A stretch of DNA of 64,000 nt, taken from the NCBI GenBank assembly GCA_002269645.1, contig NIVC01002991.1:1-64000 (forward strand), given 5' to 3'. The DNA comes from Macrostomum lignano (Eukaryota). A program made the position numbers and the translations under genes. Each line of letters starts with the position of its first letter. Position 1 is the first letter of the stretch. The notes beneath the pieces are model-generated. The model had not been told where the DNA came from, did no database searches, and saw nothing but the letters and a program-made list of their open reading frames with translations. Of this stretch, positions 1-64,000 are shown piece by piece.

Positions 1-2599
1 CCTTCATTTTCATGTACACATGCATGCATTCATGTAGATCGACTATGCTACTTAATGTATTCGAACATCGGATAGCCTCAAATGGTTTAGATACAATTTT
101 GACGGTACTTTTTTATCCGCATGGCTTGCGTGTCTTTGTAATTCTGTGCCCGTTGCAAGCTCCAATTTTAGGATTTCATTTTCAGTTTTTAATAATCATT
201 GTTAAGATGCGGCTACATTTATTTAGCTCACATGAATTGTAGCGAAACGAGGGGACAGGATGCTGGATGTCGTGCAACTTTTCAGTCGAAGCGCACACGT
301 ATTGCTACTCGATAGCACGTACTAGTGCTTGACAACATTTAATTGATTTCGCCTTCGATTTCATCGATCAGATTATTTAATTCTAGCTCTAAAAATATTG
401 TTTGATTTTCGACCTGCAACCGTGACTCATTTATTGCGAATGGTTTTGAGGAAATGCTGCGTAGTTTTATTGTGCAGTATACATAGTACATGTAATGTAC
501 AACGTACACTGCACGTATATGCTTAATTACAATCAGTGAGGCTTAATTGGATAGAAAAATGGTTCATTTGTGTAAGCGAACAGCGATAAAAAATACAGCA
601 ACTACCTTTAAATTTAAGTACGATGCATGTAAGCATGAGTACAATGTAAGAACTCGTAAAAATGCACTGTATGCATACATGCATGCACATGTACATGTAG
701 AACTATTAAGTACATGGAAAATTACTATAATAAAGCCTATTTACATTTAAATAAGCTTTATTAGAGTTAAGATTGTCTTCCAGCTGCAAAATCAATCATT
801 CCTACGAGTCTGCATTCTACCTGTAATAGCTCTGATACACGTGATTTTACATAATTAATGAATGATATGCATGCGATTTTTAGCTCGACTTAAGAACAGA
901 TTTGTTCTTTAATTTAATTTGACAATTTTTTGGGGCTTTATTACCATTAGGTCTGTAAAACAAAAAGTATTTTATAATATTTAATGCTTTTATATTTCTT
1001 ATGTCAGCTATAAGCTTTCTAGATTCATACAATAAATTGAAAATTTAACGCTTTTTAAATGCTAAAATTCTTCTTTATTGCTTGTAGTTTTCGATCTTGC
1101 AATAATTTAATCTAAAATTAATTTAATTTATTATAATTCAAATTTCCCTTTCCCTAATTAGAATTTTGTAATTGTAATCCATATAACTAAAAATTTCTGT
1201 CGGTAGGTAGGTATGTGGTATGTGATCGATTTTAGCAAATTTATTAATTCCAATTTCCGTCCAGCCCAATCTATCAGATATTTTATGAACCTGACCTGAT
1301 TTCTCTGCCTAAATAATACTTTTGTATCTAATTTGTGTCTGTATCTAATAATTTCTGTTGTTTAAGTAGTTAAGTTCAATAAATATAATATAATAAATCA
1401 TTTAAAAGATTAAAATATAGATTATTATACTACTTACTAGGCCTAGCTACTTAGTTTTATTGGCTTTTACAAGCAAATTGTGTGTACCTTTCAGTTCATA
1501 ATTCATAAGCTTAAAAACTACATGTGAGAGTACATTATGCTTGTCTAATGAGTTATGTTGTCAAATAGAATGCCCACAAACTTGTTTATTATGTTATCAT
1601 ATTTATCTTATTTTAAAGCTTCTACATGTGTCCTTTACGAGCGTATTCATTTAATTTTATTTACTTTAATATTCTACCCTATTACATTTTAACCTTTTCC
1701 TAAATGGCTTGCCAAAAAGTTTTAGAAAAAAGAATTAGTAGGCTCATTACTACTCATAGGCCTATGAAACTATATTGAAATTTGAAACTATATTTTTGTA
1801 AGGCTTGGTTTCGTTTATATCAATTTCATACTTTTCTTTATCTATAAAATGAATTAAAGATTTAGTTTTTTAATGTCTTGTAGATATTATAATTATATTA
1901 TGAGTTCATATTTTATGACAATTTTTTGTTTCTTTATATGCAACTAAAATATAATTACTATGATCATGTCATAGCATAAATAATTTTTTTTGAATATCAA
2001 ACAATTAAAAATGGGATCAAATACATCCCAAGCCCAAAATCACAAGATCCACAAAAGAAAAGAAAATATAATCTCAAAATATTGAGATCCTATTCGACCT
2101 ATATAGGATCTGTATATTGGATGCTAGTGTTAATACTATTTCCCAAAATCCTAAAGATTAAAACAAAAATATTAAACCTAATCCTGACCACAGAATACCA
2201 CAGAATGCTCAATTGATTAGTAGAATGTGTCTCGAATTAAAACACCATAGATGCTACTCTTCCTGTGAAGATTTATAAGTAGTTGTAACTATTTGATAAC
2301 ATTAAAGTAGCAGTTTACTGCTTTGAGAGCTCCTAGAGCAGTCGATGTAATTGAAATTATGCGATTGTTAAAAAACTTAAGTGGCAATCTTATGGTGGTT
2401 AACAATCACTCAACCAGTATTGGATTCCATACTGTATAAGCAAAAAACTGTAAACAATTTGACTTAAGAACAATAAAAGGTTCATAAATGGAAAGAATGT
2501 AGTACACTTCTGCAGCGCTTAAGTAAAACAAATTCAAAATTGAAAACAAGTTTGAGGATAAGGTTGAGGATCGTGAAGCGCAGCAGAAGCAGGACTCCA

Positions 2600-3055
2600 A
2601 GGGTCTGGCCGTGCCGACACACTTTGAACTAACGGTGGCTTTCGTTTTCGTTCAACAGGAGCGTCTTGTAAAGGTTCAATGCAGGATATGCACTGCTTAA
2701 AAGTCGCGTTCCCGGCTCGTGACGTTGATTTGGGCAGGTGTACATATCATCCCTGAAGTGTAAACTGCACACAACCGCTCTCTTCCATTTGTGTTCGTTT
2801 GCTTTTCCTGCAGAAGGTCAGCTCGAAACAATCGCCGAGCCCAGTCTTCGCACCTGAAAGATGCAAGAGTTTGAACACTAAAGTGATTCTAAAATCAAAA
2901 AGAAAACTCATACCACAGGAGTCAACTATGTGTTCTCTGAAATACATACCTTGCACTGTCTCCAGAAGGAAATGCTGAAATCGCGTCAAATGCGGGCACT
3001 TGTAGGCATAGGAATTGCAGCCATAAGCTGCGCACTGGGCTCGAGATTTTTTCAT
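2600..3055 (-). pseudogene. THAP zinc-finger gene remnant (frameshifted), one intron
   Basis: Stitching frames gives MKKSRAQCAAYGCNS...FPSGDSAR|CEDWARRLFRADLL...VVCSLHFRDD...RLLSSAYP, the THAP C2CH signature (CxxxxC, FP, W, CxxHF, AxP). GT-AG intron 2949-2854 joins AG|G TGC (R-C). At least 2-3 frameshifts are needed. Confidence 0.8.
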
Positions 3056-3440
3056 GATAGCACCGCACTGCTCTTCGCCTCAGAAAAAAGAATGTTCGTT
3101 GATCTACGACGTATGATTACTAAAAAACAGAAGACAAAAATCACAAGCCCATGCGAGTGAAATCGTCTATGGTGATTCTTCTCCATACTACTTTCCCACA
3201 GCTTCACAGGAAGAGTAGCACAAGCGAAAATATTTCGCATTGAGATTTTTTTCAGGGTGGCAGAATGAGCATTCTGTGGTATTCTGTGATCCTGAATTTT
3301 CTTCTCCACCCATGCAAGCCCTGATATTCAATAGCAAATCAATATTGCATTAAAAGTTCCATGGTATATGTTACACATAAAGCTGACTTTCAATGATCAA
3401 CCATGTACAATGAAAATTGCTGCATGGGCAGCACTTGGCC

Positions 3441-6400
3441 ATGCTATCAGCTGTTCTTACCCGTGGCTCTTCTAAACTGGGCCGTCTAATTTCGAGCGCC
3501 AATCAGTCACGATGCGGGCTGTGCACCTACGAGAACGTGGCCTCAACCGCCATGGTGTACGAGTCGGTGTTCCGCCAGTCCGTGCACAACCCGGAAGAGT
3601 TCTGGGCGGAGCAGGCCAGCAAGCTGTCGTGGAAAACAAAGTTCAACAAGGTGCTGGACCATCGGGACCCGGTGCGGCCGCGCTGGTTCACAGGCGGCGA
3701 GCTGAACACAGCCTACAACTGCCTGGACAGGCACGTGGAGGACGGCTTCGGCGACCAGGTGATTTATTATACTGCGTGGACAGGCTTTCTGACATAATTC
3801 GTCGAGGGTAGTCAAGGAATGGGACCCCAAGATCCTGGGGGTTTCGGCGACCAGGCACAATTTCCCTTGTTACTTGCTCTTTGTCACTTGCTCTTTGTCA
3901 CTTGCTCTTTGTCACTTGCTCGCTCTTGTTCCTTGTCACTTGCTCTTTGTCACTTGCTCTTTGTCACTTGCTCTTTCACTTGCTCTTTGTCACTTGCTCT
4001 TTGTCACTTGCTCTTTGTCACTTGCTCTTTGTCACTTGTTCTTGTCACTTGTTTCTGTCACTATTGTCTTGTCACTTGTTTCTTGCCTCTTGTTCCTTGT
4101 CAATTTCCTTCCCATCTATGCACAACACCTCACCCCAGGTGGCCGTCATTCACGACTCGCCAGTCACTAAGTCGGTCAGCCGGATCACCTACGCGCAGCT
4201 GCTCGATCAGGTGGCCCGTTTCGCCGGCTACCTGGCCAAGGAGGGCGTCAAACGCGGCGATCGGGTGCTCATCTACATGCCCATGGTGCCGGAGACCATG
4301 GTTGCTATGCTAGGCGCGGCCAGGCTCGGCGCAATTCACTCGCTAGTGTTTGGCGGCTTCGCTGCCAAGGAATTGGCCACCAGAATTGCTCACGCCAAGC
4401 CGAACGTCATCGTGTGTGGCTCCTGCGGCGTTGAGCCAGGCCGGACCATCGACTACCGGGCGATATTGCGCGACGCGTTGAGCCTAGTGAGCGGCGGCCA
4501 GCACTGCGTCGACCGGGTGGTCCTGTTCCAGCGGCCCGGCGGCCTGCCGCTGTCCGACTCCGACCCGGGCCTCGACGCGGACTGGGCCGAGGCGCTGGCC
4601 TCCTCTAGGAAGCACGACGCCGTGCCAATTGAAGCCAACGAGCCCGTCTACCTGCTGTACACCAGCGGCACCACCGGCTCGCCGAAGGGCGTCGTTCGAC
4701 CCTCGGCGGGTCACGCTGTGGCGTTGAATTTCTCCATGAACGCCCTGTACGGCCTTGACCCCGGGGACGTATGGTGGGCGGCCAGCGACTTCGGCTGGGT
4801 TGTGGGGCATTCCTACATCTGCTATGCCCCGCTGCTGCACAGGAACACCACCATCATCTATGAGGGTGAGGCGGGCTGCTGACTGCTAGCCACCCTCAGT
4901 GTGGGCTGTTGACTGCTAGCCACCCTCAGTGTGGGCTGTTGACTGCTAGCCACCCTCAGTGTGGGCTGTTGACTGCTAGCCACCCTCAGTGTGGGCTGTT
5001 GACTGCTAGCCACCCTCAGATCTTTCAGTGTGTGCTGCTGACTCTCTCTCTCCTTTTATCCTTTATTTGAGCCTTGAAGCAATTTTTTGGGCCTTGTGCC
5101 TTACCACATAATATTTCATACTAGTAGTTGTATTTAATCTATTTGACTGAATCTACTGAACCCATTGACCTCTAATTGTACCCTTAGTCATGTTTTGTAC
5201 TCTTTCTTTCTCTGTCCCTCGTTGTGTCTGCTCCGTGGCCTCTCCAAGTTAGTCCGCCGGCACATTGAATTGCTCTCTGTTCTTTACTCTGTCCGTGCTC
5301 TCCACCTTCGAATCCAAGCGGAGCAGGGAGCTGAGTCTCTCTGTTTAAAAATTGTCTGGTGCACTTTTTCAACATTTGAGTCCATGCCCTCCTCCACATG
5401 TGGCCCGCGAAGCCTCTCTATCCGACCCTTGCGTCCTTTCAATTTCACAATAGCAATCCGGCCCGCTGAAGATTTGTCTCTTCTCAGCTGTTTTGTCTAT
5501 TCTCCTCTCTTCATTTCTCTTCTCTCCCTTCTCTCTCTCCACTCTCGTCTATTTCCTCTCTCCTCTCTTTTCCCTTAGTCCCTCGCTTCTCCGTTCTCCT
5601 TTCTCTCTTATTCTCTCTACTCCAGGGGTCGGCAACCTCCGGCCCGCGAACTTCCTAAAATGGAAGTTTAGTGTGCACTAAAATGGGGAATTTCTTTCCT
5701 CAATTGCCAACTTTAATGACAAATTAGTAATGAGACACGAACTGATCGTGAAAGTAGCTGTTTACAAACTCTAGAAGACAGACAGCACATCCGTTCAAAC
5801 TTTCGAACAGAATAGAAATGGGGGAACTGGCAGCGAAGGAAAGTGAGGTGGTGGCGGGCCAACAACGGGCGTACAAATTTAGTAATTTAGTAAAGACCCA
5901 GGGGCAGATACTGGAGGGTAAAGACCCAGGGGCAGATACTGGAGGGTAAAGACCCAGGGGCAGATACTGGAGGGTAAAGACCCAGGGGCAGAGACTGGAG
6001 GGTAAAGACCCAGTGGGGCAGATACTGAAGGGTAAAGACCCAGTGGGGCAGATACTGGAGGGTAAAGACCCAGGGGCAGATACTGGAGGGTAAAGACCCA
6101 GGGGCAGATACTGGAGGGTAAAGACCCAGTGGGGCAGATACTGAAGGGTAAAGACCCAGTGGGGCAGATTCTGGAGGGTAAAGACCCAGGGGGCTGATTC
6201 TGGGATTCTAGGGTAAAAAACCGGGGGGCGGATTCTGGAGGGTAAAGACCCAGGGGGCGGATTCTGGAGGGTAAAGACCCAGGGGGCGGATTCTGGAGGG
6301 TAAAGACCCAGTGGGGCAGATACTGGAGGGTAAAGACCCAGGGGGCGGATACTGGAGGGTAAAGACCCAGTGGGGCAGATACTGGAGGGTAAAGACCCAG

Positions 6401-9400
6401 TGGGGCAGATACTGGAGGGTAATGACCCAGGGGCAGATACTGGAGGGTAAAGACCCAGGGGCAGATACTGAAGGGTAAAGACCCAGTGGGGCAGATACTG
6501 GAGGGTAAAGACCCAGTGGGGCAGATACTGGAGGGTAAAGACCCAGTGGGGCAGATACTGAAGGGTAAAGACCCAGTGGGGCAGATACTGGAGGGTAAAG
6601 ACCCAGTGGGGCAGATACTGGAGGGTAAAGACCCAGTGGGGCAGATACTGAAGGGTAAAGACCCAGGGGCAGATACTGGAGGGTAAAGACCCAGGGGGCG
6701 GATTCTGGAGGGTAAAGACCCAGGGGCAGATACTGGAGGGTAAAGACCCAGGGGGCGGATTCTGGAGGGTAAAGACCCAGGGGGCGGATTCTGGAGGGTA
6801 AAGACCCAGGGGGCTGATTCTGGGATTCTAGGGTAAAAAACCGGGGGCGGATTCTGGAGGGTAAAGACCCAGTGGGGCAGATACTGAAGGGTAAAGACCC
6901 AGTGGGGCAGATTCTGGAGGGTAAAGACCCAGGGGGCTGATTCTGGGATTCTAGGGTAAAAAACCGGGGGGGGCGGATTCTGGAGGGTAAAGACCCAGTG
7001 GGGCAGATACTGAAGGGTAAAGACCCAGTGGGGCAGATTCTGGAGGGTAAAGACCCAGGGGGCTGATTCTGGGATTCTAGGGTAAAAAACCGGGGGGCGG
7101 ATTCCGGAGGGTAAAGACCCAGTGGGGCAGATACTGAAGGGTAAAGACCCAGTGGGGCAGATACTGGAGGGTAAAGACCCAGTGGGGCAGATACTGGAGG
7201 GTAAAGACCCAGGGGCAGATACTGGAGGGTAAAGACCCAGTGGGGCAGATACTGGAGGGTAAAGACCCAGTGGGGCAGATACTGGAGGGTAAAGACCCAG
7301 TGGGGCAGATACTGGAGGGTAAAGACCCAGTGGGGCAGATACTGGAGGGTAAAAACCCAGGGGGCTGATTCTGGGATTCTAAGGTAAAAAACCAGGGGGG
7401 GGGCGGATTCTGGAGGGTAAAGAAAGACCCAGGGGGGGGGGGTTGAAGTAATCGGGGGCGACCTGTGGCCCGTGGTCTTGATTGAACTGAAAACCTCATC
7501 TGGCCCTCAAGTGGAAAAAGGTTGCCGACCCCTGCTCTACTCTATTCCCTCTCCTCTCTCCCCTCTGGGCCGCAGTCATGCTCTTGGTTCTCTTGCGAGT
7601 TTAAAAAAGTTTTACAACCCCTGGTTTGTGTTGCTTTGCTTTGCGTATATGCGTACTCTTGTCTGGCTATGCTTGCACAGGCAGGCACTATCTATACACT
7701 GTATAATGGCAGTATGTCTCTCTTACCAATACTTTTCTTAGACTGGAAAAATTCTGTTCGCTAAGCTGCCAGGCCTGTAATTTCTGTCTAAGCCACAGCA
7801 CCGGCAAGACGAGTGCTTTTATAATTTATACAGATTGCAAACAGGGCTGAGGTGCAGGGGCTTGCTGTTTTGATTTTGAATGACAGGCACTGCTGGCATC
7901 TGCCCATTTGGGTGGCACCATTTATGCGGCACTCTGTCTCCTTCTATTTCAACGCTATGTCCCCGCTGTGCCAATGCTGTCTGCTGTCCATCTTTTCACA
8001 TTCCTGTCGATTTTGTCTGCTACATTTGGTTGCATTCTCTTCTCCCTGTCTCCCTCACTTCACTACTCTCCCTCTACATCTCATCCTCTTTCACACATCT
8101 GTAACTGTGCTGCCTCTCACTCTCCCTATCACCCTCCCTCTCACTCTCCCTATCACTCACTCTCCCTCTCACTCTCCCTCTCACTCTCCCTCTCACTCCC
8201 TCTCACTCTCCCTATCACTCTCACTCTCCCTCTCACTCTTCCTCTCACTCTCCCTCTCACTCCCTCTCACTCTCCCTATCACTCACTCTCCCTCTCACTC
8301 TCCCTCTCACTCTCCCTCTCACTCCCTCTCACTCTCCCTCTCACTCCCTCTCACTCTCCCTCTCACTCTTCCTCTCACTCTCCCTCTCACTCCCTCTCAC
8401 TCTCCCTATCACTCTCACTCTCCCTCTCACTCTCCCTCTCACTTTCCCTCTCACTCTCACCGTCCCTCCACTCTCCTTCTCACTCCCTCTCTCACTGTCC
8501 CTCACACTCCATTTCTCACTCTCCCTCACACTCTCACCGTCCCTCTCACTCTCCTACCACTCTCACTCTCCCTCTCACTCCCTCTCTCACTGTCCCTCTC
8601 ACTCCCCCTCTCCCTCTCACTCTCCCTATCACCCTCCCTCTCACTCTCCCTATCACTCACTCTCCCTCTCACTCTCCCTCTCACTCTCCCTCTCACTCCC
8701 TCTCACTCTCCCTCTCACTCCCTCTCACTCTCCCTATCACTCTCACTCTCCCTCTCACTCTTCCTCTCACTCTCCCTCTCACTCCCTCTCACTCTCCCTA
8801 TCACTCTCACTCTCCCTCTCACTCTTCCTCTCACTCTCCCTCTCACTCCCTCTCACTCTCCCTATCACTCTCACTCTCCCTCTCACTCTCCCTCTCACTT
8901 TCCCTCTCACTCTCACCGTCCCTCCACTCTCCTTCTCACTCCCTCTCTCACTGTCCCTCACACTCCATTTCTCACTCTCCCTCACACTCTCACCGTCCCT
9001 CTCACTCTCCTACCACTCTCACTCTCCCTCTCACTCCCTCTCTCACTGTCCCTCTCACTCCCCCTCTCCCTCTCACTCTCCCTCACACTCCATTTCTCAC
9101 TCCCCCTCCCTCTCCCCCTCCCTCTCACTCTCCCTTACACTCCATCTCTTACTCTCCCTCTCACTCTCAATCACTCATTCTCCCTCTCACACCATCTCTT
9201 ACTCCATCTCTCACTCCATCTCTCACTCTCCTTCACCCATTTCTTATTAGATGAGGGAGGGGATTTAATTTCAGTAGTGAGGGTCGAGGGCGTAATTTCA
9301 TTTGAAGTAGGACATTCTATTTACATGCTCCTTTCAACCGATTAGTGTGGAGAGTGGAGCCACGCCCCCTTGTAGGACTTGACACCGGTTGACAACCATG

Positions 9401-12400
9401 ACTGAGTATCTCATTCAGCCTCTCGCCCCCATCCCGCTAGGCAAGCCGGTGGGCACTCCGGACGCCAGCCAGTACTTCCGGGTGATCAAGCAGCACAGCG
9501 TCCGCGCGATGTTCACGGCGCCAACCGCGCTGCGCGCCATCCATCGGGCTGATTCGCAGGACGCCTCTAGCGCGCCCTACAGGCCACTGGACAGCCTGCG
9601 TCACGTGTTCGTAGCCGGCGAGCACTGCGACGTGGAGACCCTGGCCTGGGCCAGGCGCCTGTTCAAAGTGCCAGTGTACGATCACTGGTGGCAGACTGAG
9701 ACCGGCTGGCCGATCACCAGCGTCTGCGTCGGCCTGGGCGACGACACGATGCCGCCTGCCGGCTCCGCTGGCAAGCCCGTGCCCGGCTTTCACGTCCAGG
9801 CAAGCTGGCAGAGAGGAAGCTTCTAGCATAGGGAAAATGAAATTAGACTCTAAAATATAGTCATACATGCGCAACCCCCCCCCCCTGATTTACAATAGCC
9901 ATGCGATTTATTTTTTTACCAAAGATGCGACTTACCTGTAAAAGAATCCCTAAAGGAAAACGCAATTTTTGGTAAACGACAGGAGTAACTATGACTATCT
10001 TGTAAAGGCTAAATGCCTCGTCGTCTAATTAGCACAACGTCTGTTATTCTTTTACGTGGGAATTTTTGCGACCACAATTTATGGTGATCAGGTCGGCCAG
10101 TAGTTGTTGCGCATGTATGCTAAGAGTACAGGGTCCCCTATTCCATATCATTCGATTCCATACTAAGAGTTCAACTTCACGAGGGCTGCGGGCACCCTGG
10201 AGCATCGCCTTCGGCGACATCGTCCCACATCCAGTTCTGAGGCAATTCTGCCCGTTCCGCTGACTCCTGAGCACGTGCAAGCGCGCGGATGCTTAAAAGT
10301 AGTTTAGGCCTTGCGATGAAGCTCTCCAGTCTCCAAGGCCAGAGGCAGGGCAGCTCAGCGGTAAACGCGTCTGACTCTCGCGCCAGGACCTCTGGTTCGA
10401 TTCCGTGCGCAAACATTCATTTTCCCAAATTGCCCTAGGGGTTGTTGTGCAATTCACAGCCACGAGGGCCAGTCCCCGAGGCACAGAGAGTGTACATGCC
10501 TGACGATTAGACAGTCAGGGCTGCTGTACACCCTGTGTGAGCGTGTGCATGAGTGCGTGCGTGCGTACAGTATTAAAACAAATGGGTATTCTCAGAAAGG
10601 GTATCAAAACAGCTGACGGATTCTTAGAAAGTGTATTGAAACAGCTGACGGATTCTTAGAAAGTGTATTGAAACAGTTGACGGATTCTTAGAAAGTGTAT
10701 TGAAACAGTTGACGGATTCTTGGAAAGTGTATTGAAACAGTTGACGGATTCTTAGAAAGTGTATTGAAACAGTTGACGGATTCTTGGAAAGGGTATCAAA
10801 ACAGCTGACGGATTCTTAGAAATGGTATCAAATCAGCTGACGGATTCTTAGAAAGGGTATCAGAACAGCTGACGGATTCTTAGAAATGGTATCAAAACAG
10901 CTGACGGATTCTTAGAAAGGGTATCAAAACAGCTGACGGATTCTTAGAAAGGGTATTAAAACAGCTGACGGGTTCTTAGAAATGGTATCAAAACAGCTGA
11001 CGGGTTCTTAGAAATGGTATCAGAACAGCTGACGGGTTCTTAGAAATGGTATCAGAACAGCTGACGGATTCTTAGAAAGGGCATCAAAGCAGCTGACGGA
11101 TTCTTAGAAATGGTATCAAAACAGCTGACGGGTTCTTAGAAATGGTATCAGAACAGCTGACGGATTCTTAGAAAGGGCATCAAAGCAGCTGACGGATTCG
11201 TAGAATCGGTGCGCTTGAATGTGCTCAGGAGTCAGCGGAATGGGCAGAATTGCCTCTGCACTGGTTGTGGCGTTGTGCCAGGGTGTCCCTAACCCTCCCG
11301 CGAATATTAATTTAAAAATTTATAAAGCACAAAACATCACTAAAATGCTTCCTCAACGGCAGATTCTTCGCGAATCGGACGAGGACGAACTGGGCCGCAT
11401 CGTGATCAAGCTGCCGCTGCCGCCCGGCACCGCCTCCACGCTGTGGGAGAATGACGAACGCTTTGTCAGCACCTACTATGAGAAATTCCCCGGCTATTAC
11501 GACACGGCTGACGCTGGCTACACGGATCACCACGGCCACCTGTTTGTGGTGTCCCGCGTCGATGACGTCATCAACGTGTCCGGGCACCGGCTGAGCACGG
11601 CCGCAATGGAGGAGGCCTGCTTGGAGAATCCGGACCTGGCCGAGTGCGCCGTGGTTCCGTTCCCTGACAAGCTGAAAGGCCACATTCCGTTGGGCTTCCT
11701 GGTGCCCTACGACGATGTGACTAAAGATAAGGCGACCATTGTGGCGGACACTGTCAAGCAGGTGCGCGAGCACATCGGACCAGTGGGCGCCTTTCGCATG
11801 GCTGTTGTGGTGCACCGACTACCCAAGACGCGAAGTGGTAAAGTGGCCAGAGGCACCCTGGCTTCTATGGCGGCCGGATTGCCGTTCAAGGTGAGAAACT
11901 CGGTGTGGTTTGTTGCTCTTTCTAAGAATCCGTCAGCTGTTCTGATACCATTTCTAAGAATCCGTCAGCTTTTCTGATACCCTTTCTAAGAATCCGTCAG
12001 CTGTTCTGATACCATTTCTAAGAATCCGTCAGCTGTTTTGATTCCATTTCTAAGAATCCGTCAGCTGTTTTGATACCGTTTCTAAGAATCCGTCAGCTGT
12101 TTTGATGCCCTTTCTAAGAATCCGTAAGCTTTTTTTATACTCTTTCAAAGAATACCCAATTGTTTTAATTCCTTTCTAAGAATACCCAATTGTTTCAATT
12201 CCCTTTCTAGGAATACCCAATTGTTTTAATTCCCTTTCTAAGAATACCCAATTGTTTTCATACTCTAGCACAAGGGATAACATATATTCAGAACTATGCT
12301 CAGTCTCCTATGCAGACTTCTTTGTCTATGGTTTGCCTTTCTAGATGCCAGTGACAATCGAAGACGAAACGGTGTACGAGCCAATCAAGAAAGAGCTGAT

Positions 12401-12437
12401 TGATTTGGGTCTGAAACCGTCAGATCCTACCCTGTAA
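3441..12437 (+). CDS. ACSS3: Acyl-CoA synthetase short-chain family member 3-like (propionyl/acetyl-CoA ligase), about 674 aa
   Basis: Exons 3441-3758, 4139-4865, 9441-9799, 11363-11890, 12345-12437 sum to 2025 nt. Motifs: YTSGTTGSPKG P-loop, WWQTETG, YYDTADAG, SRVDDVINVSGHRLS, LPKTRSGK. The Arg/Ser-rich N-terminus resembles a mitochondrial presequence. Confidence 0.92.
3870..4080 (+). repeat. 14-bp minisatellite (GTCACTTGCTCTTT)n in ACSS3 intron 1
   Basis: Direct tandem repeat that degenerates toward its 3' end. Confidence 0.95.
4871..5019 (+). repeat. 30-bp tandem repeat, about 5 copies, immediately after the ACSS3 intron 2 donor
   Basis: GTGGGCTGTTGACTGCTAGCCACCCTCAGT repeated. Confidence 0.95.
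5623..7534. mobile_element. Non-autonomous hAT element with an internal minisatellite
   Basis: Perfect 16-bp TIRs CAGGGGTCGGCAACCT (5623-5638) / AGGTTGCCGACCCCTG (7519-7534). 8-bp TSD CTCTACTC at 5615-5622 and 7535-7542. No transposase. Confidence 0.93.
5890..7440 (+). repeat. 28-30-bp G-rich minisatellite (GGGTAAAGACCCAGTGGGGCAGATACTGGA) inside the hAT element
   Basis: About 50 tandem units with several variant types. Confidence 0.97.
8110..9240 (+). repeat. CT-rich low-complexity array (CTCACTCTCC-like) with an internal higher-order duplication
   Basis: About 10-bp units. The block near 8340-8640 recurs near 8780-9080, and both give the same minus-strand peptide in the ORF track. Confidence 0.95.
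9862..10119. mobile_element. MITE with 14-bp TIRs (CATACATGCGCAAC), P-like CA...TG termini, containing a 28S rRNA fragment
   Basis: CATACATGCGCAAC at 9862-9875 and its perfect reverse complement at 10106-10119. The same terminus occurs at 60199-60212. No clear TSD is preserved in this copy. Confidence 0.75.
9971..10032 (+). pseudogene. 62-bp fragment of cytosolic 28S (LSU) rRNA, helix 69-71 / R2 target region
   Basis: GGTAAACGACAGGAGTAACTATGACTATCTTGTAAAGGCTAAATGCCTCGTCGTCTAATTAG aligns without gaps to the recalled conserved 28S sequence GGTAAACGGCGGGAGTAACTATGACTCTCTTAAGGTAGCCAAATGCCTCGTCATCTAATTAG at 51/62 positions. Confidence 0.85.
10180..10280 (-). mobile_element. 3' fragment of the SINE family (inverted copy)
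   Basis: Reverse complement matches 11221-11290 and 21288-21366 joined to 24585-24600 (GTGCTCAGGAGTCAGCGGAA...CCAGGGTGCCCGCAGC). Confidence 0.75.
10344..11290 (+). mobile_element. tRNA-derived SINE interrupted by a minisatellite array
   Basis: A-box-like CAGCTCAGCGGT (10351) and B-box GGTTCGATTCC (10394) at tRNA spacing. The body GTGTACATGCCTGACGATTAGACAGTCAGGGC recurs at 21190. The body resumes after the array at about 11207, followed by an AT-rich tail. Confidence 0.75.
10572..11206 (+). repeat. 32-bp minisatellite (TTCTTAGAAAGGGTATCAAAACAGCTGACGGA)n in ACSS3 intron 3
   Basis: About 20 units. Confidence 0.97.
11918..12262 (-). repeat. Inverted copy of the 32-bp minisatellite in ACSS3 intron 4
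   Basis: Units TTTCTAAGAATCCGTCAGCTGTTTTGATACC are the reverse complement of the intron 3 array, including the distal AATACCCAATTGTTTTAAT variant. Confidence 0.95.
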
Positions 12438-12529
12438 GTTTCATAATTCGCGTTACAAACATTCGATTTAATGTATGAATACTTTTAAACCGTTTTTTCG
12501 TTCATTTCCTAATTTGATCTTGTTTGTAC

Positions 12530-12960
12530 CAAATTGGGTCCTTCACATTGGGTCCTAGATCTGTACCAGATTGGGCCCTAGATCTGTACCAGATTGGGTC
12601 CTAGATCTGTACCAGATTGGGTCCTAGATCTGTACCAGATTGGGTCCTAGATCTGTACCAGATTGGGTCCTAGATCTGTACCAGATTGGGTCCTAGATCT
12701 GTACCAGATTGGGCCCTAGATCTGTACCAGATTGGGTCCTAGATCTGTACCAGATTGGGTCCTAGATCTGTACCAGATTGGGCCCTAGATATGCACTAGA
12801 TTGGGTCCTAGATCTGTACCAGATTGGGTCCTAGATCTGTACTGTACCAGATTGGGTCCTAGATCTGTACTGTACAAGAATGGGTCCTAGATCTGTACCA
12901 GATTGGGTCCTAGATCTGTACCACATTGGGTCCCATTTGTACCAGATTGGGTCCCATTTG
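12530..12960 (+). repeat. 23-bp minisatellite (TAGATCTGTACCAGATTGGGTCC)n downstream of the ACSS3 stop
   Basis: About 18 tandem units. Confidence 0.96.
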
Positions 12961-14329
12961 TACAAGATTTATCAAATATTTACTTCAATATTTACTCTCA
13001 GATGTGTATATTTATCAAAAATGATTTTTTTCCATTAAAAAACTCTCAGTGAACTTTCGCGTCACTTTTTCTGACTTTACAATTGCGACAATAAATTTGT
13101 TTTTCTTTTTCGCCCTATTTTTAGCGGAAATTCATGAGCTTTAGGGATTTGTAAAGTTTTAACGGTAAGCTGACACAGAGGCGCTTATTGGTAATTCAAA
13201 TTATTTCACTTTGTTTATCATTAAATCATTACATTCCGCTTTACGCTGGTGCTGGCTGCTTACAAGTAATACCTTTTAATAATATTATCCGGCGTAATTG
13301 CTTTCTAAATTTTACCTTATGGAAAACTTATGGAAATCATTATTAGCCTTGCCAGTCTATTTTGATTTTTTAGATAAATTTAGGTAAATCAATTTTGAGC
13401 TTAATAAATTTCTTAAAGCATAGTGAAAGCACTAAGGGTCGTTCAGTAATGCATTATAGAATATCGCTTCAAACAATGTAATCTGCTATGTTTATTAGCG
13501 AAAAAATGGTTATAATTCATTAAGTAGCTATTATTACCAATCATTAATCAAGTTTATTTGTAATTGCTGATTCATTATCCATAATATCCACTATTCGATA
13601 TACTTTTTAAAATAATTAAAAACTCGTGCCGATCAGTCTACTGCTAGTAGGCAGCTATCGAATTTTATTAAGTAAAAATCGAGTATGTTTCTTGGTAATA
13701 GTTTTCTATTTAGCCATTTTTTCGACCTTCGTCAATATTTTATCAAGAGAAAATTGTATTTTCTGGTTGCTGATATTTTGCCTTTTCTTTGTCTGTTTTT
13801 CACGGATCTCATTTGAGAGGCCTGTATGTAAAGAAGCTTACACCCCGAAACCTATGCTGAATATCTATGTACCAGATAGGGACCTGATTTAAATAAACAG
13901 TTTATAATTCTTTTTAACTGTCCTATTTTTCATATATTTTACCCTGTTGTAGGTTGCCAATAAGAATATTCTATTTGTCTGCCTAACACACATCCATGGT
14001 GCACCCTTGTAACCTTTATTATATGTATGATATTCCTTCTATTTTATATCACTAAATGCTGCTTAAACTGAAGAATTAACTGTTAGTGTTGCTATACATT
14101 ATTTTATGTATTGTATAAATTTTTAAGGTTCCTGTTTTTTTATCGATAATTATAATTGCAAGTCACTTTTAATAAGCATATACACATATATATATATTGA
14201 TGCCTTAGACAGTTATGCTGTCCTCATTTTGAGAACCTTTATTAATTGTTAAATAATTGCTTTTAATGGTGTTCTGGTAATAACTTAATTCTACTTAGGA
14301 ATATAGGTGCCAATTTTCTGGGTAACGGG

Positions 14330-15025
14330 ATTCTCTGGGACAGAATCTCAGGTTTTGGGGAATTCTCTGTGTGTAGGGGGAATTCTCTCGGATCTGAGAC
14401 AGAATCTCAGGTGATGGGAAATTCCCTCGGACAGAATCTCAGGTGATTGGAAATTCCCTCGGACAGAATCTCAGGTGATTGGAAATTCCATCGGACAGAA
14501 TCTCAGGTGATTGGAAATTCCATCGGACAGAATCTCAGGTGATTGGAAATTCCCTCGGACAGAATCTCAGGTGATTGGAAATTCCCTCGGACAGAATCTC
14601 AGGTGATTGGAAATTCCCTCAGACAGAATCTCAGGTGATTGGAAATTCCATCGGACAGAATCTCAGGTGATTGGAAATTCCATCGGACAGAATCTCAGGT
14701 GATTGGAAATTCCCTCGGACAGAATCTCAGGTGATTGGAAATTCCCTGGGACAGAATCTCAGGTGATGGGAAATTCCCTCAGACAGAATCTCAGGTGATT
14801 GGAAATTCCATCGGACAGAATCTCAGGTGATTGGAAATTCCATCGGACAGAATCTCAGGGTGTTGGGAAATTCTCTGGGACAGAATCTGAGGATGTTGGG
14901 GAATTCTCTGGGACAGAATCTGAGGGTGTTGGGGAATTCTCTGGGACAGAATCTGAGGATGTTGGGGAATTCTCTGGGACAGAATCTGAGGGTGTTGGGG
15001 AATTCTCTGGGACAGAATCTCAATA
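14330..15025 (+). repeat. 32/33-bp minisatellite (GGACAGAATCTCAGGTGATTGGAAATTCCCTC)n
   Basis: The unit switches from a 32-bp to a 33-bp variant near 14860. Confidence 0.96.
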
Positions 15026-15628
15026 ATGAGCCGTTTAAGAAGGCCAGTTTTTGAACGGGTTTTCTCAGTCCCAAATGTTTGGCCTGTAATTTCGCTATGT
15101 ATGACCAACTGAATCGGTGCATGCAAAACTGCTTGTGGGGCTGTACCTGTCGCCCCCCCGCAGAATTAGCAGTTAATTATCTATTCATCGGGCATTCCTT
15201 TTGATAAAATTAGAACAGGTCGTATAGGATAAAATTTATCGTGAGTTTATGGCGCCTGTCACGCAATTGGAGATGGTCCATTGGATTTGTACAAGTGTAT
15301 AACAGGTGGCTGTGGCCCGACGTGCGCCAGCAATTATCTAGCTAATGTCAGCGGGAGACTTCAGTCAGTGGGCGCTTTGGAACATTTCAATTATAAATGA
15401 GCAAGATTGTTGAAGTGAGCCAGATTTTCCTTATGGCAACTAGTTTAGATCTCAACTAGAGCAGCTGTTACTCTGCATGTCGATCAATTTCCTCTATTAA
15501 TAACCTGAGTAGATATTTATTGATTTCGCTTAAATTCAAAACGGATTTTTCTGTAGATTAGTTCAACTTATTGGAATTTTATTGTATCAAAGTTTTATTA
15601 CTTCAAAGTTAACAAAACCTACCGGAGA

Positions 15629-16678
15629 ATTGACAAGCCTGAGATCTCACCCGCTAGAGAATTGACAAGCGTGAGGTCTCACCCGCTAGAGAATTGACAA
15701 GCGTGAGGTCTCACCCGCTAGAGAATTGACAAGCGTGAGGTCTCACCCGCTAGAGAATTGACAAGCGTGAGATCTCACCCGCTAGAGAATTGACAAGCGT
15801 GAGGTCTCACCCGCTAGAGAATTGACAAGCGTGAGATCTCACCAGCTAGAGAATTGACAAGCGTGGGGCCTCACTGCAGCTAGAGAATTGACAAGCGTGA
15901 GATCTCACCAGCTAGAGAATTGACAAGCGTGAGATCTCACCAGCTAGAGAATTGACAAGCGTGAGGTCTCACCAGCTAGAGAATTGACAAGCGTGAGGTC
16001 TCACCCGCTAAAGAATTGATAAGCGTGAGATCTCACCAGCTAGAGAATTGACAAGCGTGAGGTCTCACCCGCTAGAGAATTGACAAGCGTGAGATCTCAC
16101 CCGCTAGAGAATTGACAAGCGTGAGATCTCACCCGCTAGAGAATTGACAAGCGTGGGGTCTCACTGCAGCTAGAGAATTGACAAGCGTGAGATCTCACCC
16201 ACTAGAAAATTGACAAGCGTGAGATCTCACCCCCTAGAGAATTGACAAGCGTGGGGCCTCACTGCAGCTAGAGAATTGACAAGCGTGAGGTCTCACTGCA
16301 GCTAGAGAATTGACAAGCGTGAGATCTCACCCGCTAGAGAATTGACAAGCGTGAGATCTCACCAGCTAGAGAATTGACAAGCGTGAGGTCTCACCCGCTA
16401 GAGAATTGACAAGCGTGAGGTCTCACCCGCTAGAGAATTGACAAGCGTGAGATCTCACCAGCTAGAGAATTGACAAGCGTGAGATCTCACCAGCTAGAGA
16501 ATTGACAAGCGTGAGATCTCACCAGCTAGAGAATTGACAAGCGTGAGGTCTCACCAGCTAGAGAATTGACAAGCGTGAGATCTCACCCGCTAGAGAATTG
16601 ACAAGCGTGAGGTCTCACCAGCTAGAGAATTGACAAGCGTGAGATCTCACCAGCTAGAGAATTGACAAGCGTGAGATC
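15629..16678 (+). repeat. 32-bp minisatellite (GCTAGAGAATTGACAAGCGTGAGATCTCACCC)n upstream of HMX
   Basis: About 33 units, ending about 230 bp before the HMX ATG. Confidence 0.97.
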
Positions 16679-16907
16679 TGGCTTGCACAATGGGCAATGA
16701 GCATTAAATGGATACATTCTGATGAAGCTGAATTTCCCATGCTTCTCATCCAGGCCCTTTCTTGCTCACCAGCCAATCAGCTGGCTCAATCATTGACTTG
16801 CGACAAAATCCAACTCCTCATTATCATGAAGCGGACGACTATTAATTGAACTTCAAAGCTCTGTTAGCTTGCACAGGTTTGCACAGGTTTAAAAAGTAAT
16901 AAAAGTA

Positions 16908-19670
<2,763 letters not shown>

Positions 19671-19780
19671 AACTACATGGGCCTCTGGCGGCTGGCTCCT
19701 GGTCCGGAATAACTACAGCAACTATGCATATAGCAGCAAGGTCTTCCCCCCAGGCGCTCCTGGTTAGGCTGACCCTTGGA

Positions 19781-20134
19781 CATCGATTGAAGCACACCTG
19801 TACCAACATTCGTGTCCCATAAGGCATCGATTGAAGCACACCTGTACCAATATTCGTGTCCCATAAGACATCGATTGAAGCACACCTGTACCAATATTCG
19901 TGTCCCATAAGACATCGATTGAAGCACACCTGTACCAATATTCGTGTCCCATAAGGCATCGATTGAAGCACACCTGTACCAATATTCGTGTCCTATAAGG
20001 CATCGATTGAAGCACACCTGTACCAATATTCGTGTCCCATAAGGCATCGATTGAAGCACACCTGTACCAATATTCGTGTCCCATAAGGCATCGATTGAAG
20101 CACACCTGTACCAATATTCGTGTCCCATAAGGCA
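19781..20134 (+). repeat. 44-bp minisatellite 3' of HMX
   Basis: CATCGATTGAAGCACACCTGTACCAATATTCGTGTCCCATAAGG, 8 copies. Confidence 0.97.
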
Positions 20135-21189
20135 TCCATTTTGAGTTCATACCAATTAAACATCTATTTTCATCAATATGCATCACAGGTGGTACATCTA
20201 TCATTTAGACACGCTTAGTCGATGTTTAGCTATTTAGAGACCTGCATGGACTTCTTTAGCTACCAATTAATTTGACGCAAATTTTTTTAGAAATTAGAAT
20301 TTTCAGTGGCTTATATTAGCAGTTGGGCTACTCATTGACTAATATCCTGCGAATTTTTTAGCTTATAACACTGTCTGTTTGAAACTTATTGTTTTTGTTT
20401 ATCTGTTTAAACTCTAACTAATCAAAACAGTTGGAATAACTGTTAGACAAAACCTGCAAATTGCAACATACAATAATTGATCATCTATCTGCTTTCTGCA
20501 TGCTAATTTTCCCATAAATAGCAGATTAAATACATGCGATATCATACTACAGAATATTAGTGAATACTCGAGCTATGCTCTATTGTAAAGCTTCTTTACT
20601 AAGTATTTATTTAATAATTGCAGCCATGAGCTACAGGGCAAGCTTATGCTCGGTTAAATATTATAAATAATAATGACTCACCCAAACCAGTTATATTCCC
20701 AATCCTTAGTCGTTTATGGATCCTCAAATTCTTCATCCCCCTTACCTTAACGCCACTAGGCACTAATCGTTTTCGCTCTGCTCACAGGTGTTACACAGCA
20801 TTTGATGAGGATTTAAGTGAGAAGAGAATCGAGTCACCGGGCCTAAGCAGGGGGGGGGGGTTGCTCAGCCATGGCTTGGTAGCAATAGGATCTCAAGCAA
20901 CTGCTCAGCACGGAGACGGGACAAATGGGTATCTAGAGTTTCGCCATTGGCTTTATCCAACCTCACCCTGAGCAGGCGGCAGCTTCCCCGTTCCCAGCAA
21001 GGTGGGTGCTAATTGCTATATATTTATATTCGAGCGCACTGTGTTTTCAGTGGAAGGCGGGAACAAAAAAAATAATTGCTTTTGCAAAATGCCTCGGGTA
21101 GGACTGGATGTGATTGGCAAAGCTATGTGCGACGAGATGAATTGGGGGATTTCAACTGGGAAGGGAACAATTTTGCGTGTGGGACGTCA

Positions 21190-21366
21190 GTGTACATGCC
21201 TGAAGATTAGACAGTCAGGGCCGCTGTACACTCCGTGTGTCACCTTGAGTATGAGTGCTGTGCCTGAGTACAGTACTGGCGCGCTTGTGTGCTCAGGACT
21301 CATCGGAATGGGCTGAGTTGCCGTTAGGGCTGCTTGTGTGGCGATGTCGCCGTGGGCATTGCGCCA
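21190..21366 (+). mobile_element. SINE-family copy split by the Chapaev-like transposon (continues at 24585-24600)
   Basis: Matches the SINE body at 10490-10571/11207-11290 and the inverted copy at 10180-10280. Confidence 0.75.
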
Positions 21367-24300
21367 CACAGGTAGGAGGAATTCAAGTTAAATGCAAAAA
21401 AATTGCCCATAATCGGTTTTTTGTTCATGGGATAGAATTTGTACCCCTGATTCTAAAATGACCTCCCATGAAATCCTAACTGATTGGGTTCGCGAGATAT
21501 GCTCATAATTAAGTTTTTACCATAGATATGAGGCAGTCCAACAAGCAAAACTCGCCATTCAAGGATAAGTTGAATGTATTTTGTCCAAAACAGTTCTCAC
21601 CACTGTGAATTCAATTTGTAGTGTGCAATAGTTCAGGCACTATTTCAAAATATATATTTTAATTTAAACAGTGAATCAGCAAATTAATAATTATTATCAT
21701 TATTTACCTATAGAATTTTTAAGATAATGGCTAATCTTTCTAAGTCTAAACCAAAACAGAAAACTGTAATGCAATAGATATTGAGCTGTAAATTCAAATA
21801 GATTGTCATTGAGCATTTTTAGTTTTACAAGCAATTACAAATGACAGCTATTATATTGTACCGTGGCCTGTAGAAGCTGTTGTCCCATCGCTGGGTCACC
21901 ACTCCGGCGCTTAAAGTTTTGCCATACTTTACTGAAATCATGGTGAGCACTTTCACCAGCCTGCTCAGAAAATGTGCCCAGGCCTTTGCCATGCAGTCTG
22001 CAAAACTCGACCACATGGACGAACACGCAGTGAACTTTTGGTGTCACTCTAATAGGTAGCTTGCAGTAGGACTCTCGAAACTGCTGAATCAGCTGTTCAT
22101 ATTCAGGCTGTAGCTTCTCCCCAAAGCAAGCGTGTACCACTTCACGGAAGCATTGAAGGGCTTCACCAAACTGCTTCAGCCGCTCAGGCAGGATGCTCGT
22201 CAGTTCATCAGCAAGTTGCAGGATTGCGTGGCACTGGTTGCCCTCGAATGATCCTCCGCGATAGTCAGCGCGCCCGATGTTATGGCTTGCAGCCCAGCTG
22301 AGTACATGACCTCCGTCAGCTTCAAGCGAGTCGACGATCTTGTTAACAGCTCCAATGAGAAGATGCAGCTCAGGTGGGGGCAGCTTGTTGAGTATCGGCT
22401 CATCTTCTCCACCAGACAAAAGGGGTTTGTTAACACAGCTTTTAAAAAGTTTGGCCGATCGCAAATCATTGCCTGCTTCGGAAAAGGCAGCTGCATTCTT
22501 TGTTACACTGCCAAATGTGCGCGTCAGACCATCCGCAGCGAATGGAGCCTTTGCCTCGCACCATGTACATGGGTACATTGCCGCGTGATTCTGCAAGCCA
22601 ATCACTATGTTGGCAAGCTTGAGATCACAAGCAACAGTAAACGAAATCGCCTGTAGATTCAGAGAGTCCAGTAGTAGTTTTACGTTGAGATAAGTCTCAC
22701 TAACATCAGGAGCAATAGCGATGATCATTAATTTTTTAACACCAGAGTTGAGAAACTGGCGGCTGCAGGCTAACTTCTTTACTGGCGATGCTGCAGGCTC
22801 AGACTCACCGGTCACAGTCAGCACAACTTTCAGAGAGCCTCCTCCGCCATCAATTCCAATCTTGACAAAGCTGTTCTCGATGCCACGCTCGGTGCAAATA
22901 TGATTTAGCAAACCTTGAAGATCGGAGCAGATCACGGCTGGCCTTGGTCCCGAAACCTCCTGAGTCTGTCCAGATGAACGTATGAATGGCAGCTGAACTA
23001 ACGCGAAGAAGCTTGTTAGGCAGCGGCCTCTCTTCTGCAGCTCTTCACGAAGGTTAGGCTCGATCACATGCCGGCCTGCACCTAACCTAAGAATGCTGGC
23101 CAGCTTTAGAGTCTGCTTGCTGCTTAAACTAAGGCCGACTTTCAAAGCCGAAATTGTTTCGTGGCTTATATGTCCTTTCCTAGAAACACTTGTTATAGGT
23201 TCAGCGGCTGAGCTAGAGGCTACCTTGACTCGAAGAGGTTTACCAGCAGTTTGACTTAGTACAATACCACCTGCTGCAGCCTCATTACACTCCTTGATGA
23301 CTGAGCTAGCCAGCTGGTGCTTGGTAAGAGGAGATATTTTGTCTCGCAAATTCTTTAATTTGGTTGTTTTATTGCAGCGATGCTCCAGGCCGGGTCCGAT
23401 CCGTGACATGCAATGCGAGCAGAGTTTTTGAATCGCAGTAGCCTCTGCCACAGCAGGACGACCTCGGCCTGCTGGTGGACCTGTGGCCAAGTATTTGGTG
23501 TCTGGCACTGCACTGCTGCTCCTGTGTGAGCTGGCCAAGCTACACAGCTCACAGTTGCAGTCAGGGTTGCCACGAGTTGAAGGCGGCAGAGACTGAAGGT
23601 CGGTAACTATCTGGTCATACGCCAGTAGGACTGGAATAGGTCGCGAATCTGGGCAGGACAAAGACGAAAGCTTCCTTCTGCAGCCGTCACATATGCCAGA
23701 TGGAAGATATTGTCTTTCTACCTTGAAGCCTTCGTACACTGTAGATTGAATTAGTTCAATCTGATGCTCCGTCAAAGGGCGATGCGCTCTTCGAAGACAC
23801 ATGGCACACAGTGCCTGGAGATTTTCTTCGTGGTTTCTTTTCTTTGGCATTGTAGTTGATGAGTAAAAACAAGAAATTTGTTTGGACAGTTGATCAATTG
23901 AAACAAAATATTCTAAAATGCTCTAAATACTCATTTACATCACCATAAATTGAGCAACTGCTCATGATTTAGGTATAAAGGGATCGATAAAAAATAATGT
24001 GCAAATCGTGTGTGTGATCACAAGCGAAATTTTGCCTTTTGCCGTTTAATGGTGGCGGGTTGAATGTACATATTTTTATCGATTATACGTCAGGTGATTT
24101 TATTGCATATTTCATGATCGTGGTGGTAAATAGACTTAGAAGACTGTACAATACTTGTTATCTTCTCTAATTTAGAGAATCAAACTTATTTATATAGAAG
24201 AGGCCAATTCTTTACGCTAAGAATGTACAGCATAGCATCAGTTGTAACATCGCACACTTAACAAAGTTGCCTTGAGTTTTTTGTTTTGTTTTACCCTACA

Positions 24301-24584
24301 AAAAGGATGATTAAACATACATGCACTCAATACAAATTGAATACACAGTGGTGAGAACTGTTTTGGAAAAAATACATTAAACTTATCCTTGAATGGCGAG
24401 TTTTGCTTGTTGGACTGCCTCATATCTATGGTAAAAACTTAATTATGAGCATATCTCGCGAACCCAATCAGTTAGGATTTCATGGGAGGTCATTTTAGAA
24501 TCAGGGGTAAAAATTCTATCCCATGAGCAAAAAACCGATTATGGGCAATTTTTTTGCATTTAACTTGAATTCCTCCTACCTGTG
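21367..24584 (-). mobile_element. Full-length DNA transposon (3218 bp), Chapaev-like, with a RAG1/Transib-fold transposase
   Basis: 254-bp TIRs (21367-21620 and 24331-24584, about 5 mismatches by eye), CACAGG...CCTGTG termini, 4-bp TSD GCCA (21363-21366 and 24585-24588), and a single intact ORF. Confidence 0.93.
21835..23850 (-). CDS. 671-aa DDE transposase with N-terminal zinc-binding motifs
   Basis: H-x7-CxxC...CxxC N-terminus, CxCxxC, AT-hook-like GRGRP, CxxC...HxC. Core motifs GIDGGGGSLK (D), CDLK (D), YPCTWC, PPELHLLIG, FEGNQC, PKVHCVFVHV, FSEQAGESAH (E) parallel the RAG1/Transib/Chapaev motifs. Confidence 0.9.
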   Translation of the reverse strand: MPKKRNHEENLQALCAMCLRRAHRPLTEHQIELIQSTVYEGFKVERQYLPSGICDGCRRKLSSLSCPDSRPIPVLLAYDQIVTDLQSLPPSTRGNPDCNCELCSLASSHRSSSAVPDTKYLATGPPAGRGRPAVAEATAIQKLCSHCMSRIGPGLEHRCNKTTKLKNLRDKISPLTKHQLASSVIKECNEAAAGGIVLSQTAGKPLRVKVASSSAAEPITSVSRKGHISHETISALKVGLSLSSKQTLKLASILRLGAGRHVIEPNLREELQKRGRCLTSFFALVQLPFIRSSGQTQEVSGPRPAVICSDLQGLLNHICTERGIENSFVKIGIDGGGGSLKVVLTVTGESEPAASPVKKLACSRQFLNSGVKKLMIIAIAPDVSETYLNVKLLLDSLNLQAISFTVACDLKLANIVIGLQNHAAMYPCTWCEAKAPFAADGLTRTFGSVTKNAAAFSEAGNDLRSAKLFKSCVNKPLLSGGEDEPILNKLPPPELHLLIGAVNKIVDSLEADGGHVLSWAASHNIGRADYRGGSFEGNQCHAILQLADELTSILPERLKQFGEALQCFREVVHACFGEKLQPEYEQLIQQFRESYCKLPIRVTPKVHCVFVHVVEFCRLHGKGLGTFSEQAGESAHHDFSKVWQNFKRRSGDPAMGQQLLQATVQYNSCHL

Positions 24585-24825
24585 GCCAGGGTGCCCGCAG
24601 CTTTGGACCCTTATAGTTACTCATTGAGAACTCATTCCGGCTTGGCGAGAAAGTCACTAAAATCGAAAATAATAGTAAAAGAATAATAACAGAATAGCTC
24701 TGACAGCATAACCAACAAAAATGATTAACTACAACACAATGAGTTCACAATAAGCAGAGTCGCATTTTGATACAAGCAATAATGGTCCACGAATGCCTAC
24801 TTATGGGCCAAACAACAATTTCTTA

Positions 24826-24839
24826 GTTACCATGGCAAC
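24826..24839. promoter_or_regulatory. RFX X-box consensus match
   Basis: GTTACCATGGCAAC fits GTNRCC(N0-3)RGYAAC. Target gene unknown. Confidence 0.4.
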
Positions 24840-25979
24840 AAGAAGAATAAAATGCACAGTCCTTGGCGAGCCTGACTCCCGCAAAAAAAGATGACTTTAA
24901 ACAGACTCTAACAAAAATTTCTATACAATGGGACTGGTCCACTATCGATTCCTAATCCGGAGCAATAAACGCGCGTGAATGAATCCGAGAGGCCACTAAA
25001 TGGAAAAGCTATCAGATTGATCGACTCTGAATAGGCTGGGAGCTTTTCAGAGTCCCATTTGTGAGTTGCCGAATTAACAATTGAAGCTGGCCAACATTGA
25101 ATTGCTTCAAATAGCTGCATGCACCCCCTCCCCCCTATTTTCTCATTCGAACTAGCTGCATCTCAATTTTCTTCTTCATCTCCTATAGGAAGCCAATCGG
25201 CTTACAGCCTCTTGAAAATGTATATACATTTTATTTACGTTTGCTTGAACGCCCAGTGGCCCTGGAAATCCCCAATGGGAGTTGCAGCGGAGGCTGGGAT
25301 AGTCGCTTGATCCATTCTTTAAGCGCCGCCGCTGTTGTTGGGTTTTGGGAAAATGGGGGGGGGGATAATCGACGAAGATAGAGAGTAGGGTGGGGGGCCA
25401 CTTTAAATTGCATTTATTTCGCGTTCAAAAGGGCCTCCCTGGGGAGCCGGGCGCGCCGGGCTCCAAAAGGGAGTCGGGGGGCTGCGAGTGGCGCAGAATT
25501 AGCAATTAACGTCTTGGGAGTCCATAAAGGCGACTGGCTTATTTTTATCCCCGCTTCCCCTGTCGGCAGCTCCTCTTTGGCTGAGCCCCTTTTTCTAGTT
25601 TTGAATAATGCACGCGGGATTTAATAATGCCCGGGCGATTCAAAATTTTGCCCCGCCTTTCCCAGCCTCCGCTGGCTCAGACTCTCCAGCCCCATCATAT
25701 TGCTCGAGCTCAGGCATCGAGCTTTGCTCACTGATTCGGCTTTGTGGCACCCAGGATGCGACTCGTATATAATCTCTTAGAGTTGGGCGAAAAATATCTC
25801 TTATCAATGCCCTGGATTTAAGTAATTATTCTGTTGAAAATCATTGGGCGGCCGAATCCTCACTTCTTCGTGATTATTTTATTTATTTCACCAAAAAGCA
25901 TTTAACATTGTCTTGGATCAAGCGTTGATCCGTTTGTTTTCGGCTTTATCAAGCCGTTCTGTCATGCAGACACAATGAT

Positions 25980-26230
25980 GGCTTAGATCGAAATGGATTT
26001 TCCTGCGTTATTCTGGGTCTTTAGAGTGTGCTTGGGTCATGCAGAGCACTGGCTTAGATCGAAATGGATTTTCCTGCGTTATTCTGGTCTTTAGAGTGTG
26101 CTTGGGTCATGCAGAGCACTGGCTTAGATCGAAATGGATTTTCCGGTGTTATTCTGTTCTCTAGCGTGTCCTTGAGTCATGCAGAACATTAGCTTGGATA
26201 GCAATTGAGTGTCTTCTATTGTTAGTCTGT
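25980..26230 (+). repeat. About 70-bp tandem triplication
   Basis: GGCTTAGATCGAAATGGATTTTCC... starts at 25980, 26051 and 26121, with a decayed fourth copy. Confidence 0.9.
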
Positions 26231-27637
26231 GAATGATTGCGTCAACAATCTCAACAGTGGCCTATCAGTTCAGTAGTCAATATACTTCACACTGTCTTTT
26301 TTGACGTCAGTAAAATAGTAGTTCAGAATAATTCAACTTTACTGGATCCACAAATTTTGACACCGGCGGTGCACCTTGCCAGCCCCGTTATCTTGCGAAC
26401 CGGCTCTCCCGGGCTGGCTGATAAGGGAGCGTGGCCACACCTGTACATTGCACCAGCTTGTACGCTTCACCTTGCAGGAGGATAAAACATTCGTGCTCTT
26501 GTTCTCTTGGCAAGCAAGGCCTCACAGGAGGGCGTCAAGCATTTTACAAGCTGCAGTGAATCTCTGAGATCGACTTAATGCGCTTGCGCAGTTAACCGCA
26601 TACATAAATGAGCATAGCCGGCGCTGTCAATCTCAGGGCGAAGTTTTTTAAGCCATTCTGCAGCCGTTGTAGGTAAGATCATCAATCAAGCATTGGGTTG
26701 ACTTAGGTTTTCAAACAATTAGAAATCATAAAGAACACGCTTGTTAGCAGCGGAAAAGTCCATCGTTTTTCTATACCTACTACTTTCAAGAATCCATTCA
26801 GGGGAGAACTCTAACTTTATACGAAGTATTTAACCGACATTGAGATGATTTCGGAGCAATTATTGCAATAGTACTTCAGGGATGAAGTATATAAAGACAA
26901 GCCTGATCGATTGCAAGTTCAGCTATTGCCTGTTATAAAAAGAGCCAAAATTGTGAGACTATAGGGACGAAAATGCGTCCTGTTACGCATTTGGTTGGCA
27001 GGTTGTCGCGGTTATTTCTTGCAAAATGTTTTTTAAGGCTCGCGGCGTCGTAAGTAAAAGCATTGCGGTAAGAATGTAGTCGATTTAGAATCTCTTCTAT
27101 AGTGTATTTCAGACTCAGAATGTAATCTTATTGTGAGCATTCTACGCTCCTATATGACCTTTCTGCTGCGCTGCATCTAGGCTGGCGATATGCCCATGTA
27201 GGCCATGCATGTTTTTAGCGCAGACCACTTGACATCAGACCTTAGGAATCATGGTATCTTCTTTGATTTCTACTCTTTGAAGGTTAGACCTTTTCTGCTC
27301 CGGCGCAGACAGTTGGCCACATTCGAGACATCCAGCCTGCTTTGTTGCTCTCCTATTTGCCATCGCTCCGCTAGACGTCAATGAGGGTAGTTGACATTCA
27401 AATATCTCTCTCGCCTTGCACTAGAGACCATTTGGGACTGAGACTCCTTTTTTTGGCTGAAGTATTAGTCTGTCTAGAATCTTGTTACACAAGTAATATG
27501 TGGGAGATGCTCTACGTACACCTGCAACCATTGGTCGGAAGCTTATACAATTGAGCTGGGTGTTAAGATACTTTTGCAACAGTTTCTCAAACTTCCAGTT
27601 TTTATTTAAAAAACTTCCCTAGCTTACTACAGCAAGA

Positions 27638-27815
27638 CAGGGGCGTACCCAGACAGGGTGCACCCAGCGGTCGCTCCCCTTCGGTGGAGACCTGAAAAAA
27701 TGAGAGGGGGGACCAAGCGCATCTTCGCCCAAATACAGAGCCACCCCCTCCGCCCCCTTTAGGTCTTTACCCTCCAGAATCCGCACCCCTCACTAAATCT
27801 ATGGTTGCGCCACTG
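27638..27815. mobile_element. About 180-bp hAT-type MITE
   Basis: Termini CAGGGGCGTACC / GGTTGCGCCACTG. Flanks CAGCAAGA / CGCAAGA form an imperfect TSD. Contains 23 bp identical to the 5.9-7.4 kb minisatellite unit in reverse orientation. Confidence 0.65.
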
Positions 27816-28156
27816 CGCAAGATGCTATGTACTATAGGTTAGTCGAAAAAAGTTCATTTGATTTCGAAGCTCGAACGAGCTCAATCTGTCCTATAATTTT
27901 GTTCCACTCAGACAGATATCGCATCGGAGTATAGTTCAACCTCTGCCTAGCCAGACAGAAGTCCACAACTTTCCCATAGACAAATTCAGCAGCTACAGAA
28001 CTTTTGGCACTGACATCCACAAGTACTTTAAGAGTGAAGTGAATTCGTTAGACTTGACGAATAGCTAAGTGGACTTTAAATTATAATTTGTCCGCTTCAA
28101 AATCTTAACATTGTCATTTCAGGAGTTTCCTTCTGTCAGACACGCAAAACCGTCGA

Positions 28157-30976
28157 ATGTCTTCAACTGAAGCTTCAAACAACAGCGGCGTCAATGGGAC
28201 GGAAGCGGCCTCCAGTCGCAGCTTGCTAAGGCGTATCGTGGACTTTCTTGATGAAGCAGACTGGAGCTTCAAGAAGGATAAAGACAGGTGAGTTTCAGAT
28301 TTTTTTGCAGCGTTGTACACCTGCTAGTTACTTCGCAGCGGTACGAGTTTGACCAACAACCGATCTACTTGCCTTTCAGACCAATTGTAAAATTTATATC
28401 GCCGGACAGCCTGATGTCCGAGTACGCCGAGATGCTGGGCCTTCCGGACAAGCCCGTGCCCGAGGACGTCCTGCTTGACAATCTGAAGACAGTCTACGAC
28501 CTTAGCGTCACGTCCAACCATCCGCGCTTCTATAACCAGCTTTTCGGTCGCGTTCACGAAGAGTCCGTTGTTGGATCTTTGCTAACTGACGCCATCAATG
28601 CGAGCATGTAAGCGGACTTGTTTACCTTCTTAAACTCTTTTTAGCTTATTATAACATTAACGGTAGCGAGTTTAGGCGAGTCTAGACCCCGTGGGTTCAC
28701 GAGTAGGTCAAAGGGACTCTCTCAAAGGAAGCTTTTCGGTGATGTCATCCAACTTATTCCACATGCTGCTTTGAATACCGAAGCAAGTAAAATAAATAGA
28801 AGCTAGACTATTAATCCCACGGGTGCCTGTAATTGTTAATCAAATCGTCCTGTTCACGTCCTATATATTTTCTTAGTCTAACTAACTACTAAAAAACTAC
28901 TAAACACAACAGCTACACTTACGAAGTTGCTCCAGTGTTCACTGTGATGGAGCGTCTAGCAATGCAGCAATTCTTGGAATTATTTGGCTTCCAAAATGGC
29001 GAAGGAGTCTGCACTCCGGGCGGTTCAATTGGTAACATGTACGCCATCAGTCTGGCTAAGTCGGCTGTATTCCCCGACGCCAGACGGCTCGGTCTCGCTG
29101 CTATGCCGCCGGCCAAGATCTACGTGTCAATGGAGGTGTGTTCGCGCTCGATGTTAGTTCTGTTTGAAAGGCTCTGCGTATCTATCAAAGATGCAATTCA
29201 ATAATAATACAATTTTCAGAGTCACTACTCGATGGTGAAAGGCGCCAGCTTCATGGGATTCGGAGAGAACGCGGTCGTCAAGGTTGCAACCGATGAACAC
29301 GGACGAATGAAAGTTGACGCGTTGAGGGAGCACATCAAATCGGACACTGAGAATGTAAGGCTTTTTGCTTTTGAATTTCTGTTTACATGTCAGAGTCAAG
29401 GACGACTTAAGTAGAAGGACGGGAAACCTCGTTTCTTAGAAAAGTTTTGAATGCACTTTTTCCCGAAAAAATACACTACGGAGATAGGAAGTTTTCATTT
29501 TTTCAGCACAAAAATTGTTATTGCGTTTGATAGGAGGCAGATCCAGTGTTCATATTTTGATATGTTGTGCCTTTTTTATTGCTCTATCGATATTCATAAA
29601 GCTTTTCGTTCAGAAAACTAGGATTCTATGTTGATTTTTTTTTCTACGTATATTTCCTGTATCTAAAAATCACAAAAATGCATGACACAGCTCCAATATT
29701 TGGTTTTATGAACCTATTTTATCATCTCTGTTACAAATATTTGCTACACAGTCGGGTGAGAATGATAAAATAGACTCATAAAACCAAAGAGCCGAGCCGT
29801 GGCATTCTAATGTATTTCAAGCACAAGACACGCGAAAATATACGAAGAATAAAAAATTAACATAGAATCCTAGTTTTCTGAACGAAAAGCTTTATGAATA
29901 TCGATAGAGCAATAAAAAAGGCACAACATATCAAAATATGAACACTGGATCTGCCTCCTATCAAACGCAATAACAATTTTTGTGCTGAAAAAATGAAAAC
30001 TTCCTATCTCCGTAGTGTATTTTTTCGGGAAAAAGTGCCTTCAAAACTTTTCTAAGAAACGAGGTTTCCCGTCCTTCTACTTAAGTCGTCCTTGGTCAGA
30101 GTTTGACTGTCAACACTTTTACGGTGGTTTTCATTTTTTCTGATGTTTCATTCGATATAGGGTCAGAAGCCTCTAATGGTGGTGGCCACCGCGGGCACAA
30201 CTGTGCTAGGCGTCTACGACCCAATATCCGAGGTGGCCAACGTGTGTCAAGAGTTTAACGTCTGGTTGCACGTCGATGGCTGCCTAGGCGGCAGTGCCAT
30301 CCTGTCGGAGAGCCGCCGGCACCTGTTGGATGGTTGCCAACGCGCTGACTCGCTGACTTGGAATCCGCACAAAATGCTTGGCGTCAATCTGCAGTGCAGC
30401 CTGCTGCTCACCAGACACTCTGGCGCTCTGCAAAGAGCTCACGGCACTCAAGCGGCTTACCTGTTTCAGCAGGACAAATTCTATCCACCGCAGTTTGACA
30501 TTGGCGACAAGGTGATCCAGTGCGGTCGCAAAGTTGACGTGCTCAAACTCTGGGCCGTGTGGCGCGGCCTTGGCAAGTCCGGCCTGGGCGATCTGGTTGA
30601 CCGAAAGTTCACCCTGGCTAAGCAGCTAGCCAATCTGATTGCGCAACGACAAAAGACCGACGGCTCGTTTGAGCTGATTGCCGAGCCGGAGAGTACCAAC
30701 GTGCTGTTCTGGTACATCCCGCCGGCTTTGCGCGGCCAGCCCGCCGACTGGAGCAAGCGGGACGACTCTTGGTGGCGCCAAATGGACGCTGTGGCGCCTC
30801 TCCTAAAAAAGCGAATGACCTTGGACGGCTCAATGCTGATTGGCTATCAGAAATGCGCCGCCTCTAAAAATATCAACTGCTGGAGAATGGTCTGCTCGCA
30901 GGACACCAACTCTGAGCAGGACATGGAGCGCATTGTCGGCGAGTTTTGTCGCTTCGGCGAAGACATTAGCGTCTGA
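28157..30976 (+). CDS. CSAD: Group II PLP-dependent decarboxylase, CSAD/GADL1-like, about 510 aa
   Basis: Exons 28157-28287, 28380-28607, 28913-29135, 29220-29354, 30161-30976 sum to 1533 nt. Motifs HPRFYNQLF, YTYEVAPVF, TAGTTVLG, WLHVD, WNPHK (PLP lysine), YLFQQDK, IQCGRKVD. Family is certain; exact orthology is less so. Confidence 0.88.
29397..30093. mobile_element. Foldback-type non-autonomous TIR element in CSAD intron 4
   Basis: About 240 bp of near-perfect TIR (similarity extends to about 315 bp) beginning CAAGGACGAC. 8-bp TSD GTCAGAGT at 29389-29396 and 30094-30101. Confidence 0.93.
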
Positions 30977-32994
30977 GAAGTCTAGGAAGTCTAAGTTGAC
31001 CACCACAAACCACACTGTGTGACACTTCAAAATTTTCAGTTCGATAAAAACTTGTTTGAAACAAAAATTAACGTTTTTTATTTTTCTTCTCATTTTGGAG
31101 ACGCGCCGAATTGCCAGAAATAAAAAGTGCACAAGAAAACGGACTATTTCTCTACAGACTCTGATAAAAAATATCGGGCAAGATTGAGCATTTTGAGGAC
31201 TTCTATTAGATTACTTTTCTTCGGATTTTCTGCTAATGCGATTTGAATTTGTTTTTGAAAGCTACTTACAATAGGATGCAGCGAATATTTCTATCGCAAC
31301 TTGCAGCTTCTAGCATTGCAGATTTAGACAAGAGTTTATCGAATTTAATCAATTTTATTACTAGCTAGTATCATATTATCCATAACAGAATTTTGAAGCT
31401 CATCTGATCGGTTAGCGATGGAGAGATTTCGTATCAATTCCTAATTAATTAAAATTGCTTTTTCAACCTTGTCCCCATGCAATCAACACCGTTTGTCACT
31501 GGCGTGGCCTGCCTAATCAATCTGGTGATATCATGACAACTATGGACCCGCAGTCAGCCTGAGCTATCCTGCTAATAAATAATAATGCAGAAGCTGACAG
31601 TTAATAAGCTCTTACCTCAATATTGACTGATGGATCTAGAAGTAACGTAAGCACAGGGCGGTGTATGCAAAAACTGGAATTGTTTGCAAAATGGATTAAT
31701 CGAATCAATTCCCATCAAAAGCATCAATTAGCGATCCAACTGGCGCTGAGATGGACCGAGTTATTAAATGCGATCCCATATCCATCATATTTTCCTTTCA
31801 AAATAGAAACTGCAATACCTGCTCCCCATATAGTAATAAAAAAGCTTACAAGTTTTGTGGGGCCTTTTTGTCAATAAAGGGTATAGAGGGTATAGAGTGG
31901 AAGCCAGCGCCCCAGGAGAGCAAAGGCTACATTACCATACGCTGTGCATATGCCCAGCCAGATAGAAGATACTATATACTTATATAATTAACTTAATTTA
32001 ATTAGAAACTACATTAGCATGCTTGGTGCCAACTAAGGCTTGAGTTCTTGCCCTGTTTATGCACAATGCACAGCCATTGACCAGCTGGTGCAACTGCATA
32101 TATATGCGCTTAAGAATCGTAAACTGTTCTCTCGCATGCAATATTCATTCATAAATTAATAATCATACATGCGCATAAGTACGACACCACCAGATGCTGG
32201 ATCCCCAGGATTATAATTTAATAATAGAAATCCGGCGAGACTAAAAACCCATGAGTCAGTCAGGATCGGGAAAGGAGCATTTGCGGCAGCTTTTAATGGA
32301 ATTACACTACAGGGAAGCATGACTGCATGTAATGTCATACTTGAGCACAGTTTATACGTATACCTATTGTACAAGAAGAAAAGAGCAATCCACTAATCTG
32401 CTGCTAGCTGTCTTACTCAGGCAAGTCTATCTCTCTATCGAGGAACTGTTGACGGATTTTTGGGTAACAGCGTGGAGTGGAAGCGAAGAATCTCAGGCCC
32501 CGTTGAAGGAAAGAAGTAGCGGGACGAGGTTGAAGGGCGGGACCTGGATGAATGTACATTGCACGTGGTTTGAGTAATGTACAGTAGGGAGGGGTTGGCT
32601 GAGGGTTAGACAGAAGGGGGATAGAGAGGGAAGGAGTTAAGGCCAAAAAAGCCCTTGCCAAGGCCTCTAAAATAAACACGACCCCGTGTTAGCCCTCCGC
32701 CCCAAAAAGGAGCTGGGGGAGAACGCCGCGCACTCTGCAAATTATAAGCCAAGGCAGTAAAGTGGTAAAGTAGAGCATTGTGCGGCTGGGCTGAGCAGAG
32801 GACCACGGAAGGAGATTGAACTGAATCTATCTATCATCAAAACTGACTTCATCCAAAGGAAAAGACACGACAAGAAGCCACGGCTCCCTCCTCATCTATC
32901 CATCCAACTATAGCCACCCCATAGCACTATCATAAATCGTATATAAGCTAGATTTGTTCGCTTAGATTCCGAACACTCGTATAATAAATTAATA

Positions 32995-35900
32995 ATGCGC
33001 AGCTTCTTGTCATCTCATGCGGAGATGCGGCTAAGGCGAACCTTGGGCGAATCAGGGCCGCAGCAGCAGCAATACCAGCCAATGTCCAGCGGTTTAATGG
33101 ATCTGAGATCTTTGCTGCAACAGCGAAGCAAACAGTCAACTGATGAGTCCGAGCAGAGCCTGCTATTAGAGGCCTACAGGCGCCGGGATGCTGACCAGTT
33201 GGAGAGGCTGCTGGTGTCCGGCGATCCGTACGCTCCGGTACTGTCCGGTCGGACTATTGCCGATCTGGCCGCGGCCGAGGATCAGATTTGGGTGCTGGAC
33301 AGGCTGGAAAAGATCGGGTACGTTCTAAGATTGAGATTGAGAGTGAGATGGGTGAGAGTGAGATGGGGGAAAGTGAGATGGGTGAAAGTGAGATGGATGA
33401 AAGTGAGGTAGGTGAGAGTAAGATGGATGAGAGTGAGAAGGTTGAGGGTGAGATAGGTGAGAGTGCGAAGGCTCATAGTGAGTTGGGTCAGAGTAAAATG
33501 GAGTGAGATGGGTTGAGAGTGAGATGAGTCAGAGTGAGAAGGGTGAGAGTGAGAGAGGTGAGAGTGAGATGAGTGAGAGTGAGAAGGTGAGAGATAAGTG
33601 AGTGAGAGCGAGAAGGTGAGAGATAAGTGAGTGAGATGAGTGAGAGTGAGAAGGTGAGAGATAAGTGAGTGAGAGCGAGAAGGTGAGAGATAAGTGAGTG
33701 AGATGAGTGAGAGTGAGAAGGTGAGAGATAAATGAGTGAGAGTGAGAAGGTGAGAGATAAGTGAGTGAGATGAGTGAGAGTGAGAAGGTGAGAGATAAAT
33801 GAGTGAGAGTGAGAAGGTGAGAGATAAGTGAGTGAGATGAGTGAGAGTGAGAAGGTGAGAGATAAATGAGTGAGAGTGAGAAGGTGAGAGATAAGTGAGT
33901 GAGATGAGTGAGAGTGAGAAGGTGAGAGATAAATGAGTGAGAGTGAGAAGGTGAGAGATAAGTGAGTGAGATGAGTGAGAGTGAGAAGGTGAGAGATAAG
34001 TGAGTGAGATGAGTGAGAGTGAGAAGGTGAGAGATAAATGAGTGAGAGTGAGAAGGTGAGAGATAAGTGAGTGAGATGAGTGAGAGTGAGAAGGTGAGAG
34101 ATAAATGAGTGAGAGTGAGAAGGTGAGAGATAAGTGAGTGAAATGAGTGAGAGTGAGAAGGTGAGAGATAAATGAGTGAGAGTGAGAAGGTGAGAGATAA
34201 GTGAGTGAGATGAGTGAGAGTGAGAAGGTGAGAGATAAATGAGTGAGATGAGTGAGAGTGAGAAGGTGAGAGATAAATGAATGAGAGTGAGAAGGTGAGA
34301 GATAAGTGAGTGAGATGAGTGAGAGTGAGAAGGTGAGAGATAAATGAGTGAGAGTTAGAAGGTGAGAGATAAGTGAGTGAGATGAGTGAGAGTGAGAAGG
34401 TGAGAGATAAGTGAGTGAAATGAATGAGAGTGAGAAGGTGAGAGATTAGTGAGCGAGACGGGTCAGAGTGAGATGGGTGAGAATGTGATGGGTGAGAGTG
34501 AGAGAGCGAGTGCTACTTCGAGTTAAGAGCGGTTTACGGTAAATAAGTTTTCTTGTATCACTTTCAAAACTGAGCACACTACTACGCACAGTGAAATCCA
34601 CGTAAACAAAAACAAAACAGGTACGATTTCAACCGAGTCAATCAGCAGGGCATGACGCCACTTCATTACGCAGTTGAGGAGGGCCGGCTGAACGTTCTGC
34701 TGAAGCTCAAAGCACTTGGCGCTGATCCAAATGTTCCTCTGCCATCGGGAGACTATCCACTGCACAGGGCTTGCGCTCAGGATAAGACCTCTGTGCTTGA
34801 GGCTCTGCTGAGTGAGGCCTGCTGAACTTTCTTTGCCTGTCTTGAAACCCTCCCTTCATCGTGAGCACCACCCTCTGTCACTTCCAGCTCCCAGACTCCT
34901 CTTCATCGTGAGCACCACCCTCTGCCACTTCCAGCTCCCAGACTCCTCTTCATCGTGAGCACCACCCTCTGCCACTTCCAGCTCCCAGACTCGGAGACTC
35001 CTCTTCATCGTGAGCACCACCCACCCTCTTGCCACTTCTAGCTCCCAGACTCCTCTTCATCGTGAGCACCACCCACCCTCTTGGCACTTCTAGCTCCCAG
35101 ACTCCTCTTCATCGTGAGCACCACCCACCCTCTTGGCACTTCTAGCTCCCAGACTCCTCTTCATCGTGAGCACCACCCACCCTCTTGGCACTTCTAGCTC
35201 CCAGACTCCTCTTCATCGTGAGCACCACCCACCCTCTTGCCACTTCTAGCTCCCAGACTCCTCTTCATCGTGAGCACCACCCACCCTCTTGCCACTTCTA
35301 GCTCCCAGACTCCTCTTCATCGTGAGCACCACCCACCCTCTTGGCACTTCTAGCTCCCAGACTCCTCTTCATCGTGAGCACCACCCTCTTGCCACCTCCA
35401 GCTCCCAGACTCCTCTTCTTCGTGAGCACCTCAGCCTCTATCTAACGATCCAGCTTTATGTTGAGCATCAAGTCTCAAGCCTCAGTTATAATTGCAATCC
35501 TCCCTTACTCTCAAATTCTCCAGCCGACTGCCAGGCGGACCAGTCCGTCCGCGACCGTCAGGGCAACACGGCGTTGCACCGCGCCATCCTGGAGGAATCG
35601 TCGCCGCACATCCTCGCCCTGCTCCGCTGCAGCGACGAGGCGGCGCTGAACGCGCAGGGCCACGAAGGCCGGACACCGCTGCACCTGGCCGTGGCCAATC
35701 AGAACCGCCTGGCCATGAAGCTGCTGCTGGAACGCGGCGCATTCGTCGACTTGCCAGCCGACAATGGCCGGACAGCCATCGACCTGGTGATGCAGCAGGG
35801 CAGCCCAGTTCTGCTCAGCGACCTGTCCACCTTCTACACGCGGGAAGTGTCTCGCACGGTCCACACCAAGAGCTACAAGGAGCTGCTGTCTGAGCCGGAC

Positions 35901-38900
35901 TTTCACCAGTTCCTCGGCTTCCTGCAGGCGGTGGACAATGAGTACAGAGTGTGCCGGGTGAAATCGCCCGAGCGGCTGAGCGAGTTCGAGCAGCGGGCCC
36001 TGCTTGAGCAGCTAGTTGCCGACCAGAAGGTCAGATTGGCTGCAGCTGGATTGGTTGGGGGGGGGGTTCATGACATTTGACTGTCACTGTCTGACTGTCA
36101 CTGTTTGACTGTCACTGTTTGACTGCCACTGTTTGACTGTCACTGTTTGACTGCCACTGTTTGACTGTCACTGTTTGACTGCCACTGTTTGACTGTCACT
36201 GTTTGACTGCCACTGTTTGACTGTCACTGTTTGACTGTCACTGTTTGACTGTCACTGTTTGACTGCCACTGTTTGACTGTCACTGTTTGACTGCCACTGT
36301 TTGACTGTCACTGTTTGACTGCCACTATTTGACTGTCACTGACTGTCACTGACTGTCACTATTTGACTGCCACTGTTTGACCGTCACTGTTTGACTGCCA
36401 CTGTTTGACTGTCACTGTTTGACTGTCACTGTTTGACTGTCACTGTTTGACTGCCACTGTTTGACTGCTACTATTTGCCTGTCACTGTTTGAAAAATGGT
36501 AAATAATGGTATCTAAACCTTCAACAAGTTTTACTGTTTTGTGCATTCAAATTTGTATTACATTGGAAGCCGTCCCAGACTCCAGTGACATTAGATTTGT
36601 ATATCATTGCACACGGCAACTAACTGCACAGCAGGTGTTCGCACTTCAGCATACGCTCGTACAGCGACATACAAGTTGATAGCAGGTTGTATTGAGGCAG
36701 CGGAGTGTTGTGACAGCAATTCTCAACTTATGCCATGTTTTAAACTATATACGCTACATGCTCGAGTGTATGCACTTAAGTGTGAGTACGTATTTAGGTA
36801 CTTAGTGTTCCTGCAACCTTCTAATTGAATATTGATCTTTTCTTATTGAAAACCCTCGATAATAGCTGGAATATGCGGCTTTTCACTCGGCTCAGACTCT
36901 ATGATTTCAGTCTTATAAATTATAGGATCAGGGGTCAGTGTGATCTCTGGTATGCGTTTACAAGATTCTATCTTCTCTATCACCTCTCTCCTCTCTCCTC
37001 TCTCCACTTCTCTCCTCTCCTCTCTCCACTTCTCTCCTCTCCTTTCTCCTTTCTCCTCTCTTCTCTTCTCTCTCCTCTCCTCTCCTCTCGCCTCTCCTCT
37101 GTCTCCTCTCCCCTCTTCCCACTCTCCACTTGCCCCTCGCCTCAACACAAGTTCAAAAAGCTAGCAACCCCTGCTCGATCGAATCTCACAACTGCACTGA
37201 CAATGAGTGAATAATCATAATCAAGCGCATTCCCCCATCAACATCAAAATTGCTAGACTGGCTCTGGCTCATATTAAAGATGCGGATTCTCCCTGTCAGG
37301 TGGACCTGGTAGAGTTCCGCGATCTCGCCACCCGCCTGGCCCGGACCGAGCTGGCGCACGTTCTGGTGGACAACGAGGACGCACTGGAGAAGACCGCCGC
37401 CCTGGTGCTGCGCTACGTCCTGCTGCGCGAAGACATCGGCCTGCTGTGCCGTCTGTCAGCCTGCGGCATCCTCTGGACAGCCGTGGCCGAAGTGATCGAG
37501 TCCCGTCTGGACAGCGTCTACCTGCACACGCCCGAGCGCGGTGTCAGCCGCCTGGTGCAGAACCTCCGCCAGAGCTTCGTGCAGGCCGGCCGGCTTCGCC
37601 GAGACGCTCTGGCCAGTCACTATGGAGCCGAGTGCTCTGCGCACCTGCTGCCGGCCTACCGGCCTGACTACTGCCCCGATGTGTCCTACCTGCGCCATCC
37701 CATGGACACCTTGGCCGTGTGGTCTGTGCTCACCGGCAGGTTCCAGCTGACTGAGATGCTCATCCTGTGAGTCACTCTCTACATTCTATATCGGATGTTG
37801 TGGATTCAGTAAATGTCTATAGATTGCGTAATTGGGATTGAGTAGATGTCTATAGATTTCTAAATTGAGGTTGAGTGGATATCTATAGAATTCTAATTTC
37901 GAATTGAGTAGATATCTATAGATTTCTAACTTGGGATTGAGTAGATATCTATAGATTTCTAAAGTGGGATGGAGTAGATAACTATAGATTTCTAAATTAG
38001 GATTGAGTAGTTATTTATAGATTTCTACATGTGATTTCAGTTGAGTAGATCATAGATTAAGTAGGCCATAGAGTGGATCTATAGATCGAGTGCTGGATTG
38101 GAATAAAAATCGGTAATGGACTGGGTCCTCTGAATCCCTCCCGGACAGGCAGGACCAGTTCGACATCATCCCCCTGTCGCTGTTCTGCGCTGGCCTGCTG
38201 CGCAGCCTGCTATCGAATCCCGATTTGACGCTGGACGATGAGGAAATCGAATTGCTGGCCTCCCGCTGCGAGTCCATCGCCCAGGAGACCGTTGAACGGG
38301 TGTACACGCTGGATACGTCCTACTGCAAACAGGTGCGGTTTAGTAATATAAGTAATACAAGTAGCGTTTTTTATCCTTTTTTCATCATAGGCAACAGTAT
38401 CTAATTAGATGAAAAGGTATTCAATTACCTAAACAAAGGGATAGTTACTCCCGCCTTTTACCCAGTTAGTTTACAGAGAGACAAGCCTCACCGAATTTTG
38501 CGTCTCCTCACCAGGTGACCGTGGACTACCTGCTGATGCCGCAGCCGACGTACGGCGAAGCCTCCTGCATCGAGCTGGCCGCCAACAACAAGTCGGCCAG
38601 GTTTCTGCAGACAGCCGCCGGCCAGACGGCCCTGGATAAGAAATGGTACGGCTGCCTGTTGAACATCAGGCCGAGCCTGCGCGAGGCTGTCATCTGGCTG
38701 GGCATGGTGCCCGGCAACCTGCTGGTGCCCATGCTGCTGGTGTACTTCGACGAGCAGCGCATGCTCGAGGAGCGGCGGCATCGTGGCGGCCCGCTGGACT
38801 CCGGCGGCGGCGGTGCCGGAGGCGCTGGCGGCGGGGGTCGCGGCGGTGACGAGACCTGCGAGTTCCTTGTCACCGCCAAGCGGGCCGAGTGCGAGGCGGC

Positions 38901-41900
38901 CGCCAACGCCAAGGCGGCAACTGCGGCGGCGAATGTGGAGGTGCAGTTCACGCCTTCTGGCAAGACTGCCACAACTGCTGTGGGGACCAAGGTTTGTTAA
39001 CAGCTGCAGTTCATTTAAGAATGCAAGCACCCTCTCGTAGCCTAAGTCATGGCGCTCACGTAACCCGGAACCTGGTGTACCTTGCAATCTTACATTTTAA
39101 TTAACTCGATTCCTAGGTATCTAGGCTTCACCACCTCTATTTTAGGTATGCAGGCTCCGTCATCTTCATCTCCAGGTACTCAGGCTCCGTCATCACCTTC
39201 ATCCCCAGGTACCCAGGCTCCGTCACTACCATCTCCAGGTACCCAGGCGCCGTCACCATCCCCAGGTACCCAGGCTCCGTCACCATCCCCAGGTACCCAG
39301 GCTCCGTCACATTCATCCCTAAGTACCCAGGCTCCGTCACCACCATCTACAAGGTGCTCAGACTCCGTCATCACCATCCCCACCCCCAGGTACCCAGGCT
39401 CCGTCACTTTCATCCCCAGGTACCCAGGCTCCGTCATCACCATTCCCAGGTGCTCAATCTCCGTCATCATCATCTCCAGGTACCCAGGCTCCGTCACCTT
39501 CATCCCCAGCTCTCCAGTATCGGCCAGCTCTATCCCCAGATACCCAGGCTCCGTCACCTTCATCCCCAAATACCCAGGCTCCGTCACCTTCATCTTCAGA
39601 TACCCAGGCTCCGTCACCTTAATCCCCAGATACCCAGGCTCCGTCACGTTCATCTTCAGATACCCAGGCTCCGTCACCTTAATCCCCAGGTACCCAGGCT
39701 CCGTCACCTTAATCCCCAGGTACCCAGGCTCCGTCACCTTAATCCCCAGGTACCCAGGCTCCGTCACCTTAATCCCCAGGTACCCAGGCTCCGTCACCTT
39801 AATCCCCAGGTACCCAGGCTCCGTCACCTTAATCCCCAGGTACCCAGGCTCCGTCACCTTAATCCCCAGGTACCCAGGCTCCGTCACCTTAATCCCCAGG
39901 TACCCAGGCTCCGTCACCTTCATCCCCAGGAAGCCATCATCAAGCTGGCCAGCCCATTAAAAGCGCCCAACTCTATTTACCAGGCCCTGACAGACCCTGA
40001 CGACCAGCCGGAGGAGCGGCGCAGTCTGCTCGGCGGGTCCAAAGTCAGCCTGACCTCCTCGGAGCGGCAGTTGCGCAATCCTCACCTCCGCCGCCTGCGC
40101 CAGTTCTTCCGCCTGCTGTACGGCTTCTACAACATACCGGCGGTGAAGTTCCGGTATCACGCCCTGGCCCACGCCAGCCTGCTAATGCTCCTGTCGTACG
40201 TTCTGGTCATCGATTTCGAATACAGCCTCAACACGGCCGAGGCTGCGGCTTATTGCATCATCTGCGGCTACCTCATTGAAGAGGTTGGCGAGCTGATGCA
40301 GTGCGCCATGTACACCAGGCTGAGCGACTACTTTCGGAGCAAGTGGAACTACATTGACATTGCCGCACTGTTCACCGCGGTCATTGGATTCTTCTTGCGC
40401 ATGGGCAAAGTTGCCGGACACATGGACACTGTGGAGCAGAGGCTCACCATGTCGTTTAATGATCCCGGATGGTACTTGGCCAGGCTGTTTCTGGGTAAGT
40501 GAGGAGCCTGAGGGGCTGCGGCCCGGGTCCTTCAGTGTCTCTCCCTGGTCCTTCAGTGTCTCCCCCTGGTCCTTCAGTGTCTCCCCCTGGTCCTTCAGTG
40601 TCCCCCCCTGGTCCTTCAGTGTCTCCTCCCCTGGTCCTTCAGTGTCTTCCCTTCCTATCCTTCAGTGTTTGGGGATTTGGAAATTTTGAAAATGGATTTT
40701 TAATTTGGGGATTTCCAATTGCAAATGGGTGCCTGGATCCTAACTTTCACAACGCCTAGTATTCAATTAAGCAAATTTGATTGCTCTGTGAAATTTGGGA
40801 CCCTTGTGAAGCTCAGGTTTAGTTTGGGGTTTATGAAGTTTAGGGTCTATGAAGTTTAGGTTTTTTGATGTTTAGGGTTTATGAAGTTTAGTGTTTATGA
40901 AGTTTAGGGTTTATGAAGTTTAGGGTTTATGAAGTTTAGGTTTTATGAAGTTTAGGTTTTACGAAGTTTAGGGTTTATGAAGTTTAGGGTTTATGAAGTT
41001 TAGGGTCCATGAAGTTTACGTTTCACAAAGTTTAGGGTTTATTAAGTTTAGGGTTTGTGATGAAGGTGAATGCTAGTATTTTAGGCGTTGTGAAAGGGTT
41101 TACAAATGGTTTGTGAAAGAGCACCCTATTGTGGTGTTTTCGAGATGTGGAGTTCAAGATTTCCATGCACACACATTATACTACTATACACCGCCTGCAA
41201 TCAGTAGCGTATAAAAGCCCATCCGGTTGTAAACTGCCAGCCTCTTAGCCTCATCAGCAACATCATCATCCCGCAGGCATATCCTGTTCCCTATACTGGA
41301 TCAGGCTGCTGTACATCTCAACTGTGCTGGAGACTCTCGGGCCCAAGCTGAAGATGATGGCCAAAATGATCACCCAGGACCTGTTCCCATTCCTGTTCAT
41401 CCTATTCATATTCATATTCGCCTTTGGCGTGCTCATGTACGGCCTGCTGTTTCCCAACGGTTATTACGCTTGGAACCCGGAACAGATGACTGTGCCGAAC
41501 ATCCTGCTGGGCATGTTCCGGATCTGCTTCTACAGCATGGTTGGCGACTACAGCCTGGATGCCGTGATGGGAGCTGACGGGTGCAATGAAATCCTTGATA
41601 ACAAAGTCTTCAACAATACCCAGTCATGCCCGCACCATGTTGGCAGGTAATGTTGTTGGACATTGACGATCTGCCATTTCTTTTCAGCTACAATCTACCA
41701 TTCCTGTTAGCTACAATCTGCCATTTTCCTGTTAGCTACAATCTACCATTCCTGTTAGCTACAATCTGCCATTTCTTTTCAGCTACAATCTACCATTCCT
41801 GTTAGCTACAATCTACCATTCCTGTTAGCTACAATCTGCCATTTTCCTGTTAGCTACAATCTGCCATTTCTGTTAGCTACAATCTGCCGTTTCTGTTAGC

Positions 41901-44168
41901 TACAATCTGCCATTCCTGTTTGCTACAATCTGCCATTTTCCTGTTAGCTACAATCTACCATTCCTGTTAGCTACAATCTGCCATTTCTTTTCAGCTACAA
42001 TCTACCATTCCTGTTAGCTACAATCTACCATTCCTGTTAGCTACAATCTGCCATTTCTTTTCAGCTACAATCTACCATTCCTGTTAGCTACAATCTACCA
42101 TTCCTGTTAGCTACAATCTGCCATTCCTGTTAGCTACAATCTGCTATTCCTGTTAGCTACAATCTGCCATTCCTGTTAGTTACAATCTGCCATTCCTGTT
42201 AGCTACAATCTGCCATCTCTGTTAGCTACAATCTGCCGTTTCTGTTAGCTAAAATCTGCCGTTTCTGTTAGCTACAATCTGCCATTCCTATAGAATACAA
42301 TCTGCTATTTCTGCTAGCTACAATCTGCCATTCCTGTTAGCTACAATCTGCCGTTTCTGTTAGCTACAATCTGCTATTCCTGTTAGCTACAATCTGCCAT
42401 CTCTGTTAGCTACAATCTGCCATTTCTGTTAGCTACAATCTGCCATTTCTGTTAGCTACAATCTGCCGTTTCTGTTAGCTACAATCTGCCATTCTTGTTA
42501 GCTACAATCTGCCATTTCTGTTAGCTACAATCTGCCGTTTCTGTTAGCTACAATCTGTCATTCCTGTTGGCTACAATCTGCCGTTTCTGTTAGGTACAAT
42601 CTGCCATTCCTATAGAATACAATCTGCTATTTCTGCTAGTTACAATCTGCCATTCCTGTTAGCTACAATCTGCCATTCCTGTTTGCTACAATCAGCCATT
42701 CCTGTTAGCTACAATCTGCCATTTCTGTTAGCTACAATCTGCCGTTTCTGTTAGCTAAAATCTGCCATTCCTAAAGAAAACAATCTGCTATTTCTGCTAG
42801 TTACAATCTGCCATTCCTGTTAGCTACAATCTGCTATTTCTGCTAGTTACAATCTGCCATTCCTGTTAGCTACAATCTGCCATTCCTGTTAGCTACAATC
42901 TGCTATTCCTGTTAGCTACAATCTGCCATTCCTGTTAGTTACAATCTGCCATTCCTGTTAGCTACAATCTGCCATCTCTGTTAGCTACAATCTGCCGTTT
43001 CTGTTAGCTAAAATCTGCCGTTTCTGTTAGCTACAATCTGCCATTCCTATAGAATACAATCTGCTATTTCTGCTAGCTACAATCTGCCATTCCTGTTAGC
43101 TACAATCTGCCGTTTCTGTTAGCTACAATCTGCTATTCCTGTTTGCTACAATCTGCCATCTCTGTTAGCTACAATCTGCCATTTCTGTTAGCTACAATCT
43201 GCCATTTCTGTTAGCTACAATCTGCCATTCCTGTTAGCTACAATCTGCCATTCTTGTTAGCTACAATCTGCCATTTCTGTTAGCTACAATCTGCCGTTTC
43301 TGTTAGCTACAATCTGCCATTCTTGTTAGCTACAATCTGCCATTTCTGTTAGCTACAATCTGCCGTTTCTGTTAGCTACAATCTGTCATTCCTGTTGGCT
43401 ACAATCTGCCGTTTCTGTTAGCTAAAATCTGCCGTTTCTGTTAGCTACAATCTGCCGTTTCTGTTAGCTACAATCTGCCATTCTTGTTAGCTACAATCTG
43501 CCATTTCTGTTAGCTACAATCTGCCGTTTCTGTTAGCTACAATCTGTCATTCCTGTTGGCTACAATCTGCCGTTTCTGTTAGCTAAAATCTGCCGTTTCT
43601 GTTAGCTACAATCTGCCGTTTCTGTTAGCTACAATCTGCCATTCCTGTTGGCTACAATCTGCCATTCCTGTTGGCTACAATCTGCCCCTTTCCCAGATAC
43701 CTGGTGCCCTACGTGATCCTGCCGCTGTACGTGATCATCACGGAGATCCTGCTGCTGAACCTCATCATCGCCCTGTTCAGCCGCACAGTCGAAGAGATCG
43801 ATTCGCGCAGCCAGTCCCTGTGGCAGTTCGAGCGGCACGACCTCATCCAGGAGTTCCAGTCGCGCTCCTCGCTGCCGCCGCCGTTTAACGCGCTGGACCT
43901 CCTTCGCCGCCTGGTCCTATTCGTTGTCAGCCGACTCCGGCCCGACCTCCGGCCGAGCGCCGACGACGACTTCGACCAGCAGCTGGTGCTGCAGTTCCTT
44001 CTGTTCCAGGCCTTCAGCCTGCGCAACAACCGTTCCAGATCGCTGGCCGAGCAGGATAGCGAAGACGACCGGCTGATGTCCCGGGTGGCCGAGGTTGTCC
44101 GCAACGAGCTGCGCAAGTACCACCAGCACAAGGACCAGCAGCAGCAGCAGCAGCAACAGCAGGAGTAG
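32995..44168 (+). CDS. TRPM-like cation channel with N-terminal ankyrin repeats, about 1184 aa
   Basis: Exons 32995-33317, 34621-34811, 35524-36029, 37300-37766, 38149-38332, 38515-38991, 39930-40494, 41277-41646, 43697-44168 join in frame (3555 nt). Ankyrin motifs GMTPLHYA, GDYPLHRA, GNTALHRA, GRTPLHLA, GRTAIDL. TRPM-type motifs VWSVL, QTALDKKWYG, FYNIPAVKF, KWNYIDI, LGPKLKMM, NLIIALF, TRP box WQFER, LPPPF. Confidence 0.88.
33330..34510 (+). repeat. GA-rich array (GAGTGAGATGAGTGAGAGTGAGAAGGTGAGAGATAA-like) in TRP intron 1
   Basis: Purine-rich tandem units with a higher-order pattern. Confidence 0.96.
34850..35430 (+). repeat. 47-52-bp minisatellite in TRP intron 2
   Basis: CTTCTAGCTCCCAGACTCCTCTTCATCGTGAGCACCACCCACCCTCTTGGCA, about 12 copies. 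Confidence 0.95.
36078..36490 (+). repeat. 14-bp minisatellite (GACTGTCACTGTTT)n in TRP intron 3
   Basis: About 29 units. Confidence 0.96.
37800..38090 (+). repeat. Degenerate about 33-bp repeat in TRP intron 4
   Basis: GATTGAGTAGATATCTATAGATTTCTAA-like units, about 8 copies. Confidence 0.85.
39110..39929 (+). repeat. 30-bp minisatellite ending exactly at a TRP splice acceptor
   Basis: GTACCCAGGCTCCGTCACCTTAATCCCCAG units. The last unit supplies the AG at 39928-39929. Confidence 0.96.
40528..40650 (+). repeat. About 22-bp pyrimidine-rich repeat after a TRP donor
   Basis: GTCCTTCAGTGTCTCCCCCTG, about 6 copies. Confidence 0.9.
40815..41060 (+). repeat. 16-bp repeat containing TTAGGG
   Basis: GTTTAGGGTTTATGAA, about 14 copies with variants. 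Confidence 0.9.
41670..43690 (+). repeat. 23-bp minisatellite (CTACAATCTGCCATTCCTGTTAG)n filling the last TRP intron
   Basis: About 88 units that merge into the acceptor at 43695-43696. Confidence 0.97.
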
Positions 44169-44439
44169 CTAGATGAGAAGCAGCGGCAGCAGCCGCCGGA
44201 GCGGCCAAGCGGCGGCGGCAGCGTCGCCGGCACGCCGGGCAGCGCCGATTTCTCGCACGCCGGCACCGACGATACTCGCTAAGTGCGCTTGCACTTTTTA
44301 CCTATATAGTACACGCACTTTTGAACTAATTAAGCGTCTAAGCAAGTGGTAAGTAGGTAAATATATGGAGGCTCGTAGTGTACTTTTATTCTGTTATAAA
44401 ATGTACTTCTGTTCGCTTTGAATACCCTTTCAACCTATT

Positions 44440-44700
44440 AGTCTTACGGATGAAATTTTAACCTAGAAATCTTACGGGTGCACTTTTAACCTAGAATTCT
44501 TGCAGATGCACTTTTAACCTAGAAGTCTTACGGATGCACTTTTAACCTAGAATTCTTGCAGATGCACTTTTAACCTAGAAGTCTTACGGATGCACTTTTA
44601 ACCTAATAGTCTACTTATGCTACTTTAGCCTAATAGTGTATGGATGCACTTTTTAACATAATTATCGATTGATGCACTTTTATCAGGTTAGTTTACGGAT
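44440..44700 (+). repeat. Alternating about 28/29-bp repeat 3' of TRP
   Basis: ATGCACTTTTAACCTAGAAGTCTTACGG / ...AATTCTTGCAG units that decay toward the 3' end. Confidence 0.85.
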
Positions 44701-45339
44701 GTGCTTTTATCTGGGTAGTTTATTTGTGTACTTTTATATGGAAAGTACATTTACGTGTAATATAGTAATTGATAAGTATAAATTTGTTAGGATATGTTTT
44801 TTAAAGTTAGTACATTGCTAAAAAATTCTATAACTTAAATCTACTCATATCGAATGAATAATTAAGAACTTGCGAATAATTAAACTCCCGTGGATCGAAT
44901 CGAGTTGGCAAGTTGTGCTACTGTTAATAGTAGGCATAGCAAAAAAGATATTCCGTGATTAATTGCTTATCATTGTCTCTTAATCTATTGCGTAATCAGC
45001 TGTCACTCGCTAAGCAATGCACGTTTCGATTTTATGCAGCGGTTCACCGCTTAAGCATATCATTATTCATAATTTCTTAATCATTCATAGCGAATTTAGA
45101 TAACTGTGCTACGCTATTTGGCTCTTTTTCGTTGCTATTTTGCTTCAGGGATAAGGATTTGGGCGAATTTACCTGTGAGAAAATGGCTTTAAGCTCTTCT
45201 GCTTTTTACCTGATTTTCCTAGCCTGCTTTTGTGCTGTTGCCTTTGCTCAACTTGTGTCACAGATTTAGTTTGGGCTGCCTCTGCTATCGGCCTGATTTG
45301 GACCGGTTGGGAATTCCTGGTTCGAATCAGGTCGGCTTC

Positions 45340-46650
45340 TGATTCATCCGGATTGCTTTCGGATTGTTTCTAGTTCATCCGGATTTCTTCCGGGTCATCC
45401 GGATTGCTTCCGGCTCATCCAGATTGCTTCCGGCTCATCCAGATTGCTTCCGGGGCTCAGCTGGATTGCTTGCGGGCCATTTGGATTGCTTCCGGCTCAT
45501 CCAGATGGCTTCTGGCTCATCCGGATTGCTTCCGGCCCATCCGGATTGCTTCCGGCTCATCCGGATTGCTTCCGGCTCATCCGGATTGCTTCCGGCTCAT
45601 CCGGATTGCTTCCGGCTCATCCGGATTGCTTCCGGCTCATCCGGATTGCTTCCGGCTCATCCGGATTGCTTCCGGCTCATCCGGATTGCTTCCGGCTCAT
45701 CCGGATTGCTTCCGGCTCATCCGGATTGCTTCCGGCTCATCCGGATTGCTTCCGGCTCATCCGGATTGCTTCCGGCTCATCCGGATTGCTTCCGGCTCAT
45801 CCGGATTGCTTCCGGCTCATCCGGATGGCTTCCAGTTCATTCAAATTGCTTCCGGCTCATCCAGATTGCTTCCGGCTCATCTGGATTGCTTCCGGCTCAT
45901 CTGGATTTCTTCCGGCTCATCCGGATTGCTTCCGGCTCATCCGGATTGCTTCCGGCTCATCCAAATTGCTTCCGGCTCATCCAGATTGCTTCCGGCTCAT
46001 CCGGACTGCTTCCGGCTCATCCAGATTGCTGCCGGGGCTCAGCTGGATTGCTTCCGGCTCATCTGGATTGCTTCCGGCTCATCCAGATGGCTTCTGGCTC
46101 ATCCGGATTGCTTCCGGCTCATCCAGATTGCTTCCGGTTCATCCGGATTGCTTCCGGCTCATCCAGATTGCTTCCGGCTCATCCGGATTGCTTCCGGCTC
46201 ATCCAGATTGCTGCCGGGGCTCAGCTGGATTGCTTCCGGCTCATCTGGATTGCTTCCGGCTCATCCAGATGGCTTCTGGCTCATCCGGATTGCTTCCGGC
46301 TCATCCAGATTGCTTCCGGCTCATCCGGATTGCTTCCGGCTCATCCAGATTGCTGCCGGGGCTCAGCTGGATTGCTTCCGGCTCATCTGGATTGCTTCCG
46401 GCTCATCCAGATGGCTTCTGGCTCATCCGGATTGCTTCCGGCTCATCCAGATTGCTTCCGGTTCATCCGGATTGCTTCCGGCTCATCCAGATTGCTTCCG
46501 GCTCATCCGGATTGCTTCCGGCTCATCCGGATTGCTTCCGGTTCATCTGAATTGCTTCCGGTTCATCTGAATTGCTTCCGGTTCACCCAGATTGCTTCGA
46601 GTTCATCTGAATTGCTTCCGGTTCACCCAGATTGCTTCCGGCTCATCCAA
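45340..46650 (+). repeat. 20-bp CpG-rich minisatellite (GGATTGCTTCCGGCTCATCC)n
   Basis: About 65 units. The long ORFs here are repeat artefacts. Confidence 0.97.
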
Positions 46651-47479
46651 GTTGCTTTCTGGACGTCCCATAGACAATTGCTAAGAAAATCCCAAACCGG
46701 GCTTATTCTGGTGGATCGCAAAAGCAAGCTGATTCATCTAATCTAAGCTTTGCATTCCCTCGCACCAATGATTGTGTTAGATAATTACATAGCTGTTGTT
46801 TCACCTTTAACTGTCCGTTCTTTCTTATTCATTTCCATTTTGTGTTTCAGCCTTGGCTTTGTGCAATTCCGGCTTTTCCTGTACGCGTTTTTTGTCCTTT
46901 ACATAATTTTACATTGAAGCATATCGCCAATTGACGATTTTGTTAAACCTTTAAAGTTTGAAATAAAATAATACTTGGAAGCAATGCGACTTGTCGCTTT
47001 TGCATAGGAAATAATCAAATCTTGAGATTGGTTAAAAAGTTCTGCTATTCCATCGACTCGACCAATTGATGATGATCGGCCTAAATCTATATACTGATCC
47101 ACTTACCAAGATGGTACAATGGGATCAGTGGAACTATAATGACTATAGCATGTTCACGATGTTCATGTAACCAGGTACTTCAGTTAATAACAGTACAACA
47201 CAATGACTGTGAGGGTCCATGCATTTCAAATCGGTTTATTGGTTAAATTTAATAATACATAGGTATAATCCATAGTATGTACGAGTATATAGGGCTATTG
47301 ATTTTTGATATAGACCTCATATAAACTACTGTAAGTACACAGTGGAGGATGTGAGGCAGCCATCCCATGTGTGCTAATGAGTTGGCATGCTTAAACCTGC
47401 CGAATTTAACACATCGTATATGTACTAGGCAGTGCCAATCCTTAACTTCGTTCCTAGTGTTCCTTTGTTCTCCTGTTCC

Positions 47480-51376
<3,897 letters not shown>

Positions 51377-51896
51377 GCCGACTGATACTTATAAATAATC
51401 TTCTGCTGAGTAGTAGCTTAAATCTATCCTCTTGATTTCACGTTTTGAAAGACGTTTCACTACAACCGAGATATACGCTCGTATACTGCTATTGTAGTTT
51501 CCTTTTAGACAACTGGCGAATGCTGCAATCGTTCAATAAAATCAACCGTCTATACACCCTCAGAGCTTATACATGTGAATGTACGACTGTACGTCTGTTA
51601 ATCCTCGAGTTGAGTAGCTCGCATATATTAAGTATTGATCTTGTGAGCGCAACCAGCAATGAGCCAGCAGAAGTCTCTAGACAGCTGAAAAAGGTCTTTA
51701 CAGTTTGCATTGTGCAGTGGGACGAATGAAAGTCTCAAACCCAACCAAGAGATTGCGTAGTGGCTCTCATATCATAACAGGGTCACCTGACGTGTTCACC
51801 TGACACTGCAGTTAAAAATACGCTCATAAACCGCCATTTATACATGCAGCACAGAAATTTCTGTGTAACTTCTGTGATACTTGGATCAAGTTTATA

Positions 51897-52097
51897 CGAG
51901 GGACATTCAAAAAGTCCATGGCCTCATGCACTTTTGCTCGAGCTATGCTATAGAGATAATGCTGTGCAAGAGCATGATAGAGAATTTGCTTCCAAGTAAG
52001 AAAAAAGAGAGAATCTGCATGCTGCCGCTCGAATGAGGCGGGCGAGGGCCGAGGATGTATGCTTCTATGAGGCCACGAACTTTTTGAATGTCCCTCA
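51897..52097. mobile_element. Mariner-derived MITE (about 200 bp)
   Basis: TA|CGAGGGACATTCAAAAAGTCCATGGCCTCAT ... ATGAGGCCACGAACTTTTTGAATGTCCCTCA|TA; TA TSD. Confidence 0.88.
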
Positions 52098-53962
52098 TAA
52101 ATGCATCCGAGCTACATCTGGACTCCTCATACGTATAGCTAGGATCGCTACTTTTACGTCGCCGTGATCTGCCGCAATCGATCGATCGATCTCCTTTGTA
52201 GATGGGAGAGGCAATAACTTTCTATCCAAAATTGCACACATGGATTGAAACATAACGCGGAGGCAGTATGATATGGACATTTAGATATGTAAAAAATCTC
52301 TCGCTTTCTCGCCATCACTAAACAACAAAATACCCGGTTAGACTGCCGAACAGCAATTAGACTGCCGAACATTTAAATGCCATAAATTGACTGCCAACCC
52401 TAATCCTATCCCTAACTTTCATGTATATTTGTACATGTAAGTTCACATGTAAATCGACGGCGTAAAATGTCTGGCAGCAGTAAAAAGTCGTCGCTTCCGC
52501 AGTCAGGCGCTGCAGTCTACTTGCTAAAACGGCCGCTGGTATTCAAAATTCGGAAACCCCTTATGTATGCCCCCTCACCCGTCACCCGGGCCAAAAAATA
52601 GCTAAATTTACACTGCATATGTTACTTGTGCATATTTCTGTCATTATATGACGATTCTTTTTCTGATGCATGCAATACTGATTACTGATTAATTACAAAG
52701 AGCTTAATTTCACCGTAGACTGGACTTCAGAAATAAACTCTGGATCCGCGCCTGCCAGGCTGCTTTAGGAGTAAATTTTAGAACCCATGACCTTGCAGTG
52801 ATACCTCTTCAAAAGTCAAAACCAACCTCTGCTAGCCTTAGCTTGAGCCCCGAGTTATGTGACCGCACCGCAAAGTTTAAATCCAGGAACCGTCATGCCA
52901 GCTTCTAATGCGTAACTTCTCTGCTAAAACCTAGCTTTCAGTTATATATTTAGGTTATAGGTTCCTTTAGTAGGTTATTAATTATAGCAACTTTGTTATT
53001 ATGTAGCATTCTTTTTCTTCAAAACTTTTGCGCAGATGTTTAAACTAAGAAATGAATCCCGGCGCCGCCCGCCGCAACCGCATCCCGGTAGTACTTGCCG
53101 CCCGCTGGCCGGTAGCAACATAGCAGCTGCGATGCTCATTTCGAATGTGCAAATAGCTTCTTAATATCATTTTTAAAGATACGGATTATTAACACCAATA
53201 TATCCAATAACGGATTATTAGCACTAATAAATATTTTTACGATTACAAATGCTATGCTATGATATGGTGTCATGGACCTAGTTTTACGAATCAGCCAGTC
53301 ATCATAGGCCTACTACTTGTCTGTCATAGGTAGCTCGAATAGCTCTCAGCCATTAGCCATACCAGCTCAGGCGATTTCTCAGCACTCATCAAAGAGCCGT
53401 AGGCCTAGCCCATCCAAATATCCGTGGCTAAGCTAATCGAAGCTTAGCTAAGCTAATCGAATCTAAGCTAAGCTATCGACAGAGCTTGATTTTGTAACTT
53501 AGTTATTACTTGACTAGGCCTAACTTTCAAAATTGAGGTGTAGGCCTATTTTTACTCAGGCAAAAAGATCTTTAAATTAAATAGAAAACTTTCAAAATGT
53601 CACAAGACAAGAGTCTCTACTTCTAACTTCCTAAGGCTAGTGCTTTAAAATGTAAAATATGATGACCAGTGGCCCAATTATATTAGGCCCTAGTAGCTTT
53701 GGGAATCAAAATCAGGTCTTTTAGCCTATTATAGGCCTAGTTCATAGGTCCATATTGTAGACAAGAAATATACAATAGGCCTATAGTATAATACTAAAAA
53801 TATCAGCAGACAATTGTACTAATAGGCTAGTGATAGTGATAAGGGTGATAGGCATAGATAATACTAATACTCATTATTTGCATAGTACCATATAAATTGT
53901 AGTGTAGTTATTTACATGGTAACAAAAATATATTAGTTTTATACACTGTGTAGTACCTTTAG

Positions 53963-54694
53963 ATCTGGGTATACTTGTTAACTTTTTATTCGTCAACTGT
54001 GTTGACAAGTTTACTATATTTCTAATTCTAGGTAAGCCTAGGTAAATTTGTCAACTTAAGTTTAGTATAAAAAAGTATAGCGACATAATTTGTAAAACTA
54101 GTATGCCATTGAAATTGAGCTAAAGCTACTATAAATTAATTATCTATATATTTACTTTTACTTTTATGATTTTTATAGCATTTGTTTAGCTTTGTTGCCA
54201 ATATTGCCAATAAACTTCGTTGCCTTTGACTTGTTTTGTTGCCCAATATTTTCATTTACTATTTACAATTTGTTATAGATTTGTTAATCTAAATTTTTCT
54301 TATAGAAATGCTATGCTTTTTGCTGGGTTTTTTATGCTTTTTTGATTCACCTTTGTGAAATGTATAATGTACAAAACCTAATTAATCAAAAATTGAAATT
54401 TCAATAATCAAAAATTGAAATTGAATATATTTGAGTATAATATTCAAGTATAAAAACTTAAATCTGCACTTTTTAATAGTGGACTTTGTGGGTACTCAGA
54501 TCATTGGCACAAATTGGAGCTTACTTAATTGAATAGTTGTTTAGTGAATCATGTAATCACGAATGTAATCACAAATCATGAATGAAACAACATGCAATTG
54601 ATAAATTTTACCAGTAGACAAATTTACTAGTTGACAAATTTACTACAGTTGACGGCAGTTGATGAATAAAAAGTTGATGAGTCTACCAGCACCC
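53963..54694. mobile_element. Possible decayed TIR element with a 10-bp direct flank
   Basis: GTACCTTTAG at 53953-53962 and 54695-54704. Imperfect inverted ends (AACTTTTTATTCGTCAACTG / CAGTTGATGAATAAAAAGTT). Confidence 0.4.
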
Positions 54695-55505
54695 GTACCT
54701 TTAGCTATACCTATAGTTTAGTACCATGTTATATTTGACTATAAATCTATCTTTTTAAAAGTGAATAAGTTATAAGCCTAATCTCATTCATTTAAAAAAA
54801 AACCTTTGTACTTTGCAGTATTAATGCCAATGGTATAAGGTAATAAAAAATGCTAAGCCTATACTATACTATATATCATATCTAAACTATTTACCAGCTT
54901 TGCTTTTAGTTAGTTGAAATTCATTATGAAAATAAAAGATACAGGGACAAATATTGAGTAGTCCATAATAAGATAACTATTTATAATAAGGTAAGATATT
55001 TATTTTAGTATATAAATAAAACTGTCAATATTTACATAGTACCAAGCAAATAATAATTTCCTAGATGATATCAAATATAAGTAAATATAAAATATATTTA
55101 AATCTGAAATAATCATTAATTCTACAAATTTTGAATCAAAAGACCTATTCCTATTTCCCTTTTTCCTTATAGGAAAAAGTTAAAGCTGCAGACAACATCC
55201 AACATGCTTTCAAAATTTTTCTAAAGTGCAATGCGCACAGCCTATGCACGCTGCCCTTTCCTGCTGGCTGCTGCTCTAGCAAATAAATATAAAACATGGA
55301 AGAGGGACTAATACCTTTGTAGAATGGGCTTATACACTTGTAATATCTTGTATAATGCTTAGAGATGTTCCAAAATTTGGATTTTTTAAGAGTGAACTTT
55401 GATTTGGAAGTCAAATTTTTGGAAGTGTGTAAAAGAGTGGCTAAAAATAAACTAATTTGTGCTATATATACATGTATTATATACATTATAATATATATTA
55501 GGATT

Positions 55506-55649
55506 TAGGTTAAGGATCTTAACCCTAAAAAGGCCCTATTGGCCCTATATTATTATATTAATATAGTATATTTATATAATTATATAATTATACTAATATA
55601 TTATAATAGGGCCAATAGGGCCCTTTTTAGAGTTAAGATCCTAAACCTA
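55506..55649. repeat. About 140-bp AT-rich foldback palindrome (MITE-like)
   Basis: TAGGTTAAGGATCTTAACCCTAAAAAGGCCCTATTGGCCCTATATT pairs with AATAGGGCCAATAGGGCCCTTTTTAGAGTTAAGATCCTAAACCTA. Confidence 0.8.
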
Positions 55650-55873
55650 TGGGGAATCTAAGACCCTAAGACTTTAGGATTGAGATCAAGATCCTATCTG
55701 ACCTTTTAAAAATTTAATTTTAAAAATTTAAGTATTAAAATTTATTAATACTTATTCAATTCCATAATAAATTATAAGCCAGATAAGATTGCAAGTCTTA
55801 TCTTATTGAAGAACTTGTTTAGGTATTGGTACTAGTAACCACATAATTGGTTCTTCATTTTTGAAAGAGTATA

Positions 55874-57492
55874 CAAGGGGTATAGTTTTGGCAATAGGGT
55901 ACTAAAATCTATTGCAAGCTCATTATTCTTAAAGTAAGGGTTTATAGTCCTTTTATGTAGTATCCACCATTAGAGGTCAGACGGGATCCCAATCCTGAAA
56001 TCTCGGGATCCCAAGGAAAATTGAATTCTTGCAGGACCAGAATCCCGACCATAAAAAACTCGAGATTCGGGAACAGGTCTTTCAATTAATAATTTATAGA
56101 ATTAGTGATTACTTAAAGGTATTTTGCTTTAACTTGTACTCGTTACATTATTTACTTTGTTGGTTACAAAACTTCATATCAATTTCATTGTGTTTTACTT
56201 CTTGATCTTGACAATCTTTTCTCAATTTTGTTTAACTTTACATGGACAATACACTAAAAGACCTGATCCCGATTCCCAAACCCCAATCCTGAGAAAAAAA
56301 TTATTCCCAATCCCGAACCTGCCCGAAGATTTCAATCCTGTCCAACCTTTATCCACCATGCTCTATGCACTTCTGATGCCTTGTAGCCACAAATCAAAGG
56401 TGCCGCAGTATTCTAATTCAGTGAATACCCTTAACTCTGAATTGATAGCGCATGCCAGGTCTTGCAGTCTTTGAAATTGGCACCTAGCCAGCCTCTCAGT
56501 CAGTTTTGAGAAGGCCCAGAAGTTGCACGGAGCCAAGTCAGGGCTATAGGGTAGGTGGCGAATGGTTTTTAGCCAGTTTTCCTCTAGACAAGCTGAAGTC
56601 ATCGCCACAATATGGCTTGATGCATTGTCATGGTGAAGGTGGATGCAACCTGACTCCAAGCATATGCATTGATTTTTCTGTACAAAATCAACAACAGCTG
56701 GTAGGGCAGTGCTGGTGTAGAAACTGGCATTCACATTCTAGCCTTTGGGCACCATGACAACAGCTACTAGGCCACAGATGCTGAAGAACACAATGAACAT
56801 CTGCTTGCACGAGCAAAATCCTAATTGCAGAACTGTTTGATGCTCTTTATCAGCACCAATCCAAACCTTATTCTGGCTCTTGTTGGGCACCTGGAAGTAG
56901 TAAAACCACTTCTTGTCACCAGTGACAATGTCAGAGAGGCACTTAGTGCTGCCAGAACCAAAGCAATGCAAGAACTCCTGACTGCAACAAACTCGCTCTT
57001 AGAGCTGCTCCTCAGTGAGCTGATGGGGCACCCAATGAGCTGTGATCTTCCTGAGCCCTAGCTGCTCATGCAGGATGGTAAAAATGCTGCCCTCAGATAT
57101 GTCAAGTGTCTGGCTCAGCATGGCAACAGAAATGTTTGGGTCCTCAACCACTAGCAATTGCATAGTGCCAATGTTGCTCTTGGTCATGGCTATGCTCGGC
57201 CTCCCAGATCGAGGGTCATCACAGAGGCTGCTCCTGCCAGTGCCAAAAGCCTCAATCCATTATGCAATGGTGCAATAAGATGGAGCCTGATCCCCTATCA
57301 CCTATGCTAAGTCGGCATGGATTTTGGTGGCATTTTCTCCAAGTTGTGCACACATAAAAATGTAGAAGCGCGTGTTTTCTGAGCTGTTATTTTCCATATT
57401 TTGTCAGAAGCTAAAATGTAGGTATGGTGTATTTTGCTTGAGCCAAAGTATATCTGCATATGCAGTTGCCAAAACTTTTTGAATGCCCCTCG
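55874..57492 (-). mobile_element. Defective mariner element with a transposase pseudogene
   Basis: TIR TA|CGAGGGGCATTCAAAAAGTTTTGGCAA at 57494-57466 and a decayed copy at 55872-55893. ATG at 57397. Motifs WVPHQLT, IVTGDKKW, HDNA, YSPDLAPCN (D34N), with stops and frameshifts. Confidence 0.9.
55971..56351. mobile_element. hAT-type MITE nested in the 3' end of the mariner transposase
   Basis: Imperfect TIRs TAGAGGTCAGACGGGAT / ATCCTGTCCAACCTTTA. 8-bp TSD TCCACCAT at 55963-55970 and 56352-56359. Removing it restores ...KCIEHGGYYIKGL*. Confidence 0.88.
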
Positions 57493-58074
57493 TAATATAG
57501 ATGATTAGTATTTTGATCTGTAGGCATGCACTAGACAAGGATGATACCAAAGAAGTTATAGCAAACAGTGAGTATTAGCTTCTTAGTATCCTTGTTTTGC
57601 TTTAGAAATGTTGGCCTAAAAAGTTAATAGAGCCTCTTGGCTACCACTGCATTCTGCAACTTAAGATTCTACTTGTAAAAGTAAGCCCATCTTGTCTAAT
57701 GTCATAATATACTACAAGAACTCATTGCCTTCTTGTCAAAAGCATCGCAATAGTTGTTTGGTGATGGCAACTTGTTGTCTCTTTTATAACTATTATGTCA
57801 GCCAAAGAGGGAAGACAGTAATAAGAAAAATTTGCAATGTTAATGATAAAAAGTATAAATAACTTAAGTGTGCAAGAAAGGATTTAAAAAATACTAGCTG
57901 CAGGGTAGCTGTGGTAGGCTTAACAACTGCAGACATTAGAGCAATGTCTATAGATCAATTGCACAAAATTTTAAGACACCCTTGTATATATATTTTACAA
58001 TATATTATATTATAAAAGTTATAAACAATATGATTTAAAAAGTAAAAAAAGTCTTAAAAAGTGCATAAAAAGTA

Positions 58075-59049
58075 CCTTAGTGCGTCCAAAAATTTCTTAG
58101 ACACCCCTCATATCTATGCATCTGTTCAATTGATTTTTATAAAAATTCACACAAACATGGACCTATATGTAATGAATTCAGTGCTTAAGTTTCAGCTTAA
58201 TCGGGTTGACAGAGCAAAAGCAATTGATCTTTTACTGAGGAACCTACAAAATTAGCAATATGATTTTAAACTCAATAGAATGTAAAAGTTAACGAGCAAA
58301 CAGTTCAAACTGACAAGTTTCAGAACTTCAAAAAACAGATCACCAATCGTGAAAATCTTCAGAAGAATCTTCATTCTGTCAAATGTACTTGTCATATCAC
58401 ATCGGCAACTCCTTAGTCCTCAATCCACGCTGACAACATATCCCTAGGTGTTGCTCTGATCAGCCCCTCAGCAGCAGTTTGCAGCTTGGCAAACCGCTGG
58501 TCTCTTGGACTCATTCTGCATGCTGAATCTGCTCTTGAACTCGTCTCCCAGAGCTGAAACTGCTGCCCTTTGTTGCAAGCAGACTTTGTATTGGCGATTC
58601 TTTTGCTGTTAAACCATCTGAGGCTGGTTCTGCATCTCAGCATCTGAATCTCTGCACACTCTGGCTATGTTGCTATGCTGCTTACTGCTTTGTTTTTTTG
58701 CTCTTTAATCTATGGCTAAACCTTCACAGCTTGTATTAGTATTGAATTAATTAAGGTATTTTTCAATACTCAGCGAAAGCAGTGATATTTTTCTGAATAA
58801 TTTTTATAAAAATGAGCTGCAATGTCACCACTGGAGTCCAGATTTGATTCTCTTCAAAAATCATATTGCTAATTTTGTAGGCTCATCAGTAAAAGATCGA
58901 TTGCTTTTGCTCTGTCAACCCAATTAAGCCGAAACTTTAGCACTGAGTTCATTACATATTGGTCTATGTTTCTGCATTTTTTCATCAAACTCAATCAAAC
59001 AGATGCAGAGATATGAGGGGTGTCTAAGAACTTTTTGGACGCACTAAGG
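58075..59049. mobile_element. Non-autonomous TA-flanked element with about 190-bp TIRs (Tc1/mariner-like)
   Basis: TA|CCTTAGTGCGTCCAAAAA... (58075-58263) and ...TTTTTGGACGCACTAAGG|TA (58861-59049). Arms are visibly diverged. Confidence 0.85.
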
Positions 59050-60040
59050 TATAAAATGTAACTTGGGTTTTTCAATTGGTAACTTGGTATTAAGATGCAA
59101 AATTGCCTGAGGTCTAATTTAATGATATTATTTAAAAATTTAGGATACTATAGCATCTCTATCATATAAAAAGCCTAGCTTAAAATAATATATGCAATAT
59201 ATTTGCTTCTAGGGTTTGCTACTCCCGACTAAAGACTATCTTTTCCTTTTACTGATATATAGCAGTTACCCCCTTTAATGCTTTTTATTATCAAATAAGC
59301 TATTTAATTTTATTAACTACTTAACTCTATTATTTGACTATTAAGAAATTTATAAATTTTTAATATAGGAAAAATAGGGTTAAGTATTTGATTTGAATAT
59401 CAAGTTAATTAAAGTACTTATGAGGATTCTAGTATAGGCAGTATAAAAATAAAAGCTATATAGTAGAAAGGGTCTTTAGATTTAAAGACCAGTTTTAGTA
59501 TATGGATATAGACATAGCATTTTCATAGAAAACTATTGCATTTATTAGGTAAAATTTAGGCCTTGCATATGTATTCTAATAATAAATAATTTATGTTCTA
59601 TATGCAAAATTTATCCATTTTATTAATCTTTAAATTTTTATATACTAGTTATAAAAATAATAATTATCCTTTAAATATTTCTGCTAAGAATTGGTGTCTA
59701 TGCTTTTTATTACTTACACTTTAGCACCCCAATTTGCTTAATAGCATACAACTTTTCTGTTCAAATTAATTCATGCATGTAGCATAAATTTATTGTTAAG
59801 TGCCAATCTTTGTTATTTACTTATTTTCTTTTATATACATACTATCAGTTTGGTAGTTAGTACCTTTTGCATTCTTGGCATCTTTTATTTGCCTCAGTGT
59901 CATTTGCTGATTTCCTAGTTTGGTCTCTCCTAGTGTGCTCAACTGTGCATAGCAAGAAGCTGTGTGCACCCTAGCATGCTTCAAAAGGAGACATTGTCAT
60001 ACAACTAGTACAAGGCATTACTGCTAATTCTACCAACTCC

Positions 60041-60212
60041 CATGTTTGGGCGCAACCTAGGGATTCACTCGGCCATTTTTATTGGCAACACACACATGTA
60101 AGTCGCTATTGGACAGAATAGTAGTCACGTGACTGCTCTCAGCCAATAGCGACTTACATGTGTGTGTTGCCAATTGAAACGGCCGGGTGATTCCCAAGGT
60201 TGCGCATGTATG
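60041..60212. mobile_element. Palindromic 172-bp MITE with 8-bp TSD (P-like CA...TG termini)
   Basis: TSD CCAACTCC at 60033-60040 and 60213-60220. Near-perfect hairpin centred on GTCACGTGAC. Right end GTTGCGCATGTATG is identical to the element at 9862-10119. Confidence 0.85.
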
Positions 60213-60551
60213 CCAACTCCCCTGAGCAGGCATACAAGTAGGCAGATATGCATATAGTATGACTTGTATTTACACTTTGCTATGCCTTGGGGGATTGGCT
60301 TTCAATGACATTAGTTGCATATATATAAATATTTAATAAATAACATAAATAAATATAATAAGTGCCTTATATAAGTGTATACATGCCTTAGATAGTCAAG
60401 AATTATATTTGTGTATATTTTGAACATAGTATATATGCATGTATGAAAATAAAAACTAAGGACTAGATTTTCATAATTGATAGTCGTGAACAATATGAAT
60501 CTGTCAAAACTTGGAAATTAAGTGCACAACATTCATTTCTGTTCACTCCAG

Positions 60552-62456
60552 AAGGAATATAAAGTAGTCGTGTTGGGCAGCGGCGGGGTTGGCAAGAGCG
60601 CCCTGACTGTTAAGTTTGTGTCCGGCAATTTTGTTGAGAAATATGATCCAACTATTGAGGACTTCTACAAGAAGCAGATCACGTGAGTTGACAATAAATT
60701 AATTGTGACGCAGTTCCACTGTTAATAAAGCTGAGTTATTTAGGGGTCGCATGGAAGGGGCTTGAGGTTTCTACCACTGTGCTATGCTATCCATTGAGCC
60801 AGCAAATCACGCAAGACTGATGTTATCACAGCTGGCATCAAGCTACATGTAGGTTTTGAACTTTTAGAGTCTTATTGTTAATTAGTCTTAAAGCTTATTA
60901 ATGCCACAGCATTTCAGAAATTCAGGCCTTGACATCTCAACAATTCCCCCATTATGAGCCTTGACATCTCAGCAATTCCCCCCATTATGAGCCTTGACAT
61001 CTCAGCAATTCCCCCATTATGAGCCTTGACATCTCAGCAATTCCCCCCATTATGAGCCTTGACATCTCAGCAATTCCCCCATTATGAGCCTTGACATCTC
61101 AGCAATTCCCCCATTATGAGCCTTGACATCTCAACAATTCCCCCCATTATGAGCCTTGACATCTCAGCAATTCCCCCCATTATGAGCCTTGACATCTCAG
61201 CAATTCCCCCCATTATGAGCCTTGACATCTCAGCAATTCCCCCATTATGAGCCTTGACATCTCAGCAATTCCCCCCATTATGAGCCTTGACATCTCAGCA
61301 ATTCCCCCCATTATGAGCCTTGACATCTCAGCAATTCCCCCCATTATGAGCCTTGACATCTCAGCAATTCTCCCATTATGAGCCTTGACATCTCAGCAAT
61401 TCCCCCCATTATGAGCCTTGACATCTCAGCAATTCCCCCCATTATGAGCCTTGACATCTCAACAATTCCCCCCTATTATGAGCCTTGACATCTCAACAAT
61501 TCCCCCCTATTATGAGCCTTGACATCTCAGCAATTCTCCCATTATGAGCCTTGACATCTCAGCAATTCCCCCATTATGAGCCTTGACATCTCAGCAATTC
61601 CCCCAATATGAGCCTTGACATCTCAGCAATTCCCCCTATTATGAGCCTTGACATCTCAGCAATTCCCCCCATTATGAGCCTTGACATCTCAGCAATTCCC
61701 CCCTATTATGAGCCTTGACATCTCAGCAATTCCCCCCTATTATGAGCCTTGACATCTCAGCAATTCCCCCCTATTATGAGCCTTGACATCTCAGCAATTC
61801 CCCCCTATTATGAGCCTTGACATCTCAGCAATTCTCCCATTATGAGCCTTGACATCTCAGCAATTCCCCCATGAGCCGTTTTTGATTGACAGTACGATAC
61901 TTGTAATGGTCGGACCCTAACCCTGCTGAGTCACTTGTATTGATTCTATCTAGTGCACTGTATAGTTGCGCAAGACAGCCAGCCACCCAGCCACCCAAAT
62001 GCTGATAATAAGGCAATTTATACCTGCCTCACTCTCCCCAGTGTTGACCAGCAGCCGGCAGTGCTGGAGATTCTGGACACGGCTGGCACGGAGCAGTTCG
62101 CCTCAATGCGCGATTTATACATAAAAAATGGCCAAGGCTTTGTTGTAGTCTTCAGCGTAACATCCATGCAGACGTTTCAAGATATACAGCAGTTGCGCGA
62201 TCAGATTAACCGAGTCAAAGGCCAATCCAACAGTCCCATTGTGCTGGTTGGCAACAAGGCCGACCTGGCCGATTATCGTCAGGTAGCGCCGGACATGGGC
62301 GAGAGTCTCAGCCGAGCCTGGTCGTGTCCTTACCTGGAGGCCTCGGCCAAGACTGGCTACAACATTGAGGAGGTATTCCGCGTGGCCGTCGGCGAGATGA
62401 GCGCCGTAGCCAAGGCCAGGTCTGGTGGATCCGGATGCTGCTGCGCCATTCTCTGA
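60552..62456 (+). CDS. RAP2: Rap2-like small GTPase (5'-partial; ATG exon not located)
   Basis: Exons 60552-60682 and 62042-62456 give [33 protein letters not shown] (Rap-type Thr61), NKAD, EASAK and a C-terminal CCCAIL CAAX box. Confidence 0.9.
60925..61870 (+). repeat. 32-33-bp minisatellite in the Rap2 intron
   Basis: GAGCCTTGACATCTCAGCAATTCCCCCCATTAT, about 29 copies, with a variable C-run. Confidence 0.97.
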
Positions 62457-62534
62457 CTGACTCTCGTGCACTCCCGTGTCTGCCTGTGCCCGCGTTGCTA
62501 TGAGCTTCTTCTAGAGTGATGTAGATTATGTTTA

Positions 62535-63145
62535 CAATCGCACCTGAAGCATTTGAGGGTGGTGTTTAGCATCGCACCTGAAGTATCTGAGGGTAGTGTT
62601 TAGCATCGCACCTGAAGTACCTGAGGGTGGTGTTTAGCATCGCACCTGCAGTACCCGAGGGTAGTATTTAGCATCGCACCTGAAGCATTTGAGGGTGGTG
62701 TTAGCATCGCACCTGAATTACCTGAGGGTGGTGTTTAGCATCGCACCTGAAGTATCTGAGGGTAGTGTTTAGCATCGCACCTGAAGTACCTGAGGGTGGT
62801 GTTTAGCATCGCACCTGAAGCATCTGAGGGTGGTGTTTAGCATCGCACCTGAAGCATCTGAGGGTGGTGTTTAGCATCGCACCTGAAGTATCTGAGGGTG
62901 GTGTTTAGCATCGTACCTGCAGTACCTGAGGGTGGTGTTTAGCATCGCACCTGAAGTACCTGAGGGTGGTGTTTAGCATCGCACCTGAAGTACCTGAGGG
63001 TGGTGTTTAGCATCGCACCTGAAGCACCTGAGGGTAGTGTTTAGCATCGCACCTGAAGTACCTGAGAATGGTGTTTAGCATCGCACCTGGTGTTTAGCAT
63101 CGCACCTGAAGTATCATGGGGTGGTGTTTAGCATCGCACTTAAAG
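62535..63145 (+). repeat. 34-bp minisatellite 3' of Rap2
   Basis: TTTAGCATCGCACCTGAAGTACCTGAGGGTGGTG, about 18 copies. Confidence 0.96.
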
Positions 63146-64000
63146 TACATGCTGATCTAAATATAGATTTTTGTCTTTAGAGTGGATAGTGAGTCAAAAG
63201 TCAGTGTGCACCGCATGCAAGAAAACGTTTCAATATTGAAATTGCACAGCGTTCCACCCTAAGCCGCATGCGCGGCAGACCGACGGTCTTTTATGCTTAA
63301 AAATGAAGCGAGCCAAGATTTGACTGGTTCGAGAGACTTGAAACTAGTTGCTAGGGCAGTATGGCGTCAGAAAATTTCCTTCACCTGTAAGACAATCCTA
63401 ACGTTGCGTGCGCATTTGATCCAGGGGCTTAAGAAGGAGCCTTGTTTGTAACTCGATTACATTAGTACGCTTTAATTGAGTGAGTCAGTGCGACAGAATG
63501 TCTATTTCATATAATGCACTATTAGTGTACAAATAGTATTAGAATTTTTCAAGGTGCGCACATTTTCTTTAGTCATTCTATTGGAAGCTCTGATGTGCAA
63601 GAATTTCCACTGTTGTAAACGTATGTGCCTTTTAAAATTATCAAGAGTAGTACCGCTTTATAAATATCTGCCTGTCTGTCTATCAAAGCTATAGGTTGAA
63701 GCCTTCCATTCCCAAAATTGTTGGTCAAATAATTACATAATCACGTTGCATGCATGCCTTGATTTGCTTTGTTTATTAAATTAGCAAACTTTAATATTCA
63801 TTTATGTCAGTTTGCTATCGTATAATAATGCCCTTTTACTCAATTATGTTAACCGGAGTTTCTCTCTTTTTAAGGGAGACATCCTCCAGACGATATCACG
63901 ATTGGAGAATAATTAGGCTTCTGTGTTCTGTTTAGGTATGTCATGTCTCCACCACCATACTCAGTTGCTGGGCCAGCCTCCCAGAGTGTCAGTTGCTGGG

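Follow-up and report, generated by a model that had tools for sequence, protein, structure and literature searches.

A probable Chapaev transposon with a RAG1/Transib-type transposase fold in the flatworm Macrostomum lignano

The analysed window, a 64,000-nucleotide stretch of Macrostomum lignano DNA, contains a 3218-bp transposon at positions 21367-24584. The element is very probably an autonomous Chapaev-superfamily DNA transposon from the sub-lineage without a RING finger to which Chapaev-1/2/5_HM and Chapaev-1_AA belong (probability about 0.88). What supports this assignment is the N-terminal domain together with the motifs, the element termini and the target site duplication (TSD), rather than a phylogeny of the catalytic core. 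Judged from the sequence of one assembly, the copy in the window appears to be intact and recently mobile. Chapaev is placed in the CMC group in Repbase/RepeatMasker and in the CMCT clade in later work. The features of the element are listed below by window position and strand.

21363..21366, no strand: left TSD copy GCCA, 4 bp; single GCCA at empty paralogous sites
21367..21623, plus: terminal inverted repeat (TIR), 257 bp, on the 3' side of the transposase gene; inverted-repeat arm, 98% complementary
21367..21373, plus (mirror 24578-24584): terminal heptamer CACAGGT; CAC invariant in 14 lineages
21396..21410, plus (mirror 24541-24555): subterminal A-rich box AAAAAAATTGCCCAT, 22 nt past the heptamer
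21835..23850, minus: transposase ORF, single, intron-less, 671 aa plus stop
21952..22851, minus: catalytic core, residues invariant or nearly invariant
21952-21954, minus: E633, catalytic
22015-22032, minus: H607xxxxH612, zinc ligands
22363-22368, minus: L495-H496, LH motif; PPPELH invariant
22558-22569, minus: C428xxC431, zinc ligands
22624-22626, minus: D409, catalytic
22849-22851, minus: D334, catalytic, in the GIDGGGG motif
23374..23421, minus: C2HC zinc knuckle, C144xxC147...H157xC159; C, C and H invariant and the last C nearly so (alignments A1 and A2)
23542..23832, minus: Chapa domain, residues 7-103, with H7, C15xxC18, C54xxC57 and C98xC100xxC103; from HMM, pLDDT 82-93
23851..24327, minus: non-coding leader, 477 bp, from TIR to start codon; presumed promoter/5' UTR
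24328..24584, minus: TIR, 257 bp, on the 5' side of the transposase gene; inverted-repeat arm, 98% complementary
24585..24588, no strand: right TSD copy GCCA, 4 bp; single GCCA at empty paralogous sites

The element ends read CACAGGTAGG...CCTACCTGTG, with GCCA flanking each side. Two paralogous loci of the same genome, C1013:353902-354201 (100% identity over 300 bp) and C364 (96%), lack the element, and both read ...cattgcGCCAgggtgc... with one GCCA. The insertion boundaries of the window copy are thereby proven, since the genome contains an exact empty counterpart of the site. The CACAGG...CCTGTG termini and GCCA TSD proposed in the initial annotation are thus correct, and the 671-aa ORF is indeed uninterrupted by stops. 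The TIRs had been described as 254 bp long and about 98% identical; the identity is confirmed, but the arms measure 257 nt. Convergent RAG1L and RAG2L genes are absent, in line with the earlier description of the element as RAG2-less: 3218 bp leave no room for a second gene, and the 1.2 kb outside the single ORF consists of the TIRs and short non-coding sequence. Except for a 61-aa frame overlapping the TIR, the leader contains no wholly internal ORF of at least 60 aa. The NCBI copy is annotated solely as a hypothetical protein.

The transposase starts with a Chapa domain, a complex zinc finger common to the N-terminus of RAG1/RAG1L. The HMM of the family N-terminus was compared with rows of the published Chapa alignment (E-values computed with Z = 1e5). 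It matches Chapaev-2_HM (2.8e-14), Chapaev-1_AA (6e-8), Chapaev-1_HM (1.9e-6) and Chapaev-5_HM (4.8e-5), together with echinoderm RAG1L (1e-4), and matches the Chapaev3 rows weakly (best 6e-3). The H-x7-CxxC zinc region noticed earlier at the N-terminus therefore corresponds to the published Chapa domain. Chapaev-1/2/5_HM from Hydra and Chapaev-1_AA from Aedes possess the same ligand pattern (HEENR..C..C...P..IC..C...C.C..C), are RING-less too, and share with the M. lignano element a CS.C.S.I-type motif after the Chapa domain. The M. lignano element differs from them in its host phylum (Platyhelminthes), and the comparison with them covers the Chapa domain, the motif after it, the CAC/GTG ends and the 4-bp TSD. 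Neither the full-length protein nor two pieces of its N-terminus matched any Pfam model, and a single-sequence search of the PDB sequences with the transposase returned nothing relevant.

The homologue search yielded 10,038 cluster representatives at E<=1e-3. The motifs GIDGGGG, CDLK, YPCTWC, KVHCVFVH and SEQAGES, previously picked out as counterparts of the RAG1 active and zinc sites, were all recovered and are invariant or nearly invariant across 30 homologues; the pattern is not due to chance. D409 and E633 are separated by 224 aa. In the profile alignment to RAG1, D409 corresponds to D708, C428/C431 to C727/C730, H607/H612 to H937/H942, and E633 to E962. Since this alignment begins at profile position 404, short of the first aspartate, D334 is the probable equivalent of RAG1 D600, judged from the fold match and from its conserved motif, GIDGGGG. 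The search with the A1 profile ranked RAG1/RAG1L first, in alignments that include the second D, the E and the zinc residues, at E-values (0.15-0.9) that are not significant alone.

The fold was compared through the AF2 model of the whole 671-aa protein (pLDDT 83.4). Among the Foldseek matches in the PDB, ranks 1-26 are RAG1 chains (E 8e-12 to 9e-9) and ranks 27-30 are HzTransib (E 4e-8 to 1e-5), followed by Hermes at E 0.06. The predicted RAG1/Transib fold is thereby supported, RAG1 and HzTransib being the only matches below E 0.06. The PDB contains no Chapaev or CACTA structure, so RAG1/Transib is the top fold match expected for any CMCT member. By contrast, the proposal that LSLSSKQTLKLASILRLGAGRHVIEP resembles the pre-core helix of RAG1 found no support, as there is no sequence alignment in this region and residues 139-330, folded alone, found no PDB match. 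The best hit of this segment had E 0.45, with weak IHF/HU-like matches at probability <=0.23, and an NBD-like domain in residues 139-330 was dropped as a candidate because none of these matches is significant.

The hallmarks published for Chapaev are a 3-4 bp TSD, CAC...GTG ends and the C(2)C, LH and H(4)H motifs. The M. lignano element combines the DDE residues D334, D409 and E633 in an RNase-H-type RAG1/Transib fold with C428xxC431, L495-H496 and H607xxxxH612, invariable 5'-CAC...GTG-3' TIR termini, a 4-bp TSD as in published Chapaev, and the N-terminal Chapa domain (HMM E 2.8e-14 to 4.8e-5). With all hallmarks present, the element is most simply placed as a new member of a known superfamily, not as a new lineage. 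The earlier suggestion that CAC termini, a 4-bp TSD and an N-terminal zinc region fit Chapaev is accordingly strengthened by the Chapa domain and the C(2)C/LH/H(4)H motifs. The accompanying idea of an undescribed family survives at most at the level of a species family, since descriptions of the sub-lineage that includes Chapaev-1/2/5_HM and Chapaev-1_AA, and of how it is linked to RAG1, date from 2007-2015 (Kapitonov & Jurka 2007; Kapitonov & Koonin 2015, PMC4411706). In the supplementary tree of Kojima 2025, these families form a sub-lineage within a bootstrap-100 Chapaev clade. As a classification the result is ordinary: the superfamily has been known since 2007, its kinship with RAG1 is in the literature, and the element adds a species-specific family to it.

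A new lineage of superfamily rank within the RAG1-related radiation, separate from the Chapaev groups described so far, would fit the lack of a matching Pfam family, the NCBI annotation as a hypothetical protein, and our literature search, which found no paper linking Chapaev to Macrostomum elements. This reading is very unlikely, because the N-terminus matches named Repbase families at E 3e-14 to 5e-5, those families nest in the bootstrap-100 clade of the published tree, and every Chapaev hallmark is present. Extremely unlikely is the assignment to Transib proper or to a RAG-like (RAGL/ProtoRAG-type) transposon instead of Chapaev, even though RAG1 and HzTransib are the best structural matches, the element end resembles the Transib TIR consensus, one insertion has a 5-bp TSD, and the N-terminal HMM also matches echinoderm RAG1L at E 1e-4. 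The structural argument loses force given the content of the PDB, and the LH motif is diagnostic of Chapaev. HzTransib (PDB 6PQN, 6PQX, 6PQY) has the same overall fold (E 4e-8, TM <=0.58 normalised by target), and Transib likewise belongs to the DDE enzymes and binds zinc through C(2)C and H(4)H ligands. The layout of its TIR, in which ~23 bp of spacer separate a heptamer from an A-rich nonamer, is a trait shared with the M. lignano element, which does not outweigh the Transib features that fail: a 5-bp TSD (4 bp at 24 of 25 M. lignano sites), short TIRs, and a core-only transposase lacking a Chapa/NZD-like domain. RAG1/RAG1L (ProtoRAG, PDB 6B40) is the best structural match (E 8e-12, ~570 aligned columns at 13-15% identity) and has an N-terminal zinc-finger domain homologous to Chapa. 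However, the N-terminus scores far higher against Chapaev rows than against RAG1L rows, and the M. lignano element lacks a RAG2L gene, the RING/ZFA finger and a detectable NBD-like module. It also differs from RAG in its 4-bp TSD and in its symmetric ends with no 12/23 asymmetry.

The RAG1-type core fold with its D-D-E residues and C2/H2 zinc site is a feature common to the whole CMCT clade. EnSpm/CACTA and Mirage of the CMC group share CA(C)...TG termini, short TSDs and C(2)C/H(3-4)H motifs with the element, but have no Chapa domain. Compared with the M. lignano element, CACTA elements are bigger and in most cases code for two proteins, with a 3-bp TSD; the TSD of Mirage is 2 bp. Chapaev3 (Merrow, Garfield, Conan; Zhang et al. 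2014, PMC4079192) belongs to the same superfamily, with CAC termini, C(2)C/LH/H(4)H and a Chapa-type N-terminal finger. Its TSD is a 3-bp TWA between A and T, in contrast to 4 bp with no consensus here, and its Chapa rows begin with C, those of the M. lignano element with H. The Chapaev3 subgroup was rejected on the lack of a TWA TSD. We also rejected hAT, as Hermes reaches only E 0.064 (TM 0.21-0.26) and the TSD is 4 bp rather than 8 bp.

The M. lignano genome contains 13 full-length and four truncated copies at ~14 independent sites, with an identity of 98.2-99.97%. The TIR sequence occurs at 33 genomic places (96-100% identity), and CACAGG...CCTGTG termini are found in 14/14 copies. Nine copies keep full-length frames, seven with a 671-aa and two with a 674-aa ORF. 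Eleven copies besides the window copy, all at different loci, carry TSDs of their own, and the TSD is 4 bp at 11 of the 12 family sites; the 4-bp length anticipated for other copies therefore stands, with the exception of one insertion with the 5-bp TSD AATAC, confirmed against four paralogous empty sites. Six sister families show 4 bp at 13/13 sites, giving 4 bp at 24 and 5 bp at one of the 25 M. lignano sites examined, with no consensus and no TWA pattern. Relatives in other species also possess 4-bp TSDs (TTAT, TATA, GAGG, CACC, TACA). The element had been called probably young, with TIR arms about 98% identical. Its youth is supported by the identity between copies, but the argument from the arms fails: the left/right mismatches at positions 58, 75, 217 and 242 also occur in sister copies, so the 98% arm identity is inherited and is no clock. 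Arm identity was accordingly rejected as an age measure.

These copies bear on whether the family still moves. It may be intact-looking but immobile, recently silenced or condition-dependent, with the window copy as a fossil of a very recent burst; we give this serious weight, at somewhat below even odds. One assembly supplies all the evidence, copies within a subfamily show a dN/dS not far from neutral, and G>A and C>T dominate the differences from the consensus. Moreover, transposons of M. lignano are subject to silencing by a piRNA system (PMC4604429). On the other hand, the window copy and the copy L037 at an unrelated locus differ by ~1 base in 3.2 kb, full-length frames persist in nine copies, and some copies are more recent than a local genome duplication; for the window insertion, the copies of that duplication are 4-5% diverged. 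Between subfamilies, dN/dS lies at 0.4-0.6, which suggests weak purifying selection, although the counts are small (in one comparison, 11 synonymous changes against 15 non-synonymous ones). An uninterrupted ORF with an annotated gene model could also be read as a domesticated, no longer mobile host gene derived from a transposase. The chance of this is practically negligible, being refuted by the copies at unrelated loci and the empty paralogous sites, and contradicted by the TIRs and TSDs.

Of the branches in the transposase radiation from which RAG1 arose, Chapaev has received the least study. To our knowledge, no Chapaev transposase has been shown to be functional in an assay, nor has the structure of one been solved. 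M. lignano is a laboratory flatworm open to injection and transgenesis, and its near-identical full-length copies would offer a practical start for work on Chapaev, and possibly a new gene-transfer tool.

The ends of the element are bipartite, with the layout CACAGGT-22-AAAAAAATT; the box agrees with the published Transib nonamer AAAAAAATC at 8/9 positions. Ends were compared across 14 lineages and assigned by the outermost-HSP approach, leaving out contigs that stop inside the TIR (L066, L068, L070, L073, L076, L087) and those with no inverted repeat (L050, L064, L069, L071, L075, L081, L094 and others). CAC is invariant in all 14, and the heptamer carries 1.34 bits of information per position. 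In the lineage L089, whose transposase is 44% identical, the heptamer CACAGGT is identical and the AAAAAAATTGCCCAT box is conserved at 15/15 positions, compared with 36% in the spacer and 6% beyond the box. The box is also the best-conserved 15-nt window of the 14-lineage profile, and is a putative transposase-binding, nonamer-like site. An arrangement of heptamer, 22-23-nt spacer and A-rich/TTGCCC box occurs in 10/14 lineages, from flatworm, beetle and metagenome eukaryotes, with transposases 30-44% identical. Neither the long 257-bp TIRs nor an RSS-like bipartite end of Chapaev was mentioned in the literature searched. We tentatively propose, as a possibility well short of probable, that the heptamer/22-23-bp spacer/A-rich design of RSS23 and the Transib TIRs is also conserved in this Chapaev sub-lineage, and that M. 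lignano, with at least eight apparently intact families, could be the first tractable active-Chapaev system. If so, the bipartite signal would be older than the split of Chapaev, Transib and RAG rather than a Transib innovation. The conserved two-part end provides a cheap and concrete way to probe the age of the RSS architecture.

By analogy with the biochemistry of RAG1 and HzTransib, a transposase dimer would bind at each end, contacting the terminal heptamer as well as the A-rich/TTGCCC box ~22 nt inward, and nick at the CAC boundary. The element would then be released via hairpins on the flanking DNA, a step that is extrapolated, and its 3'-OH ends would be joined to the target with a 4-bp stagger. 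The element encodes no RAG2-like partner.

Apart from the family described here, the M. lignano genome holds at least seven further apparently intact families of the clade.

The window element is a Chapaev transposon in which a single transposase ORF lies between long inverted repeats and both ends carry two conserved blocks.

23850 to 21835, minus strand: transposase ORF, 671 aa, stop-free
21367-21623 and 24328-24584: inverted repeat arms, 257 nt each, 98% complementary
21367-21410 and 24541-24584: bipartite ends

The uninterrupted ORF, the long TIRs at about 98% identity, the CACAGG termini and the GCCA TSD had been pointed out in the initial annotation, and all are present. The element starts with CACAGGTAGG and ends with CCTACCTGTG, and GCCA adjoins it on the left and right. 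Between the inverted repeats the ORF list shows no further ORF of any size, so the element holds no second gene.

No Pfam model matches the transposase, and PDB sequences searched with the single protein as query gave nothing relevant. Its 30 homologues (30-42% identical) align along the full length; D334, D409, C428, C431 and the PPPELH block (E494, L495, H496) are invariant among them, and H607, E629, E633, C144, C147, H157 and C159 are nearly invariant. The profile of these homologues, compared with 177,635 PDB sequences, places RAG1 and amphioxus RAG1L at the top with weak scores (E 0.15-0.9), aligning D409 with D708, C428/C431 with C727/C730, the H(4)H motif with H937/H942 and E633 with E962 of RAG1. 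The RAG1 alignment starts at profile position 404, leaving the first aspartate outside; the assignment of D334 as the counterpart of D600 relies on its conserved motif and on the match of the fold. The AlphaFold2 model based on the homologue alignment (mean pLDDT 83.4) was compared with the PDB by Foldseek. The first 26 hits are RAG1 chains (E 8e-12 to 9e-9, ~570 aligned columns), and the next four are HzTransib (E 4e-8 to 1e-5, TM up to 0.58); beyond these, nothing falls below E 0.06, where Hermes comes. Since ranks 1-30 are all RAG1 or HzTransib, the predicted structure supports the RAG1/Transib fold proposed at the outset. The protein combines the RAG1/Transib catalytic architecture with the zinc ligands. 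The likeness of residues 240-265 to the RAG1 pre-core helix, also proposed initially, finds no sequence support in the profile alignment. Residues 139-330 folded alone (16-sequence alignment; pLDDT 78, pTM 0.43) reach a best E of 0.45 against the PDB with RAG1 absent. Because fragments of several modules superpose poorly when taken in isolation, this does not count as a negative, though it gives no ground for claiming an NBD-like domain.

The N-terminal region places the element within Chapaev. Kapitonov & Koonin (PMC4411706) described the 'Chapa' domain: this elaborate zinc finger at the N-terminus is common to Chapaev and Chapaev3 transposases, TransibSU and RAG1, and canonical Transib lacks it. 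A 2026 preprint reports the solved RAG1 version of this domain and confirms Chapa-type folds in Chapaev. When the Chapa rows from Additional file 5 of PMC4411706 were scored by an HMM of the family's first 110 residues, with Z deliberately large (1e5), the best rows were Chapaev-2_HM (E 2.8e-14), Chapaev-1_AA (6e-8), Chapaev-1_HM (1.9e-6) and Chapaev-5_HM (4.8e-5), followed by two echinoderm RAG1L rows (1e-4 and 1e-3) and the best Chapaev3 row (6e-3); RING-bearing Chapaevs and vertebrate RAG1 were not significant. In addition, the window element shows every Chapaev hallmark listed by Zhang et al. (PMC4079192), namely a 3-4-bp TSD, invariable CAC...GTG termini, and the C(2)C, LH and H(4)H motifs. 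In the tree of Kojima 2025, Chapaev-1/2/5/18_HM form a sub-lineage within the bootstrap-100 Chapaev clade. These scores, hallmarks and tree grouping together bear out the Chapaev assignment first suggested and identify the element as a Chapaev of the RING-less Chapaev-1/2/5/18_HM sub-lineage. The suggestion of an undescribed family holds at most at the family level, where the element is a new member; its novelty was overrated, because the superfamily is already described and its kinship with RAG1 published. The transposase lineage has very many members: among 1.84 billion representatives, a profile search retrieves 10,038 with E<=1e-3, of which 1,583 reach E<=1e-30. One homologue, P0028 from Pseudolycoriella hygida (CM055406.1, locus L115), is publicly annotated as 'Protein doublesex' (756 aa, gene span 21.5 kb), with the Chapaev transposase ORF fused to a doublesex DM domain. 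This fusion most likely reflects an error of gene modelling, in which a nearby gene was merged with a transposon whose TIRs are 156 bp long.

Comparison of the first 60 nt of the ends from 14 independent lineages (seven from M. lignano, two insect chromosomes and five metagenome contigs) reveals two conserved blocks, a heptamer and a box.

Mean conservation of element ends in 14 lineages
Positions 1-7: heptamer, 1.34 bits per position
Positions 8-29: spacer, 0.50 bits per position
Positions 30-44: box (best 15-nt window), 0.87 bits per position
Positions 45-60: beyond the box, 0.40 bits per position

The window element end reads CACAGGT, 22 nt, AAAAAAATTGCCCAT. The same arrangement, a CAC heptamer, a poorly conserved spacer of ~22-23 nt and a box of an A-run plus TTGCCC, is found at loci L089, L065, L117, L122, L127, L130 and L131. 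Particularly, L089, whose transposase is only 44% identical, matches the window end at 7/7 heptamer and 15/15 box positions, against 36% in the spacer and 6% in the following sequence. TTGCYC starts at position 37±1 in four of the eight lineages compared first (chance ~1e-9, for a motif picked after being seen). This heptamer/spacer/A-rich box design resembles the Transib TIR consensus (CACAATG, 23-bp spacer, AAAAAAATC), itself likened to RSS23 (Kapitonov & Jurka, PMC1131882), and 10 of the 14 lineages match the Transib nonamer at >=7/9 positions with a spacer of 22-24 nt. Exceptions to the pattern are M. lignano families B and C, L115 and L116; the TTGCCC box of L116 lies 13 nt nearer the end, at position 24. 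Unlike in the RSS, the spacer is equal at both ends of each element, and there is therefore no 12/23 asymmetry. Our literature search found Chapaev termini nowhere tied to a heptamer/nonamer design; the original Repbase Reports lay outside this search, so priority cannot be judged.

In the M. lignano assembly (764 Mb, 5,269 contigs), the TIR occurs 33 times at 96-100% identity, representing 13 full-length and four truncated elements, and all oriented copies have CACAGG/CCTGTG ends. The closest database match to the transposase is a 674-aa 'hypothetical protein' of the same species (98% identity). The 4-bp TSD length holds at 11 independent sites, all with different sequences (GCCA, ACGA, GAAA, CTTG, TATT, GGCA, AAAC, ATAC, GCAA, CCCA and ATAA), and fails at one, where the 5-bp duplication AATAC is the sole fit (locus L034, contig C2188:135547-140120). 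The host repeat is empty in four paralogous copies; there the sequence is TTTGCAATACCTCAGC, which shows the AATAC duplication to be genuine. The same insertion lies at C1345 (L036), and its flanks also match C3283, the site of truncated copy L044; this insertion therefore predates a duplication. Nested within L034, at ~690-2045 of the element, sits a further insertion of 1.36 kb. It shows a TA duplication, has TIRs CGAGGTGTATCCCAAAAGTAAG, carries an ORF of 355 aa and resembles a Tc1/mariner element that had inserted into the Chapaev copy.

When the two flanks of the window copy are joined, the resulting sequence is found at C1013:353902-354201 (100% over 300 bp) and, with 96% identity, at C364; at base level both empty loci read cattgcGCCAgggtgc, with GCCA once only. 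Over 3 kb these loci are just 95-96% identical to the window flanks, which makes them paralogues rather than alleles, and the duplication behind them is older than the window insertion. Full-length copies are 98.2-99.97% identical, the window copy differing from L037 by ~1 base. Seven of them retain the 671-aa frame, two have 674 aa with an altered C-terminus, and the remainder are broken. The left/right arm mismatches are common to sister copies, so arm identity is inherited and carries no information on age. A 2630-bp derivative at two paralogous loci (L035 on C1543 and L038 on C1545), with internal deletions at reference positions ~851-1370 and 2065-2123, is a candidate non-autonomous copy. 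The dN/dS between subfamilies (0.4-0.6, small counts) weakly suggests selection on the transposase protein during family diversification.

The window transposase is not alone in this genome: its clade is represented there by at least seven other length classes, with open frames of 665-718 aa and 38-42% identity to it, and most of their copies are free of stops (67/362 candidates scored). Two copies of most classes were retrieved (14 loci, L118-L131; for example C2647:7784-9820, C475:235943-237991, C1735:171323-173380, C835:17788-19827, C40:977903-979942 and C297:309853-311844). By end sequence they form six further families, the 702-aa class sharing its end type with the 709-aa class and the 685-aa class with the 692-aa class. 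Their TIRs span 125-371 bp, and clean 4-bp TSDs are present at 13/13 sites checked, covering all six families.

The targets of insertion are unrelated to one another and of no specific sequence, and they were cut with a stagger of 4 bp or, rarely, 5 bp; the element ends are precisely defined. The transposase would bind these ends through heptamer and box; by analogy with RAG and HzTransib, cleavage may consist of a nick and then a flank hairpin, presumably with no accessory subunit required. The interest of the system lies in the apparent liveliness of the family and its sister families in a tractable model animal, in the 5-bp TSD now and then, and in the RSS-like bipartite end, which is open to testing.

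Directly left of the insertion, window positions 21217-21366 are a dispersed repeat with >35 copies elsewhere in the genome at ~80% identity. At 48638-51376 (minus strand), a 912-aa ORF has only a Reprolysin_3 metallopeptidase match under the Pfam cut-off (E 4e-4). Some 5.6 kb away from the element, at 30176-30976 (plus strand), a 266-aa ORF gives a hit to the pyridoxal-dependent decarboxylase domain (PF00282, E 6e-53) and probably represents a host-gene exon.
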